This document shows, in pieces, positions 1-64,000 of a stretch of 64,000 nt of DNA. The position numbers and the translations under genes were made by a program. This DNA comes from an uncultured Chitinophagales bacterium (GTDB taxonomy: Bacteria > Bacteroidota > Bacteroidia > Chitinophagales > JADIYW01): positions 7,439-71,438 of the forward strand of contig CAZXRF010000004.1 of assembly GCA_964642875.1 (NCBI GenBank). The letters run 5' to 3'. The notes beneath the pieces were generated by a model, which was not told the DNA's origin, did no database searches, and saw only the letters and a program-made list of their open reading frames with translations. How positions within the stretch are numbered: the first letter of the stretch is position 1; each line of letters opens with the position of its first letter.

Positions 1-87
1 TTCGCCGCAATTACTACATTTCCCCATCCATTTAGGCGAGTTGGTGCCACAGTTTTGACATATATATATGCTTTTGGTTTTAGACAT
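1..87 (-). CDS. radA: DNA repair protein RadA/Sms, N-terminal fragment (gene runs off the window start)
   Basis: Reverse translation from the ATG at 87..85 gives MSKTKSIYICQNCGTNSPKWMGKCSNCGE, the Cys4 zinc-ribbon N-terminus typical of RadA. It is absent from the ORF track because it is truncated by the window edge. Confidence 0.6.
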   Translation of the reverse strand, partial: MSKTKSIYICQNCGTNSPKWMGKCSNCGE

Positions 88-209
88 TTGTGTAAAGATA
101 AGCATGTAATTTGGATTACAAATCATGATATTCGCATTGAAATCTTTTTTGTTAAAAAGATTTAATTATTATTCGACTTTAGTTTTTATGCTGACTTTTG
201 AATCCTTAT

Positions 210-217
210 TAATTTTG
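210..217 (+). promoter_or_regulatory. Bacteroidota-type -7 promoter box (TAnnTTTG)
   Basis: TAATTTTG lies 20 nt upstream of the ATG at 238. Confidence 0.35.
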
Positions 218-237
218 TATTTCTAAAAATATATTCG

Positions 238-1209
238 ATGAAACATTTTCTCTTTTCCTTATTAGCGGTTATTTTATTTACTAATTGTGTAACGCAAAAA
301 GAATATGACAAGGCACTGAATGACTACTTAAACGAAGCGATTAAAAATAAATCGCTGGCACAACACTTAGATTCAGTTCAAATGGATTGCACTACAAAAA
401 CTACAAGTTTAGCTAGTCAGTTGGAGAAATTAAGAGCCGATTCAACTGAGTTGGCTGATTTAATTGAATCTATGAAAAAAGAAATGGATGCACAAACTGC
501 ACAATTTGCCCAATCTCAGCAAGATTATTTAAAAAAGTTAAAAGATGCTGGCGATAAAAATCAAAAAACAAACGCCGATTTATTGCAAATGCAATTAGAC
601 TTGGAAAAACAAAAAATTGCTTTGCAGCAAAAAGAAGCTGATTTAAAAAAGGCAAATGCTGATTTGGTCGCTCGCGAAGCAAAAATTATAGAACTGAATA
701 AATTATTAACCGATCAAAAGGCAAAAGTAGATGCCTTGCGCGATGCTATCAAAAATGCACTTACAGATTTTTCTTCCGGCGAACTCAGCGTTTACACTAA
801 AGACGGTAAAGTATATGTTTCTATGTCGGATAAATTATTGTTCAAATCTGGTTCTACCGTTGTAGAAAGTAAAGGCGTAGATGCTTTGGGAAAATTAGCA
901 GAAGTAATCAAAAAGAACACAGATATTTTAGTAAATATTGAAGGGCATACCGATAATGTTCCCTACTTATCTTCCAATGGATTTATAAAAGACAATTGGG
1001 ATTTGAGCTTAATGCGTGCTAGCAGTGTATTACATATTTTAATAGATAAATACAAAGTAACGCCGCTACAGGTGCTTGCTTCCGGGCGTGGCGAGTTTTC
1101 CCCTAAAGAATCCAATAGTACCACAGAAGGCAGAGCGGCGAACCGAAGAACCGAAATTATTTTAGCACCTAAAGTCGATAAGCTGTTAGATTTGGTAAAT
1201 GGGCATTAA
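238..1209 (+). CDS. OmpA/MotB-family lipoprotein with long coiled-coil region
   Basis: The signal peptide ends in Cys (LFTNC). The middle is a Q/K/E/L-rich coiled coil. The C-terminus is an OmpA-like peptidoglycan-binding domain (GHTDNVP, NRRTEIIL). Confidence 0.8.
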   Translation: MKHFLFSLLAVILFTNCVTQKEYDKALNDYLNEAIKNKSLAQHLDSVQMDCTTKTTSLASQLEKLRADSTELADLIESMKKEMDAQTAQFAQSQQDYLKKLKDAGDKNQKTNADLLQMQLDLEKQKIALQQKEADLKKANADLVAREAKIIELNKLLTDQKAKVDALRDAIKNALTDFSSGELSVYTKDGKVYVSMSDKLLFKSGSTVVESKGVDALGKLAEVIKKNTDILVNIEGHTDNVPYLSSNGFIKDNWDLSLMRASSVLHILIDKYKVTPLQVLASGRGEFSPKESNSTTEGRAANRRTEIILAPKVDKLLDLVNGH

Positions 1210-1268
1210 TTTCTTCACTAAAATTAATATTTCGTTGACGTTCAATCTTGTATTTTTGTAGCCGACTT

Positions 1269-2105
1269 ATGGGCAACATCAATGAGAGTCACGAAAAGAA
1301 AGAAATGGGGTTCTTCGACCATATCGAAGCACTCCGTTGGCATATTATGCGCTCGGCTATTGTGGTGGTGATTTGCGCTATTGTCGCCTTTACGCAGAAG
1401 AAATTTATTTTCGATGATTTACTTTTTGGCCCTACCCGACCAGATTTCCCTACCAATCGTTTCTTTTGTTGGTTAGATGCCCATTCCGCAATATTCAGTG
1501 GGCTTTGTATTCAAGGCGCAAAATTTACTTTTATAAATACCGACATTACAGGGCAGTTTATGTTACACCTTCAAATGTCAATGTATGTGGGCATTATCGC
1601 TGCATTTCCGTATATCTTTTGGGAACTCTGGCGGTTTGTAAAACCTGCTTTAAAAGAGCGTGAAATTAGAAACACACGAGGTATCGTATTCGTAACTTCA
1701 ATATTATTTACCATCGGTTGCTTATTTGGCTATTTTATAATCACTCCATTTTCAGTAAGTTTTTTAATTCAATACCAAGCAACTGAATTAGTACAAAACT
1801 TAATAAATATAGATAGCTATATTGGCTTATTAATTTCAATGACAGTACCAACCGGCATATTATTTGAATTACCAATGCTTGTGTTTTTACTAACTAAACT
1901 CGGCATACTCACTCCAAATTTTATGCGTAAAGGCCGAAAAATTGCATATGTAGCTATACTTATCATTGTAGCCATCATTACACCACAAGGAGATATTACT
2001 AGTTTATTGTTAATTTCCACCCCTATTTTTGTTCTGTATGAACTAAGTATTATTGTCTCCAACCGAGTTTATAAACAACGAGTGCAAGAAGAGGATTTTG
2101 TTTAA
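1269..2105 (+). CDS. tatC: Twin-arginine translocase subunit TatC
   Basis: FFDHIEALRWHI motif and a multi-TM profile typical of TatC. I moved the start from the track ATG at 1248 to the ATG at 1269 (MGNINESHEKKEMGFFDH) to match usual TatC N-termini. Confidence 0.85.
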   Translation: MGNINESHEKKEMGFFDHIEALRWHIMRSAIVVVICAIVAFTQKKFIFDDLLFGPTRPDFPTNRFFCWLDAHSAIFSGLCIQGAKFTFINTDITGQFMLHLQMSMYVGIIAAFPYIFWELWRFVKPALKEREIRNTRGIVFVTSILFTIGCLFGYFIITPFSVSFLIQYQATELVQNLINIDSYIGLLISMTVPTGILFELPMLVFLLTKLGILTPNFMRKGRKIAYVAILIIVAIITPQGDITSLLLISTPIFVLYELSIIVSNRVYKQRVQEEDFV

Positions 2106-2108
2106 TAA

Positions 2109-2792
2109 CTATACCTTTTTAGTGTAAACTATTCCTTTTACTAAACAAAATTGAGCAGCAATATACGTGGACATAATGACGACTCTTGCTGCTTCAAATG
2201 GCTGATAAAAGCGATTTATGGCAATGCACGAATCCGAAAAAACAAATAATATTGCGCCGATAAAAACCAACCAAAATGAAGCATTACTAACTATTTCTTT
2301 TCTGTTTAATGCCGTTACAGCCATAGCAACAATCACTAATGCATAGGTGGTAACTGGAAGTTTCATTGACCCTAATCCGGGAAACAATAATTTCAACAAG
2401 AGTAGTACAAACAATAAAAACGGTGCTAATAGATACGTTTTCTTACCAATCAGCGTGTCTTTAAAGGGGCGTGATATCTCTTTTAAGAAATGTAGTATAT
2501 AATTCACATGGCCAATTAAAAATGAAATTAACCCTAAAATAAAAAAGTTCTTTACAAGCGAGTTTGCCTCTCCCGAACGAATAAACATAAGAAAAATATC
2601 TCCCCACCACGAAAAAAACAAAGCCAAGTATAAATGCAAGTATTGTTTTATTTCCCTTGTTTGTACGTAAAAATATATCGCTAGTAATGGCATTAGCATC
2701 ACTTTAGTAATATACATTAATAATAGATGATTAGTCTGTTCTGCAATAATGGTAGTACATCCATTTACAAAATAAAGCAATAGAAATATCAT
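2109..2792 (-). CDS. YhhN-family (lysoplasmalogenase-like) membrane protein
   Basis: Polytopic membrane protein with WGDIFLM and FSDSCIAINRF motifs characteristic of YhhN. The track ORF extends to 3038, but that extension overlaps the opposite-strand lipoprotein gene. An internal Met at 2792 gives the usual family length of about 227 aa. Confidence 0.7.
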   Translation of the reverse strand: MIFLLLYFVNGCTTIIAEQTNHLLLMYITKVMLMPLLAIYFYVQTREIKQYLHLYLALFFSWWGDIFLMFIRSGEANSLVKNFFILGLISFLIGHVNYILHFLKEISRPFKDTLIGKKTYLLAPFLLFVLLLLKLLFPGLGSMKLPVTTYALVIVAMAVTALNRKEIVSNASFWLVFIGAILFVFSDSCIAINRFYQPFEAARVVIMSTYIAAQFCLVKGIVYTKKV

Positions 2793-2880
2793 AATGAAAA
2801 TTACAAAAAATGGAGTAAGTATTGAATTTTTCAAAAAAAAATTATAACATTGTATATCATTAACCACTAAATAAATTACT

Positions 2881-3546
2881 ATGAAAAACGTACAAAGAAC
2901 AGGCTTTGCCCTATTTATCCTTTCTATTTTATTTTTTAGCAGTTGTAAAAAAGACAATTTCAATCTTTCTGCTGACATTAAAAACATAATACCTACCACC
3001 ATGCTTAAAGAGTTAAAAAGTAAAGGAATGGCTATCAATGAAGGTACAACCCCACCAAGTATTGAAGGTATTTATTTAGCAAGTCCTTATACGCTGAAAT
3101 CGCCATACGGCGCTGGAGATAGTTGGGTTGCAGGTAGAGTAATTGCTAATTACAAATATAAATTTTACGACCAAACCGGAGGAAACGTAAAAGTGGATTA
3201 CAAACAGCCCTCAGGATCGGATCATGGATCAGGATTGGGTTCTTTCATTTCGGGAAGCGGAAATAAATTTTCTATTTTTTCTGAATCCAATGGAAGTACA
3301 AGCAGCATTGAATACACTACTGTAAGTGTTATTTCGGGAGAGCTTACACCAACAGGAATAAAAGATTTTCAATACGGTTTTATATTTACCAAAAAAACTG
3401 GAGATGATGGGGACGTTAACTATATACCGAAAGGAAAAAGTAGAGTATGGATAGATGGAGACGCACTTGCTGACAAAGTAAGCACATTTAGAATGGGCAT
3501 CAACAGCATTAATATTTCCGACATTTCTGCTATGGGTTCAAAATAA
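2881..3546 (+). CDS. Hypothetical lipoprotein
   Basis: Signal peptide with a lipobox-like FFSSC, Gly/Ser-rich mature part, no family recognised. Followed by a terminator hairpin. Confidence 0.6.
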   Translation: MKNVQRTGFALFILSILFFSSCKKDNFNLSADIKNIIPTTMLKELKSKGMAINEGTTPPSIEGIYLASPYTLKSPYGAGDSWVAGRVIANYKYKFYDQTGGNVKVDYKQPSGSDHGSGLGSFISGSGNKFSIFSESNGSTSSIEYTTVSVISGELTPTGIKDFQYGFIFTKKTGDDGDVNYIPKGKSRVWIDGDALADKVSTFRMGINSINISDISAMGSK

Positions 3547-3574
3547 TTGAACTCTTAAAAAAATAATATTTTCA

Positions 3575-3612
3575 AGCACAAGAATTTTCAATAATATTCT
3601 TATGCTTTTTTA
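3575..3612 (+). terminator. Rho-independent terminator after the lipoprotein gene
   Basis: Arms agcacaagaat (3575..3585) and attcttatgct (3596..3606) pair with one mismatch. A T-run follows. Confidence 0.5.
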
Positions 3613-3697
3613 TTTTTATGCAAATGGGCAGAAAAGCATATCGAGATTTTTTTCATCCTCATTACCATAACTCAATTCTATCTATTATTTTTACTGC

Positions 3698-4501
3698 ATG
3701 AACGTACTAATCATTGGAGGCGGAAATATGGGCAGAAGTTTTGCCGAAAGTTTCTTAAATGCAAAAATTCTAACGCATAAACAACTAACTGTAATAGAAA
3801 AGGACCATGCGCAAATTCAAGAACTCAACCGCATGAAATTGGGGCAAATCTATAACGATTACGGCGATTTTATTGTGGATAAAGAGCTTATTATATTAGC
3901 AGTAAAACCTCAAGATGCCTATTCTGTTTATCCAAAATTAAAACCATTTCTTACAGAAAAGCACATTGTATTATCGATTATGGCTGGTATGCCTATTAAG
4001 CAAATTGAAGAACAACTTGGCATTAACAAAGTAGTGCGCTGCATGCCCAATCTGCCTTGCCAAATCGGGTTAGGCGTTACAGGGTTTATGGTCTCCGAAG
4101 CAGTCCCACAGTGCGATATTGATTTTATTCGCAAGTTATTAGAAACCACAGGCGTTTCCATTCAATTATACGATGAAGATAAGCTCAACGCTGTTACTGC
4201 AATTTCGGGCTCTGGACCTGCTTATATTTTTTATTTTATGGATGCCATGATTCAAAAAACTATGGAGTATGGATTTTCCGCTACCGAAGCATCTAAGATG
4301 GTGGAACAAACCTTTTTAGGGGCGGTAGAATTGTATAAAGTCAACAACTTATCGTGCAGAGAATGGATAAGCAAAGTAGCCTCCAAAGGAGGCACTACGG
4401 AAGCAGCCTTAAAACAATTCCAACATTCCACAGTAGAAGCCGGCATACAAAAGGGCATGGACGATGCATTGCAGCGTAGCCGAGAACTCAGCAAAGGATA
4501 A
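3698..4501 (+). CDS. proC: Pyrroline-5-carboxylate reductase
   Basis: N-terminal Rossmann motif IIGGGNMG and C-terminal SKGGTTEAAL motif. Length 267 aa. Confidence 0.85.
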   Translation: MNVLIIGGGNMGRSFAESFLNAKILTHKQLTVIEKDHAQIQELNRMKLGQIYNDYGDFIVDKELIILAVKPQDAYSVYPKLKPFLTEKHIVLSIMAGMPIKQIEEQLGINKVVRCMPNLPCQIGLGVTGFMVSEAVPQCDIDFIRKLLETTGVSIQLYDEDKLNAVTAISGSGPAYIFYFMDAMIQKTMEYGFSATEASKMVEQTFLGAVELYKVNNLSCREWISKVASKGGTTEAALKQFQHSTVEAGIQKGMDDALQRSRELSKG

Positions 4502-4559
4502 CCGTATAGACTGTTGATATTTAATATTCTACAACTTATTATTTCACCGAGGTAAAAGT

Positions 4560-4567
4560 TATATTTG
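4560..4567 (+). promoter_or_regulatory. Bacteroidota-type -7 promoter box
   Basis: TATATTTG lies 17 nt upstream of the ATG at 4585. Confidence 0.35.
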
Positions 4568-4584
4568 TCTGTACAGAAAATACT

Positions 4585-5835
4585 ATGGAAAGATTTCAAG
4601 GACTTATCGGCATTGTAGCAATATTGGGAATTGCATTTTTATTTTCCAATAACAAGAAAAAAATTAACTATCGCTTGGTAGGCAGCGGATTGTTATTACA
4701 AACTATCATTGCTGTTTTAATTTTAAAAGTAAATCCTGTTAAAAACTTCTTCCAATCCTTAGGAAAAGTAATGACACACATTGAAGCGTTTGCGCACCAA
4801 GGTGCAGCTTTTGTATATGGTGGATTACAAACGGACAACCATGCAGGAGGAAGCATACCCTATAGCGCCGATGGCGTTTTTGTATTTGGATTTAGTGTAC
4901 TTGCAACCATTATTTTAGTATGTGTGTTAGTAGCAATTTTCTATCATTTCGGCATTATGCAGCGCATTGTAGCCATTATCGCTAAAGCGATGAATTTTGT
5001 AATGCGCGTTTCTGGTGCCGAAGCTTTGAGCAATGTAGCAAGTGCTTTTGTAGGACAAGTAGAGGCGCAAGTAATGATTCGTCCATATCTTTCTACCAAG
5101 ACGATGAGGGAATTATTAGCGAGCATGTCAGGCAGCTTGGCATGTATTGCCGGCGGAATTTTGGTAGTATATGTAGGCTTTGGTGCAAAAGTAGAATACT
5201 TATTAGCGGCCAGTATTATGGCAGCACCGGGGGCGTTGGTAATCTCTAAAATTGTATTTCCAGAAACAGAAGAAAGTAAAACGTTGGGCAATGTAAAATT
5301 AGAAGTAAAAACACCATATACTAATATTATTGATGCGATTAGCCATGGTGCTAGCGACGGGATGAAAATTTCTGTAAATGTAATAGCAATGATTATCGGA
5401 TTCGTGGCATTGATAGCTATGGTAAATTATATTTTAGGAAAGATAGGTTTTTGGTCAAATCTTCCCTTTACACTTACTTTAGATTGGATTTTCGGTAAGC
5501 TGTTTTTCCCACTGGCATGGTGCATGGGTGTACCATCACAAGATGTAAATACAGTAGCGACTTTAATGGGACAAAAACTAACCATCAACGAGTTTATTGC
5601 ATTTTTAAATATGACAAAAAATGGCTTAGCACCCGTTACAGAAAAAGGCGTAATGATTGCGAGTATTGCCATTTGCGGCTTCGCCAATTTTAGCTCTGTA
5701 GGTATGCAAATTGGAGGTATTGGAGAATTAGCTCCGAGCCGCCGTGCTGACTTAGCAAAACTTGGATTGAGGGCATTGCTATGCGGAACACTTGCCTCCT
5801 ATTTGTCAGCTACTATAGCTGGAATTTTAATGTAG
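4585..5835 (+). CDS. NupC/CNT-family concentrative nucleoside transporter
   Basis: 416 aa polytopic protein. The N-terminus (RFQGLIGIVAILGIAFLFSNNKK) and overall profile are typical of NupC-family permeases. Confidence 0.8.
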   Translation: MERFQGLIGIVAILGIAFLFSNNKKKINYRLVGSGLLLQTIIAVLILKVNPVKNFFQSLGKVMTHIEAFAHQGAAFVYGGLQTDNHAGGSIPYSADGVFVFGFSVLATIILVCVLVAIFYHFGIMQRIVAIIAKAMNFVMRVSGAEALSNVASAFVGQVEAQVMIRPYLSTKTMRELLASMSGSLACIAGGILVVYVGFGAKVEYLLAASIMAAPGALVISKIVFPETEESKTLGNVKLEVKTPYTNIIDAISHGASDGMKISVNVIAMIIGFVALIAMVNYILGKIGFWSNLPFTLTLDWIFGKLFFPLAWCMGVPSQDVNTVATLMGQKLTINEFIAFLNMTKNGLAPVTEKGVMIASIAICGFANFSSVGMQIGGIGELAPSRRADLAKLGLRALLCGTLASYLSATIAGILM

Positions 5836-5960
5836 CATTAATATATTAAAAACAAAAACTCGGTTATACTTATTTTGCTTGTAGGAAACTAGATTGTAGT
5901 TTATTATAGCAGCAAAATAATATAGAATACAATAGTTAATGATGTATATTCATTGAAATT

Positions 5961-7766
5961 ATGCACGAGGCGCTTCATAACATCATCAAAAACTTACCGA
6001 AAAACCCAGGTGTGTATCGCTATTATGATAACGACAATAAACTCTTGTACATAGGCAAAGCCAAGAATCTGAAAAACAGAGTTTCTTCGTATTTCAACAA
6101 TAAAGACCATTCGTTTCGCATACAATTAATGGTACGGAAAATACACAACATTGAATACTCCATCGTTGATTCAGAAAAAGATGCGCTTTTATTAGAGAAT
6201 GCGTTGATAAAAGAACTACAACCAAAGTATAATATTTTACTAAAAGATGATAAATCGTATCCGTATATCAAAATACTGAATGAGCCTTTTCCTCGAATTC
6301 AATTTACACGAAAATATGAAAATGACGGTGCAGAATATTTTGGACCATACACTTCTTTGCATCGAGTACGAAGTATATTAGAATTTATAAAAAAACTATA
6401 TCCTATACGCAGTTGTACTTTATCCCTAACTGATAAAAACATAAAAGCTGGCAAGTTTAAAGTATGTTTGGAATATCATATTGGCAATTGCTTAGCACCA
6501 TGTGTCGGGTTTCAAACCAAAGTAGATTACGACAATAACATAGAGCAGATACGCAAAATTTTAAAAGGAAGACTACAGGAAGTAAGAACAATCCTAAAGC
6601 AGCAAATGACAGAATATGCCGAGCAACTCGAATTTGAAAAAGCAGAAAATAGAAAACAAAAATTAGAATACCTGAAAGAATATACGACCAATTCCATGGT
6701 AGTAAATCCTGGCTTGGGCAACTTTCATGTTTTTGGATTTGCAGACGATGAAAAAAAAGCATTCATTAATTATTTCTATGTATATGAAGGCTGCATTATA
6801 AAAACTAAAGCGATAACACTACAGAAAAATCTGGAGGAAACACCAGAGGAATTGCTACAATTTGCAATAGTAGATATGCTAGGAAATACCAATGAACAAA
6901 ATGATGTTTTACTGCCGTTTGAAACTGCTATAGAAAATGATTTTATAAAAATTAGTGTGCCAAAAATCGGGGATAAAAAACAGTTGGTAGAATTGGCGCA
7001 GCGCAATGCTTTATTCCAAAAGCAAAAGGGTAAAAATGCTGTTGAAAAACCTAAAACCGACAACACTACACGCATCTTAGAATTGATGAAAAAGGAATTA
7101 AAATTAAATCAACTCCCACGACATATAGAATGTTTTGATAACTCCAATTTCCAAGGAACTAATGCAGTTTCGGCATGTGTGGTATTTAAAAATGCCAAGC
7201 CTAGTAAAACAGAGTATCGGCATTTTAATGTAAAAACTGTTATCGGTGCAAATGATTTTGATACGATGAAAGAAGTGGTATATCGGCGCTACCACAGAAT
7301 GGTTATTGAGCAAGAAAAACTCCCCGAATTAGTAGTAATTGATGGAGGTAAAGGGCAGTTGAGTGCAGCCATGGAAAGTATTTGCAATCTTCAATTACAA
7401 GAAAAGATACAAGTGATTTCCATTGCAAAGCGATTAGAAGAAATATACTATCCCAACGACCCAATTCCGTTGCACATTAGTAGAAAATCAGACACTTTAA
7501 AAATTATCCAACACATCCGAAATGAAGCGCATAGATTTGGTATTACCTTTCATCGAAATAAAAGAGATAAAAACACGCTAAAAACCGAACTGCACGAAAT
7601 AAAAGGTATCGGAGGAAAAATTGCCGATAAATTATTACAAGAATTTGGTTCTGTAAAAAAAATTAAGGAAACAGCATTATTAGAATTAGAAAATAAAATT
7701 GGAAAAGCTAAAGCTAAAATTGTGTATGATTATTTCAAAGAAAATGCCGAGCAACAACACCACTAA
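5961..7766 (+). CDS. uvrC: Excinuclease ABC subunit C
   Basis: GIY-YIG N-terminus (GVYRYYDNDNKLLYIGKAKNLKNRVSSY), UVR-like coiled region, C-terminal endonuclease and HhH (IKGIGGKIADKLL). Confidence 0.95.
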   Translation: MHEALHNIIKNLPKNPGVYRYYDNDNKLLYIGKAKNLKNRVSSYFNNKDHSFRIQLMVRKIHNIEYSIVDSEKDALLLENALIKELQPKYNILLKDDKSYPYIKILNEPFPRIQFTRKYENDGAEYFGPYTSLHRVRSILEFIKKLYPIRSCTLSLTDKNIKAGKFKVCLEYHIGNCLAPCVGFQTKVDYDNNIEQIRKILKGRLQEVRTILKQQMTEYAEQLEFEKAENRKQKLEYLKEYTTNSMVVNPGLGNFHVFGFADDEKKAFINYFYVYEGCIIKTKAITLQKNLEETPEELLQFAIVDMLGNTNEQNDVLLPFETAIENDFIKISVPKIGDKKQLVELAQRNALFQKQKGKNAVEKPKTDNTTRILELMKKELKLNQLPRHIECFDNSNFQGTNAVSACVVFKNAKPSKTEYRHFNVKTVIGANDFDTMKEVVYRRYHRMVIEQEKLPELVVIDGGKGQLSAAMESICNLQLQEKIQVISIAKRLEEIYYPNDPIPLHISRKSDTLKIIQHIRNEAHRFGITFHRNKRDKNTLKTELHEIKGIGGKIADKLLQEFGSVKKIKETALLELENKIGKAKAKIVYDYFKENAEQQHH

Positions 7767-7871
7767 ATAGTAAGATATATAAAAAGAATAATATATAATA
7801 TAGAATATAATACACCTACCAAATCTGCATAAATTATTATACAAGAATGGTAAAAAATAAAAGGTGTAAAT

Positions 7872-7905
7872 AAAAAACGGATAGCAATTAACTATCCGTT
7901 TTTTA
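7872..7905. terminator. Bidirectional terminator between convergent uvrC and gldN
   Basis: aaaaa-acggatag-caattaa-ctatccgt-tttttt: an 8-bp stem flanked by an A-run and a T-run. Confidence 0.7.
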
Positions 7906-7925
7906 TTTATGTAATACTGAATTTA

Positions 7926-8951
7926 TTAGTATTCCCACAAGTCATGTTCAAAATTAAACAAGTCTTGTTTTTTTGCTTCAGATTCATATAAGATATCGAT
8001 ACCAGATTTATAATCTTTGATACGGAAATCTTGTACATTATCAACTTTGTAGATGTAATTACCAAATAAACGTAAGGCAAATACTTGATCCCAATTCAAA
8101 CGAACACCATTAGGAAAAGGGTTGTATGCTTGAGAATTCACTAAGGTTTGGCGTAAACTTGGAAAGTACACCCAGAAAACTGGAACTTCACCACGAAAAT
8201 CTCCAGTAGTAGGATCATAATTATCATATAATGGACAAATACCCATAATACGAACTTCCATAGTAGAAGTTTGTTTATTAAAAAACCATACCTCTTTTAC
8301 GCGTAATTTATTTACGTTATTCCAATTTACTTCTTTTGTTACTACTTGTAATGTTTGAATACCTGTAACAGGGTCAGTAACGTAGATAGAATCTACTCCG
8401 CCACCAGCAACACTTAATGCTTCTTTAGGATCAATTGGGGTAGCAAAATCATCGTCCATACCACTATAAACTTGGCATTTTCCACTTTGTACTGCATCTA
8501 ATAAGACTTGTATAAATGGAGCTTTAGGCCATTTGAAATGCAAATTAATTTTCTCTCTCAAGTCTATCACTCTCCAGATATTTTTCCACCAGAATACATC
8601 TGCCTCACGAATAGGTTCGTATTGCATTGCAACTCTTTTACCTGTAATTTCTTGTACCCAAGGTAATTTTTGAACCTCTGTTTTCAAGGAATTAGTATCA
8701 ATGGTATGTGCAGGAGGTGTTGGTTGTTGTACAACGACAGGAGTTGGTACTGGCGTCGGTGTAGATAATGAATCCGGAGCTTTAGCAGCATTATTCACGG
8801 ACAAACTATCGCCACCTGAAAGATTACTAACTGTTGAAGAAGTAGTTTTCTTCTTAGGTTTTTTGCTTTTTTGAGCAAATGTGGAAGAGGAAACTCCTAA
8901 CAGTAACACTGCCAACAGCAACAATCCGATTTTATTTATTTGCATTTTCAT
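7926..8951 (-). CDS. gldN: Gliding motility / T9SS protein GldN (PorN)
   Basis: Signal peptide, last gene of the K-L-M-N order, size and WPKAPF/RVKEVWFFN-type profile consistent with GldN. It has a P/T/S-rich linker after the signal peptide. Confidence 0.8.
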   Translation of the reverse strand: MKMQINKIGLLLLAVLLLGVSSSTFAQKSKKPKKKTTSSTVSNLSGGDSLSVNNAAKAPDSLSTPTPVPTPVVVQQPTPPAHTIDTNSLKTEVQKLPWVQEITGKRVAMQYEPIREADVFWWKNIWRVIDLREKINLHFKWPKAPFIQVLLDAVQSGKCQVYSGMDDDFATPIDPKEALSVAGGGVDSIYVTDPVTGIQTLQVVTKEVNWNNVNKLRVKEVWFFNKQTSTMEVRIMGICPLYDNYDPTTGDFRGEVPVFWVYFPSLRQTLVNSQAYNPFPNGVRLNWDQVFALRLFGNYIYKVDNVQDFRIKDYKSGIDILYESEAKKQDLFNFEHDLWEY

Positions 8952-8969
8952 ATTACTAAAAAATTCTTA

Positions 8970-10529
8970 TTAATCGATTTTGAAAGCAATTCCCGGAATT
9001 TTACGAGACATACCATCTGGTCCTTTTACTTTTATTTCTTCTATATAGAAAAGGTCACCCGGTTTTGCTTTTGAAATAAAGGCTTGCATAGCAGCACTAA
9101 AATAAGGACCTGTAGCGGATGCAATACCAGGGTCTTGTAATTTAGGTTGGTAGAACATATTAAAACTCAACACTTCAAATTTTGCATCAAAGTCAAAATT
9201 TTCTAAATCTGCCAACACCCCTTTTTGAGCCTTCCAAACGGCAGCATTGATTCTACCACCCGGCATTCCAGATACTTTAGCAATTGGATTAGGAATCATT
9301 TTCACACGGAATGGAAAAGGAGGAAATGCTTTCCCTTTTGCCGTTACGTTTACATTCGTAGTTCCTTGTTGAGTTACTCTTACTGAATATTTACCACCAG
9401 AACCTGAAATAGAACCAGCTGACATGCTTACTTTTAAGTCGTTAGCAGAAGCACCTGCTGCAGAAATTTCTACAGGGTTATCTACACCGATATAAAACAC
9501 ATTCATTTTCGTTGGTGAAACGGTAGCAAATGGAGCTGCAACTGTGTATTTCATTTCTGGAATTGGGTAACTTGTCACTTTTCCAGTTCTATCATTTTTC
9601 ACAGATACTGTTCCTTTTAAAGAATATTCACCTACACCCGGTGCTGCTTTATATTTAGCAATACCAGTAGCTTGGTCAACTGGAATATTTTGTCCGTTTA
9701 CGTTAACCGAAACCGTTCCTGCGCTTTTTGAAGACGTTGCAGCCAAAGAAACGTTAGCTTCAAATGTTTCGCCTTTTAATATATAAGTGGAAGGTGCAGT
9801 AATTTGCGCAGAGAATTTATCAAAAACAATTTGGTCTTGTGTTAATTCTTGAGAAGCACCAATTTTACTAAAGAAATAAGACGCCATAGTACCTTGGGTA
9901 TTTTTAATGTCATTTTCTAATTTAGTCAACATTGCATAAGAAGCAATTGCAGGCATTTGGTAGAATTCTTCTCTTACCCAATCTCCATTTTTATCATTTG
10001 GAGTAGTATTTAAAGAAACACGCTCTTGAACTGTTTGCAAATCTGTAGGTTCCACTAAAGCATATAATTTCTTTAATGTTTCGTCCACTTCTTGTTTCAA
10101 CTTGTAGCCTTCTCCATTTTTACCACTTGTACCTTCAACTAAATAGCCTGTAGAAACTTCCATGTCATCTTTACGTAACATAATGCCATTGGGATCTTCT
10201 TGATCAGCACCACCAGCTCTAGAAATTACTTCTTTTTTTAGTTTATCAATTGAAGCTAACAAGGCATCTGTAATAGACTGTGCTTGTTTTGTTTTTTCTT
10301 CATTCGCAGTAACGGCCACGTTTGTAGGTTCTTTTGCCTTTTTAGCAGCAAAAGCATTATACGTAGTTTTCAGATTGGTATCTGCGGTTGTTTTTGAATT
10401 TTCTAAACTCTTATTTACTGTTTTGAAAGCATTTAATATTTCCGCGGAAACGTTCAATGCCAACATTGCTGTAAGCACCAGATACATCATATTGATCATC
10501 TGCTGCCTGTTCTCCTTAGGAATTGCCAT
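8970..10529 (-). CDS. gldM: Gliding motility / T9SS protein GldM (PorM)
   Basis: N-terminal hallmark QQMINMMYLVLTAMLALNVS with a single TM segment. 519 aa. Confidence 0.9.
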   Translation of the reverse strand: MAIPKENRQQMINMMYLVLTAMLALNVSAEILNAFKTVNKSLENSKTTADTNLKTTYNAFAAKKAKEPTNVAVTANEEKTKQAQSITDALLASIDKLKKEVISRAGGADQEDPNGIMLRKDDMEVSTGYLVEGTSGKNGEGYKLKQEVDETLKKLYALVEPTDLQTVQERVSLNTTPNDKNGDWVREEFYQMPAIASYAMLTKLENDIKNTQGTMASYFFSKIGASQELTQDQIVFDKFSAQITAPSTYILKGETFEANVSLAATSSKSAGTVSVNVNGQNIPVDQATGIAKYKAAPGVGEYSLKGTVSVKNDRTGKVTSYPIPEMKYTVAAPFATVSPTKMNVFYIGVDNPVEISAAGASANDLKVSMSAGSISGSGGKYSVRVTQQGTTNVNVTAKGKAFPPFPFRVKMIPNPIAKVSGMPGGRINAAVWKAQKGVLADLENFDFDAKFEVLSFNMFYQPKLQDPGIASATGPYFSAAMQAFISKAKPGDLFYIEEIKVKGPDGMSRKIPGIAFKID

Positions 10530-10582
10530 AATTTACTTTTTTACTCTTTATTGTTAATGAATAGATTTCAGAAAAAAGTTTA

Positions 10583-11422
10583 TTATGAACGCATCGCTGA
10601 TAACATATTTCCGTAAATACCGTTTAATTTTTCTAAGTTACCTGCTAAGCCACCCATTTGAGATTTAAATTTCTCTGTATCTGCTAGAGAGCCATCTAAA
10701 TTGGTCATCGCAGTAGATAAATTAGTAATGAATTTATTCATCGTCTTCAAGTGTGTATTAGTGTCTTGCAATTCCATTTCATAAACAGCATTTAAAGCAG
10801 CCAAGTTTTTAGTAGCGCTTTGTACTTGTGCATGGTATTGAGAAGCATCACCAGAGGCTGCTGCTAATTTACCCATGCCATCAGCTGCAGAGGCAAATGA
10901 ATCTTTAACTCCATGTAATGAAGATGCAGCTGCTTTAGCGGCTCCTGCAAATTCATTGGAAGCAACAGTAGCATCTGCCATATTTGATAATTTACCTACT
11001 TGATCAGAGAACCCTTTTAAGCTATCTCCAAATTTGGTCACTAAACTTTGGTCAATTTTTGCTGCTTGTAGCATTTTATCCATTTCTCCTGATAAGCTAC
11101 TTGCTGCTGTAGAACCTATTGCTGTGTGACCATATTTTTCTGAATTTAATTCTGCTTTTTCATCATACACATCTAAACCCGGATATACTTTTTCCCAATA
11201 ATAATCAGGCTCCGGTGGAATAAATCCTGAAATAAAGAAGATTACCGCTTCAGTTAACAAACCTAATGTCAACATGTACGAATAAAATGGAATACCAGCA
11301 ATTTTAGGGTCTGCAATATGTAAAATCTTTGCCCATGCTCCGATAATAACAACTGCTGCACCAACACCGAAAAGTAAGTTTTTTGCTCTTTTACCTGATT
11401 TGGTCTTGAAATAACTTGCCAT
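10583..11422 (-). CDS. gldL: Gliding motility / T9SS protein GldL (PorL)
   Basis: Two N-terminal TM helices (LLFGVGAAVVIIGAWAKILH ...) followed by a cytoplasmic coiled region. Positioned between gldK and gldM. Confidence 0.9.
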   Translation of the reverse strand: MASYFKTKSGKRAKNLLFGVGAAVVIIGAWAKILHIADPKIAGIPFYSYMLTLGLLTEAVIFFISGFIPPEPDYYWEKVYPGLDVYDEKAELNSEKYGHTAIGSTAASSLSGEMDKMLQAAKIDQSLVTKFGDSLKGFSDQVGKLSNMADATVASNEFAGAAKAAASSLHGVKDSFASAADGMGKLAAASGDASQYHAQVQSATKNLAALNAVYEMELQDTNTHLKTMNKFITNLSTAMTNLDGSLADTEKFKSQMGGLAGNLEKLNGIYGNMLSAMRS

Positions 11423-11486
11423 AATGATTTTTTTTTATTTGGTTAGTTTTATAAAATTTAAACGAAAAAATTTATTTAATATTATT

Positions 11487-12788
11487 TTATTTACCGAAAT
11501 CATGCATAGATCTACCCATGAATGGTAATAAACATCTGAAACCTACGTATGATTTTGCTGAGTCTTGGTATTCATAAGATTTTGTACCACATTGTAAGAA
11601 GTATGCAATATCCTTCCAAGAGCCGCCTCTTATTACTTTTCGTTTCATAACGTTTGGTTCTTCTTCTTTAGCATCATAGCGGAAATCTGGTTGTTTGTCA
11701 TGGATAAATGCGTTCGCATCATCTTCATACGCTGTAGAAGTCCATTCTGCTACATTTCCTGCCATATTGTATAAGCCGTAGTCATTAGGCCAGTATGATT
11801 TTGCATTTACAGTATAGAATCCGCCATCCTCAGGATAGTTTCCTCTTCCTGGTTTAAAGTTGGCTAACAAGCAGCCTTTTGTATTTCTGATGTAAGGGCC
11901 GCCCCAAGGGTATGGAGATAAGTTTCTACCACCACGTGCAGCATATTCCCATTCATATTCTGTTGGAAGACGGAATTGATCCAAAGGTGCTTCTTTTTTA
12001 GTTGCTCTATAATTATTCCACATTAATGTTCTCCAAGCACAGAAAGCATTACTCTGGTCCCAAGTTACACCCACTACTGGATAGTCGTCATAAGCAGGGT
12101 GAGTGAAATAAGTTCTTGTCATTGGTTCATTGTAAGAATAGGAGAAATCTCTAATCCATACCATTTCATCTGGATAGATAGATATTTTCTTTTTCTCCAT
12201 GAAAGAACTTCTTGGTTTTTGATCTTTATCGGTAGGGCGTTGCTGTGCCGCTTCTTTCCATTTAAACCAAGTATATTCGTATTGTAATTTACGTGGGTCT
12301 ATTTCTTTTTTACCATTGATACGGTCAGCTTCGGAGTAGAACATTGGATCTAATTGTGCACCTTCTTCTGTTACGCTTGTTCCATTATTCCAATCCATAT
12401 CAATAGGCATATCCCAATTGATAGCTTGTTTGCCAGCATCTCCTTCTTTTAAGTGGTCGCCTCCTAACATTTGGTGAGCGATAGAGTCTCTAACGTACTC
12501 AACAAATTGACGGTACTCGTTATTTGTAATTTCCGTTTCATCCATGTAAAAACCTACGATGGATAGTTGTTTCATCTTGGTATTAAATGCATAATTCACA
12601 TCTTGGTCAGATGGTCCTGTATGAAATACACCGGATGGTATATACACCATTCCATAAGGCAATAAATTGTTGTCCCATTTCGGGCGATCCTGAGAACCGA
12701 TGAGCTGACCATCTGTTCCACTTCCACCTTTACAACTAGCCAACAATGCAGCAATTACTGCAATAAACGAAATTTTTAACTTATTCAT
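11487..12788 (-). CDS. gldK: Gliding motility lipoprotein GldK (PorK), FGE/SUMF1-like fold
   Basis: Lipoprotein signal (LLASCKGG), sulfatase-modifying-factor-like motifs (AGNVAEWT, RGGSW). First gene of the KLMN set. Confidence 0.9.
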   Translation of the reverse strand: MNKLKISFIAVIAALLASCKGGSGTDGQLIGSQDRPKWDNNLLPYGMVYIPSGVFHTGPSDQDVNYAFNTKMKQLSIVGFYMDETEITNNEYRQFVEYVRDSIAHQMLGGDHLKEGDAGKQAINWDMPIDMDWNNGTSVTEEGAQLDPMFYSEADRINGKKEIDPRKLQYEYTWFKWKEAAQQRPTDKDQKPRSSFMEKKKISIYPDEMVWIRDFSYSYNEPMTRTYFTHPAYDDYPVVGVTWDQSNAFCAWRTLMWNNYRATKKEAPLDQFRLPTEYEWEYAARGGRNLSPYPWGGPYIRNTKGCLLANFKPGRGNYPEDGGFYTVNAKSYWPNDYGLYNMAGNVAEWTSTAYEDDANAFIHDKQPDFRYDAKEEEPNVMKRKVIRGGSWKDIAYFLQCGTKSYEYQDSAKSYVGFRCLLPFMGRSMHDFGK

Positions 12789-12893
12789 CTTAGTTGTTTA
12801 CGTTTTTTTCCTAAAATTAGACGTAAAAATAATAAAAACAATGTTTCGTTGTACGTCTTTTCTAATATTTTAATTAAAATGTTAATAATCTCT

Positions 12894-13868
12894 TTACAAA
12901 AACCTTGGGTTGTTGATTACTTTAGGGTTGTTATAAATTTTACTATTTGGTAAAAAATACTTCAAGGTAATTTCATGAGATCCTTTATTTACCAAATTTA
13001 ATTTGTTTAAAGATACGTCATAGCTATAAACTATGCAAATATTTTTTATCGGACCAAAAGTAATTATTGGTGATAACGATTCAAAAGCTCTTTTATTATA
13101 TCCTCTGGCATTTAATCCTACGCTTAAATAGTTTTTATATCCTGCTAAAACACTTATATCTGTTTGCAATTCTTTAAAATCTGTGGTGATAATTATAGAT
13201 GGGCGAATGGAAAAATTTTCTCCTACTTTTATATTACTGCTGATATAAGTTTGAAATACACTCCCATATTTTGGTTTTAATGTATTAGATGTGCCTTTAA
13301 ATTTATCCGACAAATTAATGATGTTGGTATAGTTTATTCCAACTTCTATATGTTTATGAAAAATAGCGACTCCTAGGGTCATATCTGGTCGAATACTTTT
13401 TTGTTGTAAATTAGAAAGGTAATCGTCATTTAGATTGCCGCCACTACCTTCTGGGGTTACAATTTTACTTCCATCAAGTTTAGAAAAAATTGCGCCAGCG
13501 TTAATACCGATTGCTATTTTTACTTTGTGTTTGATGTCTTGAATGAAAGTATAACCTGCTTTAAATGAAGTGTTGTTAAATGCCCCTAACCTATCATTAG
13601 TGATACTAAAACCTACACCGCCATGAATTTGAGAAAATTTAGCATCTGCAACTATATTTACAGTTTGTGGTTGTCCTTCTAATTTTGCCCATTGATGCCG
13701 ATAATTTGCAGCGAAATTAAATCCGTCTTGACTGCCATAAAACGCAGGGTTACTGACTGACGGGTTGAACATATAATGCGAAGTCGTCTGTTGTATTTGC
13801 GCATAGGATATTATTGTTGTGAGCAGGCAAAACAAAATACTTGTTATCTTTTTAGCGCGGATAGACAT
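12894..13868 (-). CDS. porP: PorP/SprF-family T9SS outer-membrane protein
   Basis: After the signal peptide the sequence reads QQTTSHYMFNPSVSNPAFYG, matching the PorP/SprF N-terminal signature. It has a beta-barrel-like alternating pattern and sits directly upstream of gldK, as porP does in porP-porKLMN loci. Start moved to the ATG at 13868 (MSIRAKK). Confidence 0.8.
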   Translation of the reverse strand: MSIRAKKITSILFCLLTTIISYAQIQQTTSHYMFNPSVSNPAFYGSQDGFNFAANYRHQWAKLEGQPQTVNIVADAKFSQIHGGVGFSITNDRLGAFNNTSFKAGYTFIQDIKHKVKIAIGINAGAIFSKLDGSKIVTPEGSGGNLNDDYLSNLQQKSIRPDMTLGVAIFHKHIEVGINYTNIINLSDKFKGTSNTLKPKYGSVFQTYISSNIKVGENFSIRPSIIITTDFKELQTDISVLAGYKNYLSVGLNARGYNKRAFESLSPIITFGPIKNICIVYSYDVSLNKLNLVNKGSHEITLKYFLPNSKIYNNPKVINNPRFL

Positions 13869-13936
13869 ATTGTAAAAATAGAAAAGAAATTTTAATAACG
13901 GCAAATTGTTTATATAAAATTATGCTTGTTCTATTT

Positions 13937-15034
13937 TCATTTCTTATTAGATTGGGATATGTATTTTCTTATTGCATCTACTAGTGATGGAGTTTCAGGA
14001 GTTGGTGCAAAAACATTGATATTTAGCTTATGTGTTTTTACTGCTTCGGCGGTGGTGTTACCGAATATTGCCAAACGGGTGGCATCTTGGCTAAAATCCG
14101 GAAAATTATCGTACAGCGAGTCAATTGCCGAGGGGTTAAAAAACACTAACATATCATATTTTACATCGCTTAAATCTGACAAATTGCTGGCAACAGTTTT
14201 ATAGATAACTGCTTCACTGTATTCGATATTGTATTTGTGTAATGCTTCGGCTAATGCTTTATCGCGCACATCGGAGCAAGGCAATAAAAACTTACCGTCT
14301 TCCTTATGTTTTAGGATTACTTCCATCAGTTTTGGCAATCGGCCATCGCCAAAAAATACTTTTCGTTTTCTATATTGAATAAATTTTTGCAGATACAATG
14401 CTATAGCTTCATTGTTGCAGAAATATTTATTGTCTTCACTAATTTTTATGCGTAGTTCTTCGCATATTCTAAAGTATTGTTCGATAGCAATTCTGCTAGT
14501 AAATATAACACAAGAAAATTGTTCAATATAGATTTTATCTTTTCTAAAATCCGGTGCTTTAATTCCTTCAACATGTGTAAATGGTCTCCAATCTAATTTG
14601 ATATTGAATTGTTGAGCCAAGTCGATGTATGGTGATTTTCCAGATTCTGGTTTAGGTTGGGAAATTAGAATAGACTTAACAGGTTTTAGTTTATTCTGTG
14701 CTACAATCTCGGGTAGTGGTTTTGTCTCAATCACAATTTTTTTATCATGCTTCGAGGGCGTCTTTGCTCCTTGTGGGGTTTCAATAATTATTTTGGATTT
14801 CACAGACTTAGGTATTACAACTTTTTCGATATCTACTGTTTTTTCTTGTTTTGTAGTTGCCGGTTTTTTCAACTTCTTTTCTGGTACATTTTTTTCAGAA
14901 GTCTTTTTTACTGTAAGTTTCGTTTTTGTTACAGTAGTCGATTTTTTAGATGCTGCTTTTTTAGGTGCGGCAATTGATTTTTCAGTGTTTTTAGTAGAAG
15001 TAATACTTTTTCTTTCTCCCGATTTTTTTGCCAT
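13937..15034 (-). CDS. Uroporphyrinogen-III synthase (HemD)-like protein with a polybasic N-terminal extension of about 118 aa
   Basis: The C-terminal ~245 aa (SILISQPKPESGKSPYIDL ... FGNTTAEAV) resemble Bacteroidota HemD-like proteins. The N-terminal part is K/T/S/P-rich. I see no ATG/GTG/TTG near the canonical domain start. Confidence 0.65.
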   Translation of the reverse strand: MAKKSGERKSITSTKNTEKSIAAPKKAASKKSTTVTKTKLTVKKTSEKNVPEKKLKKPATTKQEKTVDIEKVVIPKSVKSKIIIETPQGAKTPSKHDKKIVIETKPLPEIVAQNKLKPVKSILISQPKPESGKSPYIDLAQQFNIKLDWRPFTHVEGIKAPDFRKDKIYIEQFSCVIFTSRIAIEQYFRICEELRIKISEDNKYFCNNEAIALYLQKFIQYRKRKVFFGDGRLPKLMEVILKHKEDGKFLLPCSDVRDKALAEALHKYNIEYSEAVIYKTVASNLSDLSDVKYDMLVFFNPSAIDSLYDNFPDFSQDATRLAIFGNTTAEAVKTHKLNINVFAPTPETPSLVDAIRKYISQSNKK

Positions 15035-15046
15035 TTTTCACGTTTT

Positions 15047-15916
15047 TTAAACGATGTTATTCAAGATATATTTTACCAAAATCAGAAATGGTATAATCTT
15101 GAACGCGCAAATATACAAAAAAAAATGAAGCTTGTGATTTATACGCATATTGCTTATTAGTTGATAACTCCTTATGATGTTGAAAACCAAATAAGCGCTA
15201 ACTGACAGTACTAAAATTGTTAGCATAAAACTATATAAAATATTAGAATTATATATATATACAATAAAAACAATCAATAGAAAAATGGAAAGTAAAAACT
15301 CTGCGAATAAGTTGGATAAAAAAGATGCATTAAATATATCTAATGTACCAATTACCCTATTGAATAAATATTCTATAGTGTTTTTTACTATGAAAAAGGT
15401 ACTAAGTAATATCCATATATTAAAAAATATTTTCAAATGGAAGTTAATAAAATCGTCTTTTTGAAAATAATTAATTCCGATATAAACCACTAAAGATAAA
15501 ATAGAAATTTTATATATATATATTAAAAGTATTGCTAATACAGAATCATATTTTTTAGATTTATAGAAAATATAAAATTTTTTTTTGCTAGTCAACCCTT
15601 CTAGTACTGAATAAAAAAAATCATCGAACATTACTCTAATAAAGACCAATAGCAGTAAAAAAACTGTTGTTACATACAGAAATACAAGGCTTTTAACGGG
15701 ATGTTTCTGGGTTTGCACAATAATATTCTTACCTGCCGCTTTATGAATATCCGTAGCCTTTATCACTTTCATCCATTTTACGGTATCTACATTATTTTTG
15801 AGGATAGAATCCAAAAAATAGGGATTTGTATTGGAGGTATCAGTTTGAGAATAAGCTATAAATGGTATTGCCATTATAGTCAATAATATAACAAAACGGC
15901 TAGAACGTAGCCACAT
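15047..15916 (-). CDS. DUF4271-like polytopic membrane protein
   Basis: Signal/TM segment followed by several I/L/F-rich TM segments. As I recall, this family usually sits next to the HemD-like gene in Bacteroidota. Start moved to the ATG at 15916 (MWLRSS), leaving a 17-nt overlap with the upstream ORF. Confidence 0.5.
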   Translation of the reverse strand: MWLRSSRFVILLTIMAIPFIAYSQTDTSNTNPYFLDSILKNNVDTVKWMKVIKATDIHKAAGKNIIVQTQKHPVKSLVFLYVTTVFLLLLVFIRVMFDDFFYSVLEGLTSKKKFYIFYKSKKYDSVLAILLIYIYKISILSLVVYIGINYFQKDDFINFHLKIFFNIWILLSTFFIVKNTIEYLFNRVIGTLDIFNASFLSNLFAEFLLSIFLLIVFIVYIYNSNILYSFMLTILVLSVSAYLVFNIIRSYQLISNMRINHKLHFFLYICAFKIIPFLILVKYILNNIV

Positions 15917-17636
15917 ATCCAAAGTGTAATTTCGAATTTCGAAAATCAACGGTTTTATACTTTTGCTGTCCGAGTGCATACGTGAGTCCAAAAATACCAA
16001 TTTTAGTTTCAAAAGTAATACCTGTACCAAATCCAAATGGAAAATCTTGGAATACTGTATTATTAAATTTTCTATGAATATATGCAGCGTCTATAAAAAC
16101 AAAAAAATACGAATTGCGCATAATCATATATCTATATTCTAAAGTAGCCACATTATAGGCATCTGTATAAATGGATTGTTCGTCAAAACCACGTAGCAGC
16201 CGGCTTCCACCTATCCGCAATAATTCATTTTTCAATAAATTAGAATTAAATACTGCCCCTCCATTTACGCCAAATTTCAAGATATTTTTTTTCTTTTTGC
16301 CTAAGGGTAAATAATAGTTTCCTAACCAAAATAAATCTGCTTTTATAGTTTTGCGTTTTATACTATCATATAAAGTCGAATAATCAAAGTTTCCTGCTGC
16401 ATCTTGCAATGATGTAATTTGTGTGTTGAGTTTTATTTTTTTCGTACCCACAGAGGTAGTCAACTTCATTTCATACCCTTTTTGCGGGTTAAATAAATAA
16501 TCTAAATGTTCGTAATAAGCTTGTATTCCATATTGGTTGTAGGTGGCATCTAAGTTGGTCGGCAGTTTTTTATTAAGCTTAGCATAAGATGTATCTGCCG
16601 ACAAAATAATAGTTTGAAAATATTTGTAAAACCCTTTGATGTAATTATTGGACTTGGTGATATATGGCAAACCTAACTGCCAAGCTAAATCTAAAGAAGA
16701 GGAATCGCGTTTTTCTAAATTAAATGTAAAATTGACTCCGATTGGCGCATTTAATAAATAAGGATAATTAAACCGAACATCTAATAATTGCGACTGTCTT
16801 TGTAATTTCCTCCATTCTAAATATATTTCTTCGCCTCGCTTAAATGCATTTTGCAAATGCAATCGTACCTCCCCTGTGATTAATATTTTGCCATTATTAC
16901 TCCCTGGCAAAAAGCCTATTAAAAAATCAAAAGAATTGACTTTTCGTTTATCTAAATACAAATGTATATCGGCTTTATTATCTCTAAATGAAATGGTGCT
17001 GGGCTGCCGGATAGTAGCATAAGGCAGCTTCTGCAATAATTTATCCATTTGCTGTATGCGTATTTCATTATAGGGTTGTTTGGTTTTTAGCAAAATATAA
17101 TTCTGAATAAACCCTTTGGTGAGCTTAGAAGTACCGTGATTTAAAAAGCTATCTATAGTTATCAACTTTCCTTTATCTACGGTATATTTCACTCTTAAAG
17201 AACTATCGCTCAACTGAACACTATCGGAAATAACTTTTGCAAAAGGATAACCATTATTTTCTAAATTCTGAATGATTTTTTCCTTAGTAGTTTCCATACC
17301 AAAAATATCTGTAGAAATAACAGAATTGTTTTTGCGTTTTTGTCGGTCTTGGGTTGGTAACTCAACAGCATATTTCTTACCTAAATGCAGTATTACAAAC
17401 ATCGAATCATTGCGAACAATCGCGCTATCAAACGAGGCTTCGAGGTATCCTTTTGTGATAAGCAGCTGCTGCGAAATTTTTAAATATTTAATTGCGTCAT
17501 TGGTATTTTTAAACGATTGTTGTTGTTTAAGCTTTATAGAAGTATCTTGTTTTTTTATAAATAACAATACATTTTGTGCATACACAGTGTGCATGAAAAA
17601 AAACAGTGATAGTATTTGGAAAATTTTAATTTTCAA
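15900..17636 (-). CDS. Omp85/BamA-TamA-family outer-membrane protein
   Basis: Signal peptide (MHTVYAQ), POTRA-like N-terminal part, C-terminal beta-barrel ending in ...HFGYVATF (terminal aromatic residue). Confidence 0.65.
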   Translation of the reverse strand: MKIKIFQILSLFFFMHTVYAQNVLLFIKKQDTSIKLKQQQSFKNTNDAIKYLKISQQLLITKGYLEASFDSAIVRNDSMFVILHLGKKYAVELPTQDRQKRKNNSVISTDIFGMETTKEKIIQNLENNGYPFAKVISDSVQLSDSSLRVKYTVDKGKLITIDSFLNHGTSKLTKGFIQNYILLKTKQPYNEIRIQQMDKLLQKLPYATIRQPSTISFRDNKADIHLYLDKRKVNSFDFLIGFLPGSNNGKILITGEVRLHLQNAFKRGEEIYLEWRKLQRQSQLLDVRFNYPYLLNAPIGVNFTFNLEKRDSSSLDLAWQLGLPYITKSNNYIKGFYKYFQTIILSADTSYAKLNKKLPTNLDATYNQYGIQAYYEHLDYLFNPQKGYEMKLTTSVGTKKIKLNTQITSLQDAAGNFDYSTLYDSIKRKTIKADLFWLGNYYLPLGKKKKNILKFGVNGGAVFNSNLLKNELLRIGGSRLLRGFDEQSIYTDAYNVATLEYRYMIMRNSYFFVFIDAAYIHRKFNNTVFQDFPFGFGTGITFETKIGIFGLTYALGQQKYKTVDFRNSKLHFGYVATF

Positions 17637-17658
17637 TTAAACCTATTCAGTAATTTCT

Positions 17659-17666
17659 CAAAGTTA
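17659..17666 (-). promoter_or_regulatory. Bacteroidota-type -7 promoter box for the minus-strand cluster
   Basis: TAACTTTG on the minus strand, 22 nt upstream of the ATG at 17636. Confidence 0.3.
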
Positions 17667-17702
17667 TCAATTATTACGTATTCCTCATTACCTTGCAGCA
17701 TA

Positions 17703-18842
17703 ATGGCAGGAATTTATTTACATATTCCATTCTGTAAGCAGGCTTGCGCCTACTGCAACTTCCATTTTTCTACTTTACTAAAATACAAAGAAAGTGTTTT
17801 AAGTGCGATGCTTCAAGAATTAGAAATACGCAAAGATTTCTTTCCTGAAAAAACGCAAATTGATACTATTTATTTTGGCGGAGGTACGCCCAGTCTGCTT
17901 TCTGTAAATGAAATTAACACATTAATACAACAAATATATAGATTATTTACTGTTACGGAACAGCCTGAAATTACCTTAGAAGCCAACCCCGATGACTTAA
18001 CGAAAGCGTATTTACAAACTTTAAAAAAACAAACGCCTATTAATCGATTCAGCATCGGTATTCAATCATTTTGGGAAGAAGACCTTCGCTACATGAATAG
18101 GGCACATAATGCTGAAGAAGCTATGCGCTGCATTCAGCAGGCACAGCAAGCAGGTTTCGACAATCTTTCAATAGACTTAATTTATGGAACACCAACGCTA
18201 AGCAATGAGCAGTGGCGGAAAAATTTACAAACCACTTTTGATTTACAAGTTCCTCATATTTCTTGTTACGCTTTAACGGTAGAAAACAAAACCGCACTGT
18301 CCGCTGAAATAAAAAAAAAGAAAAAAGCTGCTGTTGATGATGAATTGATGGTGCAACAATTTTCGATTTTATTAGAAGAAATAAAGCGGAATGGCTACTT
18401 GCAGTATGAGATTTCCAATTTCTGTAAACCTCCACATTTTGCGCAGCACAACACCAATTACTGGAGAGGAATTTCATATTTAGGTATTGGACCTAGTGCA
18501 CATTCGTTTGACGGAAAAACTAGGTATTGGAATGTAAATAACAATACCATTTACATAAATAAAATAAATACAAATGAACCTACATATGAGCAAGAAATAT
18601 TATCTGAAAGTGAAAGATATAACGAATATGTGATGACTTCTTTGCGTACTGTTTTTGGTGTAGCTATCAAAAAGATAAATCATGATTTTGGCGATATTTA
18701 TGTTCGACATTTCCAATTAGAAATAGCTCCATTTATAGAAAAAAAATGGGTAGAATGTACAGATGAAATTTATACTTTAACGGATTTGGGGAAATTATTT
18801 TGTGATTTTATTACAGAAGAATTATTTATTATAAAAAATTAA
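17703..18842 (+). CDS. hemW: Radical SAM heme chaperone HemW (HemN-like, oxygen-independent coproporphyrinogen oxidase family)
   Basis: MAGIYLHIPFCKQACAYCNFHF carries the CxxxCxxC radical-SAM motif at the N-terminus. The track start at 17616 adds 29 non-conserved residues, so I used the ATG at 17703. Confidence 0.8.
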   Translation: MAGIYLHIPFCKQACAYCNFHFSTLLKYKESVLSAMLQELEIRKDFFPEKTQIDTIYFGGGTPSLLSVNEINTLIQQIYRLFTVTEQPEITLEANPDDLTKAYLQTLKKQTPINRFSIGIQSFWEEDLRYMNRAHNAEEAMRCIQQAQQAGFDNLSIDLIYGTPTLSNEQWRKNLQTTFDLQVPHISCYALTVENKTALSAEIKKKKKAAVDDELMVQQFSILLEEIKRNGYLQYEISNFCKPPHFAQHNTNYWRGISYLGIGPSAHSFDGKTRYWNVNNNTIYINKINTNEPTYEQEILSESERYNEYVMTSLRTVFGVAIKKINHDFGDIYVRHFQLEIAPFIEKKWVECTDEIYTLTDLGKLFCDFITEELFIIKN

Positions 18843-18851
18843 AACAGCTTT

Positions 18852-19286
18852 ATGAAAGGAACTAAAGAAATGTATTTTAATATTTTCAACGAGTTAATTC
18901 CATTTAATAAATACATCGGATTGGAATTGGAAACATTGAGCGAAGGTTATGCTAAAGCGAGCATAAAATTCAAACCCGAATTGATGGGAGATGCCAGAAT
19001 ACAAGCAATACATGGTGGGGTAATTTCAGCAGCGATGGATGCAGTGGGTGGCATAGCAGGCATAGCTACTTTAAGTTCTTTCGAAGATAAAATTGTAACC
19101 GTAGATATGCGGGTAGATTACATCCGCTCGGCACGCAATACCGATTTGATTATAGAAGCACGCATAGTGCGCAGCGGTAATAGAATCATTACTACCAACA
19201 TGCAAGTTTTTGCTGCCACAGATGCTACCTTAGTAGCCGAAGGAAGAGGCGTATATCATGTAAGTAGAAAGAAAAAAGAAGAATAG
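18852..19286 (+). CDS. PaaI-family hotdog-fold thioesterase
   Basis: 144 aa with the HGGVISAAMDAVGG motif typical of PaaI/4HBT thioesterases. Confidence 0.75.
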   Translation: MKGTKEMYFNIFNELIPFNKYIGLELETLSEGYAKASIKFKPELMGDARIQAIHGGVISAAMDAVGGIAGIATLSSFEDKIVTVDMRVDYIRSARNTDLIIEARIVRSGNRIITTNMQVFAATDATLVAEGRGVYHVSRKKKEE

Positions 19287-19298
19287 CTATTGGGTAAG

Positions 19299-20297
19299 TT
19301 AGTAGATAAATAAATAAAGTATGTAAAGTAAAAATAGGAAAAATAAAAACCTACATTTCCATAAATTAAGCGTTAGTTTATTGCCCATCCATAATAGTAC
19401 GGCAATTAGTAATGTACCACCAATCAAAATAAAAATATCTACATTGAATCGTGGATTGAATTGTATGGGTTGAATGAATGCCGCTACACCTAATATTCCG
19501 AGTAAATTCAACATATTTTGCCCTAATAAATTACTCACTTCAAATTTAGAGCGATGTGTTTTGGTTATCATTATCCAATACATCATCACTATAGAGCCGC
19601 CTAAAGACAGAACAAACTGCCCTAAAAACCGCTGTGACATATTGTATTTCCTAGATACATCTATCAAATTATCTATCACCAAAACACCACCGGCAACCAG
19701 TCCAACAATGCCAACTATAATCAATAAAAAAGACACCCAAACAGCATAGTACGTTGGTGTTTCTATTTCAGTTTCATCAAACCAAATTGTCTGATGCTTT
19801 TTAATATTAAAATAGCCATACGTCATAAAAATAACAAATGCGATAAGTAATATAATAGCATTATTTTTTGTAATAAAAAGTGTTTGGGAAGTGACAGAAA
19901 ATGTAGGATAATTTATCAATACAAATAACAACAATGCACTAATCACCACAGACATTATCCCAATAGATGCTGTATTTTTATTGGCTCTAATCGGTCTAAA
20001 AAAACCTGTAATGCTTAGCACGCCCAACAGATTAAAAATACAACTTCCAATTATTGTTCCCAGCATTAAATCGAAATAGCCATTATATGCTGCTAACAAT
20101 ACTGTAAATGCTTTAGGCAATGAAGTACCTAATGCTACTACTGTAAAGCTAATCATCGATTCGGGGATTTGAAGGCGACGAGCAATAGAAGCTGTGCCAT
20201 CTATCAACAACCCGGAACCTCTATTGAGTAAAAAGAAACCAATAAAAAGTAATGGAATATTTAACAACAAAGTAAGGTGCTGAATCTGCATAATCAA
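19299..20297 (-). CDS. Calcium/sodium antiporter (CaCA / YrbG family)
   Basis: Polytopic protein with two alpha-repeat-like segments (GTSLPKAF ... ; second half GGSIVMMY...). 332 aa. Confidence 0.75.
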   Translation of the reverse strand: MIMQIQHLTLLLNIPLLFIGFFLLNRGSGLLIDGTASIARRLQIPESMISFTVVALGTSLPKAFTVLLAAYNGYFDLMLGTIIGSCIFNLLGVLSITGFFRPIRANKNTASIGIMSVVISALLLFVLINYPTFSVTSQTLFITKNNAIILLIAFVIFMTYGYFNIKKHQTIWFDETEIETPTYYAVWVSFLLIIVGIVGLVAGGVLVIDNLIDVSRKYNMSQRFLGQFVLSLGGSIVMMYWIMITKTHRSKFEVSNLLGQNMLNLLGILGVAAFIQPIQFNPRFNVDIFILIGGTLLIAVLLWMGNKLTLNLWKCRFLFFLFLLYILYLFIY

Positions 20298-20333
20298 TAT
20301 TACGAAACTATTTGAAAAATGAAGCTATAAATA

Positions 20334-20359
20334 AAAAAATAGCCAGCAAAGCCAGCTAT
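20334..20359 (-). terminator. Possible terminator after the TonB-dependent receptor gene
   Basis: Imperfect hairpin tagccagc-aaa-gccagcta, followed on the minus strand by a T-run (plus-strand A-run 20334..20340). Confidence 0.3.
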
Positions 20360-20390
20360 TTTAAGTTTATTAATTTATCTTTTTTATACG

Positions 20391-23384
20391 TTATAAAGTA
20401 TAGGAGAACTTACACACCCCCATAGTACCCATATATGGTGCGCCTAAGAAATACTGCTGTTTTCTATTGTATAAATTAGAGATAGAAACAGTTACATTAA
20501 AATGGTCTTTTAAGAATTTTGGGGTGTAGGAAACATCTAGATCCATATCGTGCGTAGCTTTTACACGTCCCATATAATTGCCAGATAATACAGGGAATCC
20601 TGCACTCCATTTGAATTTAAGCCCTATGTTAAATCCAATTTTTTCTGCATTATAATTAATCCCCACATTCACTCTGTGTTTTGGTGCATTGAGTGCTACA
20701 TATCCTAATGGGGCGCTATCTACTTTCACAGAGTCTTTATCTACAAAAGAATAATTTGCCATAACAGAAATTCCTTTCGGCAGGTATAAATTGGAATTAA
20801 AATCTATACCATAAACGGTTACATTTCCTATATTTCTAGTAACCAAAAGCATATTAGGGCCACCGGCTTCTTTAGGTGTAATTACACCAATAGGTAAATT
20901 TTGAACTGCTTGACGAATTAGGTTTACAAATTCATCACTGGCTGTACCGTTATTATTCCCACCAAATTTAGTACTTTGATCTAAGAAGGCATTCATTGCT
21001 AATTTCACCAAAGGATCTAAATTGTCATAGTTTTGTATAATTTTGGGAGCTAAATAACTCATTAATTGGTTATCATCAAACATTACGGCTGGCGTCAGCA
21101 ATGTAACCGGAGCTAAATAATCTTTAAAGTCAGTTCTATAAAGGTCTATTTGTAATCCCAACATTTTTCCGATTACGCCTTTATATCCTAACTCATACGT
21201 ATAGGTTGTTGTTGGTTTTAATTTGGAGATATTTTGCGTTTTCTTCCACTGGCCATTGTTATCTTGGAAAAGTTGTTCGCGGGTATTCAAATTTTTCACC
21301 ACTTGGTCTATCGTATTAGGGATAGTTTGTGGGATAATATTATTTACCACCATATTTATAATTGGCAATAACGGAGAATTTGGGTCGATATCTGCTCTAC
21401 CACTAAATTGTCCGCGAATAGCTGTTAAAATACCATTCCAACCTGTAGTAGTAAAAGCATGGTCATTTACATCATGATACTGACCGGTGTTACCATAAGG
21501 CGATAAAAACTGTGGTAATACCTCTCCTCCGTAATTTGGATTGGGATTAAAACTATAATTAAATCCACTGTTGGGTGTGCCTTCATTGCGTACTTGAATA
21601 CCATCTGGTATATCTGCTTGTTTTACATCTACAAAGTAGGCTGCTGATGCAGGATTTTTAAAGGCTCTGTTGAATGTAAAACGCAAGTTATGCCCTGTTC
21701 CAGGCTTATAAACGACAGCAACTTTTGGAGAGAATAATAATTTTTTTACGGCAGTGTTATAATCTAATCGAGTAGCAACGATAAGGCTGAAGCGTGGATG
21801 TATAGCATAATCTCCTTGCAAATACACTCCGTATTCATCGATATTATCTTTGTTTTCGTATTTACCATTTAATGTTCCCGCAGTATTTGGACGGGTAAAA
21901 AAGGCATCAAATCCATAGATTAGGTTAATGCGTTTTTTGTACAACTGATGTGAGTTTTGCAACTGTACAGAATACATGTGGGATTTATCAATGTACTGAC
22001 CTCCAACCGGCACAAAGTAAGTTTGGCGGGAGTTATTACCATTCATATATACTTGAGCAAATAAATTTTTCCAAGTAAAGCGCATTTGTGCCCAAGAGTA
22101 GGTCCAATTTTTATTTTGCATAGCTCCTATCGGGCTTGGGATAATACCATTACTTACATTTACGCCGCCAGCAAAAACGATATTGATATCATCTTTAATC
22201 TGAACATCAAACCTTGCATCTGTTTGTCCGTTGAGTATTTTCTCATCACGAGGTGCATTTACCGGCACTCCTTTTCCGCTTGGGTCATTTGTTCCATCTG
22301 GGCGTTCGTGATAGACAGAATCTGATGAGGCTCTAAATTTTATTACGGTTGTTGGTTCATAAATATCACTATATCTCCAATCGTGTCCGGTAAAGAATTG
22401 ACCAGAAACTTTTAATCCCATTTTTACATTAGGATTTTTAGAATGTATAGTATCTGCCACATAAAAACCTGCTGTAAACAACATACGTTGGGTAAGCTTT
22501 TTATAGTCAAATTTTGGGTTTGTGCGGCTAATATCAGGCAAAGTATCTTTTATTCGGACACGCGCACCTATTGAAGTCCAAAATTTTATTTCTTGATATT
22601 TGAGTGGTGATTTTGTTATGATATGAATTACACCTTGGTTGGCGTTAGGGCCATACAAAGCTGCTGCCGGTCCTTTCAATACTTCAATGCGCTCAATATC
22701 GGCATCTGTAGTGGTCATCATTTGAAACATGTTCAAGCCGGTATTGGGTAATTTAGCCACACGGGTATCAGTTAGTGACATTACATCACTGCTAAAATAA
22801 CCTGAAAAACCGCGAACGGACGGCTGGCCGCCTTGTACGCCGGTTTGCATGATTTGAACACCTGCCGTATTTTTTATATAATCGGTAATACCTAAGCCTG
22901 CTTTTGCTTTTATGGCTGCAGCATCTACTGAAACGATAGAAGCTGGTGCATCTAATGCTTTTTCTTTTTTTCTGCCCACAGATACCACTATCTCATCCAT
23001 CACATTTCCTTCTTCTTCCATAGTAAGATTATAGACTTGATTTCCAGAAACGATAAGTTTATCATCCTTCATGCCCATATAGGTAAATACTATTACGTCA
23101 CCTTCGTTTGCTTTTAATTCATAGTTACCGTCAAAGTCAGTTACTGTGCCTTTTAGCTTATCGGTTTCGATAAAAATATTTACCCCAATCAATGGCTCTT
23201 TAGTAGTTTTATCTATAATCGTTCCTTTTATCGTAAATTCTCTATTAGATTTTCTTACCACTACTTGCGGTAATTCTTTAATTCTATCTTTTAATTTCTC
23301 TTCATTTTTTTCTTTTTGGGCAAAAGTGGAGAAAGAACATAAAAGTGTAAGAATTCCCAAAACAAATATTTTTTCAAACCTCAT
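20391..23384 (-). CDS. TonB-dependent outer-membrane receptor with N-terminal carboxypeptidase-regulatory-like domain
   Basis: Signal peptide, CarboxypepD_reg-like segment (IKGTIIDKTTKEPLIGVNIFI), plug region, long beta-barrel ending in F-S-Y-T-L. No SusD-like partner is adjacent. Confidence 0.85.
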   Translation of the reverse strand: MRFEKIFVLGILTLLCSFSTFAQKEKNEEKLKDRIKELPQVVVRKSNREFTIKGTIIDKTTKEPLIGVNIFIETDKLKGTVTDFDGNYELKANEGDVIVFTYMGMKDDKLIVSGNQVYNLTMEEEGNVMDEIVVSVGRKKEKALDAPASIVSVDAAAIKAKAGLGITDYIKNTAGVQIMQTGVQGGQPSVRGFSGYFSSDVMSLTDTRVAKLPNTGLNMFQMMTTTDADIERIEVLKGPAAALYGPNANQGVIHIITKSPLKYQEIKFWTSIGARVRIKDTLPDISRTNPKFDYKKLTQRMLFTAGFYVADTIHSKNPNVKMGLKVSGQFFTGHDWRYSDIYEPTTVIKFRASSDSVYHERPDGTNDPSGKGVPVNAPRDEKILNGQTDARFDVQIKDDINIVFAGGVNVSNGIIPSPIGAMQNKNWTYSWAQMRFTWKNLFAQVYMNGNNSRQTYFVPVGGQYIDKSHMYSVQLQNSHQLYKKRINLIYGFDAFFTRPNTAGTLNGKYENKDNIDEYGVYLQGDYAIHPRFSLIVATRLDYNTAVKKLLFSPKVAVVYKPGTGHNLRFTFNRAFKNPASAAYFVDVKQADIPDGIQVRNEGTPNSGFNYSFNPNPNYGGEVLPQFLSPYGNTGQYHDVNDHAFTTTGWNGILTAIRGQFSGRADIDPNSPLLPIINMVVNNIIPQTIPNTIDQVVKNLNTREQLFQDNNGQWKKTQNISKLKPTTTYTYELGYKGVIGKMLGLQIDLYRTDFKDYLAPVTLLTPAVMFDDNQLMSYLAPKIIQNYDNLDPLVKLAMNAFLDQSTKFGGNNNGTASDEFVNLIRQAVQNLPIGVITPKEAGGPNMLLVTRNIGNVTVYGIDFNSNLYLPKGISVMANYSFVDKDSVKVDSAPLGYVALNAPKHRVNVGINYNAEKIGFNIGLKFKWSAGFPVLSGNYMGRVKATHDMDLDVSYTPKFLKDHFNVTVSISNLYNRKQQYFLGAPYMGTMGVCKFSYTL

Positions 23385-23421
23385 AAACTGTTTTATTTTA
23401 ATTGCAGATTTTATTAAATCG

Positions 23422-23429
23422 CAAAACTA
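23422..23429 (-). promoter_or_regulatory. Bacteroidota-type -7 promoter box
   Basis: TAGTTTTG on the minus strand, about 37 nt upstream of the receptor ATG at 23384. Confidence 0.3.
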
Positions 23430-23540
23430 CTGCAAATTTCTGCAATAGAAAGTTTTTAAAATTGCAATATTATTAACACTTGTAATATACAAACATAGGG
23501 GTAACCAAAAATGGGTATGTAATATGGCTTTTAGAATAAT

Positions 23541-23873
23541 TCAGTATTGTATATCGGAAGGAAATCTCAATTTCATCCCGTCTATATCTTCAGTGATTCG
23601 TATTTGGCAGGATAACCTACAATTATTATTATAGCATGGTAAGGTTTCTAACATGCATAATTCATCATCATTTGGGCCGCTTACCATTATTTCATCTTTA
23701 TTTAAAACTTCAATTCGGCAAGTGCCGCAAATTGCCATTCCACCACAGATAGCTTCAATTGGATAATTTTCTCCTTTTAGAATTTCCATTAATGAAAATT
23801 CTATTCCAAGTGGGATTTCCAAGGGTACAAAAGACATATCGTCTTGCTGAATGTGAATTATAATAGTATCCAA
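23541..23873 (-). CDS. 2Fe-2S ferredoxin (adrenodoxin/putidaredoxin-like)
   Basis: CGGMAICGTCRIEV ... C cluster-binding pattern. The track start (TTG at 23894) lies inside a hairpin/T-run. A TTG at 23873 gives MDTIIIHIQQDD..., which has the usual ferredoxin N-terminal geometry. Confidence 0.7.
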   Translation of the reverse strand: MDTIIIHIQQDDMSFVPLEIPLGIEFSLMEILKGENYPIEAICGGMAICGTCRIEVLNKDEIMVSGPNDDELCMLETLPCYNNNCRLSCQIRITEDIDGMKLRFPSDIQY

Positions 23874-23917
23874 AATAAAAAAAGTTAGTAGCAAAAATAA
23901 AAAATTTGAGCACTAAC
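23874..23917 (-). terminator. Intercistronic hairpin plus T-run between the reductase and ferredoxin genes
   Basis: Minus strand reads GTTAGTGC-loop-GCTACTAAC (one bulged base) followed by TTTTTTT. It could be a partial terminator or a processing site. Confidence 0.35.
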
Positions 23918-23944
23918 TTTTGTGAAATTTAGTTTAATATCTAC

Positions 23945-24946
23945 TTAGAATGCATTTACGCCGTTTACTGTAGTATATTTTAGAGTAGGTTTTTTTCCTA
24001 AAATCAATTCTGCGGCACTATGGCACATAATAGCTGCTTCGTGGAAGCCGCACAAAATCAATTTTAATTTTCCTTCGTAATTGTTGATATCGCCAATGGC
24101 GTAAATTCCTTTTACGTTTGTAGAATAATCACGAGTATCTACGTTTATTGCGTTTTTTTCGATATTCAATCCCCAATTGGCAATCGGACCTAACTTAGGG
24201 CTTAATCCAAATAATGCTAAGAAATGATCAGCATCTATGTCTTTTACATTCCCATCATTGTGGGTAATCGTTAATCGTTGTAGATTATCCTCGCCGTGTA
24301 AATGTGTTACATTAGCATTTAGCTCTAATTTAATTTTCCCTTCTTCTGCCAATTTCTTCACTTTATCTACGCTATCGGGTGCGCCTCTAAACATTTCACC
24401 ACGGTGCACCATTGTTAAATCTGAAACAATATCTGCAAGGAATAATGTCCAATCTAAAGCGCTGTCGCCTCCGCCGGCGATTGTAATTTTTTTATTTCTG
24501 AATTTTTCAGGATCAAGTACCATGTACTCCACTCCTTTTTTCTCGTAATTTACTATATTTTGAATAGCAGGCTTACGAGGTTCAAATACCCCCAAACCTC
24601 CAGCGATACAAATTACTTTAGCATGTATTTTAGTATCTAAATGTGTAGTTAATTCGAATGAACCGTCTTCTTGTTTTTTAATTTCTTCCACGCGCTCCCC
24701 TAATGTAAAGGTTGGATTAAAAGGCTTTCCTTGCTCCAATAAATTATCAACCAATTCTTGTGCACCTACCGTCGGAAATCCAGGAATATCATATATAGGT
24801 TTTTTAGGATATATCTCTGATAATTGCCCGCCGGGCTGTGGAAGATAATCTACTAAATGGCAACGCAATTTTAGTAAACCTGCTTCAAATACTGTAAATA
24901 AACCTACAGGACCTGCGCCTATAATGCAAATATCTGTCTCTATCAT
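23945..24946 (-). CDS. Ferredoxin-NADP+ reductase, thioredoxin-reductase-like type
   Basis: CIIGAGPVGL FAD motif, second GGGDSALD NAD(P)-binding motif, 333 aa. Directly upstream of a ferredoxin gene. Confidence 0.85.
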   Translation of the reverse strand: MIETDICIIGAGPVGLFTVFEAGLLKLRCHLVDYLPQPGGQLSEIYPKKPIYDIPGFPTVGAQELVDNLLEQGKPFNPTFTLGERVEEIKKQEDGSFELTTHLDTKIHAKVICIAGGLGVFEPRKPAIQNIVNYEKKGVEYMVLDPEKFRNKKITIAGGGDSALDWTLFLADIVSDLTMVHRGEMFRGAPDSVDKVKKLAEEGKIKLELNANVTHLHGEDNLQRLTITHNDGNVKDIDADHFLALFGLSPKLGPIANWGLNIEKNAINVDTRDYSTNVKGIYAIGDINNYEGKLKLILCGFHEAAIMCHSAAELILGKKPTLKYTTVNGVNAF

Positions 24947-25001
24947 TCTACTTTTTTTATTGTTTAAGAATATCTAAAATGCAAAATAGCATTTGTACAT
25001 T

Positions 25002-25009
25002 CAAAAATA
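25002..25009 (-). promoter_or_regulatory. Possible -7 promoter box for the reductase gene
   Basis: TATTTTTG on the minus strand, 56 nt upstream of the ATG at 24946. It lies in the loop of a small hairpin (tacattc/gaatgta). Confidence 0.2.
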
Positions 25010-25065
25010 AGAATGTAGAGTTTAAAGGAATGTTATTAATTTTCTATTTAAACAGATTCTAAGTT

Positions 25066-25470
25066 TTAATTGGCTTTCTTTTCTAAGGTTAATTTTAGCA
25101 CGCCCTCTTTGTAGCCTACTTTTATGGTATCTGAATTAATTTTTTCAGGCAAGTGTGTGGATTTACTCCATGCATCATAATGATATTCTTGCACCAAATA
25201 ATTTTTACCTTTTTTCTCTGTTGTATTTTCTTTCTTGCAGCTAATCGTTACATTATTTCCATCGGTTTGTACATGGATGTTTTCTTTAGTTAACCCCGGA
25301 ACAGACAATCTAATTTTATAGGCTTTGCCAGTATCCCAAATATTCCAAAGTGGATTACTTGCAATTTGAAACGCTTTAACTTTTGGAGATAGTGTTTTTT
25401 TTACAGTAGGTTTAGCAGCTTTTTTTGCTGGTTTTCTGGTTACTGGTTTAGTAGTTTTTTTAGTAGGCAT
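25066..25470 (-). CDS. Hsp20/alpha-crystallin small heat-shock protein with polybasic N-terminal segment
   Basis: Alpha-crystallin domain (YKIRLSVPGLTKENIHVQTDGNNVTISCKK ... GVLKLTLEKK). The N-terminus is PTKKTTKPVTRKPAKKAAKPTVKK. Using the ATG at 25470 avoids overlap with the upstream gene. Confidence 0.8.
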   Translation of the reverse strand: MPTKKTTKPVTRKPAKKAAKPTVKKTLSPKVKAFQIASNPLWNIWDTGKAYKIRLSVPGLTKENIHVQTDGNNVTISCKKENTTEKKGKNYLVQEYHYDAWSKSTHLPEKINSDTIKVGYKEGVLKLTLEKKAN

Positions 25471-25480
25471 ATTTATATTT

Positions 25481-26320
25481 TTATTCATGGGAAATAAATA
25501 CAGGAGCATTTAGGTGTTTTAGTATATTATTCGCAGCACTTTTCCTAAACAATCTTGAAAATGGACTTCTACCGTACGCACCCATCACTATAAGTGTATT
25601 TTCTTCGTGCAATTTAAAATAACTTAACATAGAATCTTCTTGTCTTTTTTCATGCTCTACATCTATTGTAAGATTAGAGAAATGTTGATGTAGTAAATCT
25701 TTTATATTTTCACTATTCAAAATATGTGCTGATGCTTCAGCATTAAATGAAATTAAAGTAGTGTTTTTAGCACTCCACTCCGAAAAAACATACGAATACA
25801 TTTTTATTGCATTCGTACCTGAAGGAGAACCATCATAGCACAAAAACACTTGCTCTATTGGGGAGTATTTTTCGGGCACAACCAATACTGGACAGTGCGC
25901 ATCTTCCAATATATCTGTTAAGAAGGTAGAAATACTGTCCGCTCTTTGAATGGCAAAACTAATTTGCTCGTCAACTATCAATATGTCAGCAAACACAGAC
26001 TCTTTAATTAAAAAATCGGTTACGTTTACTCCATCATGTGCATGTATTTTATGTTTTACATTTTCATTTTTACATGCCTCGTTAAACAAATGCATATTTG
26101 CATTTAGTTTATCATGGTCTTCTTGCTGCCTTTTAATTATTGTGCTATACTCCACTGGTACTAAATCAAAAATTCCGGGCAAATCTGCAAATACGTATGA
26201 AATATCGTGTAAAAAAACGCCCAATATCATTCCTCCAGATTGTTTGGCTATTTGGAGAGCATACTTTAATGCCTGTTCATTATAGTTTATGGCATCTATA
26301 GTTACGATTATCTTTTTCAT
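25481..26320 (-). CDS. Tandem-domain universal stress protein (UspA family)
   Basis: 279 aa made of two Usp-like halves (MKKIIVTIDAINYNEQALKYALQIA... and ...LIVMGAYGRSPFSRLFRKSAANNILKHLNAPVFISH). Confidence 0.8.
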   Translation of the reverse strand: MKKIIVTIDAINYNEQALKYALQIAKQSGGMILGVFLHDISYVFADLPGIFDLVPVEYSTIIKRQQEDHDKLNANMHLFNEACKNENVKHKIHAHDGVNVTDFLIKESVFADILIVDEQISFAIQRADSISTFLTDILEDAHCPVLVVPEKYSPIEQVFLCYDGSPSGTNAIKMYSYVFSEWSAKNTTLISFNAEASAHILNSENIKDLLHQHFSNLTIDVEHEKRQEDSMLSYFKLHEENTLIVMGAYGRSPFSRLFRKSAANNILKHLNAPVFISHE

Positions 26321-26407
26321 AACACATTTTACGTAAAATTAACCAATAAAATGCAATCATGCATTATGATAAAAATCATTTCAAGGGTTGAAATTTAAAA
26401 ATGAAAA

Positions 26408-26415
26408 TAAATTTG
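26408..26415 (+). promoter_or_regulatory. Bacteroidota-type -7 promoter box
   Basis: TAAATTTG lies 55 nt upstream of the ATG at 26471. Confidence 0.3.
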
Positions 26416-26470
26416 AAATTTTTTTTAAAAAATATTTGCATAATTACCATAATTCATTTTACATTTAGCA

Positions 26471-27421
26471 ATGATTTTGAAACTCATTAACAATATTTTG
26501 TCTGTGGGAAAGAAAACTAAAAAAGAAGAACCTAAGAAGGCAACTAGGTCTGTAGCCCAACCTACGGCTAAGAATACTGCTGCTATTAAGAATAGCAAGG
26601 TAGCCACTATTCCAAAAGTGCCTACTAAATCCAAGAACCCCATAAAACAGCAGACTACAAAGCCTATTCCAAAAAGTACACCTAAAAAAGCTGCAGCAGC
26701 TGCCGTAGCTAAGCCAATAATTAATTCACCAGCACAAAACAAAAAAACCTCACCAGCCGTGACATCTAAGACAGCAAACACTACCAAGAAGACAACTGCA
26801 CAAACTGAAACGAAAAAAGAAAAAGGTGCTCCGAAAGCATCCTCAAAACTGGAAGTTAAAGTTGAAAAGAGTACTCCCAATTCTGAAAAAGGGAAAATCG
26901 TAGCAAAGAAAGCAGCAACAACACCTATTAAAGTTGCACCGACTCCGCCTCCGGGTGGATTTAAAAAAGTAATTGTAGATTACAAAAATGTTCCTGATGA
27001 AGTATTGAAAGCTTTATCTGAAAAATATCCGCATGGATATAATAAGGCTATCATACAATTTACCAATGCAAAAAAGGAATTAGTTTCTGCTGTACCAATT
27101 GAGTTAGGAGAATTTTCTTACTTAGTGAAAGTAAGCACCCAACTTCAAAAAATGGTAGATGATTATGATGATGATGAAATATTTACCGATGATGCTACTC
27201 CTATCGAGAAAGAAATTTCTGTAGGTGCAGGTGGCGACTTTGATGATTTTGACAAGAGTGATGAAGATGACTCCCCTAAAAGAAAATCTAAAGGGAAAGT
27301 AAAAAGTGCGGACGATTTGGAATACGGATTTGATGACGACGACGATGATGATGAATATGACGACGATGATGACGATGATGATGACAATATATCAGATGAT
27401 GATGATGATGATGACGAATAA
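26471..27421 (+). CDS. Hypothetical protein with polybasic N-terminal half, small globular core and poly-Asp C-terminal tail
   Basis: Uninterrupted 316-codon ORF ending just before a strong terminator. Residues ~13-165 are K/T/A/P-rich, a ~70-aa core follows (VIVDYKNVPDEVLKALSEKYPHGYNKAIIQFTN...), and the tail is acidic. No family recognised. Confidence 0.6.
   Translation: MILKLINNILSVGKKTKKEEPKKATRSVAQPTAKNTAAIKNSKVATIPKVPTKSKNPIKQQTTKPIPKSTPKKAAAAAVAKPIINSPAQNKKTSPAVTSKTANTTKKTTAQTETKKEKGAPKASSKLEVKVEKSTPNSEKGKIVAKKAATTPIKVAPTPPPGGFKKVIVDYKNVPDEVLKALSEKYPHGYNKAIIQFTNAKKELVSAVPIELGEFSYLVKVSTQLQKMVDDYDDDEIFTDDATPIEKEISVGAGGDFDDFDKSDEDDSPKRKSKGKVKSADDLEYGFDDDDDDDEYDDDDDDDDDNISDDDDDDDE
27317..27418 (+). 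repeat. GAY (Asp codon) trinucleotide tract
   Basis: Direct reading gives runs of 7, 9 and 7 consecutive gat/gac codons. Asp makes up 23 of the last 30 residues. Confidence 0.9.
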
Positions 27422-27437
27422 TTCAATGTTACTCTAT

Positions 27438-27470
27438 AAAAAAATCGGGTTTTAGAACCCGATTTTTTTT
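27438..27470. terminator. Bidirectional terminator
   Basis: aaaaaa-atcgggtt-ttag-aacccgat-ttttttt lies between convergent genes. Confidence 0.75.
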
Positions 27471-27491
27471 ATTTCCACTAAATAATATTCT

Positions 27492-27977
27492 CTATATTAG
27501 AATGAGAAAAAGCCATTTTATTAAAAAGAAAGCCAAAACGCCTATTATTGTAAAAATAACAGCTAACACTATCACTACTGGCAATATAATTGGCCATGCA
27601 CTTCCTTGATGTTTCCCTGCTTCAAAATGTTCTATGGCTAAAACTAAATTACGTCTATTCGCTTTAAAGAAAATATCAAAAAAGCGACCAAGGAATGGAA
27701 TTACTCCTACCAATCCATCAACAGTTATATTGACAAGCATTTTGGCTACTGCTCTCCCGCTTGCACCATTCCTAATCATGGCCACCATTAAATATGCTGA
27801 TATACCGTAGTCTATCAAATCACCCAATCCGGGAATTAAACCAATGATAGGATCTAACCCAAAAGTAAATTTTGTGCCGGGAATACGGAACTGGCTATCC
27901 ATTAACCTTACTACCTTTGCAATTTGCTGCAAAGAAGCAGGGATTTCTTTTCCGTCAATTTGATTTTTTTCTGGCAT
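27492..27977 (-). CDS. DUF4112-family small membrane protein
   Basis: FGLDPIIGLIPGLGDLIDYGISAYL motif, and hydrophobic segments toward the C-terminus. Confidence 0.7.
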   Translation of the reverse strand: MPEKNQIDGKEIPASLQQIAKVVRLMDSQFRIPGTKFTFGLDPIIGLIPGLGDLIDYGISAYLMVAMIRNGASGRAVAKMLVNITVDGLVGVIPFLGRFFDIFFKANRRNLVLAIEHFEAGKHQGSAWPIILPVVIVLAVIFTIIGVLAFFLIKWLFLILI

Positions 27978-28445
27978 CTATGGTTGGTAGGTAATCATTT
28001 CCAAGCCCATTAGTCGTTCTTCTTCGTAGCCTACCTCTAAAAAACCCAACACACCGCCGGAGGCTTCAGCTACAACTTTTGCCAAGCTTCTCAATGATTT
28101 TATTAAAACTCGAGCATATAAATTATCTACCTTTGGCAGAATTTCATTTAATTTTTCTAACTCCGTAATAATACTATCTGTACGTTCTTTCACTGAGGTA
28201 TTCTCATATTGTTTTACAACTGCATCAAGTACATCAAAATAAGTAGTTTCTACATGTTTATAGAAATCGAATAAAATTGGATCGCCGTCGGCAGAATGGA
28301 TACGAATAAAATGAGAAGACTGTACTTCTTCTTTCGTATCAAAATTTCCATCGGCACCGCCAATAAGGTAAGTTACTAACGCAGGGGAAATGTATAATAA
28401 ATTTCTTTCTTCAGCGGTTAAGTGGTCGAATTGTATTACTGACAT
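27978..28445 (-). CDS. Conserved hypothetical cytoplasmic protein (TerB-like feel: GGADGNFDTKEE)
   Basis: 155-aa ORF whose stop codon directly abuts the DUF4112 start codon. The family assignment is only an impression from the ADG..D..E-type motif. Confidence 0.45.
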   Translation of the reverse strand: MSVIQFDHLTAEERNLLYISPALVTYLIGGADGNFDTKEEVQSSHFIRIHSADGDPILFDFYKHVETTYFDVLDAVVKQYENTSVKERTDSIITELEKLNEILPKVDNLYARVLIKSLRSLAKVVAEASGGVLGFLEVGYEEERLMGLEMITYQP

Positions 28446-28464
28446 CTCAAGTTATTTTATTGGG

Positions 28465-28472
28465 CAAATGTA
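28465..28472 (-). promoter_or_regulatory. Bacteroidota-type -7 promoter box
   Basis: TACATTTG on the minus strand, 19 nt upstream of the ATG at 28445. Confidence 0.3.
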
Positions 28473-28667
28473 CACATAAATTATTTTTAAAGAACTACAA
28501 TTTCTTATTTGTCTTTTAAAGAAAATGTGAATTTACACTTACATTTAGTACTTCTAACGATTGTAGCGCAAATTAGTTCAATATCTATACTATTTAAATC
28601 TACAAATTCTATTCCATCTTTTGGCAAGTCTATATTATTCTAAAAAATGTGTATTTTGTAACATATT

Positions 28668-29717
28668 TTGAAGCGATTTTACATCATATTAGTATTCGTA
28701 TGCATTGCACTTACTTCGTATGCGCAGCTCGGAGGTAAAAACATTTATGATTTTTTACAATTTCCTACTTCTTCCCGAATGGAAGGCTTAGGCGGTGGAA
28801 TTCAAAGTATTAAAAACCTTAAAGACCCTGACTTATCTTTGGCAATTGCTAATCCATGTTTTTTAGATAGCACCTATCACAAACAATTATCTATTTCCAA
28901 TGCATTTTATACCGATAAAACTAATATTGGCAATCTCTCGTTTACCTATTATCATCCAAAAATAAAATCGACGTTAGCCTATACTATGCAATATGCATCG
29001 TATGGGAAATTTGACGGTCGCGATATTTCCGGAAATCCTACGGGAACATTCCGTGCGGCTGATTTTAATATTCAAGTAGGCATTGGAAGGCATTGGAATA
29101 AATTTTATTATGGTGCAAATTTAAAATTCATCATTTCTAATTTAGAAACTTATACTTCCTTAGGATTTGCAGGGGACCTTGCTTTAGGCTATTTTAATCC
29201 AAAAACCAATTGGGCATTTACGGCTATTGTTCGTAATGCCGGTGTAGAATTAAAGCCTTACATAAAATCGGAGGGAAGACAAAAACTACCCATTGCCTTT
29301 GATATTACATTTTCCAAGCGTTTTAAAAAATTACCGCTCACTCTTTCTATTACTGCGCATGATTTGCAAGTTTGGAAGTTGAAATATCCGCAAGAAGAAC
29401 AAACCACATTATTTGGAACGACAAAAAAAACGAGCAAGGGCACAGAAATTATAGATAATATTTTTAGGCACTTAGATTTTGGAGCAGAAATACAAGCCGG
29501 AAAACCGGTGCGCCTGCGCATGGGATACAATCATCTGCGTAGGCAAGAATTGGGCGTAGGCAAGAAGAAAGGGTTTGCCGGAATAAGCGTTGGATTTGGG
29601 GTAAACATCAAGCAATTTGCATTAGACTATTCGTATGCGCAATACCACAGAGTAGGCAGCGACCATCAGCTTACTTTCAGAATAAAAATTGATGAGTTTG
29701 GGAAAAAAGCAAAATAA
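28668..29717 (+). CDS. porQ: PorQ-like T9SS outer-membrane protein
   Basis: After the signal peptide the sequence reads QLGGKNIYDFLQFPTSSRMEGLGG, matching my recollection of the PorQ-family N-terminus. Beta-barrel-like, 349 aa. The ORF begins with TTG. Confidence 0.65.
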   Translation: MKRFYIILVFVCIALTSYAQLGGKNIYDFLQFPTSSRMEGLGGGIQSIKNLKDPDLSLAIANPCFLDSTYHKQLSISNAFYTDKTNIGNLSFTYYHPKIKSTLAYTMQYASYGKFDGRDISGNPTGTFRAADFNIQVGIGRHWNKFYYGANLKFIISNLETYTSLGFAGDLALGYFNPKTNWAFTAIVRNAGVELKPYIKSEGRQKLPIAFDITFSKRFKKLPLTLSITAHDLQVWKLKYPQEEQTTLFGTTKKTSKGTEIIDNIFRHLDFGAEIQAGKPVRLRMGYNHLRRQELGVGKKKGFAGISVGFGVNIKQFALDYSYAQYHRVGSDHQLTFRIKIDEFGKKAK

Positions 29718-29748
29718 TTGCTAGAAAAAACAATTTTAAATACAAGTT

Positions 29749-30792
29749 TTATTGCTCACACAATTGTTTATTAATGGCTTTTATCAAATCTGGCCCCGTA
29801 TAAATGAAACCAGTATAAAGCTGTACCAAACTCGCACCTGCATTTAGTTTATCTATTGCATCTTGTGCCGTCATAATACCACCAACAGCAATAATTGGAA
29901 TTTGCTGCTGTGATTTCCGGGCAATATACTGTATAATTTCTGTGGATTTTTGTGTAAGTGGTTTTCCGCTTAAACCGCCTGCACCTATAGATTTTATTGT
30001 GTTGTTCTCTGAGTTTAAATTTTCACGAGAAATAGTGGTATTCGTTGCTACGATGCCGGCAAGTTTTGTGTCAAAAATAATTTCTATGATATCGTCTAAT
30101 TGATCATTGGATAAATCTGGAGCAATTTTCAGTAAAATAGGTTTTTGTTTGGGTTGTTTCTGATTAATATCTTGTAGTTGAAATAAGATTTTTTTCAAAG
30201 GTTCTTTTTCTTGTAAAGCTCGCAAATTCGGGGTGTTTGGCGAACTTACGTTTACCACAAAATAATCTACTACATCATACAATTCCAAAAAACATTTTAT
30301 ATAATCCTCTACGGCAAGTTCATTATCTGTAACTTTATTTTTTCCAATATTTCCACCAATTATGATTTCAGATTTATGATTTATGATTTCAGATTTTAGA
30401 ATATTTTTCTTTACAACATTCATTCCTGCGTTATTAAATCCCATTCTGTTAATGATGGCTTCGTCCTGAATCAACCGAAATAAGCGTGGTTTATCGTTTC
30501 CGTCTTGTGGCAATGGGGTTACCGTTCCAATTTCTATAAATCCAAACCCCAATGCGGCAAAGGCATCTATACATGCTGCATTTTTATCTAATCCGGCGGC
30601 GAGCCCAATGGGATTTTTAAACGTTAATCCAAAAACAGTACGTTCTAATTTTTTATTTTCTACTGCATAAAAGTATTGTAAAATAGATTTTACGAATGGA
30701 ATTTTTATTAAAAAAGAAAATAGATTTAGCGTAAGATGGTGCGCAGTTTCAGCATCAAATTTAAAAAGAAAAAAACGGAGTATTTTGTACAT
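29749..30792 (-). CDS. pyrD: Dihydroorotate dehydrogenase (quinone), class 2
   Basis: N-terminal membrane-association helix pair, [17 protein letters not shown] and SSPNTPNLR motifs. 347 aa. Confidence 0.9.
30355..30396 (-). repeat. In-frame 21-nt tandem duplication inside pyrD
   Basis: Units 30355..30375 and 30376..30396 are identical at 18 of 21 positions. They encode [14 protein letters not shown] just before the GGNIGKNK motif. Confidence 0.85.
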
Positions 30793-30793
30793 A
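30631..30793 (-). repeat. Direct repeat copy A (5-prime end of intact pyrD)
   Basis: Aligns by hand to 31692..31852 with 4 substitutions and two 1-nt gaps. Confidence 0.9.
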
Positions 30794-30811
30794 AATTACG
30801 GTAAAAATATT

Positions 30812-31264
30812 TTATAATAAACCAATTACGTTTATCTCATTGGGTGAATATTTAATAAAGTCTTTGGTATTATGTGTAAGTATATTCTTTATATCATATT
30901 GTTTCATTGTGGCAACGAAGTTACAATCATGAACATTTTTACCTGTTATATTATGCTTTTTAACTAAATCTAAAAGAATTTCACTTGTAGATTTAATTTC
31001 ATCTGCAATATAAAATTGATTGCTAAATTTTTCAACTGAGATTATAATATCATCTATTTTAAAATCTGGTTCCGCAAATAATATTTTTGAAATTACAGAA
31101 AGATATTCTCTAATAACTTGTCTGCTAATCCATATCTCATAATTATTAGTAGCAAATTCTAAAATTTTTTCTCTTGCTATATGTTGGAAATCAGAATTTG
31201 TCAAACTTGAATACACTAAAATATTGGTGTCTAAAAACAGTTTTTTATCTTCCATTATCACCAT
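30812..31264 (-). CDS. PIN-domain ribonuclease, VapC-like toxin
   Basis: LFLDTNILVYS N-terminal acidic motif, with later conserved acidic positions (IREY, VHDCN, HNTKDF). 150 aa. A small ORF overlaps its start. Confidence 0.8.
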   Translation of the reverse strand: MVIMEDKKLFLDTNILVYSSLTNSDFQHIAREKILEFATNNYEIWISRQVIREYLSVISKILFAEPDFKIDDIIISVEKFSNQFYIADEIKSTSEILLDLVKKHNITGKNVHDCNFVATMKQYDIKNILTHNTKDFIKYSPNEINVIGLL

Positions 31265-31463
31265 ATATTTCAGTTCTGCTAAAATTTTGTGAAGTATTTA
31301 CTTCAGTATTAAAATTTGGAAACCAAATTTGTTTAGTAGATTTTTTAGGATTATCATCAACTACCAATAATAATTGATATTCACCTTCAGGTAGTTTTCC
31401 TAAATCAAAACTAACTACGGCATTCGTCTTGCTTAGTGATACATTTTTGTTTATTGTTAGCAT
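31245..31463 (-). CDS. Small ORF upstream of the PIN gene; candidate antitoxin of unrecognised type
   Basis: 72 codons that overlap the PIN ORF by 20 nt in a different frame, the classic toxin-antitoxin layout. I could not recognise an RHH, AbrB, Phd or HTH motif. Confidence 0.4.
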   Translation of the reverse strand: MLTINKNVSLSKTNAVVSFDLGKLPEGEYQLLLVVDDNPKKSTKQIWFPNFNTEVNTSQNFSRTEIYGDNGR

Positions 31464-31479
31464 AAAATAAAGATTCGCT

Positions 31480-31525
31480 ATGTAAAGTTACAAAATATTA
31501 CATAAAATTACCGCGTAAATTTACG
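31480..31525 (-). promoter_or_regulatory. Two palindromes upstream of the small ORF (candidate operator sites)
   Basis: ATGTAA-N12-TTACAT at 31480..31503 and a perfect 12-bp palindrome CGTAAATTTACG at 31514..31525, lying 17-62 nt upstream of the ATG at 31463. Confidence 0.35.
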
Positions 31526-31691
31526 AGGCAATATCTATTTCTTTTAAGATAAATCTAGTACAGAATACCAAACTTTAAAAAACCACTACAGCTACATCAT
31601 CAATTTGTTGCCCTGGGAAATAGGTCAATCTGCCGCCTAAATTCAAAGGCACGCCTAAGCCCTGACTAACTTTAAATTCTACTCCTAATGC

Positions 31692-31852
31692 AAAAACTGT
31701 ACGTTCTAATTTTTTATTTTCTACTGCATAAAAGTATTGTAAAATAGATTTTACGAATGGGCTTTTTATTAAAAAAGAAAATAGGTTTAGCGTAAGATGG
31801 TGCGCAGTTTCACATCAAATTTAAAAAGAAAAAACGGAGTATTTTGTACATA
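31692..31852 (-). pseudogene. Frameshifted remnant of the pyrD 5-prime end (direct repeat copy B)
   Basis: Reads [13 protein letters not shown] because of a 1-nt deletion, and a second 1-nt deletion lies further in. It is otherwise near-identical to codons 1-54 of the intact pyrD. Confidence 0.85.
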
Positions 31853-31855
31853 CTA

Positions 31856-31863
31856 CAAATTTA
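31856..31863 (-). promoter_or_regulatory. -7 promoter box in front of the pyrD remnant (probable ancestral pyrD promoter)
   Basis: TAAATTTG on the minus strand, 4 nt upstream of the remnant ATG (31851..31849). Confidence 0.4.
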
Positions 31864-31938
31864 CAATTTAAGCTGTATGATTTAAGGGTTACAAAGTAAA
31901 TATTGTTTTAAAATCTAAAAGAATTAACTTGCAATCTC

Positions 31939-31946
31939 TAATTTTG
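31939..31946 (+). promoter_or_regulatory. -7 promoter box for rarA (near-leaderless)
   Basis: TAATTTTG ends 4 nt before the ATG at 31951. Confidence 0.3.
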
Positions 31947-31950
31947 CTAT

Positions 31951-33207
31951 ATGCAACCACCACTTGCCGAGCGAATGCGTCCAAAATCATTAGATCAAAT
32001 TATTGGTCAGCAACATATTTTGGGAAAAGGCAAACCACTAAGAAATCTACTTGAAAAACAAAAATTACACTCTCTGGTGTTTTGGGGGCCTCCGGGTGTT
32101 GGAAAAACAACTTTAGCAAGAGTATTAGCCAGTCATGCCCATTTACCTATTGAACAATTGAGTGCCATTTCTGCTGGGGTAAAAGAGATTAGAGCAGTAA
32201 TTGAAAATGCAAAACAAGTAGGTCAAACAGTTTTATTTATCGATGAAATACATCGCTTCAATAAATCTCAACAAGATGCATTATTAGGTGCTGTAGAAAA
32301 TGGTACTATTATATTAATTGGTGCTACTACAGAAAATCCTTCGTTTGAGGTTAATGCTGCACTTTTATCGCGCTGCCAAGTGTATGTTTTAAAATCTTTA
32401 GAGGCAGAAGATTTAAAACTAATTTTAGACTTGACTTTACTAGAAGATGAGATTTTAAAAAAAGAAAATATTACCATAAAAGAATATGATGCGCTCTTTT
32501 ATTTTTCTGGTGGCGATGCCAGAAAATTATTAAATGTATTAGAATTAGTTTGCGAAAATTTGAAAGAAGATAAAACTATCACCAACGTTTTTGTAGAAGA
32601 AATTATACAAACCTATATTGCTCGTTATGATAAAGACGGCGAGCAGCATTATGATATCATTTCTGCATTTATAAAATCGATACGTGGCAGCGACCCAAAC
32701 GCCGCAGTTTATTGGATGGCTCGCATGATACATGCCGGTGAAGATCCGAAATTTATTGCACGACGTTTATTAATTTTATCTTCAGAAGATATTGGAAATG
32801 CTAATCCAAATGCGTTGTTATTAGCAAATGCATGTTTCCAAGCGGTAACTACAATTGGCTATCCGGAATGTAGAATTATTTTAGCGCAATGCGTTACTTA
32901 CCTTGCATCTTCACCCAAAAGCAATGCTAGTTATTTGGCAATTGATAGTGCAATTGCTTTTGCAGAAAAAACTTCGAACTTATCGGTTCCATTGCATTTA
33001 CGCAATGCCCCTACTAAATTAATGAAAAATTTAAACTACGGAAAAGAGTATCAATATGCGCATAACCATGAAAATAATTTTGTGGACTTAGAATTTCTAC
33101 CACAGGAAATGAGTGGCACAAAATTTTATGAACCCGGAAATAATGTACGCGAAAATGAATTGCGAAAATTTCTGAAAGAAAGATGGAAAGAAAAGTATAG
33201 TTACTGA
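31951..33207 (+). CDS. rarA: Replication-associated recombination protein A (AAA+ ATPase MgsA/RarA)
   Basis: LAERMRPKSLDQIIGQQHILG, Walker A GPPGVGKTT, Walker B FIDEIHRFNK, C-terminal MgsA domain. Confidence 0.9.
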   Translation: MQPPLAERMRPKSLDQIIGQQHILGKGKPLRNLLEKQKLHSLVFWGPPGVGKTTLARVLASHAHLPIEQLSAISAGVKEIRAVIENAKQVGQTVLFIDEIHRFNKSQQDALLGAVENGTIILIGATTENPSFEVNAALLSRCQVYVLKSLEAEDLKLILDLTLLEDEILKKENITIKEYDALFYFSGGDARKLLNVLELVCENLKEDKTITNVFVEEIIQTYIARYDKDGEQHYDIISAFIKSIRGSDPNAAVYWMARMIHAGEDPKFIARRLLILSSEDIGNANPNALLLANACFQAVTTIGYPECRIILAQCVTYLASSPKSNASYLAIDSAIAFAEKTSNLSVPLHLRNAPTKLMKNLNYGKEYQYAHNHENNFVDLEFLPQEMSGTKFYEPGNNVRENELRKFLKERWKEKYSY

Positions 33208-33214
33208 TTTTTAA

Positions 33215-33240
33215 ACTACTAAGATACCAAGAACACTAAA
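33215..33240 (+). repeat. CACTAAG-type repeat, copy A (direct)
   Basis: actactaagataccaagaacactaaa. It is similar to copy B at about 22 of 27 aligned positions. Confidence 0.7.
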
Positions 33241-33285
33241 TTAATAATGACAAAATTCAATTTTAAAAAACCATAAAGAATAACA

Positions 33286-33314
33286 ACCACTAAGGCACTA
33301 AGAACACTTAAAGA
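33286..33314 (+). repeat. CACTAAG-type repeat, copy B (direct), just upstream of the GxxExxY gene
   Basis: accactaaggcactaagaacacttaaaga. Confidence 0.8.
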
Positions 33315-33331
33315 TTAAATGATTTAAACTG

Positions 33332-33739
33332 ATGATTACACAAACCTATATAAATAATATTGCTTACAAGATTGTTGGTTGTGCAATAGAAGTTCACAAA
33401 GAACTAGGTCCAGGTTTATTAGAATCTGTATACCAAAAGTGTTTTGTAAAAGAATTGGAATTAAAAGGATTTAAAATTAATCAACAAATAAAAATACCTA
33501 TTTCTTATAAAGGAGAAAGTTTAGATTGTGATTTGCGATTAGATGTTTTAGTAGAAGATTTAATAATTGTAGAACTAAAATCTGTTGAAACAATGCTTCC
33601 ATTATTTAAAGCTCAACTTCTAACCTATATGAAACTATTAGAAAAACCTAAAGGATTATTAATTAACTTTAACACAGAAAATATTACAAAAGATTTAGTG
33701 CCAATGGTAAATGAATATTTTTCTAATTTACCAAAATAA
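33332..33739 (+). CDS. GxxExxY-family protein (PD-(D/E)XK-like)
   Basis: 135 aa with GLLESVY (GxxExxY) near the N-terminus and the VLVEDLIIVELK motif typical of this small family. Confidence 0.8.
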   Translation: MITQTYINNIAYKIVGCAIEVHKELGPGLLESVYQKCFVKELELKGFKINQQIKIPISYKGESLDCDLRLDVLVEDLIIVELKSVETMLPLFKAQLLTYMKLLEKPKGLLINFNTENITKDLVPMVNEYFSNLPK

Positions 33740-33740
33740 A

Positions 33741-33767
33741 TCTTTGTGTACTTAGTGTCTTAGTGAT
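33741..33767 (-). repeat. CACTAAG-type repeat, copy C (inverted relative to A and B)
   Basis: The reverse complement atcactaagacactaagtacacaaaga matches copy B at 24 of 27 aligned positions with one 2-nt gap. Confidence 0.8.
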
Positions 33768-33773
33768 AATATA

Positions 33774-34556
33774 ATGAATATAAATACTGACAAATTCTTC
33801 TTAATTGCTGGACCTTGCGTGGTGGAATCAAAAGAAATCTGTTTTGAGATTGCTGAGCAATTAGTTGCCATAACAGCTGAATTAAATATTCCATTTGTTT
33901 TTAAAGCTTCATTTAAAAAAGCAAACAGAAGCAAGTTAGATTCTTTTACAACGATTGGCGAAAAAAAAGCTTTGCAAATTTTAGCTGATGTAAAATCTCG
34001 TTTTAATATTCCCATACTTACAGATGTACACGAAACAACAGATTGCGAATTAGTAAAAGAAATAGTCGATGTAATTCAAATTCCTGCTTTTTTATGTCGG
34101 CAAACAGAGCTATTAATCGCTGCTGCTAAAACCGGCAAAACCATCAATTTAAAAAAGGGGCAATTTGTAAATGCGGAGATGATGCAATTTGCAGCTGAAA
34201 AAATAGTGGCAAACGACAATAAAAATATATGGCTCACCGAACGCGGCACTATGTTCGGCTACAACGATTTGATAGTTGATTTCAGAAATATACAACAAAT
34301 GAAATCATTTGGATTCCCTATAATTTTTGATGCCACACATTCCGTGCAACAACCTAATACTTCAACAGGAACAAGTGGCGGAAAGCCTGAATTTATTGAT
34401 ACTTTAGCAAAATGTGCCATAGTTTCGGGTGCTGATGGTATATTCTTAGAAACACATCCCAAACCTACAAACGCCAGGAGTGATGGCGCAAATATGCTGG
34501 CATTACATGCAGTAAAAAAGTTACTAGAAAAACTAGTGCAGCTTAAAAAAATCTAA
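33774..34556 (+). CDS. kdsA: 3-deoxy-8-phosphooctulonate (KDO-8-P) synthase
   Basis: FFLIAGPCVVES, FKASFKKANRS, IPAFLCRQT and DATHSVQ motifs. Confidence 0.9.
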   Translation: MNINTDKFFLIAGPCVVESKEICFEIAEQLVAITAELNIPFVFKASFKKANRSKLDSFTTIGEKKALQILADVKSRFNIPILTDVHETTDCELVKEIVDVIQIPAFLCRQTELLIAAAKTGKTINLKKGQFVNAEMMQFAAEKIVANDNKNIWLTERGTMFGYNDLIVDFRNIQQMKSFGFPIIFDATHSVQQPNTSTGTSGGKPEFIDTLAKCAIVSGADGIFLETHPKPTNARSDGANMLALHAVKKLLEKLVQLKKI

Positions 34557-34563
34557 TAAAGAA

Positions 34564-36444
34564 TTATAACACCTTCACTTCTGTTCTTCTATTTTTAGCT
34601 TTATTTTCTTCTGTATCGTTTGGAACAATGGGCTGCATTTCGCCATAGCCTTTTGCTATTAATCTCGTTGCTACAATTCCTTTTTGTATTAAATAATTCA
34701 CTACCGTTTCAGCTCTTTTTTGAGATAATATTTGATTGTATTTTTCGTCTCCTTTATCATCTGTATATCCACCGATTTCAATTTTTAAGCTTGAATTTTT
34801 CTTTAATAATACCACTAATTTATCCAACTCTATAAACGATTCTTGCTTTAAATTACTTTTATCAAAATCAAAAAAAACATTGTTCAATGTAATTTTGCTA
34901 TTTGCTTTAATAGGTTCTAATAGCACTTCCAATTCATACGGTTTTATTTGTGTGCCTACGTCTTTTAAATTTATATTTTGCGAGTAAAATAGGTATCCAT
35001 CTTTTTGAATTTGCAACGACATGTTTTTCCCTATTTCTAAAGAAATATAAAATACTCCATCTGTAGTATTTCCTGATAGTAATTGCCGTTGCGATGACAA
35101 ATCTATTATTGTATATTCTGCATTTAGTAGCTGTTTGCTATATGCATCTTTTACCATACCTTTTATATAAGTAATTTTTTGAGGCTGCACCTTTTCGGGC
35201 AATTCAAATCGGTATATATCTAAGCCACCAAAACCACCGGCGCGGTTGGAAGCCAAGAAAGCCATTTTCCCATCATAAGACACCGTCAATCCGTTGTCAT
35301 CATTTTCCGTATTTATCGGATAGCCTATATTTTCTGCTGTTGTCCAGCTTGTATCTGTTTTTCTTACCATAAAAATATCCCCATTCCCTAAGCCGGGCCA
35401 GCCATTAGAAGTAAAATATAATGTTTGGTTATCGGCATGTATAAACGGGCATTGATCATCAAATTTTGTATTTACATTCGGGCCTAAATTTTTTGGTTCG
35501 CTCCATTGCATTTTATCATTTAAATAGCTCACCCATATATCTTTTCCACCATATCCGCCTGGTCTATTACTCGCAAAATACAATGCTCGTCCATCTGATG
35601 AAAAGCTCGGCTGTGCCTCCCAACTACCTGTATTTACTGGCTTTCCGATGCCATGCGGCGTACTCCATTCTCCATTTATTTTTTTAGAATAATAAATATC
35701 ACAACTACCATAACCATCCATTCTATTGCAAGCAGTAAAAAAAAGCAATGTTCCTGTTGCATCAATTGTACATGCACCTTCATTGTCAAAAGTATTTATT
35801 TGATTACTCAATGAAGTTGCTTTTGAAAAGACGGTATCCGTTCTCCAAGCATACAACAAATCTTCTTGCCGGTTGCTCATTCGGGTAAAGGCAAACATCT
35901 TTCCATCAGGCAGTAAATACGGAAAATATTCATTTGCGGCAGTGTTCACATTTTCGCCTAAATTAATGGGATTAAATAACACAGGGTGTTTCTTAGCTTC
36001 AATAGCGAAATTGGCATTCCTTACTGTTTGCTCGGCTTTTGCGGTGGCATTCGGTAATTTATCGGGGCGCAATAAATATTTATCGGCATACCACTTTGCT
36101 TTTTCTCCGTTATTTATTTTAAGATATAATTCTGACAATAAAAAAACAGAACGGGCAGAAATACCCTTATCATTTACACAACCTTCTAAGGTAGAAATTG
36201 CCTCATCGTATTTCCGTAGAGCATAAAAATATTCTGCCAATAGTTCTTTTGCTTGCAGATAGTCGGGTTGAATTTTAATGGCATTTTGCAAAGCCTCTAT
36301 ACCTTCTTCCCATTGTGTACGGCTTCCATATTCTTTGGCTTTGAAATAAGCCGCCATTGCCTTTTCTTTTACTTGCTGCGCATAGCAGGCGAAAGTAGTA
36401 AGTAGCAAGTAGTAAGTAAATAATCTCGTTATTATTTTCTTCAT
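34564..36444 (-). CDS. OmpA-family protein with TPR, TolB-like beta-propeller repeats and a C-terminal OmpA domain
   Basis: Signal peptide, N-terminal TPR, repeated PD40-like units (EYFPYLLPDGK, EAQPSFSSDGRALYFASNRPGGYGGKDIW, ...), CarboxypepD_reg-like segment, C-terminal GYTDDKG...NRRTEVKVL. Confidence 0.8.
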   Translation of the reverse strand: MKKIITRLFTYYLLLTTFACYAQQVKEKAMAAYFKAKEYGSRTQWEEGIEALQNAIKIQPDYLQAKELLAEYFYALRKYDEAISTLEGCVNDKGISARSVFLLSELYLKINNGEKAKWYADKYLLRPDKLPNATAKAEQTVRNANFAIEAKKHPVLFNPINLGENVNTAANEYFPYLLPDGKMFAFTRMSNRQEDLLYAWRTDTVFSKATSLSNQINTFDNEGACTIDATGTLLFFTACNRMDGYGSCDIYYSKKINGEWSTPHGIGKPVNTGSWEAQPSFSSDGRALYFASNRPGGYGGKDIWVSYLNDKMQWSEPKNLGPNVNTKFDDQCPFIHADNQTLYFTSNGWPGLGNGDIFMVRKTDTSWTTAENIGYPINTENDDNGLTVSYDGKMAFLASNRAGGFGGLDIYRFELPEKVQPQKITYIKGMVKDAYSKQLLNAEYTIIDLSSQRQLLSGNTTDGVFYISLEIGKNMSLQIQKDGYLFYSQNINLKDVGTQIKPYELEVLLEPIKANSKITLNNVFFDFDKSNLKQESFIELDKLVVLLKKNSSLKIEIGGYTDDKGDEKYNQILSQKRAETVVNYLIQKGIVATRLIAKGYGEMQPIVPNDTEENKAKNRRTEVKVL

Positions 36445-36511
36445 CTAATTAATTTATCCAATAATTTGTACCTATTTTCGCTTACTGCTTTCCCCCTATA
36501 ACTTACTACAT

Positions 36512-37126
36512 TTACGGAATATTCATATACTTATGCGTTTGAACAGATATCTGCCATTGTGGATGTTGCTTTGCGTATTCCACCATCAGAGGCGTCATTT
36601 GGTCTTTTTTGCTCCATTCCGTTTGCAAATACAGTTTGCAAGTAGCAGAGGTCAACTTTCGGTTTTGTTCAGCAAATTCAAAATCGCTTTTATGAAAGAT
36701 AATACATTTTAACTCATTTGCCTTTGCTATTACTTCTTTTAGTGGTGTTTTAAATTTTTTGGGTGATACACATATCCAATCTAATTGTCCTGAAATGGGA
36801 TAAGCACCCGATGTTTCGATATTAATCTGAAACCCATTTTCTTTTAGTTTTTTTGTTAAATACGATAAATCATACATCAGCGGTTCGCCGCCTGTAATAA
36901 CGACTAATCTTGCAGGATATTTTAATAGTTCATTTATCAAGTCATCTATTAATATTAATTGATGTTCTTCAGCCGTCCAAGATTCTTTTACATCACACCA
37001 AACGCAGCCCACGTCGCAGCCTGCAAGTCGAATAAAATAGGCAGCATGTCCGGCGTAGAAGCCTTCCCCTTGAATGGTGTAAAAATGTTCCATCACTGGA
37101 ATCTGTGTGGTGGTATTGAATTTCAT
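36512..37126 (-). CDS. queE: 7-carboxy-7-deazaguanine synthase (radical SAM)
   Basis: FYTIQGEGFYAGHAAYFIRLAGCDVGCVWCD N-terminal motif. 204 aa. Confidence 0.85.
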   Translation of the reverse strand: MKFNTTTQIPVMEHFYTIQGEGFYAGHAAYFIRLAGCDVGCVWCDVKESWTAEEHQLILIDDLINELLKYPARLVVITGGEPLMYDLSYLTKKLKENGFQINIETSGAYPISGQLDWICVSPKKFKTPLKEVIAKANELKCIIFHKSDFEFAEQNRKLTSATCKLYLQTEWSKKDQMTPLMVEYAKQHPQWQISVQTHKYMNIP

Positions 37127-37133
37127 TTAGGTA

Positions 37134-37141
37134 CAAAAATA
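37134..37141 (-). promoter_or_regulatory. -7 promoter box for queE
   Basis: TATTTTTG on the minus strand, ending 7 nt before the ATG at 37126. Confidence 0.3.
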
Positions 37142-37169
37142 AAGAAAAGATTCCCGCTTTTGCGGGAAT
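37141..37169 (-). terminator. Rho-independent terminator after pckA
   Basis: attcccgc-tttt-gcgggaat hairpin (37150..37169), followed on the minus strand by cttttcttt. Confidence 0.7.
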
Positions 37170-37205
37170 TACTTTACTATTATTTAAGTTGGTAAGAACT
37201 ATAAA

Positions 37206-38807
37206 TTAAGCTTTAGGAGCTGCTGCTAAAATTTCTGCACTTGCTTTATCGGCATATTTTTTAAAGTTCTCATTGAACTTCACAGCCAATTCTTTTGCTT
37301 TTGCATCGTATGCATCTTTATCAGTCCACGTGTTTCTTGGATTCAGAATTTCACTTGGTACTTCAGGGCAAGCCGTAGGTATTTGAAAATTGAAAATTGG
37401 TAACGTTTCATAAGTTACATTTTCTAAGTTTCCGATTAGTGCCTCTGTAATTAAAGCACGTGTATATTTCAAGCTCATTCGTTTTCCAACGCCATACACG
37501 CCGCCTGTCATTCCTGTATTAATCAACCATACGTTAGCACCACTTTCTTTCAATTTTTTTCCTAACATTTCGGCATATTTTGTAGGATGCAGTGGCAAAA
37601 ACGCTGCTCCAAAGCAAGCGGAAAATGTAGTTTGGGGCTCAGTAACGCCGGCTTCGGTTCCTGCTACTTTTGAGGTATATCCTGAAATGAACAAATACAT
37701 TGCCTGCTCTTCAGTTAGTTTAGAAATTGGAGGTAATACTCCAAATGCATCATAACTTAAGAAGAAAATATTTTTGGGAATACTACCAACAGACGGTACA
37801 GCAATATTATTGATATGATATAAAGGATAAGAAACGCGGGTGTTTTCCGTTACAGATACGTTTTCGAAATCTACTTTATTAGTTCCTTCAAAGAAGCGTA
37901 CATTTTCTAAGATAGCTCCCGGCTTAATAGCACGGTAAATATCCGGTTCTTTTTCTTCGGTCAAGTCCACGCATTTTGCGTAGCAGCCACCTTCAAAGTT
38001 GAATACGCCGTTATCGCTCCATCCGTGCTCATCATCACCGATTAATTTTCTATTGGGATCTGCAGATAAGGTAGTTTTTCCGGTACCTGACAAACCGAAG
38101 AATAAAGCGGTATCGCCATTATTTCCGATATTAGCAGAGCAGTGCATGCTCAACACATTTTTTTGATGTGGCAATACAAAGTTTAATACAGTAAATATTC
38201 CTTTTTTAATTTCTCCGGTGTAGCTGCTTCCACCGATTAGAATTACTTTTTTTGTAAAATTGATAATGGAGAAATTGTGTTGACGTGTGCCATCTTCTGC
38301 TGCAATTGCCACACAACTTGGTGCGCATAAAATTGTCCATTCGGGTTCAAAGGATTGGATTTGTTCCTCAGTAGGACGGATAAACATATTATCTGCAAAT
38401 AAACTTGCCCAAGGGGTTTCTGTTATTACTCGGATATTGATTTGGAAATTAGGATCTGCACAAGCTTTCACATCGCGCACAAATACTTCATTTTTTTTAT
38501 CCAAATGGGCTACAATTTTTTCTTGAAGTTTGTCGAAATTTTCAGGCGAAAACGGCTGGTTTATATTATTCCAATCAACGGCATTTTCTGTAAGAGCATC
38601 TTTTACTGTGAATTTGTCTTTAGGAGAACGTCCTGTAAATTCGCCGGTATCAATGCATAAAGCACCTAAATCATTCAACACACCTAATTTTAAATCGAGG
38701 GTGCTTTGGATTAGTGCTTCACGTGTAATGTTCCAATTGGCGGTAGTGTTTTGAAAACCAAGATTTGTCAATGTTGCAGATGGATTCTTGACTCCTGTAT
38801 CTTTCAT
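37206..38807 (-). CDS. pckA: Phosphoenolpyruvate carboxykinase (ATP)
   Basis: 533 aa with kinase-1a motif GLSGTGKTT, IGDDEHGW, and a typical N-terminus. Confidence 0.95.
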   Translation of the reverse strand: MKDTGVKNPSATLTNLGFQNTTANWNITREALIQSTLDLKLGVLNDLGALCIDTGEFTGRSPKDKFTVKDALTENAVDWNNINQPFSPENFDKLQEKIVAHLDKKNEVFVRDVKACADPNFQINIRVITETPWASLFADNMFIRPTEEQIQSFEPEWTILCAPSCVAIAAEDGTRQHNFSIINFTKKVILIGGSSYTGEIKKGIFTVLNFVLPHQKNVLSMHCSANIGNNGDTALFFGLSGTGKTTLSADPNRKLIGDDEHGWSDNGVFNFEGGCYAKCVDLTEEKEPDIYRAIKPGAILENVRFFEGTNKVDFENVSVTENTRVSYPLYHINNIAVPSVGSIPKNIFFLSYDAFGVLPPISKLTEEQAMYLFISGYTSKVAGTEAGVTEPQTTFSACFGAAFLPLHPTKYAEMLGKKLKESGANVWLINTGMTGGVYGVGKRMSLKYTRALITEALIGNLENVTYETLPIFNFQIPTACPEVPSEILNPRNTWTDKDAYDAKAKELAVKFNENFKKYADKASAEILAAAPKA

Positions 38808-38832
38808 TTCTTTTGAATTTTGTTTAGGCTTC

Positions 38833-38840
38833 CAAAAATA
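38833..38840 (-). promoter_or_regulatory. -7 promoter box for pckA
   Basis: TATTTTTG on the minus strand, 25 nt upstream of the ATG at 38807. Confidence 0.35.
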
Positions 38841-38985
38841 GTAATTTTTGTCTTTTACTACTCTCTTGTAACTTTTTGGTAATATAAAATATATTCACAA
38901 TTTTTGCTTAATTATCAATAGTTTATAAAACCTGTGATATTAATTAATTATGATTTTTGTCATATCGAGAGTTTCAGATTGTATT

Positions 38986-39018
38986 TTATAAAAAATCCGC
39001 TCCATGTGAGGAGCGGAT
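38986..39018 (-). terminator. Rho-independent terminator after rpsA
   Basis: atccgctcc-atgtga-ggagcggat: a 9-bp GC-containing stem followed by a T-run on the minus strand. Confidence 0.75.
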
Positions 39019-39049
39019 ATAAATATCAAATCAAATTTTAAATCGAATA

Positions 39050-40939
39050 TTATTCGTTTTCCATTTTAGATTTTAAATCAGAAAGTGCGGCGATATCACC
39101 TAAAGTAGATTTTTCTACTTTGCTGTTTGTTTTTTCTAAAGCTTCTTTTTGTTTTTTAGCTTCTTTTTTCTTTTCACCGTCAACTGATTTTTTTTCTTCC
39201 AATTTAGCATCTTCGCTCACGCGGGTATGAGAAACGATAATACGTTTATCATCACGGTCAAATTCCAATACTTTGAATGGTAATATTTCTTCTACTTCTG
39301 CTAATTTTCCGTCTTCTTTCTTAATATGACGTGTTGGAGCAAATGCTTCGATACCGTAAGGTAATTGAACTACTGCGCCTTTGTCTTCTCTTTTTAATAC
39401 GGTTGCTTCGTGTATAGAGCCTACAGGGAACAAGGATTCGAAAGTATCCCAAGGGTCTTCTTCCAATTGTTTGTGGCCTAAAACAATTTTTTTGTTTTCA
39501 ACATCTATTTCTAAAACTACTACATCTAACTCGTTGCCTACTTTTGTAAACTCAGAAGGATGGTTGTATCGTTTAGTCCAAGATAAATCAGAGATGTGAA
39601 TCATACCGCCAACAACATCATCTAACTCTACAAATACGCCGTAAGGAGTAATGTTTTTCACAATGCCTTTTAATTTTGTACCTACTGGATATTTTTCAGC
39701 GATGTGTTTCCATGGGTCTTCTTGCATTTGTTTTAAGCTCAACGACATTTTACGTTCGTCTTTGTCTAAAGTAACAACTACTGCTTCGTATTCGTCGCCT
39801 AATTTGAAGAAATCACGGGAGTTGATTGGTTGATTACTCCAAGTAACTTCTGATACGTGGATTAAACCTTCTACTCCTGGAGTAATTTCTAAGAATGAAC
39901 CGTAATCTTCAATATTAACGATTTTTCCTTTCACTTTAGCACCTACTTCTATGCCTTCAGGTAATGAATCCCAAGGATGAGGTTGTAATTGTTTTAAGCC
40001 TAAAGAAATGCGTTTCTTGTTATCATCATAATCAATTACTACTACTTGGAGTTTTTGATCCATTTTCAACACTTCATTCGGATGGTTGATACGTCCCCAA
40101 GAGATATCTGTGATGTATAATAAACCATCAACTCCACCTAAGTCAATAAATGCGCCAAAGTCAGTGATATTTTTGATAATACCTTCCAACACTTGCCCTT
40201 TTTCTAATTTTCCGATAATTTCTTGGCGTTGAGATTCTAAATCACTTTCAATTAATGCTTTATGAGATACTACCGCATTTTTGATAGTTTCATTAATTTT
40301 CACAACTTTGAATTCCATTGTTTTACCAACAAATTGGTCATAGTCAGTGATTGGTTTTACATCAATTTGAGATCCCGGTAAAAATGTTTCCATTCCGAAC
40401 AAGTCAACGATAAGACCGCCTTTTGTTTTGCTAATAATACGTCCTTTTACGACAGTATCTTTTTCGTTAGCTTCACAAATATAATCCCAAGCTTTAGTTA
40501 GCTTTGCTTTTTTGCGAGAAAGGATAAGTTGTCCCTTTTTGTTTTCTTTATTCTCTACATATACATCTACTTCATCTCCAATTTTTAAATCAGGAGTATC
40601 TTTGAATTCTGAACGTGGAATCATACCATCAGATTTGAATCCGATATTTAAGATTACGTCTGTATCTGTAATTGCAGTTACAGTAGCTTTTACAATTTCA
40701 TTGTCTTCTACTTGTCTGAATGTTTGGTCGTACAAGGTTTCTAACTCAGCAATTTTTTCTTTGCTATATTTGTTAGCACCGCGTTTGCTTACATTCCAAT
40801 CGAATTCTTCAGATTGTACTACAGGAACTTTAATATCCACTGTTTCTTGTTCGATTATTTCTTTTTCTTTGTTTATCGGTAGGATATCATCCGTTGCATC
40901 CATAGCCGATTTTGATGTTTTTTCTGCCAAAATTGACAC
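39050..40939 (-). CDS. rpsA: 30S ribosomal protein S1
   Basis: Six S1/OB repeats (e.g. GFKSDGMIPRSEF, GMETFLPGSQ, GVDGLLYITDISW, GVEGLIHVSEV, VVGGMIHISDLSW) and a K/E-rich tail. Confidence 0.95.
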   Translation of the reverse strand: MSILAEKTSKSAMDATDDILPINKEKEIIEQETVDIKVPVVQSEEFDWNVSKRGANKYSKEKIAELETLYDQTFRQVEDNEIVKATVTAITDTDVILNIGFKSDGMIPRSEFKDTPDLKIGDEVDVYVENKENKKGQLILSRKKAKLTKAWDYICEANEKDTVVKGRIISKTKGGLIVDLFGMETFLPGSQIDVKPITDYDQFVGKTMEFKVVKINETIKNAVVSHKALIESDLESQRQEIIGKLEKGQVLEGIIKNITDFGAFIDLGGVDGLLYITDISWGRINHPNEVLKMDQKLQVVVIDYDDNKKRISLGLKQLQPHPWDSLPEGIEVGAKVKGKIVNIEDYGSFLEITPGVEGLIHVSEVTWSNQPINSRDFFKLGDEYEAVVVTLDKDERKMSLSLKQMQEDPWKHIAEKYPVGTKLKGIVKNITPYGVFVELDDVVGGMIHISDLSWTKRYNHPSEFTKVGNELDVVVLEIDVENKKIVLGHKQLEEDPWDTFESLFPVGSIHEATVLKREDKGAVVQLPYGIEAFAPTRHIKKEDGKLAEVEEILPFKVLEFDRDDKRIIVSHTRVSEDAKLEEKKSVDGEKKKEAKKQKEALEKTNSKVEKSTLGDIAALSDLKSKMENE

Positions 40940-41005
40940 ATTTTAAAGGTGAATAATTAATTAATTCTCCAAAATTCCAAGGTAACTTTCTGGAATTTGG
41001 GACTG

Positions 41006-41013
41006 CAAAGATA
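41006..41013 (-). promoter_or_regulatory. -7 promoter box for rpsA
   Basis: TATCTTTG on the minus strand, 66 nt upstream of the ATG at 40939. Confidence 0.3.
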
Positions 41014-41132
41014 CAATTAAATCAGGGAAATAGCTAATTAATACGCTATCTGAGATGATTTTTTTATGAAATTCATACGTTTTTAACAACAAAATCGACT
41101 TAATTTTGGCTATATCCGAGTTCTAGATTAGT

Positions 41133-41597
41133 TTAATTGCGATTGCGTATTCTGTTTAAAATATCATTTAATAATTTTAATTCTTCAGGGCTTACTAGTT
41201 TATACCTATTAGGAGAATTATCTGCAATTAGAACTTTGTCAATTTTCAGAATGAGAGTTAATCCCTTTTCAGTAATTCGTATGTCTAATTGCCTACGGTT
41301 TTGTGGGTTGACCTCACGGGTTACCAATCCTTTTTGCTGTAATTTTTCTACCAAACGGGTAGCATTAGACATTCGCTCTACCATTCTTTCAGTAATCTGT
41401 CCTAAAGAAGTTACATTGGGATGTTGTCCTCTTAAAATTCGCAATACGTTAAACTGCTGTCTTGTGATTCCAAACTTCTTAAAAAAGCGGTTAAATTCAT
41501 TTTGTAGCCAACTTGAAGTGAACAGTAGGTTTACATCTGTTTTTATAAATAAGTTTATAAATTCTTTCTGTTTTATTTCTTCTTCAATGGTCTTCAT
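41133..41597 (-). CDS. MarR-family transcriptional regulator
   Basis: Winged-HTH profile (ITRQQFNVLRILRGQ ... LGQITERMVERMSNATRLVEKLQQKGLVTR). 154 aa. Confidence 0.85.
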   Translation of the reverse strand: MKTIEEEIKQKEFINLFIKTDVNLLFTSSWLQNEFNRFFKKFGITRQQFNVLRILRGQHPNVTSLGQITERMVERMSNATRLVEKLQQKGLVTREVNPQNRRQLDIRITEKGLTLILKIDKVLIADNSPNRYKLVSPEELKLLNDILNRIRNRN

Positions 41598-41599
41598 TA

Positions 41600-41908
41600 T
41601 TAAGCTTGAGTAGTAGGCGTACCAAAATTAAGTGGCAAGGATATTTGCTCAAAGTCTTTTATTTCGCCATGCATTTGTTCAAATTTTTTAATATTTTCTA
41701 CTAATGCTGCGGTTAATCTTTTGGCGTGTTGTGGGGTAAGTATAATTCTTGATTTTACTTTAGCTTTATTTACTCCTGGTGCCATTCGAACAAAATCCAC
41801 TACAAATTCTTGGTTGGAGTGAGTGATAATGGCTAAGTTTGCGTATTCTCCTTCAGCAATATCTTCCGGCAATTCTATATTAATTTGATTTTGATTGTTA
41901 TTTTCCAT
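41600..41908 (-). CDS. DUF3467-family protein
   Basis: EGEYANLAIITHSNQEFVVDFVRMAPGVNKAKVKSRIILTPQHAKRL matches my recollection of DUF3467, the usual gene downstream of rpoC in Bacteroidota. Start placed at MENNNQ. Confidence 0.7.
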   Translation of the reverse strand: MENNNQNQINIELPEDIAEGEYANLAIITHSNQEFVVDFVRMAPGVNKAKVKSRIILTPQHAKRLTAALVENIKKFEQMHGEIKDFEQISLPLNFGTPTTQA

Positions 41909-41950
41909 TTTACTAATCTTCTTTTGTAAATATATCAAATTCCACTAACA

Positions 41951-41992
41951 AAATAAAAAAAAGAGGCTGTAATTAATAATAATACAGCCTCT
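41951..41992 (-). terminator. Rho-independent terminator after rpoC
   Basis: agaggctgta-loop-tacagcctct: a 10-bp stem followed on the minus strand by a T-run. Confidence 0.75.
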
Positions 41993-42014
41993 TTATAATT
42001 CATTCATTCATTTA

Positions 42015-45000
42015 TTATTCCTCGTCCTCTTCAATCATTGCTCTTTTCACTAAAGTACGTTCATGATCTTTTTTAGAAGTAGTGAAGAAGTTTTCAAATT
42101 CGCGAACGCCTGTACCTGCTGGAATTCTATGACCAACAATTACATTTTCTTTCAAGCCAGCCATATTATCTTTCTTAGCATTTATTGCGGCTTGGTTCAA
42201 CACTTTCGTAGTCTCTTGGAAAGATGCTGCTGAAATCCAACTATGTGTTCCTAATGATGCACGGGTTATACCTTGCAACATTGGACTTGCGGTTGCAGGA
42301 ATTGCATCGCGGTATTCTACTGTTTTTCTATCGTTTCGTTTCAAGAAGGAGTTTTCTTCTCTTATCTGTCTTAAGGTTACTATTTCACCTACTACTAATT
42401 GCTCAGAATCACCAGCATCAGTTATAACTTTTTTATCGAAGATATAGTCGTTTTGTTCAATGAAGTCAAACTTATCAGCTCTTTCACCTTCTAAGAATTT
42501 AGTATCACCAGCATCGCTAATCAGCACATCGCTCATCATTTGTTTTACGATAACTTCAATATGTTTATCATTGATACGCACCCCTTGTAAACGATATACT
42601 TCTTGAATTTCATTTACTAAATAAGCTTGTAATGCTGAAGGTCCTTTTATTTTTAAGATATCTGTTGGTGTAATTGCTCCGTCAGACAATGGCATACCTG
42701 CTTTCACAAAATCTCCGTCTTGTACAAGGATATGTTTTGTTAATGGCACTAAGTATTTTCTTTGTACACCATCTTTTGATGTTACTGTAATCTCTCTGTT
42801 ACCGCGTTTAATTTTTCCGAATGTTGCTTGTCCGTCGATTTCCGAAACTTTTGCTGGGTTTGATGGATTTCGAGCTTCGAATAGTTCTTGTACACGTGGT
42901 AATCCTCCTGTGATATCTCTTACTTTGCTTAAAATACGTGGTATTTTCACGATAATTGCACCTGGTTGAATTACATCTCCATCTTCTACAGAAATGTGTG
43001 CTCCCACAGGAATAGAGTAAGAGTACAATTCTTTACCTTTATCATCAACTATCAATAGTGATGGCGCTTTTTTCTTATCTCGAGATTCTATTGTTACTTT
43101 CTCACGGTGTCCAGTTTGTTCTTCTAATTCTTCACGGTAAGTAATCCCTTCAATTACATTTTCATATTTAATAGTTCCTTTAAATTCTGAAATAATAACA
43201 TTGTTAAATGGATCCCAAGAGCAGATTACATCGCCTTTTTTCACTTTATGTCCGTCTTTTACTTTCAATATTGCCCCGTAAGGAATGTTATTAGTAATTA
43301 ATACTCTGTCCGTTGCTTCATCGATAATGTTGATTTCGCCTGTACGTCCAATAACAACTAGTTTCACTTCTCCATCTTCTCCTTCTTGTTTAACTGTTTT
43401 TATGCTATCAAATTCAAGTTTACCGTCAAACTTAGCTGTTAATTGAGATTCGGATGCAACAGATGCTGCAGTACCACCTGTGTGGAAAGTACGTAATGTT
43501 AACTGTGTACCCGGCTCACCAATGGATTGAGCTGCCACAATACCTACTGCATCTCCAAATTGGGCAGGTCGATTATTGGTTAAACTTCTACCATAGCATT
43601 TAGCACACACCCCGCGTTTCATTTCGCAAGTTAATACGGAACGAATTTCTACACTTTCTATAGGAGATTCTTCGATGATTTTCGCTGCAGCTTCAAGTAT
43701 TAATTCTCCTTCTTTAACGATTACTTCATCAGTAATTGGATGAACGATATCTAATAATGCTGTACGTCCAACTATACGATCTGCTAAAGATTCTATAATT
43801 TCTTCGTTTTCTTTAATTGCAGAAGTATTTAATCCTCTAAGGGTTCCACAATCTTCTCCGTTAATTACAACATCTTGAGCTACGTCCACCAAACGACGAG
43901 TTAAATATCCCGCATCTGCAGTTTTTAAGGCTGTATCTGCTAAACCTTTGCGTGCACCGTGAGTAGAGATAAAGTATTCTAAAACGTTTAGTCCGTCTTT
44001 AAAGTTGGATAAAATTGGATTTTCGATAATCTCTCCACCGGTGGAACCTGATTTACGAGGTTTAGCCATTAACCCACGAATACCGCCTAACTGTTTAATT
44101 TGTTGTTTAGAACCACGCGCTCCAGAATCCAACATCATATATACAGAGTTAAACCCTTGGCGGTGAGATGAAATTTCTTTCATCAATGTTTCCGTAATTC
44201 TTGTATCTACACGTGTCCAGATATCGATGATTTGGTTATAACGTTCATTATTGGTGATTAACCCCATGTTGAAACTTTGCCAAACCTCATCTACTTCTTC
44301 ACTTGCTTTATCTAATAATGTTTGTTTTACTTCCGGAATGATCAAATCATCAATTTTAAACGACAAACCACCTTTAAATGCTTGACGGAAACCTATTTCT
44401 TTTATATCATCCAAAAATTTTACCGTTGTTGGGATATTTGTACTTACTAATACATCTCCAATTACGTTTTTGATATTCTTTTTACTCAATAATTCATTTA
44501 CATAACCACACTCGGCAGGTACAACTTCGTTGAAGATTAAACGGCCAACGGTAGTTTCAATTATTTTATTTTTGAATTCTCCATTTTCTTTTACACGCAC
44601 TCTACATTTTACGTTTGCATGCAAATCCACTTGTTTTTCATTTAATGCAATAATTGCTTCTTCAGCGGAGTAGAATACTTTACCTTCTCCTTTCACTATT
44701 TCATCTCCTACGGTTTTCTTTCCTTTGGTTAAATAATACAAACCTAATACCATATCCTGTGATGGGATAGTAATAGGAGTACCATTTTGTGGATTTAGGA
44801 TATTATGCGAAGCCAACATTAAAATTTGTGCTTCTAATATTGCAGCGTTACTTAATGGAACGTGAACTGCCATTTGGTCACCATCAAAGTCAGCGTTAAA
44901 TGAACTACATACTAATGGGTGTAATTGTATTGCTTTTCCTTCGATTAATTTAGGTTGGAATGCTTGAATAGACAAGCGGTGTAATGTTGGGGCACGGTTT

Positions 45001-46334
45001 AGTAATACCGGATGGCCTTTCATTACATTTTCTAAGATATCCCAAATTACTGCTTCTTTTTTGTCCACTAATTTTTTAGCAGATTTTACGGTCTTTACGA
45101 TACCTCGTTCTAATAATTTACGAATAATAAACGGCTTGAATAATTCCGCTGCCATGTCTTTTGGCAAACCACATTCGTGCAATTTCATTTCAGGCCCTAC
45201 TACAATAACCGAACGACCGGAGTAATCCACACGTTTACCTAATAAGTTTTGACGGAAGCGTCCTTGCTTTCCTTTCAAAACATCGGATAATGATTTTAAA
45301 GCACGCCCACCTTCAGCTTTTACTGCATTAGATTTTCTAGAATTGTCGAATAATGAATCCACCGCTTCTTGTAACATACGTTTCTCATTACGTAAAATTA
45401 CTTCAGGTGCTTTTATTTCTATTAATCGTTTTAAACGGTTATTTCGGATAATTACACGACGGTATAAGTCATTTAAATCTGATGAGGCAAAACGGCCACC
45501 ATCTAATGGTACTAATGGGCGCAATTCCGGTGGTACTACCGGTAAATATTGCACTATCATCCACTCCGGTCTGTTTTCTGTTTCTTCATTTGCTTCACGG
45601 AATGCCTCTACAACGCTTAAACGTTTTAAGGCTTCTGATTTACGTTGTTGCGAAGATTCGTGAGATGCTTTATGGCGTAATTCTCCGGATAATTTTTTCA
45701 AATCTATTCTTGCCAATAAATCACGAATTGCGTCGCCACCCATTTTAGCAATGAATTTATTTGGATCATCATCTGATAATAATTGGTTATCTTTTGGCAA
45801 TCCATCTAATATATCTAAATACTCTTCTTCGGTTAATAAATCTAAGTATTTTGTTTTTTTACTTTCGCCATTTACCGGCACCCCATCTTCTGTAATCCCT
45901 GGTTGGATAACTACATATCTTTCATAGTAAACAATGGCTTCTACATTTTTAGAAGACAATCCCAACATATAGCCAATTTTATTGGGCAAAGATTTAAAAT
46001 ACCATATATGAACGATTGGAACGACTAATTTAATGTGCCCCATACGCTCGCGACGTACTTTTTTTTCTGTTACTTCTACCCCACAGCGGTCGCATACTAT
46101 ACCTTTATAACGGATACGTTTGTACTTTCCACAAAAACATTCATAATCTTTCGTAGGTCCAAAGATACGCTCACAGAATAAGCCTTCCATTTCTGGCTTG
46201 TAGGTTCTGTAGTTGATAGTCTCAGGTTTTTTTACTTCTCCATAAGAACGTTCCAAAATTGAATCCGGGGAAGCGAGTTTTAGTGTAATTGACTTAAACT
46301 CCGTGTTGATTTTGTTATCCTTCTTAAAAGGCAT
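42015..46334 (-). CDS. rpoC: DNA-directed RNA polymerase subunit beta-prime
   Basis: 1439 aa with a zinc-binding N-terminus ([23 protein letters not shown]), catalytic [12 protein letters not shown], and trigger loop/bridge helix regions. Confidence 0.98.
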
Positions 46335-46428
46335 AATGTATTGAATTTTAATTTGTTATAACAATATTACAGGTAAAAAAAGTGCTTTTTACCCAAAATA
46401 GAGTTGCGAATATACGCTTTTATACGGA

Positions 46429-46443
46429 TAATTTGGCAAATTA
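46429..46443. promoter_or_regulatory. Perfect 15-bp palindrome in the rpoC upstream region
   Basis: TAATTTG-G-CAAATTA. Confidence 0.3.
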
Positions 46444-46481
46444 GGATAATAAAATTGTATTAATTAGTGTGAAAACAATTT

Positions 46482-46489
46482 CAAAGCTA
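46482..46489 (-). promoter_or_regulatory. Candidate -7 promoter box for rpoC
   Basis: TAGCTTTG on the minus strand, about 148 nt upstream of the ATG at 46334. It is the only exact TAnnTTTG I found in this spacer. Confidence 0.25.
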
Positions 46490-46564
46490 TCGTTTCCTAT
46501 TTTAGTAATTTGAATTTTTGCCTAAATTTATCCATTTATATTGTATTAATATTTAAAATCGTTC

Positions 46565-48799
46565 TTAGTATTCTGAGTCTTCATCAGATTGGTTAAAACT
46601 ACCCGAATCTCCACCACTAATAATAGTTGCTCCATTATCATCACAGAAATTTCTCATAAGACTACTATCTGATGGGGTAAAAAATTTCGCTTTTTGATTA
46701 AATGCCAATTTATTATCACTGTATGCCTTTTGCATAAACATTCCCCATACTGGCATTGCGGCATGGCCGCCTTGTCCGGTACTGGTGTATAAGAAACGTA
46801 ATAATGGATCATCACAACCCACCCAAACGCCAGCTAATAGTTGTGGCGTAAATCCAATAAACCATGCGTCGGTATTTTTATTGGTTGTACCTGTTTTTCC
46901 GGCCACATCGGTAGGGTAATTAAAATAAGCTCGTAAGCTTGCCGCAGTACCGCCAGGTGATACTGGTCCTTTCATTATCTCGCACATTTTATAGGCTGTA
47001 TTGTCATTAAATACTTCCTTCATTTCTGTAGTAAAATTTTGTACTACATTTCCATCTTTATCATCGATACGCAATATATATTGCGGTTTTGTGCTGATAC
47101 CTGCATTACAAAAAGTAGAATATACTGTCATCATTTCGTATAATGAAATCTCTCCTGCTCCCAAGCATATAGAGGGTACTGTCGGAATTTTTGAAGTAAT
47201 GCCCATTTTGTGCGACAAATCGACCAATGCTTCTGGGCCAAAATTTTTCATCATATATGCTGCTGCTGTATTTATGGAATGTGCTAAGCATACTTTCATT
47301 GGATAAGAACCACCAAAACGTCCTGAGTTTTTAGGTTGCCATACTTGTCCTTGGTAGGTAATTGTTATTGGACCTGTTGGGATTGGCATACATGGCGACC
47401 ATCCATTATCTACTGCTAAGGCATATTGTACGGGTTTGAACGTGGAGCCTACTTGGCGTTTCGTATTTACATTACAATGATCGTATTTAAAATACTCGAA
47501 ATTAGGGCCGCCCACCCATGCACGAACGTATCCAGTATAAGGCTCTACTGCCATAAATCCGACTTGTAAAAATGACTTGTAATATTTAACAGAATCATAC
47601 GGTGAAAGTGTAGTATCTTTTAACCCTTTGTAGGTAAATACTTTCATTCTATGTTTGTCTGTTTTAAAATTCTTAAGAATATCATCATTACTTAACCCTT
47701 GTTCTTTAAGTGCTGCCCAACGATCGGTATATTTACATGCGGTTTCTAATATTTTTTTTCCGGCATCTGTTTCCCAAGGTTTCCAACCACCGGCAAATTG
47801 TGCATTAAAGACACCTTGATAACGGGACAAGTGCTGAGTAGCAGCTTCTTCGGCATATTTTTGCAGTCGGGTATCAATAGTGGTATATATTTTTAATCCA
47901 TCGGTGTAAATATTGTACGAATCGCCATTTTGTTTTTTATTTTCTTTAGCCCATTTTTTTAGGTCTTCTGCTAATACCATTCTAAAATATGGCGCTAACC
48001 CGTCATTTGCTGTTTCGGGATGAAAATCGAGTTGGATGGGTTTGTCTTTTAATGCATTAAATTGTGCTTCGGTGATAGTACCTTGTTCCATCAATTTACG
48101 CAAAACGGTAGCACGGCGGTCGCGGGTGCGCTGCTCAAATCTTCTTGGATTATAATACGCCGGATTTTGCAACATACCAACAAACATGGCAGCTTCCTCT
48201 ACTTTTAAATCTTTCGGTTTTTTATTAAAATAAATACGCGAAGCGCTTTCAATACCGACTGCATTATTAACAAAATCAAATGTATTAAAATACATGGCAA
48301 TGATTTCTTCTTTTGTATATCTGCGCTCCAACATTATGGAGATAACGTATTCTTGGGCTTTCTGCATTATACGTTGTACTATATTATGTGCGCGATTGTG
48401 AAACATATTTTTGGCTAACTGTTGGGTGATAGTACTTCCACCGCCACCTTTTCCTAAGGTAACTACAGCACGCAACGTCCCCCAAAAATCAATACCTGAA
48501 TGGTCGTAAAAGCGCTCATCTTCATTTGCCACTAATGCTTTAACTAAATATGAAGGTAACTCTTCGTAAGATACATTGCTTCTATTGTCCACAAAGTATT
48601 TTCCAATCAGAACAGAATCTGCTGAATATATTTCCGAAGCGAGGTTTGCTGTTGGGTTTTCCAATTCATCAAAGCTCGGCAATTTACCAAAAATCCCAAG
48701 TCGCACAAACAGGAAGAAAAGAACAATACCTCCTACAAACAGCCCGAATACCTTCCAAAGGTGTTTCGGGTTTTTCAACCATTCTATTTTATTGTTCAT
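46565..48799 (-). CDS. mrcA: Penicillin-binding protein 1A (bifunctional glycosyltransferase/transpeptidase)
   Basis: N-terminal TM anchor, GT51 motifs (EDERFYDHSGID, GGSTITQQLAKN, RKxxE), transpeptidase SxxK (GSTFKP), SIN and KTGTT motifs. Confidence 0.9.
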   Translation of the reverse strand: MNNKIEWLKNPKHLWKVFGLFVGGIVLFFLFVRLGIFGKLPSFDELENPTANLASEIYSADSVLIGKYFVDNRSNVSYEELPSYLVKALVANEDERFYDHSGIDFWGTLRAVVTLGKGGGGSTITQQLAKNMFHNRAHNIVQRIMQKAQEYVISIMLERRYTKEEIIAMYFNTFDFVNNAVGIESASRIYFNKKPKDLKVEEAAMFVGMLQNPAYYNPRRFEQRTRDRRATVLRKLMEQGTITEAQFNALKDKPIQLDFHPETANDGLAPYFRMVLAEDLKKWAKENKKQNGDSYNIYTDGLKIYTTIDTRLQKYAEEAATQHLSRYQGVFNAQFAGGWKPWETDAGKKILETACKYTDRWAALKEQGLSNDDILKNFKTDKHRMKVFTYKGLKDTTLSPYDSVKYYKSFLQVGFMAVEPYTGYVRAWVGGPNFEYFKYDHCNVNTKRQVGSTFKPVQYALAVDNGWSPCMPIPTGPITITYQGQVWQPKNSGRFGGSYPMKVCLAHSINTAAAYMMKNFGPEALVDLSHKMGITSKIPTVPSICLGAGEISLYEMMTVYSTFCNAGISTKPQYILRIDDKDGNVVQNFTTEMKEVFNDNTAYKMCEIMKGPVSPGGTAASLRAYFNYPTDVAGKTGTTNKNTDAWFIGFTPQLLAGVWVGCDDPLLRFLYTSTGQGGHAAMPVWGMFMQKAYSDNKLAFNQKAKFFTPSDSSLMRNFCDDNGATIISGGDSGSFNQSDEDSEY

Positions 48800-51700
48800 T
48801 GCTTCAAATAATTATTTTTAAAAAAAGTGGAATAGGAGTCAAAATCGGCAGTATTTTTTATCAACTTAAAATTGGGTGGAGCTATAATATAGAATGCTGC
48901 TTTATCTGTATTGTTCTCGCCTACGATAGCTGCCGGTTTTTCTATCATAGCTTTATAATATGGAAGTGCTTCTGATATGTTTTCAAATTTTTTCATCTGT
49001 ATTACGGCATATCCATCTACAAAGAATGGGCTTACTTTTATCTTTCTATCGCTGAAATGCTTTTTATTGAATTGATGTATCATGGAAACTACTTCTGTAA
49101 CATTCAAATATTTATCTTTCAATTGAACTAACACCAACAGATCGGTGGTATCCATTTTAAATTTATCATATAAAGTATCTTTGGCTGCTGCGGCATTTGG
49201 ATTATATAATGCTTGACGGGCAGAATCGGTTAATTTATTTTCAAATTGGATATAAGCAATTAAATATTCTTGTGCTTTTGTCTTCACATCGCCGTCTTTG
49301 TATTTCAAAATTATATCGGACAGTGCGGTTTTATACCTATCTAATTTTTTCAATTTTCCGTAAGATATTGCTTCTAACAAATCAAATTGTTGCAACTGTG
49401 GTGCGCCGGGATATAGTGATTTTGCTATAAATCTATTTTTTATAACTTGTTCGTATTTTCCATCTTTAAAAAATTGGTAGGTAGAGTCATATAATTTTTC
49501 TACCGTTTGAATTGAGGCATCTATTACTTTTTCTTTGCCTTCGTTAATCAGTACTGCGGCAACATCACTCAAAGGATAATTTTTCAGAATGTATTCTTTT
49601 TCTTTTTGTGCCAAGCCTGATAGATTTTGTTCGTTATAAATTAAATATTCATAATAATGTGCCACGGCATCAAATTCATTATTGGGAAATCTTCGGATAA
49701 GCTCATCAAATGCTTGTTTGGCTTTGGGGATATTATTTAATTTATTTCTAAACACTTCGCCTTCGCCAAAGAGTGCTGTGGCAATTTTTATATCAGATTT
49801 CATAAAATCTTCTGGTGTTTTTGGAATTTTCAGAGAATCTGCTACTGCTGTGCTGGCAATTGTTTTTTTCTTTTGTTTCAAACTAGTTATTGTCGCTGTT
49901 GTATCAGCATTTGCGGAGTTATCATCCATTTTATCATCATCAAAAAATCCCGATTTTGAGCTACGACGCCAATTGGGTTCTAATTTTCGGTCACCCCAAA
50001 TACGTATAAATTCATTATATCCTTTGCTTTTTGCTTCCGGATTATAAAAATACCACAAACCATTGGAAACTGCATCTTCAGGTACAAATGAAGTTGCGGC
50101 ATATCCATTGCTTCCGATATCGGAACTAAATCTTGATTTTTTCTTGTCTTCTTTTTCTTTAGTTGCGGCGATATCTGCCAAATATTTTTCCAATTCTTTT
50201 GGTGACATTTTCCCCAATCGTTGCAAACTGTCTTGTTCTTGTATTGTTTTAACGTATTTTGCCAATTCATTCAACACATCTTTCCTACTTACTATTTTAT
50301 CGTAGTTATCGGTTGTTTTCGGTAAATATACGATAGCACTATCATAATAAACGGTGGCTTTTGCGTATAATTCTTTGTCGTAATAAATTTCACCCAACCT
50401 TAGAAAGGATTGTCCTTTTTGTGCCTTATTATTTAAGGAACGTTTTACAGATTTTTCTAAATAAGCAATGGAATTAGCGGTATCTTTTTGGAAGTAGTAA
50501 TAGTTGGCAATAGTATAAAGCACTTCATCTGCGTGTTCTTTATTTTTTCCAAAGCGTATCAGTTTCTCTAGCATTTTCACAATATCTTGATTCGCCAAAT
50601 CAGGATGGATGCTATACAGTTTTGCTAATTGTATTTGCGCATACAAATTCATATCTTCTGATTTGGTGTGTTTGCCAGCTTTTACATAGTAATCAACAGC
50701 ATCTGCCGGTTGGTTATTCATGGTATATAATTGTGCTAAAATATATTCATAATAAGCTTTATCTTTTTTCTTTTTAAAGTACAACATTGCATTTTCCAAC
50801 TGCTCAATAGCTGGCGAATAATCGTTTCTACGGAGGTTGTAATAGGCATCCATCAAGTAAAATTCCCGACGTTGCTTTTTGGTGAGTTTTCGCAAAGCTT
50901 CTCCATAAGAAATCATGCTTCTGGCATCAGCATATTTACCTAATTCTATCAATGATTTCGACATCCAAACAATTGCATCGGGGCGCGAAGGTTGGTGTTT
51001 TATTTTTTCCCATAAAGTAAGTTTGTCAAACTTCGCTTCTTTTTTGGGGTCAAGTTGTTTGAGTGGATTTTGGTTGGTTCTATCGCCCGTTGTATCTTTA
51101 AAATAAGGGTTTTTTACATATTGGTCACCCAATAAAATATATGGCAGCTTAGGGTTATAATTTGGTTTTTCTACTTTTTTCACACTTGTATTTGCTTTCA
51201 GCACGGTAGAATCTATTTTAGTAGTTTTCCCTTTTGCCTTAGCAATCAGCTCTTGTGGAATTTTTTTGCCTTTCTTCTGTAATTCTATAATTTTCTTTTT
51301 CGCTTTTATAATTTCCTCTAATTCTTTTTTCTTTTTATCGATAGCAGATTTTTGCTTTTGACGTGCGGTTTCTGCCTGTTCTTTGGCTTGTTCTTGTTGG
51401 AATTTGTATTTAAACTCTATAATTTTTTTCTTTTCGCCCATTTGTTTCTCCAACTCTTTTTGGCGTTTCCGTATATATTTTAATCTATCTTTATTACTAA
51501 ATTCCAATTTCATGTTCATCTTTCCGGGCTTCATTGTCGTTACAATGTATTGGAAAGTTACTAAAGACGTATCATACTGTTTGCGCAAGAACTGAGATTT
51601 TCCCAATAAAAGGAAAGCATTATCTCGCCAGCGGCTATAATCATGCAATTGCAAAACAATGCCGTTTTTTTTGGCTATTGTTTCTAGTTCGGGTGTATAT

Positions 51701-51978
51701 TGTGTAAAATCTGCTTGGTCATGAAAATAGAATGGAAGTAATTTATTGTAGTCATATTCTCTTTTGAAATTAAAATTATGTACTATCTCTTTATACAATT
51801 CATTTGCATTGAAATAATAGTTATTACGAGTGGTGACATCGCCCCAAGCACGTTTCATTATATTAGGTCTTTCGTACTGCGATGCTGGTTTTTTCTTCTT
51901 ACTAGCAAATGAATGCGTAAAAAAGAAAAAAATACAGCCCATCAGCAAAAACAGTTTTTTACTCGTAAATAGATACAT
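48796..51978 (-). CDS. Large TPR-repeat envelope protein, possibly PorW/SprE-like
   Basis: Signal sequence with a Cys (LLMGC), then DVTTRNNYYFNANELYKE, which resembles the T.(R/H)YN.YF.A motif I associate with PorW/SprE N-termini. It has a K/E-rich coiled segment and many TPR-like repeats. Its stop overlaps the PBP1A start (ATGA). Confidence 0.45.
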   Translation of the reverse strand: MYLFTSKKLFLLMGCIFFFFTHSFASKKKKPASQYERPNIMKRAWGDVTTRNNYYFNANELYKEIVHNFNFKREYDYNKLLPFYFHDQADFTQYTPELETIAKKNGIVLQLHDYSRWRDNAFLLLGKSQFLRKQYDTSLVTFQYIVTTMKPGKMNMKLEFSNKDRLKYIRKRQKELEKQMGEKKKIIEFKYKFQQEQAKEQAETARQKQKSAIDKKKKELEEIIKAKKKIIELQKKGKKIPQELIAKAKGKTTKIDSTVLKANTSVKKVEKPNYNPKLPYILLGDQYVKNPYFKDTTGDRTNQNPLKQLDPKKEAKFDKLTLWEKIKHQPSRPDAIVWMSKSLIELGKYADARSMISYGEALRKLTKKQRREFYLMDAYYNLRRNDYSPAIEQLENAMLYFKKKKDKAYYEYILAQLYTMNNQPADAVDYYVKAGKHTKSEDMNLYAQIQLAKLYSIHPDLANQDIVKMLEKLIRFGKNKEHADEVLYTIANYYYFQKDTANSIAYLEKSVKRSLNNKAQKGQSFLRLGEIYYDKELYAKATVYYDSAIVYLPKTTDNYDKIVSRKDVLNELAKYVKTIQEQDSLQRLGKMSPKELEKYLADIAATKEKEDKKKSRFSSDIGSNGYAATSFVPEDAVSNGLWYFYNPEAKSKGYNEFIRIWGDRKLEPNWRRSSKSGFFDDDKMDDNSANADTTATITSLKQKKKTIASTAVADSLKIPKTPEDFMKSDIKIATALFGEGEVFRNKLNNIPKAKQAFDELIRRFPNNEFDAVAHYYEYLIYNEQNLSGLAQKEKEYILKNYPLSDVAAVLINEGKEKVIDASIQTVEKLYDSTYQFFKDGKYEQVIKNRFIAKSLYPGAPQLQQFDLLEAISYGKLKKLDRYKTALSDIILKYKDGDVKTKAQEYLIAYIQFENKLTDSARQALYNPNAAAAKDTLYDKFKMDTTDLLVLVQLKDKYLNVTEVVSMIHQFNKKHFSDRKIKVSPFFVDGYAVIQMKKFENISEALPYYKAMIEKPAAIVGENNTDKAAFYIIAPPNFKLIKNTADFDSYSTFFKNNYLKQ

Positions 51979-52058
51979 GCTCGTTATAATTCCCTAATTT
52001 TAACGCAATTTCTTAAATTTATTTTACTTATTAGAGTGAAATTTATCTAAATCTGTAA

Positions 52059-52931
52059 ATGGCATTTAAAAAAGAAGATTGGAAAAACTGGAAAGCGAAA
52101 TTAAAAAATGTATATCGCTTCCAAATTATAGATGAAAAAAGCTATGATGTAAAGTTGGTATTGGAACTAAGCCGGCTGAATATTTTAGTGGGTATAGGCT
52201 TGCTTTTAGCTATTTTTACTGCAATAAATTTCTTTTTCATTGCTTTTACCCCTTTAAAACAATACATACCAGGTTATGGCTCATCGGCAGGTAGAAAGGA
52301 AGTGATGAAGGTAAGCGTGAAGGCAGAGCAACTAGAAGACAAATTAGATGCACAACAAGAATATATCACCAACCTGCAAGATATCTTAAACGACAATATC
52401 ACACTACCGGATACTTCGAAAACTAAACTAAAAAAAGCAAAAATAGATACAGGAATTTTAAGTATAAAAACTACAGATGAAAGAAAATTTGTACAAGAAG
52501 TAGAAAAGGGATTAAAAAATGCTGAATTATTGGAATCGGTACAAGATAGTAGGGTAAGCCCCTTGAGCAACTTACATATCGGGAGGCCGGTATCAGGTGC
52601 TATAATTTCTAAGTTTTCAGACGAAAAACCATTTATTTCTTTTTTAGCCCGTCCCAACGAAGAGGTTAGAGCCGTATTATCGGGCAATGTTATTTTTACT
52701 GGATATTCTGCTGAAAATGAATATTATCTTCTAATTCAGACTGACAATCAATTAGTTTACATATTAAAAAACAACAGTCAATTATTGAAGAAAACGGGTA
52801 ACTTTGTAAATGTTGGCGAAGCGGTTGCCAAGGCTGGAAAAAATATGCTAACAAAAGACAAATCTGCTATGGTTGATTTGGAACTTTGGTATAGAGGACA
52901 GCCAATTGACGCACAAAAATTTATAAAATAG
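52059..52931 (+). CDS. Membrane-anchored LytM/M23-like protein with degenerate active site
   Basis: One TM segment, a coiled coil, and a C-terminal M23-like fold (GRPVSGAIISKF...VLSGNVIFTGY...VNVGEAVAKAG). The HxxxD and HxH metal ligands are replaced (FISFLARP, QTDNQLVYILKN, VDLELW). Confidence 0.6.
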   Translation: MAFKKEDWKNWKAKLKNVYRFQIIDEKSYDVKLVLELSRLNILVGIGLLLAIFTAINFFFIAFTPLKQYIPGYGSSAGRKEVMKVSVKAEQLEDKLDAQQEYITNLQDILNDNITLPDTSKTKLKKAKIDTGILSIKTTDERKFVQEVEKGLKNAELLESVQDSRVSPLSNLHIGRPVSGAIISKFSDEKPFISFLARPNEEVRAVLSGNVIFTGYSAENEYYLLIQTDNQLVYILKNNSQLLKKTGNFVNVGEAVAKAGKNMLTKDKSAMVDLELWYRGQPIDAQKFIK

Positions 52932-52936
52932 AAAGT

Positions 52937-53362
52937 ATGTTTTCAAAAATAACTTCTAAAAACAATTTAGAAACAATGGTAGCCAACAAAATAAATGAAG
53001 GTACCTTAATAACTGGCGATCTTACCGCCCAAACCGATATCCGTATTGATGGCAAAGTCACTGGTAATATTATTTGTACGGCGAAAGTAGTAATTGGGAG
53101 TTCTTCTCATATTATTGGCAATATCCACTGCAATGACCTTACTATAGAAGGAAAAATAAGAGGAAATATAGAAGTAAACGGTACTTTATATTTACGTTCT
53201 ACAGCTCAATTTGAAGGCGATGTAAAATATAAAAAACTGATAGTGGAAGAAGGTGCTTCCATCTCGGGTTCTTTAGTAAATACTACCCCTATAAACAAAC
53301 CTATCCAACAAACGCAACAAAATGGGCAAACCGCTCCTCCCCAACGACAACACGCCGGATAA
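52937..53362 (+). CDS. Bactofilin-family cytoskeletal protein
   Basis: Repetitive beta-helix pattern (GTLITGDLTAQTDIRIDGKVTGNIICTAKVVIGSSSHIIGNIHCNDLTIEGKIRGNIEV...) and a P/Q-rich tail. Confidence 0.8.
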   Translation: MFSKITSKNNLETMVANKINEGTLITGDLTAQTDIRIDGKVTGNIICTAKVVIGSSSHIIGNIHCNDLTIEGKIRGNIEVNGTLYLRSTAQFEGDVKYKKLIVEEGASISGSLVNTTPINKPIQQTQQNGQTAPPQRQHAG

Positions 53363-53549
53363 GAAGCCTACCTACTGGCTTGTATATTCGGGAATGGCAT
53401 TTGAAATGTTTGCTGTTATTGGTGCATTTACCACAATAGGCTATTTTGCCGATAAAAAAATAAACACTTCACCATGGTTGTTAATTACATTTTTATTAAT
53501 AGGAGCAGCTCTTTCGTTTTATTCCATTTTCAAACAATTGAATCGTTAG
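53322..53549 (+). CDS. AtpZ/AtpI-like small membrane protein
   Basis: KKPTYWLVYSGMAFEMFAVIGAFTTIGYFADKK plus a second TM segment. The only start codon upstream of the conserved segment is the ATG at 53322, 41 nt inside the bactofilin gene. Confidence 0.55.
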   Translation: MGKPLLPNDNTPDKKPTYWLVYSGMAFEMFAVIGAFTTIGYFADKKINTSPWLLITFLLIGAALSFYSIFKQLNR

Positions 53550-53552
53550 TTT

Positions 53553-53918
53553 ATGTATCTAAAATGGCTATTTAGCTTGATAGGCATTACTTTTATTTTT
53601 CTTGCTTTGCACTGGATACTTCCTATTGCTGGCACCTCAGGATATTTATGGGTAACGATGAGCATGGCGATAGTTTCTTTCCTCTACTTTTTCATGGTTA
53701 CTATTTCTTCAAAAAAAGAAAGCACGGAAGTAGTAGGTGGAAATTTAGCAGCTATAGTCGTAAAATTTATTTTATCGGCTACGATAATTATTTTCTACGT
53801 TATTTTTTCAAAAAAAACCGAACGCCTAGATTTTGTTTGGTTTTTTGTGGCTTATGGTATTTACTCTATTGTAAATTATCCTTTTGCATATTTTTACAAT
53901 TACACAGAAAAATATTGA
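53553..53918 (+). CDS. Hypothetical four-TM membrane protein
   Basis: 121 aa with four hydrophobic segments. It starts 3 nt after the previous stop. No family recognised. Confidence 0.45.
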   Translation: MYLKWLFSLIGITFIFLALHWILPIAGTSGYLWVTMSMAIVSFLYFFMVTISSKKESTEVVGGNLAAIVVKFILSATIIIFYVIFSKKTERLDFVWFFVAYGIYSIVNYPFAYFYNYTEKY

Positions 53919-53955
53919 CTTTGGCGTTATTTTTGTTTAAGATTAATTAAAAAAT

Positions 53956-54501
53956 ATGGTATCTAAATTTTTCACCCTCAGCATAGTAATAGCACTTTTT
54001 GTTATCCTTACCGGCTTTAAGCCGCCTAAGTCTCCAACGCCGCAAAACGATATTTTATACTCTAAATATGGTGGTGACGTGGATAAAATGCTACGCGAAG
54101 AACGCCGATTAGATTCTATTGCCCACCCCTATTTATACAAATCAGAAGAACCCAAAAAAGAAGTAACTTCTACCATAGATGACGAATCGGTAATTGTAGA
54201 AAAAGCAGCGATTATGCCACAATTTCCCGATGGCGAAAAAGCATTGAAAGAATATATTGCATCGAGTACTACATTTTATATTCCCGATACACTAATTGGA
54301 AAAAATGCAACGGTAATAGTAAAATTTTATATCAATACTTTAGGCGATGTGAAAAGTCCAAAAGTTATAAAATCTGACAATCCATCTTTCGACTTACAAG
54401 CAATTATGCTTGTAGATGGCATGCCCAAATGGACACCTGCAAAACAAAATGGAAAAGAGGTAAATTGCTACATCACTTTACCTATTAAATTTGGAGAATA
54501 A
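53956..54501 (+). CDS. TonB C-terminal-domain protein
   Basis: N-terminal TM anchor, P/K/E-containing linker, C-terminal TonB_C-like domain (AAIMPQFPDGEKALKEYI ... VIVKFYINTLGDV ...). Confidence 0.7.
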   Translation: MVSKFFTLSIVIALFVILTGFKPPKSPTPQNDILYSKYGGDVDKMLREERRLDSIAHPYLYKSEEPKKEVTSTIDDESVIVEKAAIMPQFPDGEKALKEYIASSTTFYIPDTLIGKNATVIVKFYINTLGDVKSPKVIKSDNPSFDLQAIMLVDGMPKWTPAKQNGKEVNCYITLPIKFGE

Positions 54502-54514
54502 CCTTGTAATCTGC

Positions 54515-55291
54515 TTATTTTATTTGAAATAAATCAAAAGCATTTTGTGTGGTAATAGCTGCAATTTCATCAAGACTCTTTTCATAAACCGTGCATAAAG
54601 TTTCTGCTATAATTTTAGTATAGGCACTCTCATTTCGCTTTCCCCGAAACGGCACTGGTGGCAAATATGGTGAATCGGTTTCCAACACAATTTTCTGTAA
54701 AGGCACCTGTTTCAGTGTTTCTCTAAGGTGCGTATTTTTGTATGTTACCACTCCACCTATTCCCAAATAATAATCGAGTTTCAACAATTCTTTTGCTTCT
54801 TCAGTGCTTCCTGTAAAACAATGAAATACACCGTGCGGGCGTTGCTTTCTTTTCTTTAATAATTCAATCAAAACATGCAATGAATCTCGAGCATGTACTG
54901 CAATAGGTAGGTTTTTTTCTATCGCCCAATCACATTGTATTTCAAAGGCTTCTTTCTGAATAGCTAAGGTCGTTTTATCCCAATATAAATCAATTCCAAT
55001 TTCACCAACTGCCACAAAATTAGATACATCAAATAATAGCTTTTGCATAGTTGCTAATTCTTGCTTATACGTTTCTGGTTTTACATAACAAGGATGCAAC
55101 CCCAACATCGGAAAAATATGTTTTGGATACTGGCGCACAATTTCCAACATATTATTTATAGTGGAAGAATCTACATTCGGAATCAATAGGGAAGAAACAC
55201 CGGCATCAATGGCACGTTGTATCATCTCATTTCGGTCGGTATTAAATTGTTCTTCGTATAAATGGGTATGAGTATCTACTAATTTCAACAT
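54515..55291 (-). CDS. TatD-family metal-dependent hydrolase/DNase
   Basis: LVDTHTHLY N-terminal motif and later His/Asp ligands (AVHARD, GVFHCF, LETDSPYL). Confidence 0.9.
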   Translation of the reverse strand: MLKLVDTHTHLYEEQFNTDRNEMIQRAIDAGVSSLLIPNVDSSTINNMLEIVRQYPKHIFPMLGLHPCYVKPETYKQELATMQKLLFDVSNFVAVGEIGIDLYWDKTTLAIQKEAFEIQCDWAIEKNLPIAVHARDSLHVLIELLKKRKQRPHGVFHCFTGSTEEAKELLKLDYYLGIGGVVTYKNTHLRETLKQVPLQKIVLETDSPYLPPVPFRGKRNESAYTKIIAETLCTVYEKSLDEIAAITTQNAFDLFQIK

Positions 55292-55319
55292 AAAGAGCGT
55301 TAATTATGAGTATTAAATT

Positions 55320-55946
55320 TTACAAAATTATCCGATTAGTTTTTAAGCCTTTATTATAAATATATTCCAACCACTTTGGCAAGCAATAGTATAAATGTTG
55401 CAGTGCTTTTTCATTATCATGCAAACAAATTATATCGCCGCTGCACAAATTATTTATTGCATTGTTATAACATTTTTCAGTTGAAATAGTTACATCAAAA
55501 TCTCCGGGCATCAAACTCCATAGAACTATTAAAGAAGGCAAATCGGATATTTGGCTAAGTTTTATTTTCCCATACGGCGGACGAAACAATTTTATTTCAC
55601 TACCTGATATATGTTCTAAAATTTCATTTCCTTTTTTATAATTCTCCATAAAATCAATAGGCGATATTTTCCATCCATTCAAATGCTTATATCCGTGATT
55701 ACCGATAGCATGTCCTCTATCTAAAATTTCAAGAATCAATTCAGGGTGTTTTTCTGCATTTTCTCCCAAACAAAAAAAAGTAGCTTTGGCGTTGTATTTA
55801 TCTAATTGCGCTAATATAAAGTGCGTATTTTGCGGATGCGGTCCATCATCAAAAGTGAGAAAAATTGAATTTTCATTACTTGGAAACTCCCAGATAATAT
55901 TTGGAAAAAGTTTTTTTACTATAAAAGGAGTTCGGATAAAATACAT
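55320..55946 (-). CDS. Polysaccharide deacetylase (NodB-domain) family protein
   Basis: FLTFDDGPHP, ATFFCLG and IGNHGYKH motifs. Confidence 0.8.
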   Translation of the reverse strand: MYFIRTPFIVKKLFPNIIWEFPSNENSIFLTFDDGPHPQNTHFILAQLDKYNAKATFFCLGENAEKHPELILEILDRGHAIGNHGYKHLNGWKISPIDFMENYKKGNEILEHISGSEIKLFRPPYGKIKLSQISDLPSLIVLWSLMPGDFDVTISTEKCYNNAINNLCSGDIICLHDNEKALQHLYYCLPKWLEYIYNKGLKTNRIIL

Positions 55947-56078
55947 GAATTTATTTGAGGCTTGAAAATTAGTTAATTTGAAAATGATATAAGATTGTTC
56001 TTTTAAAAAATATAAATAGCTAATTTTACACTACAAAGATATTATTTTCAACATTTCAAATCATTATATTTTCTAATT

Positions 56079-57587
56079 ATGTCTGTACGTGTACGTTTTG
56101 CTCCTAGCCCTACTGGTCCGCTGCACATTGGTGGCGTTCGCACGGCTTTATACAATTACTTATTCGCCAAAAAAAATGGCGGCGATTTTATTTTACGCAT
56201 CGAAGATACCGACCAAAACCGATTTGTACAAGGTGCAGAACAATACATAATAGATTCGCTAAAATGGATAGGCATTTGTCCAAATGAGGGCGTAGGATTT
56301 GGTGATGGCAGGCACTACCCTTACCGACAAAGCGAACGCAAGGAATCCTACAGACAATACGCCGAACAATTGATACAAAGTGGAAATGCCTATTATGCCT
56401 TTGATTCCGAAACTGATTTAGAAGCATTAAAAGCTAATCATGCCAACTTTAAATACGATGCCAACACACGAGAACAAGGAAAAAATTCGATTACACTTGC
56501 TCCAGAAGAAGTAAAACAGCGATTAGAAAACGGAGAACATTATGTAATCCGAATAAAACTACCGGCAGATGAGGAAGTAAAATTCTATGATGAAATACGG
56601 GGTTGGGTAACAGTAAATACTGCGCAAATGGACGACAAAGTTTTGCTAAAAAGCGATGGAATGCCCACCTATCATTTAGCAAATGTTTGCGATGATTTTA
56701 TTATGCAAATCACGCATGTAATACGAGGCGAAGAATGGCTGCCAAGTGCACCATTGCATGTTTTATTATATCGATTTTTAGGCTGGGAAAATGCAATGCC
56801 AAAATTTGCACATTTACCATTATTGCTTAAACCTGATGGAAATGGAAAACTCAGCAAACGCGATGGTGACCGCTTAGGATTTCCGGTTTTCCCATTAGAA
56901 TGGAAAGACCCACAAAGCGGAGAAATAAGCAGTGGATATAAGCAACGCGGCTATATGCCCGAAGCTGTTTTAAATATGTTGGCATTTTTGGGGTGGAATC
57001 CGGGAACAGCGCAAGAGCTATTTACTTTAGAGGAATTAGTACAAGCTTTCAGCATAGACCATATACATAAAGCAGGGGCAAAATTTGATTTTGAAAAAGC
57101 AAAATGGTTTAATGCCGAATACATCAAAACAGCAGAGAATGTAAAATTAGCCCAATTGGTAAAAGAGCAAGTAGAAACAAATTTTGGAAAACAAGATGCT
57201 GAATATTTAGAAAAAGCAATTGGGCTTGTAAAAGAACGATTGACATTCTTAAACGATATTTTGAATTTTGGATATTTATTTGAAACCCCTAAAGAATACA
57301 CAGCAGCCTCTTTGGCTAAAATTGCTAGTTTCAAAAATTATGAATTTAATCCAGGAATTTTTGCAACATTTTTACAAGAGGAATGCAACAACTCAGATAC
57401 AGCTGAATTAGAATTAAATATAAAAGATTTTGCCAATAGCAATGAAATAAAAGTGGGTGACTTGATGAAGTATTTGAGAGTAAGCTTGGTGGGAGAATTA
57501 TCCGGCCCTGGCATTCCCGATTTAATTTTATTATTAGGCAAAAAAGAAAGCAGCAAACGAATTGAAAACTGCTTTCTTCAATTGTAA
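56079..57587 (+). CDS. gltX: Glutamate--tRNA ligase
   Basis: RFAPSPTGPLHIGGVRTALYNY (HIGH) and KLSKRDG (KMSKS-like). Confidence 0.95.
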   Translation: MSVRVRFAPSPTGPLHIGGVRTALYNYLFAKKNGGDFILRIEDTDQNRFVQGAEQYIIDSLKWIGICPNEGVGFGDGRHYPYRQSERKESYRQYAEQLIQSGNAYYAFDSETDLEALKANHANFKYDANTREQGKNSITLAPEEVKQRLENGEHYVIRIKLPADEEVKFYDEIRGWVTVNTAQMDDKVLLKSDGMPTYHLANVCDDFIMQITHVIRGEEWLPSAPLHVLLYRFLGWENAMPKFAHLPLLLKPDGNGKLSKRDGDRLGFPVFPLEWKDPQSGEISSGYKQRGYMPEAVLNMLAFLGWNPGTAQELFTLEELVQAFSIDHIHKAGAKFDFEKAKWFNAEYIKTAENVKLAQLVKEQVETNFGKQDAEYLEKAIGLVKERLTFLNDILNFGYLFETPKEYTAASLAKIASFKNYEFNPGIFATFLQEECNNSDTAELELNIKDFANSNEIKVGDLMKYLRVSLVGELSGPGIPDLILLLGKKESSKRIENCFLQL

Positions 57588-57690
57588 AAATCAACCGAAA
57601 GTGCACAAAGATGAACTGCAAAGTCAAGAAAAAATTCTTTGCAAACAATGAAAAAAGATTGTACGCTTTGTAATTATAAAAAACAAAAAA

Positions 57691-59337
57691 ATGGAAGAAA
57701 ATAAAACATTGAATTTTATTGAAGAGATTGTGGAGCAAGATATAAAAGAAGGAAAATACGATTCTATTTTAACGCGTTTTCCGCCGGAGCCGAACGGATA
57801 TTTGCACATGGGACATGCGGCTTCTATTTGTTTAAATTTTGGTGTGGCAAAAAAATTTGGAGGCAAAACCAATCTTCGGTTTGATGACACTAACCCCGTA
57901 ACGGAAGATACCGAATACGTAGAAAGCATACAACAAGATGTACATTGGTTAGGGTTTGAATATGCAAATATTTTTTATGCCAGCGATTACTTTGACCAAT
58001 TGTATGCGTATGCTGTACAACTAATAAAACAAGGAGATGCTTACGTTTGTGATTTAACAGCAGAAGAAATTGCGACACAAAAAGGTACGCCAACTGAAGC
58101 AGGCACCAACAGCCCCTACCGCATTAGAAGTGTGGAAGAAAACTTGGATTTATTTACACGCATGAAAGCTGGCGAATTTAAAGAAGGTGCAAAAACAGTA
58201 CGTGCAAAAATAGACATGACTTCGCCCAATATGCTGATGCGTGACCCCTTACTGTACCGAATAAAATTTGCGCATCACCACCGCACTGGCGACAAATGGT
58301 GCATTTATCCGATGTATGATTTTGCACACGGACAGAGTGATTCTATTGAAAAAATTACGCACTCCATTTGTACGTTAGAATTTATTCCGCATCGCGAAGT
58401 ATATGATTGGTTGATTACCAAATTAGGAATTTATCCGTCTAAGCAATATGAGTTTGCACGGGTAAATATAAACTATACGGTGATGAGCAAACGCAAGCTA
58501 AAACAATTAGTGGAAGAAAACCATGTGGCAGGCTGGGATGACCCACGAATGCCGACTATTTCGGGAATGCGCCGCCGAGGTATTACAGCTGCTGCCATCC
58601 GAAATTTTTGCGAAAAAGCGGGTATTGCAAAACGTGAAAAGGTGAATGAATTTTCATTGTTGGAATTTTGTACCCGCGAAGATTTAAACAAAATTGCACT
58701 TCGGAGAATGGTGGTTTTTAATCCAATAAAAGTAGTAATTACCAACTTGGAAAATGAAATACATTTAGACATCGAAAACAACCCTGAAGATGAAAATAGC
58801 GACTACAGAAAAGTAGCATTTACCAAAGAAATTTTCATAGAAAAAGAAGACTTTGTAGAAATACCACAGAAGAAAATTTTCAAAATGGAAGTTGGACATC
58901 CGATACGTTTAAAAGGCGCGTTTATAGTTACATGCAATGATGTGTTGAAAGATGACAATGGAAACATTACCGAAATCCATTGTACTTACCATCCCAACAG
59001 CCAAAGCGGACAAGATACTTCAGGGATAAAGGTACAAGGAACGCTGCACTGGGTAAGTGCACAATATGCCATTCCTATTGAAATACGCGAGTATGACCGT
59101 CTTTTTAAAGTAGAAAATCCATCGGATGAAGAAGGCGATTTTAAAGACTATATCAACGAAAATAGTTTAGCAATTATCCCAACTGCATTGGCAGAGCCTG
59201 CATTGAAGAATGCTACTGCTAAAGAACATTTCCAGTTTTTGCGCAAGGGGTATTTTTATTTAGATACAGACGCAACTTCCGAACAACTAATTTTCAACAA
59301 AACCGTAGGTTTAAAAGACAGTTGGAACAAGAAATAA
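57691..59337 (+). CDS. glnS: Glutamine--tRNA ligase
   Basis: TRFPPEPNGYLHMGHA (HIGH), VMSKRKL (KMSKS), and a C-terminal anticodon-binding beta-barrel region. Confidence 0.95.
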   Translation: MEENKTLNFIEEIVEQDIKEGKYDSILTRFPPEPNGYLHMGHAASICLNFGVAKKFGGKTNLRFDDTNPVTEDTEYVESIQQDVHWLGFEYANIFYASDYFDQLYAYAVQLIKQGDAYVCDLTAEEIATQKGTPTEAGTNSPYRIRSVEENLDLFTRMKAGEFKEGAKTVRAKIDMTSPNMLMRDPLLYRIKFAHHHRTGDKWCIYPMYDFAHGQSDSIEKITHSICTLEFIPHREVYDWLITKLGIYPSKQYEFARVNINYTVMSKRKLKQLVEENHVAGWDDPRMPTISGMRRRGITAAAIRNFCEKAGIAKREKVNEFSLLEFCTREDLNKIALRRMVVFNPIKVVITNLENEIHLDIENNPEDENSDYRKVAFTKEIFIEKEDFVEIPQKKIFKMEVGHPIRLKGAFIVTCNDVLKDDNGNITEIHCTYHPNSQSGQDTSGIKVQGTLHWVSAQYAIPIEIREYDRLFKVENPSDEEGDFKDYINENSLAIIPTALAEPALKNATAKEHFQFLRKGYFYLDTDATSEQLIFNKTVGLKDSWNKK

Positions 59338-59353
59338 CTGCATACTATGAAAC

Positions 59354-59387
59354 AAAAAAAATCGTACAAATGAGTACGATTTTTTTT
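59354..59387. terminator. Bidirectional terminator between convergent glnS and the 431-aa gene
   Basis: aaaaaaa-atcgtac-aaatga-gtacgat-ttttttt. Confidence 0.7.
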
Positions 59388-59401
59388 AGTAAAAGGGAAT
59401 A

Positions 59402-60697
59402 TTACTTCTCTACTATCGTATAAATTGCATTCATTATTTTTTCTAAAGTAGGCGGATAGTGTACCAAATTTTTCTCGACTTTTGGCGCATAAATGGCTAC
59501 TTTTACTTTATTCTTGCGCTGCCCTGCAGTCAACGTAATTTCTAATGGAACTACCTGTGGAGACTTGCTAAACCTTTGGTTACAGGCTGCATCTTCATCT
59601 GCACAATCATATTCTTTATTAAAATCTAAAAACCCCATATCTACAATGTATTGAGCTAGTTTTGTCAACTCATCTTTAGATATTTTTTTCTCTGTACGTT
59701 GCACGCCTTCATTTTTTGTTTTGTATTCTCGCTGTATAATGCCGGTATGTAAAATTGAAATTCTATCGTATTGTTTAGCATTTCCGTCTGTGAGCGCACC
59801 GCCGCCATTCACGTAAACATCAATAAAATCGGTAGGATTGATAACGACAGGCACTTTTATATTTAGTGCTTTCATAATGCTGTCTAATCGCAATTTATTG
59901 GCTGAATGCAAAGAATCGGCTTCTTTATCATATTGTGCATACGCTTCTTTTGCAAAAGCAGTTTCTTTAGCCATAGTGGTAGTATTTACTTTTCTATTCA
60001 CCGGAATAGCGTCTTCTATTTGCTCTTGTGTTTTAGGGAGCGGCTCATTTATTCTATGATACGAAGCATTATTATTAATTACGGGTGCGGTTTCAAAAGT
60101 AAAATCTTTTAAACGTTTAGTGGTATCAATGGAGAATTTTTTAGTAGGCGTTTCCTTTTCTTTTACTTGCTCCGTTGTTTCCTTCTTTTTTCCTTTAATA
60201 ATAGGTTGCGTAGAAAACTCATCTGTATTTATCTGCTTTTTTATCACAGGTGTTTCCACAGCTTTTGGTGTTTCTTTTTCTTTCGCATTTTTAATAGGTG
60301 TTGTAATCTTTTCTACATTCTTTACAGGTGACTGTTCTTTTACTATTGGTGTTTCCACTTTTATTTTATCCTTAGGTTTTTCTACTTCATTTTTTATTTT
60401 AATGGGTACACTTTTTATTACAGGTTGTGTAGAAAATTTTTCTAAATTGGAAGTATCAATTTTTTTGAAGTTGTAATTTGGGTTAGATATATTTTTTTCT
60501 TTTACGTCAATCTGTTTTATTTTATCTTTTTCTAAGGCATTGAGGTCTTTTGTTACATCTCCAGTTTTGGTTTTGCTTGCTTTTTCCCATAGTTCATCGA
60601 AAGATTGTTTAGTCGATGTGGATTTAGTTGATTGTGCAAACACAAAATTTACAACCACCAACATTAATACAACCAAGAAAAGTCTATTATTTTTCAT
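59402..60697 (-). CDS. Secreted hypothetical protein with K/E/T/P-rich repeats and a Cys-containing C-terminal domain
   Basis: Signal peptide (VNFVFAQ), repeated FSTQP(V/I)IK and ETP(I/V)(V/I)K units, and a C-terminal ~150 aa that looks globular (YDCADEDAACNQRF). No family recognised. Confidence 0.5.
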   Translation of the reverse strand: MKNNRLFLVVLMLVVVNFVFAQSTKSTSTKQSFDELWEKASKTKTGDVTKDLNALEKDKIKQIDVKEKNISNPNYNFKKIDTSNLEKFSTQPVIKSVPIKIKNEVEKPKDKIKVETPIVKEQSPVKNVEKITTPIKNAKEKETPKAVETPVIKKQINTDEFSTQPIIKGKKKETTEQVKEKETPTKKFSIDTTKRLKDFTFETAPVINNNASYHRINEPLPKTQEQIEDAIPVNRKVNTTTMAKETAFAKEAYAQYDKEADSLHSANKLRLDSIMKALNIKVPVVINPTDFIDVYVNGGGALTDGNAKQYDRISILHTGIIQREYKTKNEGVQRTEKKISKDELTKLAQYIVDMGFLDFNKEYDCADEDAACNQRFSKSPQVVPLEITLTAGQRKNKVKVAIYAPKVEKNLVHYPPTLEKIMNAIYTIVEK

Positions 60698-60711
60698 ATC
60701 TACAAATTTAT

Positions 60712-61359
60712 TTAATCTACAACACCTTTGAGCATTGGCACAAAGGTAAAGTTTGAAAATGTTTCTTTCTCAAATTCGTTATTATCTAAGCGTTTTATAC
60801 GTATCATTTTTTGCACTTCGCCTTCGCCAAATGGGATTACCATTACTCCGTTTACTTTCATTTGTTTTAATAATTCTTTCGGGATTTCGGGAGCGGCGGC
60901 AGTAATTAAGATTTTATCAAATGGGGCAAAAGTTGGAAGCCCTTTAAACCCATCTCCATAGAAAGTTTGAACATTGTGATAGCCTAAATGGTCTAATACT
61001 TTTTCAGCTTTTTTACTTAATGGTTGATGTCGTTCGATGGAAAATACTGATGCGCCTATTTCTGCTAATACTGCTGCTTGGTAGCCCGAGCCGGTACCGA
61101 TTTCCAATACTTTATCGCCGGATTGCAGTTCTAACAATTCTGATTGAAAGGCAACCGTATATGGATTTGAAATTGTTTGCCCTCTGCCGATTGGGAAAGG
61201 TTTATTTTCGTAAGCATCATCTTCAAAAAGTGTTTCGATAAAAAAATGGCGTGGTATTTTTTCTATTGCCTTTAGCACCTTTTCATCTTTGATTCCCTCT
61301 CCTTTTAGCTCTATCACTAATCTTTTTCGCAACCCTTGGTGTCTGAACGTATCTTGCAT
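60712..61359 (-). CDS. pcm: Protein-L-isoaspartate O-methyltransferase
   Basis: VLEIGTGSGYQAAVLAE SAM-binding motif. 215 aa. Confidence 0.9.
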   Translation of the reverse strand: MQDTFRHQGLRKRLVIELKGEGIKDEKVLKAIEKIPRHFFIETLFEDDAYENKPFPIGRGQTISNPYTVAFQSELLELQSGDKVLEIGTGSGYQAAVLAEIGASVFSIERHQPLSKKAEKVLDHLGYHNVQTFYGDGFKGLPTFAPFDKILITAAAPEIPKELLKQMKVNGVMVIPFGEGEVQKMIRIKRLDNNEFEKETFSNFTFVPMLKGVVD

Positions 61360-61530
61360 ACTGCAAAAGTAGTGGGTATTTCTGCTTTTATAAAGGAAAA
61401 TCTATCCTTAATTGTTAATAAAAAACGGCTATTCCTTTTCTTGCTCCGCAGCTTCGCACAATGGGCACTGCCTTGTTGGTGTTTTTATTTGCGAAAAATA
61501 CTTTTACCTTTATGTACAATAATTATAAAT

Positions 61531-62931
61531 ATGCAAATCAAATTTGGAACAGATGGCTGGAGGGCTATCATAGCACAAGAATTTACAACAGATAATGTAG
61601 CACGTGTAGCATTCGCAACAGGGCAATGGGTAAAATCAATATCCGAAAAACCGAGCATCACCATCGGGCACGACTGTAGATTTGCAGGGCCGCTTTTTGT
61701 AGAAACCACTATAAAAGTTCTCTGTGCGCAAGGCATAAAAGTATATGCACACAAAGGCATTTGCTCTACTCCTATGGTATCTTTAGGTTGCGTAAAATTA
61801 AATACAACAGCAGGTGTTGTCATCACGGCATCGCACAATCCACCTACGTATAACGGGTTCAAATTAAAATCAAATTTCGGAGGACCTAGCACGCCTGCAG
61901 AAATTGCTGCCGTAGAAGCATTGATACCCGAACATACCAATATTCCAAATACATCTTTAGAAGAATATATGGCGAATGGTTTGTTGGAATATGTGGACTT
62001 AGAAACGCTATATTTTAATCATGTGGAAGCATCTTTTGACATGGATGCCATCCGCAATAGCGGTATGGTATTTGGCTATGATGCCATGTATGGTGCGGGA
62101 CAGAAAATTGTACGCCGCTTATTACCCAATAATTTGGTGTATTTGCATTGCGAAGAAAACCCCGGATTTAATGGGCAAGCTCCGGAGCCATTACACAAAA
62201 ACTTACTGGAGTTCTCGCAACTGATAAAAAATGCTACGGATATAGAATTTGGATTTGCCAACGACGGCGATGCCGACAGAATTGGATGTTATGACAATGA
62301 AGGCAATTTTATAGACTCGCACCACATCATTTTACTGCTAATCCATTACCTACATAAATATAAAGGACTGACGGGGAAAGTAGCCATATCTTTTACCGTT
62401 TCCGATAAGGTAAAAAAAATGTGCGAAGCTTACAATATTCCTTGTGAGATAACGCCTGTTGGGTTTAAATATGTTTGCGAAATAATGATAAACGAAAATG
62501 TACTAGTAGGCGGAGAAGAAAGCGGAGGCATTGCCATTACAGGGCATATTCCGGAGCGCGATGGCGTTTGGATAGCATTGGTGCTGATGGAGTTTATGGC
62601 AAAAAGTAAAAAGACAATTAAAGAATTGATACAAGAAGTATATGATGTGGTGGGCACTTTTGATTATGACAGATATGACTTACATATTTCTGAAGAAGTG
62701 AAACAAAAAGTGATTGCTAATTGTAAAAACGATGCTTACAAAAGTTTTGGAAAATTCTCTATAGAAAGAAAAGAAGATATAGACGGTTGGAAATATTTTC
62801 TATCGGAAGATGCATGGACGATGATACGGGCTTCGGGAACAGAGCCGGTGCTTCGCGTGTACGGGCAAGCGAAAGACAGAGCCGCCGTCATCGAACTATT
62901 AGATACAGTAAAAGCAACCTTGTTAGGATAG
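61531..62931 (+). CDS. Phosphoglucomutase/phosphomannomutase-family protein
   Basis: MQIKFGTDGWRAII start, active-site TASHNPPTYNGFK, metal-binding FANDGDADR, GEESGG loop. The track start at 61336 would overlap pcm and adds non-conserved residues. Confidence 0.85.
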   Translation: MQIKFGTDGWRAIIAQEFTTDNVARVAFATGQWVKSISEKPSITIGHDCRFAGPLFVETTIKVLCAQGIKVYAHKGICSTPMVSLGCVKLNTTAGVVITASHNPPTYNGFKLKSNFGGPSTPAEIAAVEALIPEHTNIPNTSLEEYMANGLLEYVDLETLYFNHVEASFDMDAIRNSGMVFGYDAMYGAGQKIVRRLLPNNLVYLHCEENPGFNGQAPEPLHKNLLEFSQLIKNATDIEFGFANDGDADRIGCYDNEGNFIDSHHIILLLIHYLHKYKGLTGKVAISFTVSDKVKKMCEAYNIPCEITPVGFKYVCEIMINENVLVGGEESGGIAITGHIPERDGVWIALVLMEFMAKSKKTIKELIQEVYDVVGTFDYDRYDLHISEEVKQKVIANCKNDAYKSFGKFSIERKEDIDGWKYFLSEDAWTMIRASGTEPVLRVYGQAKDRAAVIELLDTVKATLLG

Positions 62932-62933
62932 AC

Positions 62934-62962
62934 AAAAGCCGGATAAAAAAATCCGGCTTTTT
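62934..62962 (+). terminator. Rho-independent terminator
   Basis: aaagccgga-taaaaaaa-tccggcttt followed by a T-run. Confidence 0.75.
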
Positions 62963-62999
62963 TATTTTTATTTAGATATATTTAAACTAAAAGTACCCA

Positions 63000-64000
63000 A
63001 TGCTACAACCACGGTACATAGTATTGTTTTATATTTTGTTTACATGCGGCTTTGGTTTCTCACAAACAAAAACCATTGATAGTTTAGTACACCTACTAAA
63101 CTCCACTTCAAATTCTTCTGAAAAAATAGCACGCTATCTTACTCTATTTGAACAACATCAAAGTATAGAAAAAGATAGTTTATTCAAGTATGCTATACGT
63201 GCAAAAACTTTAGCCGTTAACAGCAACAAAAACACACAAACCTTAGTAAACATTGCACTTATTAATGCGTATTACCGATTTGACAAATTTGATAGCGCAT
63301 TGTTATTAACAAACATAGAATTAAAAAAATATAGTGTAAAAGACCAATCGGCGATTTACAAAAGGCTACTGACTTTAAAATGCTATTATTATATGTCTGT
63401 GTCCGACTACAAAGACGCAAATGCTATACTATATGCGATAATTGATTTGGCTGAAAAAGAAAAAGATACCATTACAATAACTGCATGTTTTAATTCTTTA
63501 GGAGAAATAGACTACAATAGAAATTTGGTAAGCAACGCCAAGCAATGGCATTACAAAGCGCTTTCTTTATCAGGAGATAATCCAACATACAATGCACAGA
63601 AAGCAGTTGCCTACATAAACTTAGGAAACATTTACAATTGGATAAAACAATTAGATTCTGCAAAATATTGTGTGGAAAAGGCTATTCCTATTTGCAATAC
63701 AATAGAAAACTTATATTATCTCTGTAATGCATACATGGTATTATCAGGGTATTATAGGCATAGCAATAATTTTGAAGCAGCAGAAAAAATGATGCTGAAA
63801 GCTATGGATATCAGAAAAAAAACTGAAGGCAAAATTGTATTCTCCAATGAGCAATTGGCATTGGGAAATTTATATTACCGCATAAACAAATTCAATAAAG
63901 CTATTGAAGTATTTAAAAGTGGTATTGCGTATGATGATTCCATAAATAATGGAAATTCAAAAATACAGCTAAAGAAATCTAATCTAGTTATTCGGTATTA
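63000..64000 (+). CDS. TPR-like repeat protein, N-terminal part (runs off window end)
   Basis: My hand translation from the ATG at 63000 is open to the window end (MLQPRYIVLFYILFTCGFGFSQTKTIDSLVHLL...). It has a signal-like N-terminus followed by TPR-like helical repeats, as seen at the N-termini of many Bacteroidota sensor/regulator proteins. It is not in the ORF track because no stop is reached. Confidence 0.5.
   Translation, partial: MLQPRYIVLFYILFTCGFGFSQTKTIDSLVHLLNSTSNSSEKIARYLTLFEQHQSIEKDSLFKYAIRAKTLAVNSNKNTQTLVNIALINAYYRFDKFDSALLLTNIELKKYSVKDQSAIYKRLLTLKCYYYMSVSDYKDANAILYAIIDLAEKEKDTITITACFNSLGEIDYNRNLVSNAKQWHYKALSLSGDNPTYNAQKAVAYINLGNIYNWIKQLDSAKYCVEKAIPICNTIENLYYLCNAYMVLSGYYRHSNNFEAAEKMMLKAMDIRKKTEGKIVFSNEQLALGNLYYRINKFNKAIEVFKSGIAYDDSINNGNSKIQLKKSNLVIRY

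Follow-up and report, generated by a model that had tools for sequence, protein, structure and literature searches.

The window analysed here is a stretch of 64,000 nt whose host is a Chitinophagales lineage. It carries the core genes rarA and pyrD in divergent orientation. The gene rarA (mgsA; 31951..33207, plus strand) codes for a protein of 418 amino acids (Pfam MgsA_C, E 4e-70) and is the left anchor of the hot spot discussed below. The gene pyrD (29749..30792, minus strand) codes for a class 2 dihydroorotate dehydrogenase of 347 amino acids (Pfam DHO_dh, E 1.4e-88), which is 97.7% identical to the orthologue in the related contig L081, with a dN/dS of 0.10. An exact-protein look-up found no record of the window PyrD, and for RarA it returned only a 2-kb contig, L123, that ends where the distal repeat described below begins. 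Rfam gave no match over positions 29500-33400, and no tRNA gene was found in the window.

A small cassette of two overlapping genes precedes pyrD on the same strand. The downstream one (30812..31264, minus strand; GC 24%) codes for a VapC-like toxin of 150 amino acids with a PIN domain (PF01850, E 1.2e-9, 39.3 bits for a cut-off of 23.6 bits). Its acidic residues D12, E53, D113 and D135 are invariant in an alignment of 23 sequences, and the window allele has an I116F substitution at a nearly invariant neighbouring site. A profile search against the PDB gave a weak match to VapC43 (7vwo, E 0.0013), while a single-sequence search gave none. The upstream partner gene has 72 codons (31245..31463, minus strand) and codes for a putative antitoxin of an uncharacterised family. 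The open reading frames confirm the 20-nt overlap with the PIN gene reported earlier. Nothing was found for the partner protein in Pfam, NCBIfam, PADLOC or a PDB profile search, and its only homologues found are seven in number. A homologue has a weak DUF8441 tag. The AlphaFold model of the partner is poor (pLDDT 69, with two strands only, and 42-46 for the other four models). The pair is kept with an identical overlap in the related loci L089, L095 and L116 and also in the unrelated neighbourhood of L096 (L096-L099). The insert has a GC content of 24-27% compared with 34% for the window, and a palindrome is present at the candidate cassette promoter. Plasmid collections held only VapC genes of 27-31% identity, on cyanobacterial plasmids, and phage collections held none. 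Judged from these sequence features, the cassette is a putative toxin-antitoxin pair of the VapBC type.

The original prediction described this cassette as bracketed by a direct duplication of the pyrD 5' end, which is confirmed by MAFFT, by a repeat search and by blasting the whole window against itself, all in full agreement. The copies lie at 30625-30793 and 31686-31852 (169 and 167 nt), are separated by 898 nt and are 95.9% identical counting gaps (96-97% overall; blastn E 2.7e-71). By self-blast they are the sole significant repeat within the 64 kb. The proximal copy (30625..30793, minus strand) comprises pyrD codons 1-56 plus one upstream base, and the distal one (31692..31851, minus strand; dead ATG at 31851-31849) comprises codons 1-54. 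The computed alignment of 30631-30793 with 31692-31852 has exactly the four substitutions and two 1-nt deletions counted earlier by hand. By one deletion an A7 run has become A6 (31829-31834), and by the other a base has been lost between 31812 and 31813. Both fall in coding sequence, no further than 42 nt into the distal copy, and break its frame as had been stated, leaving that copy dead. They are unique to the window assembly, and one is in a homopolymer. The homology reaches 6 nt past the limit first assigned to it (GGATTA vs GCATTA), into the junction described below. Identity is 96-98% between the two copies and does not exceed 85% with the pyrD 5' end of any other lineage. Blastn and tblastn detected neither the insert nor gene X (see below) at any other place in the window, and the repeat search found no terminal inverted repeats at the borders.

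Misjoined reads could generate a second pyrD 5' copy, and short-read assemblies do break at this place: many Logan contigs of ~960 nt end in the repeat, and L123 ends where the distal copy begins. Yet the same two-copy structure is held within one contig by more than ten independent assemblies (NCBI, ENA, JGI), with copy-specific SNPs and the same junction, and the distal copy decays in a strain-specific manner. Misassembly, a possibility raised in the original prediction, is unlikely, and a duplication created purely by misjoined reads is hardly credible.

The frame of the dead copy runs on as ALGVEFKVSQGLGVPLNLGGRLTYFPGQQIDDVAVVVF up to a stop codon. These ~160 nt had tentatively been taken for a fragment of some beta-barrel gene, and a gene fragment they indeed are, namely the 3' end of gene X, which codes for 279 amino acids and is found directly 5' of the cassette in L095. 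In a tblastn search with the L095 protein, residues 234-265 match window positions 31694-31599 with 66% identity (E 4e-9), and L081 matches over residues 234-272. The remnant (31555..31691, minus strand) covers approximately codons 234-279, and its frame is disrupted near its own stop. The genuine X carboxyl terminus is frame-shifted away in both the window and the L081 haplotypes. The surviving pieces of X differ between loci, with residues 41-146 in L040, 118-172 in L089 and L111, and 234-272 in the window. A terminator-like hairpin from gene X (31508..31531, minus strand) lies between the remnant and the cassette; its energy is -16.4 kcal/mol in L105, -14.3 in L081 and -9.9 in the window, where it is weakened.

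Codons 53-56 of the pyrD copy meet gene X at GTTTTTGCATTA (31680..31691, minus strand), a position at which both parents encode Phe-Gly-Leu. Codon alignment with pyrD (GTTTTTGGATTA) and L095 X (AATTTCGGTTTA) reveals that 11 of the 12 junction positions agree with pyrD and that the junction and the Phe-Gly-Leu codons of X overlap. L095 X, a stand-in for the donor allele, agrees at only six of nine positions, which does not fix the exact length of the microhomology. One and the same junction is found in all L081-type contigs.

In L081/L102, and in most L081-type contigs, the distal copy is an intact ORF of 92 amino acids. Such an ORF could be a functional chimeric gene, expressed from the old pyrD promoter, that joins the membrane-anchor region of pyrD to the X carboxyl terminus. 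The X tails of the window and L081 differ at ten positions, eight of which are third codon positions (P 0.003), and the pyrD-derived part has diverged by only 3% between the two, and both observations speak for a gene in use. The low divergence is, however, the same as that of the neighbouring cassette (dS 0.02-0.04 between window and L081), the true X carboxyl terminus is out of frame in both haplotypes and the promoter box is mutated in L081. Moreover, the ORF is broken separately by the frameshifts of the window and, in L082/L100, by an ATG>ATT change plus a 1-nt deletion. These three independent disruptions across different strains show that the pyrD'::X' remnant is decaying, and a functional chimera is very improbable. 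The third-position bias of the X tail is not predicted by a simple pseudogene history and needs an extra conversion event.

Transcription of the locus is predicted here from motif geometry. The perfect -7 box TAAATTTG that had been noticed 4 nt upstream of the dead ATG is present at 31856..31863 (minus strand), a leaderless-type geometry. Position -12 to -5 has been assigned to the sigma-A box (PMC9723704). The window has 117 matches to TAnnTTTG for 109 expected and the box alone is not significant; it has meaning because it is conserved in relatives, not because of its count in the window. The arrangement TGTAnATTTG-N3/4-ATG precedes pyrD in L001, L004, L005 and L006, and its form is identical before the dead copy of the window. 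The divergent rarA-pyrD intergenic region (31852..31950) is of the cassette-free type, has 99 nt, contains the rarA box TAATTTTG (31939-31946, plus strand) and is identical in the independent contig L123. The distal copy, 99 nt from rarA and behind the conserved TAnnTTTG-N3/4-ATG, occupies the position of pyrD in cassette-free relatives. The comparison of the rarA-pyrD junction across relatives supports in this way the original prediction of a stranded ancestral pyrD promoter. In L081 this box is mutated to TGAATTTG.

The live pyrD ATG follows the PIN stop codon by a spacer of 19 nt, as first reported (AATATTTTTACCGTAATTT; 30793..30811, minus strand), in which a perfect -7 box is absent. The spacer measures 19-20 nt in L081, L089, L095, L111, L115 and L116, and a perfect TAnnTTTG box was found in none of the cassette-bearing loci within 600 nt upstream of live pyrD. 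The claim that live pyrD has no box of its own holds for perfect boxes, but the spacer features a near-box, TATTTTTA, with five of six matching positions 9 nt before the ATG, which may provide a weak promoter of pyrD's own. The candidate cassette promoter has its -7 box TAACTTTA (31483..31490, minus strand; five of six positions) 19 nt before the partner ATG, within a small palindrome. The motif TA(A/T)CTTT(A/G) is found 19-20 nt 5' of the partner ATG in the window, L081, L089, L095, L116 and L096, the L096 version (TATCTTTG) being perfect. Live pyrD is probably read from this cassette promoter. A sigma-70 and terminator scan yielded promoter-like sites at chance level and called no terminator; its consensus is wrong for Bacteroidota and the result was disregarded.

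The rarA-pyrD site is variable among relatives. In L002-L006, which are other species-level lineages of 70-78% nucleotide identity, rarA and pyrD are divergent, 76-103 nt apart, and there is one pyrD 5' end and no cassette. In other relatives the block X-partner-PIN-19/20 nt-pyrD fills the site without duplication. The order partner-PIN-19/20 nt-pyrD is found without duplication in L089, L095, L111 and L116, the same PIN-pyrD spacing occurs in L115, and the arrangement is kept in relatives down to 63% PIN identity. The cassette-bearing L089 and the cassette-free L004, referred to below as types B and A, are sisters whose pyrD and rarA are 87.5-89.8% identical and which differ by the islet. A mirror case is provided by L001, in which an 86-nt duplication of the rarA 5' end brackets a different two-gene cassette. 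An unrelated PIN_3 pair lies upstream of pyrD in L040, and in L096 and L120 a cassette lies upstream of a DUF1573 gene. The L001 and L040 cassettes are absent from the other fetched loci. Small cassettes beside a core gene can thus be read at pyrD in the window, L089, L095 and L116, at pyrD with the PIN_3 pair in L040, at rarA in L001 and at the DUF1573 gene in L096 and L120.

The window and L081 are mosaic relative to each other. The dS of rarA is 0.42 compared with a background of 0.10, and a PDDEXK_3 gene and the X tail are 61-71% and 83% identical, respectively, compared with a background of 96-97%. In scans of metagenomes, a gapped pattern for the conspecific cassette-free allele gave zero matches and a 23-mer of the cassette promoter retrieved one further hybrid only, L110. 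Neither a conspecific parent allele (cassette-free or with intact X) nor an excision product was found in these scans, and both parent alleles are deduced from lineages 76-84% identical.

Integrase-mediated islands typically carry long direct repeats that run across the end of a gene. Those observed here, together with the insert's GC content below that of the window, could be explained by the remnant of a site-specific integrative element whose att site overlapped the pyrD 5' end, which carried a replacement pyrD start and whose integrase was later deleted. The original prediction reported no integrase or transposase, and indeed the gene calls within 5 kb on either side include no integrase, recombinase or transposase in any of more than ten contigs. 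At its left end the insert consists of a piece of the gene that natively neighbours the cassette at this very locus, the cassette adjoins pyrD without repeats in other lineages and the junction sits in a coding microhomology. Furthermore, what is duplicated in the L001 mirror case is not pyrD but rarA sequence, and the window is devoid of tRNA genes. Such an element is a most improbable source of the locus and is already largely refuted; the gene calls show no tyrosine or serine recombinase inside or beside the repeats. Insertion of an IS or transposon was rejected, with no inverted repeat at the borders, a duplication of 163-169 nt and no transposase.

The reading that we favour, with a probability of roughly three in four, is that recombination left a scar here, in a Chitinophagales clade whose divergent core genes rarA and pyrD flank a hot spot of cassette swapping. 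Two types of allele would exist at this site. In type A, rarA and pyrD are 76-103 nt apart and each ATG is preceded at 3-4 nt by TAnnTTTG, implying leaderless mRNAs. In type B, an islet composed of HTH, Y, X, the 72-aa partner and PIN stops 19-20 nt short of the pyrD ATG and would have replaced the pyrD promoter. The two types would have been joined in the ancestor that the window shares with the L081-type strains. The left part, of A type, would comprise rarA, the intergenic region and pyrD codons 1-54, fused within the microhomology coding Phe-Gly-Leu to X codon ~234. The right part, of B type, would comprise the X tail, the X terminator, the cassette promoter, the partner, PIN and pyrD. One exchange would be homologous, in pyrD or rarA, and the other illegitimate, making a dedicated recombinase unnecessary. 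The same product could be reached by homology-facilitated illegitimate recombination, by Campbell integration of a circle of 1.06 kb that had closed at the microhomology, or by tandem duplication followed by allelic replacement; these three routes cannot be told apart here. The arrival of the cassette, which the original prediction had left unexplained, would then have a route, the joining of two alleles in the Phe-Gly-Leu microhomology, and would not be a de novo event, the arrangement being conserved in relatives. Judged from the alleles compared, the novelty in the window lineage is the cassette-free left flank grafted onto a conserved cassette arrangement.

The copies could alternatively have arisen in situ. 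Unequal crossing-over at the Phe-Gly-Leu microhomology of one cassette-bearing chromosome would create a tandem duplication of 1,061 bp, from the X tail to pyrD codon 54. Later its upstream copy and what remained of the islet would be removed or give way to a cassette-free left flank. The repeats recur with a period of 1,061 nt, which is the distance from the X tail to pyrD, the microhomology is present, the copies are 96-98% identical and lineage-specific, and allelic replacement via rarA and pyrD is evidently common at this locus. This history is nevertheless unlikely. It requires two rare events, the second of which must join the intergenic region of cassette-free type to the first pyrD fragment precisely at ATG-1, and its two-cassette intermediate was not seen among ~40 related contigs.

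In the favoured recombination scar, the old leaderless pyrD promoter would now drive only the chimeric pyrD'::X' remnant, and live pyrD would be the third cistron read from the cassette promoter and hence subject to any toxin-antitoxin autoregulation. The repeats had been seen as a route to precise loss of the cassette by homologous recombination. They would hardly serve for an easy and viable precise loss any more: with both frameshifts so early in the distal copy, a crossover in the remaining ~120 nt would carry them into the only pyrD. Since recombination between the repeats would usually move the frameshifts into pyrD, the cassette would be effectively locked in. The decay of the spare copy would in this way make the cassette hard to lose.

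The pyrD locus would be a natural example of a selfish two-gene cassette moved without a recombinase of its own, of which the presumed parent types, the junction and a mirror case are readable from sequence. The long target duplication would be explained by one repeat copy incoming with the cassette and the other being resident. An essential pyrimidine gene would have passed from leaderless monocistron to third cistron of a toxin-antitoxin operon, tying a housekeeping function to the cassette. It is possible, and is put forward only tentatively, that the small toxin-antitoxin cassettes of this clade repeatedly settle upstream of and co-oriented with a core gene, replacing its promoter. The core gene would become the last cistron, cassette loss would be counter-selected independently of toxin activity, and long duplications would be footprints of the integration by homology of fragments carrying the cassette plus the start of the target. 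If true, this would provide a general mechanism by which addiction modules undergo insertion with long target duplication, so far unexplained.

The proposed pyrD scar is not a new class of system; the kind of event is instructive and already known. Its structure matches what restriction-modification genes show in insertion with long target duplication, reportedly described by Nobusato et al. in 2000 (Gene 259:99). Such insertions are recognised by direct repeats >30 bp, a single-copy empty site and an insert <20 kb without mobility genes, and the duplication often covers start or stop codons (Furuta, Abe & Kobayashi 2010, PMC2853133). The repeats at pyrD have 169/167 nt and 96% identity, the site is single-copy and empty in L002-L006 (other species-level lineages), and the insert has 898 nt with no mobility gene within 5 kb on either side. 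As in those insertions, an addiction-type gene pair is found between repeats far exceeding the target duplications of transposons, and the repeat spans a translation start and leaves the target gene intact. In contrast to them, the insert at pyrD is a PIN toxin-antitoxin-like pair rather than a restriction-modification system, and the promoter of an essential gene has apparently been displaced. The mechanism was left open for long target duplications, whereas here the insert carries a fragment of X, its native neighbour, and the cassette adjoins the same target in relatives, which argues for co-transfer of cassette and target rather than a staggered cut.

Homology-facilitated illegitimate recombination is said to have been described by de Vries and Wackernagel and by Prudhomme et al., both in 2002. 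We know of no natural transformation in the source organism. This type of recombination was proposed for the displacement of toxin/immunity modules in V. cholerae T6SS arrays (PMC5361080). In the favoured reading, the pyrD locus would share with those arrays and with Rhs/CDI orphan modules a homologous anchor in a conserved gene combined with an illegitimate joint, and a displaced fragment that retains part of the conserved gene and remains as a direct repeat. It differs in that their anchor belongs to the toxin gene itself or to a gene of a secretion system, and what is displaced there are toxin tips and immunity genes, while at pyrD the anchor would be a housekeeping 5' end and the displaced piece the pyrD promoter with the first 54 codons.

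The cassette itself resembles type II VapBC systems in its PIN toxin with the full set of four acidic active-site residues, its overlapping small upstream partner, its conservation as a pair across unrelated neighbourhoods and the palindrome at its predicted promoter. In contrast to them, no antitoxin DNA-binding domain (AbrB, RHH, Phd/YefM or HTH) could be recognised in the partner, and the toxin scores under the NCBIfam VapC cut-off (TIGR00028, 28.7 vs 73.6 bits). It is further set apart by the essential biosynthetic gene 19 nt downstream, an apparent third cistron that is conserved in the clade.

The live pyrD gene (29749-30792, minus strand) is preceded by a gene coding for a PIN-domain protein (30812-31264) and by a 72-codon ORF, the partner (31245-31463), which overlaps the PIN gene by 20 nt; rarA (31951-33207) is divergent from pyrD. 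These genes are all found as the original prediction stated. The duplicated pyrD 5' end is borne out as well: MAFFT, a repeat finder and self-blast delimit a direct repeat at 30625-30793 and 31686-31852 (169 and 167 nt, 96% identity, E 3e-71), and within the interval first noticed (30631-30793 versus 31692-31852) the copies differ by 4 substitutions and two 1-nt deletions. No second significant repeat emerges when all 64 kb of the window are blasted against themselves. The deletions in the distal copy, A7>A6 at 31829-31834 and one between 31812 and 31813, both break its frame, and the copy is dead as claimed. The TAAATTTG box at 31856-31863(-) lies 4 nt ahead of the dead ATG, and 19 nt separate the PIN stop codon from the live ATG, both as predicted. 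Assembly graphs from several independent samples are interrupted at the repeat: many short-read assemblies (L104-L109, Logan contigs of ~960-1090 nt) span just the cassette, formed by the partner and PIN genes, and end inside both repeats, and the independent contig L123 ends where the distal copy begins.

By a PyrD scan of species-representative genomes, the window belongs to an uncultured Chitinophagales clade in which rarA and pyrD are divergent neighbours, with five states at the site between them. In the cassette-free state (L002-L006, of which L006 is the clade's most distant member) 76-103 nt separate the two start codons, and in L004, L005 and L006 the motif TGTAnATTTG precedes the pyrD ATG by 3-4 nt. 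The L001 locus keeps a cassette-free-type intergenic region with the box before pyrD. The window has a cassette-free-type 99-nt region with box before the dead copy, identical to the rarA-pyrD region of L123. The fourth state (L089, L111, L115, L116 and L095) has a PIN homologue, 63-95% identical to that of the window, 19-20 nt upstream of pyrD; the 72-aa partner precedes it wherever the contig extends far enough, and none of these loci carries a pyrD duplication. In L040 an unrelated pair (75-aa protein and PIN_3, TIGR00305) ends 13 nt before pyrD. The distal copy thus occupies the cassette-free pyrD position when the pyrD-rarA junction is compared among relatives. Because L089 and L004 are 87.5-89.8% identical in pyrD and rarA yet differ by presence or absence of the islet, this comparison shows cassette-free (type A) and cassette-bearing (type B: gene X, partner and PIN before pyrD) alleles coexisting at shallow depth. 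The L040 locus (4940-6000) retains 58 nt from the start of the cassette-free intergenic region, joined to gene X at codon ~41-45.

The motif TAnnTTTG has 117 matches in the window against 109 expected. Since a bare match is not significant, the box was judged by comparison with relatives. As the distal copy sits at the cassette-free pyrD site behind the same 99-nt region and box as in cassette-free relatives, that box is very probably the ancestral pyrD promoter, stranded at the distal copy as proposed. In the L081 group, close relatives sharing the two-copy structure of the window, the box has mutated to TGAATTTG. The sigma-A box of F. psychrophilum lies at -12 to -5 (PMC9723704), so a box followed by 4 nt and ATG would make the A of the ATG the first transcribed base, implying that pyrD mRNA from the old box would be leaderless. 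The geometry of rarA is also of leaderless type (TAATTTTG-CTAT-ATG, 31939-31953(+)). Two further long window ORFs, at 60697(-) and 61359(-), have TAnnTTTG 4-5 nt ahead of their start codons.

The intervening 160 nt are unrelated to PyrD and are a fragment of another gene, as had been suggested with a beta-barrel gene in mind; alignment assigns them to the 3' end of gene X. In L095 gene X (279 aa) lies directly upstream of the partner gene. Its N-terminus resembles a signal peptide, the gene gives an NF047433 match near cut-off, and its C-terminus (...SNFGLGVEFKVNKALGVSLNIGGRLTYIPAHHVDFIGGSGFFKFGIVY) aligns with the window tail (ALGVEFKVSQGLGVPLNLGGRLTYFPGQQIDDV...) and that of L081. Residues 41-146 of X survive in L040 and residues 118-172 in L089/L111, between an HTH gene and the partner gene. 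As different pieces persist in separate lineages, X-partner-PIN-pyrD is read as the older arrangement of the cassette-bearing allele. The fusion point joins PyrD ..TVFGLTFK.. at codon 53-56 to X ..SNFGLGVEFK.., and the hybrid junction DNA GTTTTTGCATTA matches pyrD at 11/12 positions. A junction inside such a short shared stretch has the apparent signature of illegitimate, microhomology-guided joining; being identical in all L081-type contigs, it formed once. The X-tail/leader patch 31500-31685 is 83-89% identical to L081, with far more similar flanks, and the same haplotype as in the window occurs in L105 and L106. Although the ORF is a pseudogene, third codon positions account for 8 of 10 substitutions between window and L081 in the X-tail patch (P 0.003), a bias that suggests subsequent conversion by an allele whose X was intact.

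The window and the L081 group (~96-97% identical overall, dS ~0.10) share a hybrid whose left part is of cassette-free type (rarA, 99-nt region, pyrD codons 1-54) and whose right part is of cassette-bearing type (X tail, X hairpin, cassette, pyrD). Identity between the two pyrD 5' copies is 96-98%, against <=85% with those of any other lineage, so both parents would belong to one population or to very closely related ones. Read most simply, the hybrid would have arisen from type A and type B alleles by a single homologous exchange and a single joint at microhomology. Gene calls and repeat search of the window and locus yielded no integrase, transposase, tRNA gene or terminal inverted repeat, in keeping with the original prediction, which had left the cassette's arrival unexplained; recombination of the two allele types is the route proposed here. 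Homology-facilitated illegitimate recombination, Campbell integration of a circle closed at microhomology, and tandem duplication followed by allelic replacement would each yield the same observed product; two metagenome scans found no conspecific parent allele or excision product.

The locus is strongly mosaic between window and L081. Values of dS are 0.02-0.04 for the cassette genes (partner, PIN), 0.10-0.12 for pyrD, PorQ and KDO8P synthase, and 0.42 for rarA, while identity is 83% in the X tail and 61-71% in the PDDEXK_3 gene. The contrast of rarA with its neighbours, together with a 150-nt 5' patch (31996-32145) only 79% identical to L081, suggests import of rarA segments from a more distant lineage. 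Beside rarA, the 61-71% identical segment 33196-33754 (gene 33332-33739; flanks 92-98%) looks like an allelic replacement of a small PD-(D/E)XK nuclease gene. Beyond the PorQ gene (28668-29717), window 26634-27650 is 67-75% identical to L081, with indels. Towards L089, the promoter-partner-PIN block has pS 0.28-0.45 versus 0.66 in flanking core genes, a similarity that stops sharply at the block borders; it could reflect cassette-level exchange or only composition-limited saturation.

The distal copy is an intact 92-aa ORF in L081/L102, carries ATG>ATT and a 1-nt deletion in L082/L100 and has two frameshifts in the window; it is a decaying pseudogene. The repeats had been viewed as a route to precise cassette loss, a view that needs correction: both window frameshifts fall in the first 42 nt and would pass into pyrD, so most crossovers, namely those in the other ~120 nt, would leave pyrD frameshifted. 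In this strain, precise loss with a viable outcome has become unlikely, a conclusion that depends on frameshifts seen in this assembly alone.

A candidate cassette box, TA(A/T)CTTT(A/G), is found 19-20 nt before the partner ATG in 6/6 lineages examined; in the window it lies at 31483-31490, within a small palindrome. The terminator-like hairpin of X (predicted energy -16.4 kcal/mol in L105, -14.3 in L081 and -9.9 in the window) sits between the chimeric remnant and this box. Because no perfect -7 box occurs <=600 nt upstream of live pyrD in any cassette-bearing locus and the 19-20 nt PIN-pyrD spacer is too short for a terminator, we infer co-transcription of pyrD and the cassette; pyrD would have shifted from leaderless monocistron to third cistron. 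The claim that live pyrD has no box of its own holds for a perfect one; a 5/6 near-box, TATTTTTA, 9 nt before its ATG leaves room for a weak promoter. The main interpretation of the original prediction is supported, and the apparent dependence of pyrD on cassette transcription agrees with box comparison and spacer length.

Residues D12, E53, D113 and D135 of the PIN protein show no variation among 23 homologues. Close to catalytic D113, the window allele carries I116F at a position that hardly varies, and its dN/dS versus L081 is 0.57, on small counts. The allele (30815-31264) is 100% identical in L104, from an independent run (SRR24210338). The partner's family is tiny and uncharacterised (7 homologues found, one with a weak DUF8441 tag), and structure prediction gave no usable model for it. 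Its co-inheritance with the PIN gene even in the unrelated neighbourhood of L096 supports, without proving, a putative toxin-antitoxin pair.

In L001 an 86-nt direct repeat (4923-5008 and 5832-5916, 95% identical), comprising the rarA 5' end and the 16 bases before it, encloses a two-gene cassette of another type, co-oriented with rarA, whose products (175 and 61 aa) gave no family matches. The rarA fragment stays attached to the old intergenic region beside pyrD, and L001 appears as an independent mirror image of the window scar. A perfect 117-nt direct repeat at the rarA 3' end (L001:3500-3616 and 3727-3843), in the place of the PDDEXK_3 gene of other genomes, could be a further scar of duplication or an artefact of assembly. 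In a different lineage of Bacteroidota, a cassette homologue (73 and 153 aa; L096:4799-5474) lies 11 nt upstream of a DUF1573 gene, an unrelated pair (80 aa and 131-aa PIN; L120:3365-4001) 16 nt upstream of the orthologous gene, and no cassette is present at that site in L117:3530-4000; the DUF1573 site is a second hot spot.

This type of event is already known: insertion with long target duplication was defined by repeats >30 bp, an insert <20 kb, a single-copy empty site in relatives and no mobility genes; the repeats often span a start or stop codon, leaving the target gene intact, and the mechanism was left open for the restriction-modification systems described (PMC2853133). The pyrD locus has these properties and, unlike the restriction-modification cases, is a toxin-antitoxin example in Bacteroidota. 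Its insert still holds a piece of a native neighbour, gene X, which indicates that the "target duplication" probably arose by cassette and target sequence travelling together. [quoted passage not shown] The pyrD locus, its duplication now confirmed, also contributes a clade-wide fusion of cassette to essential gene.
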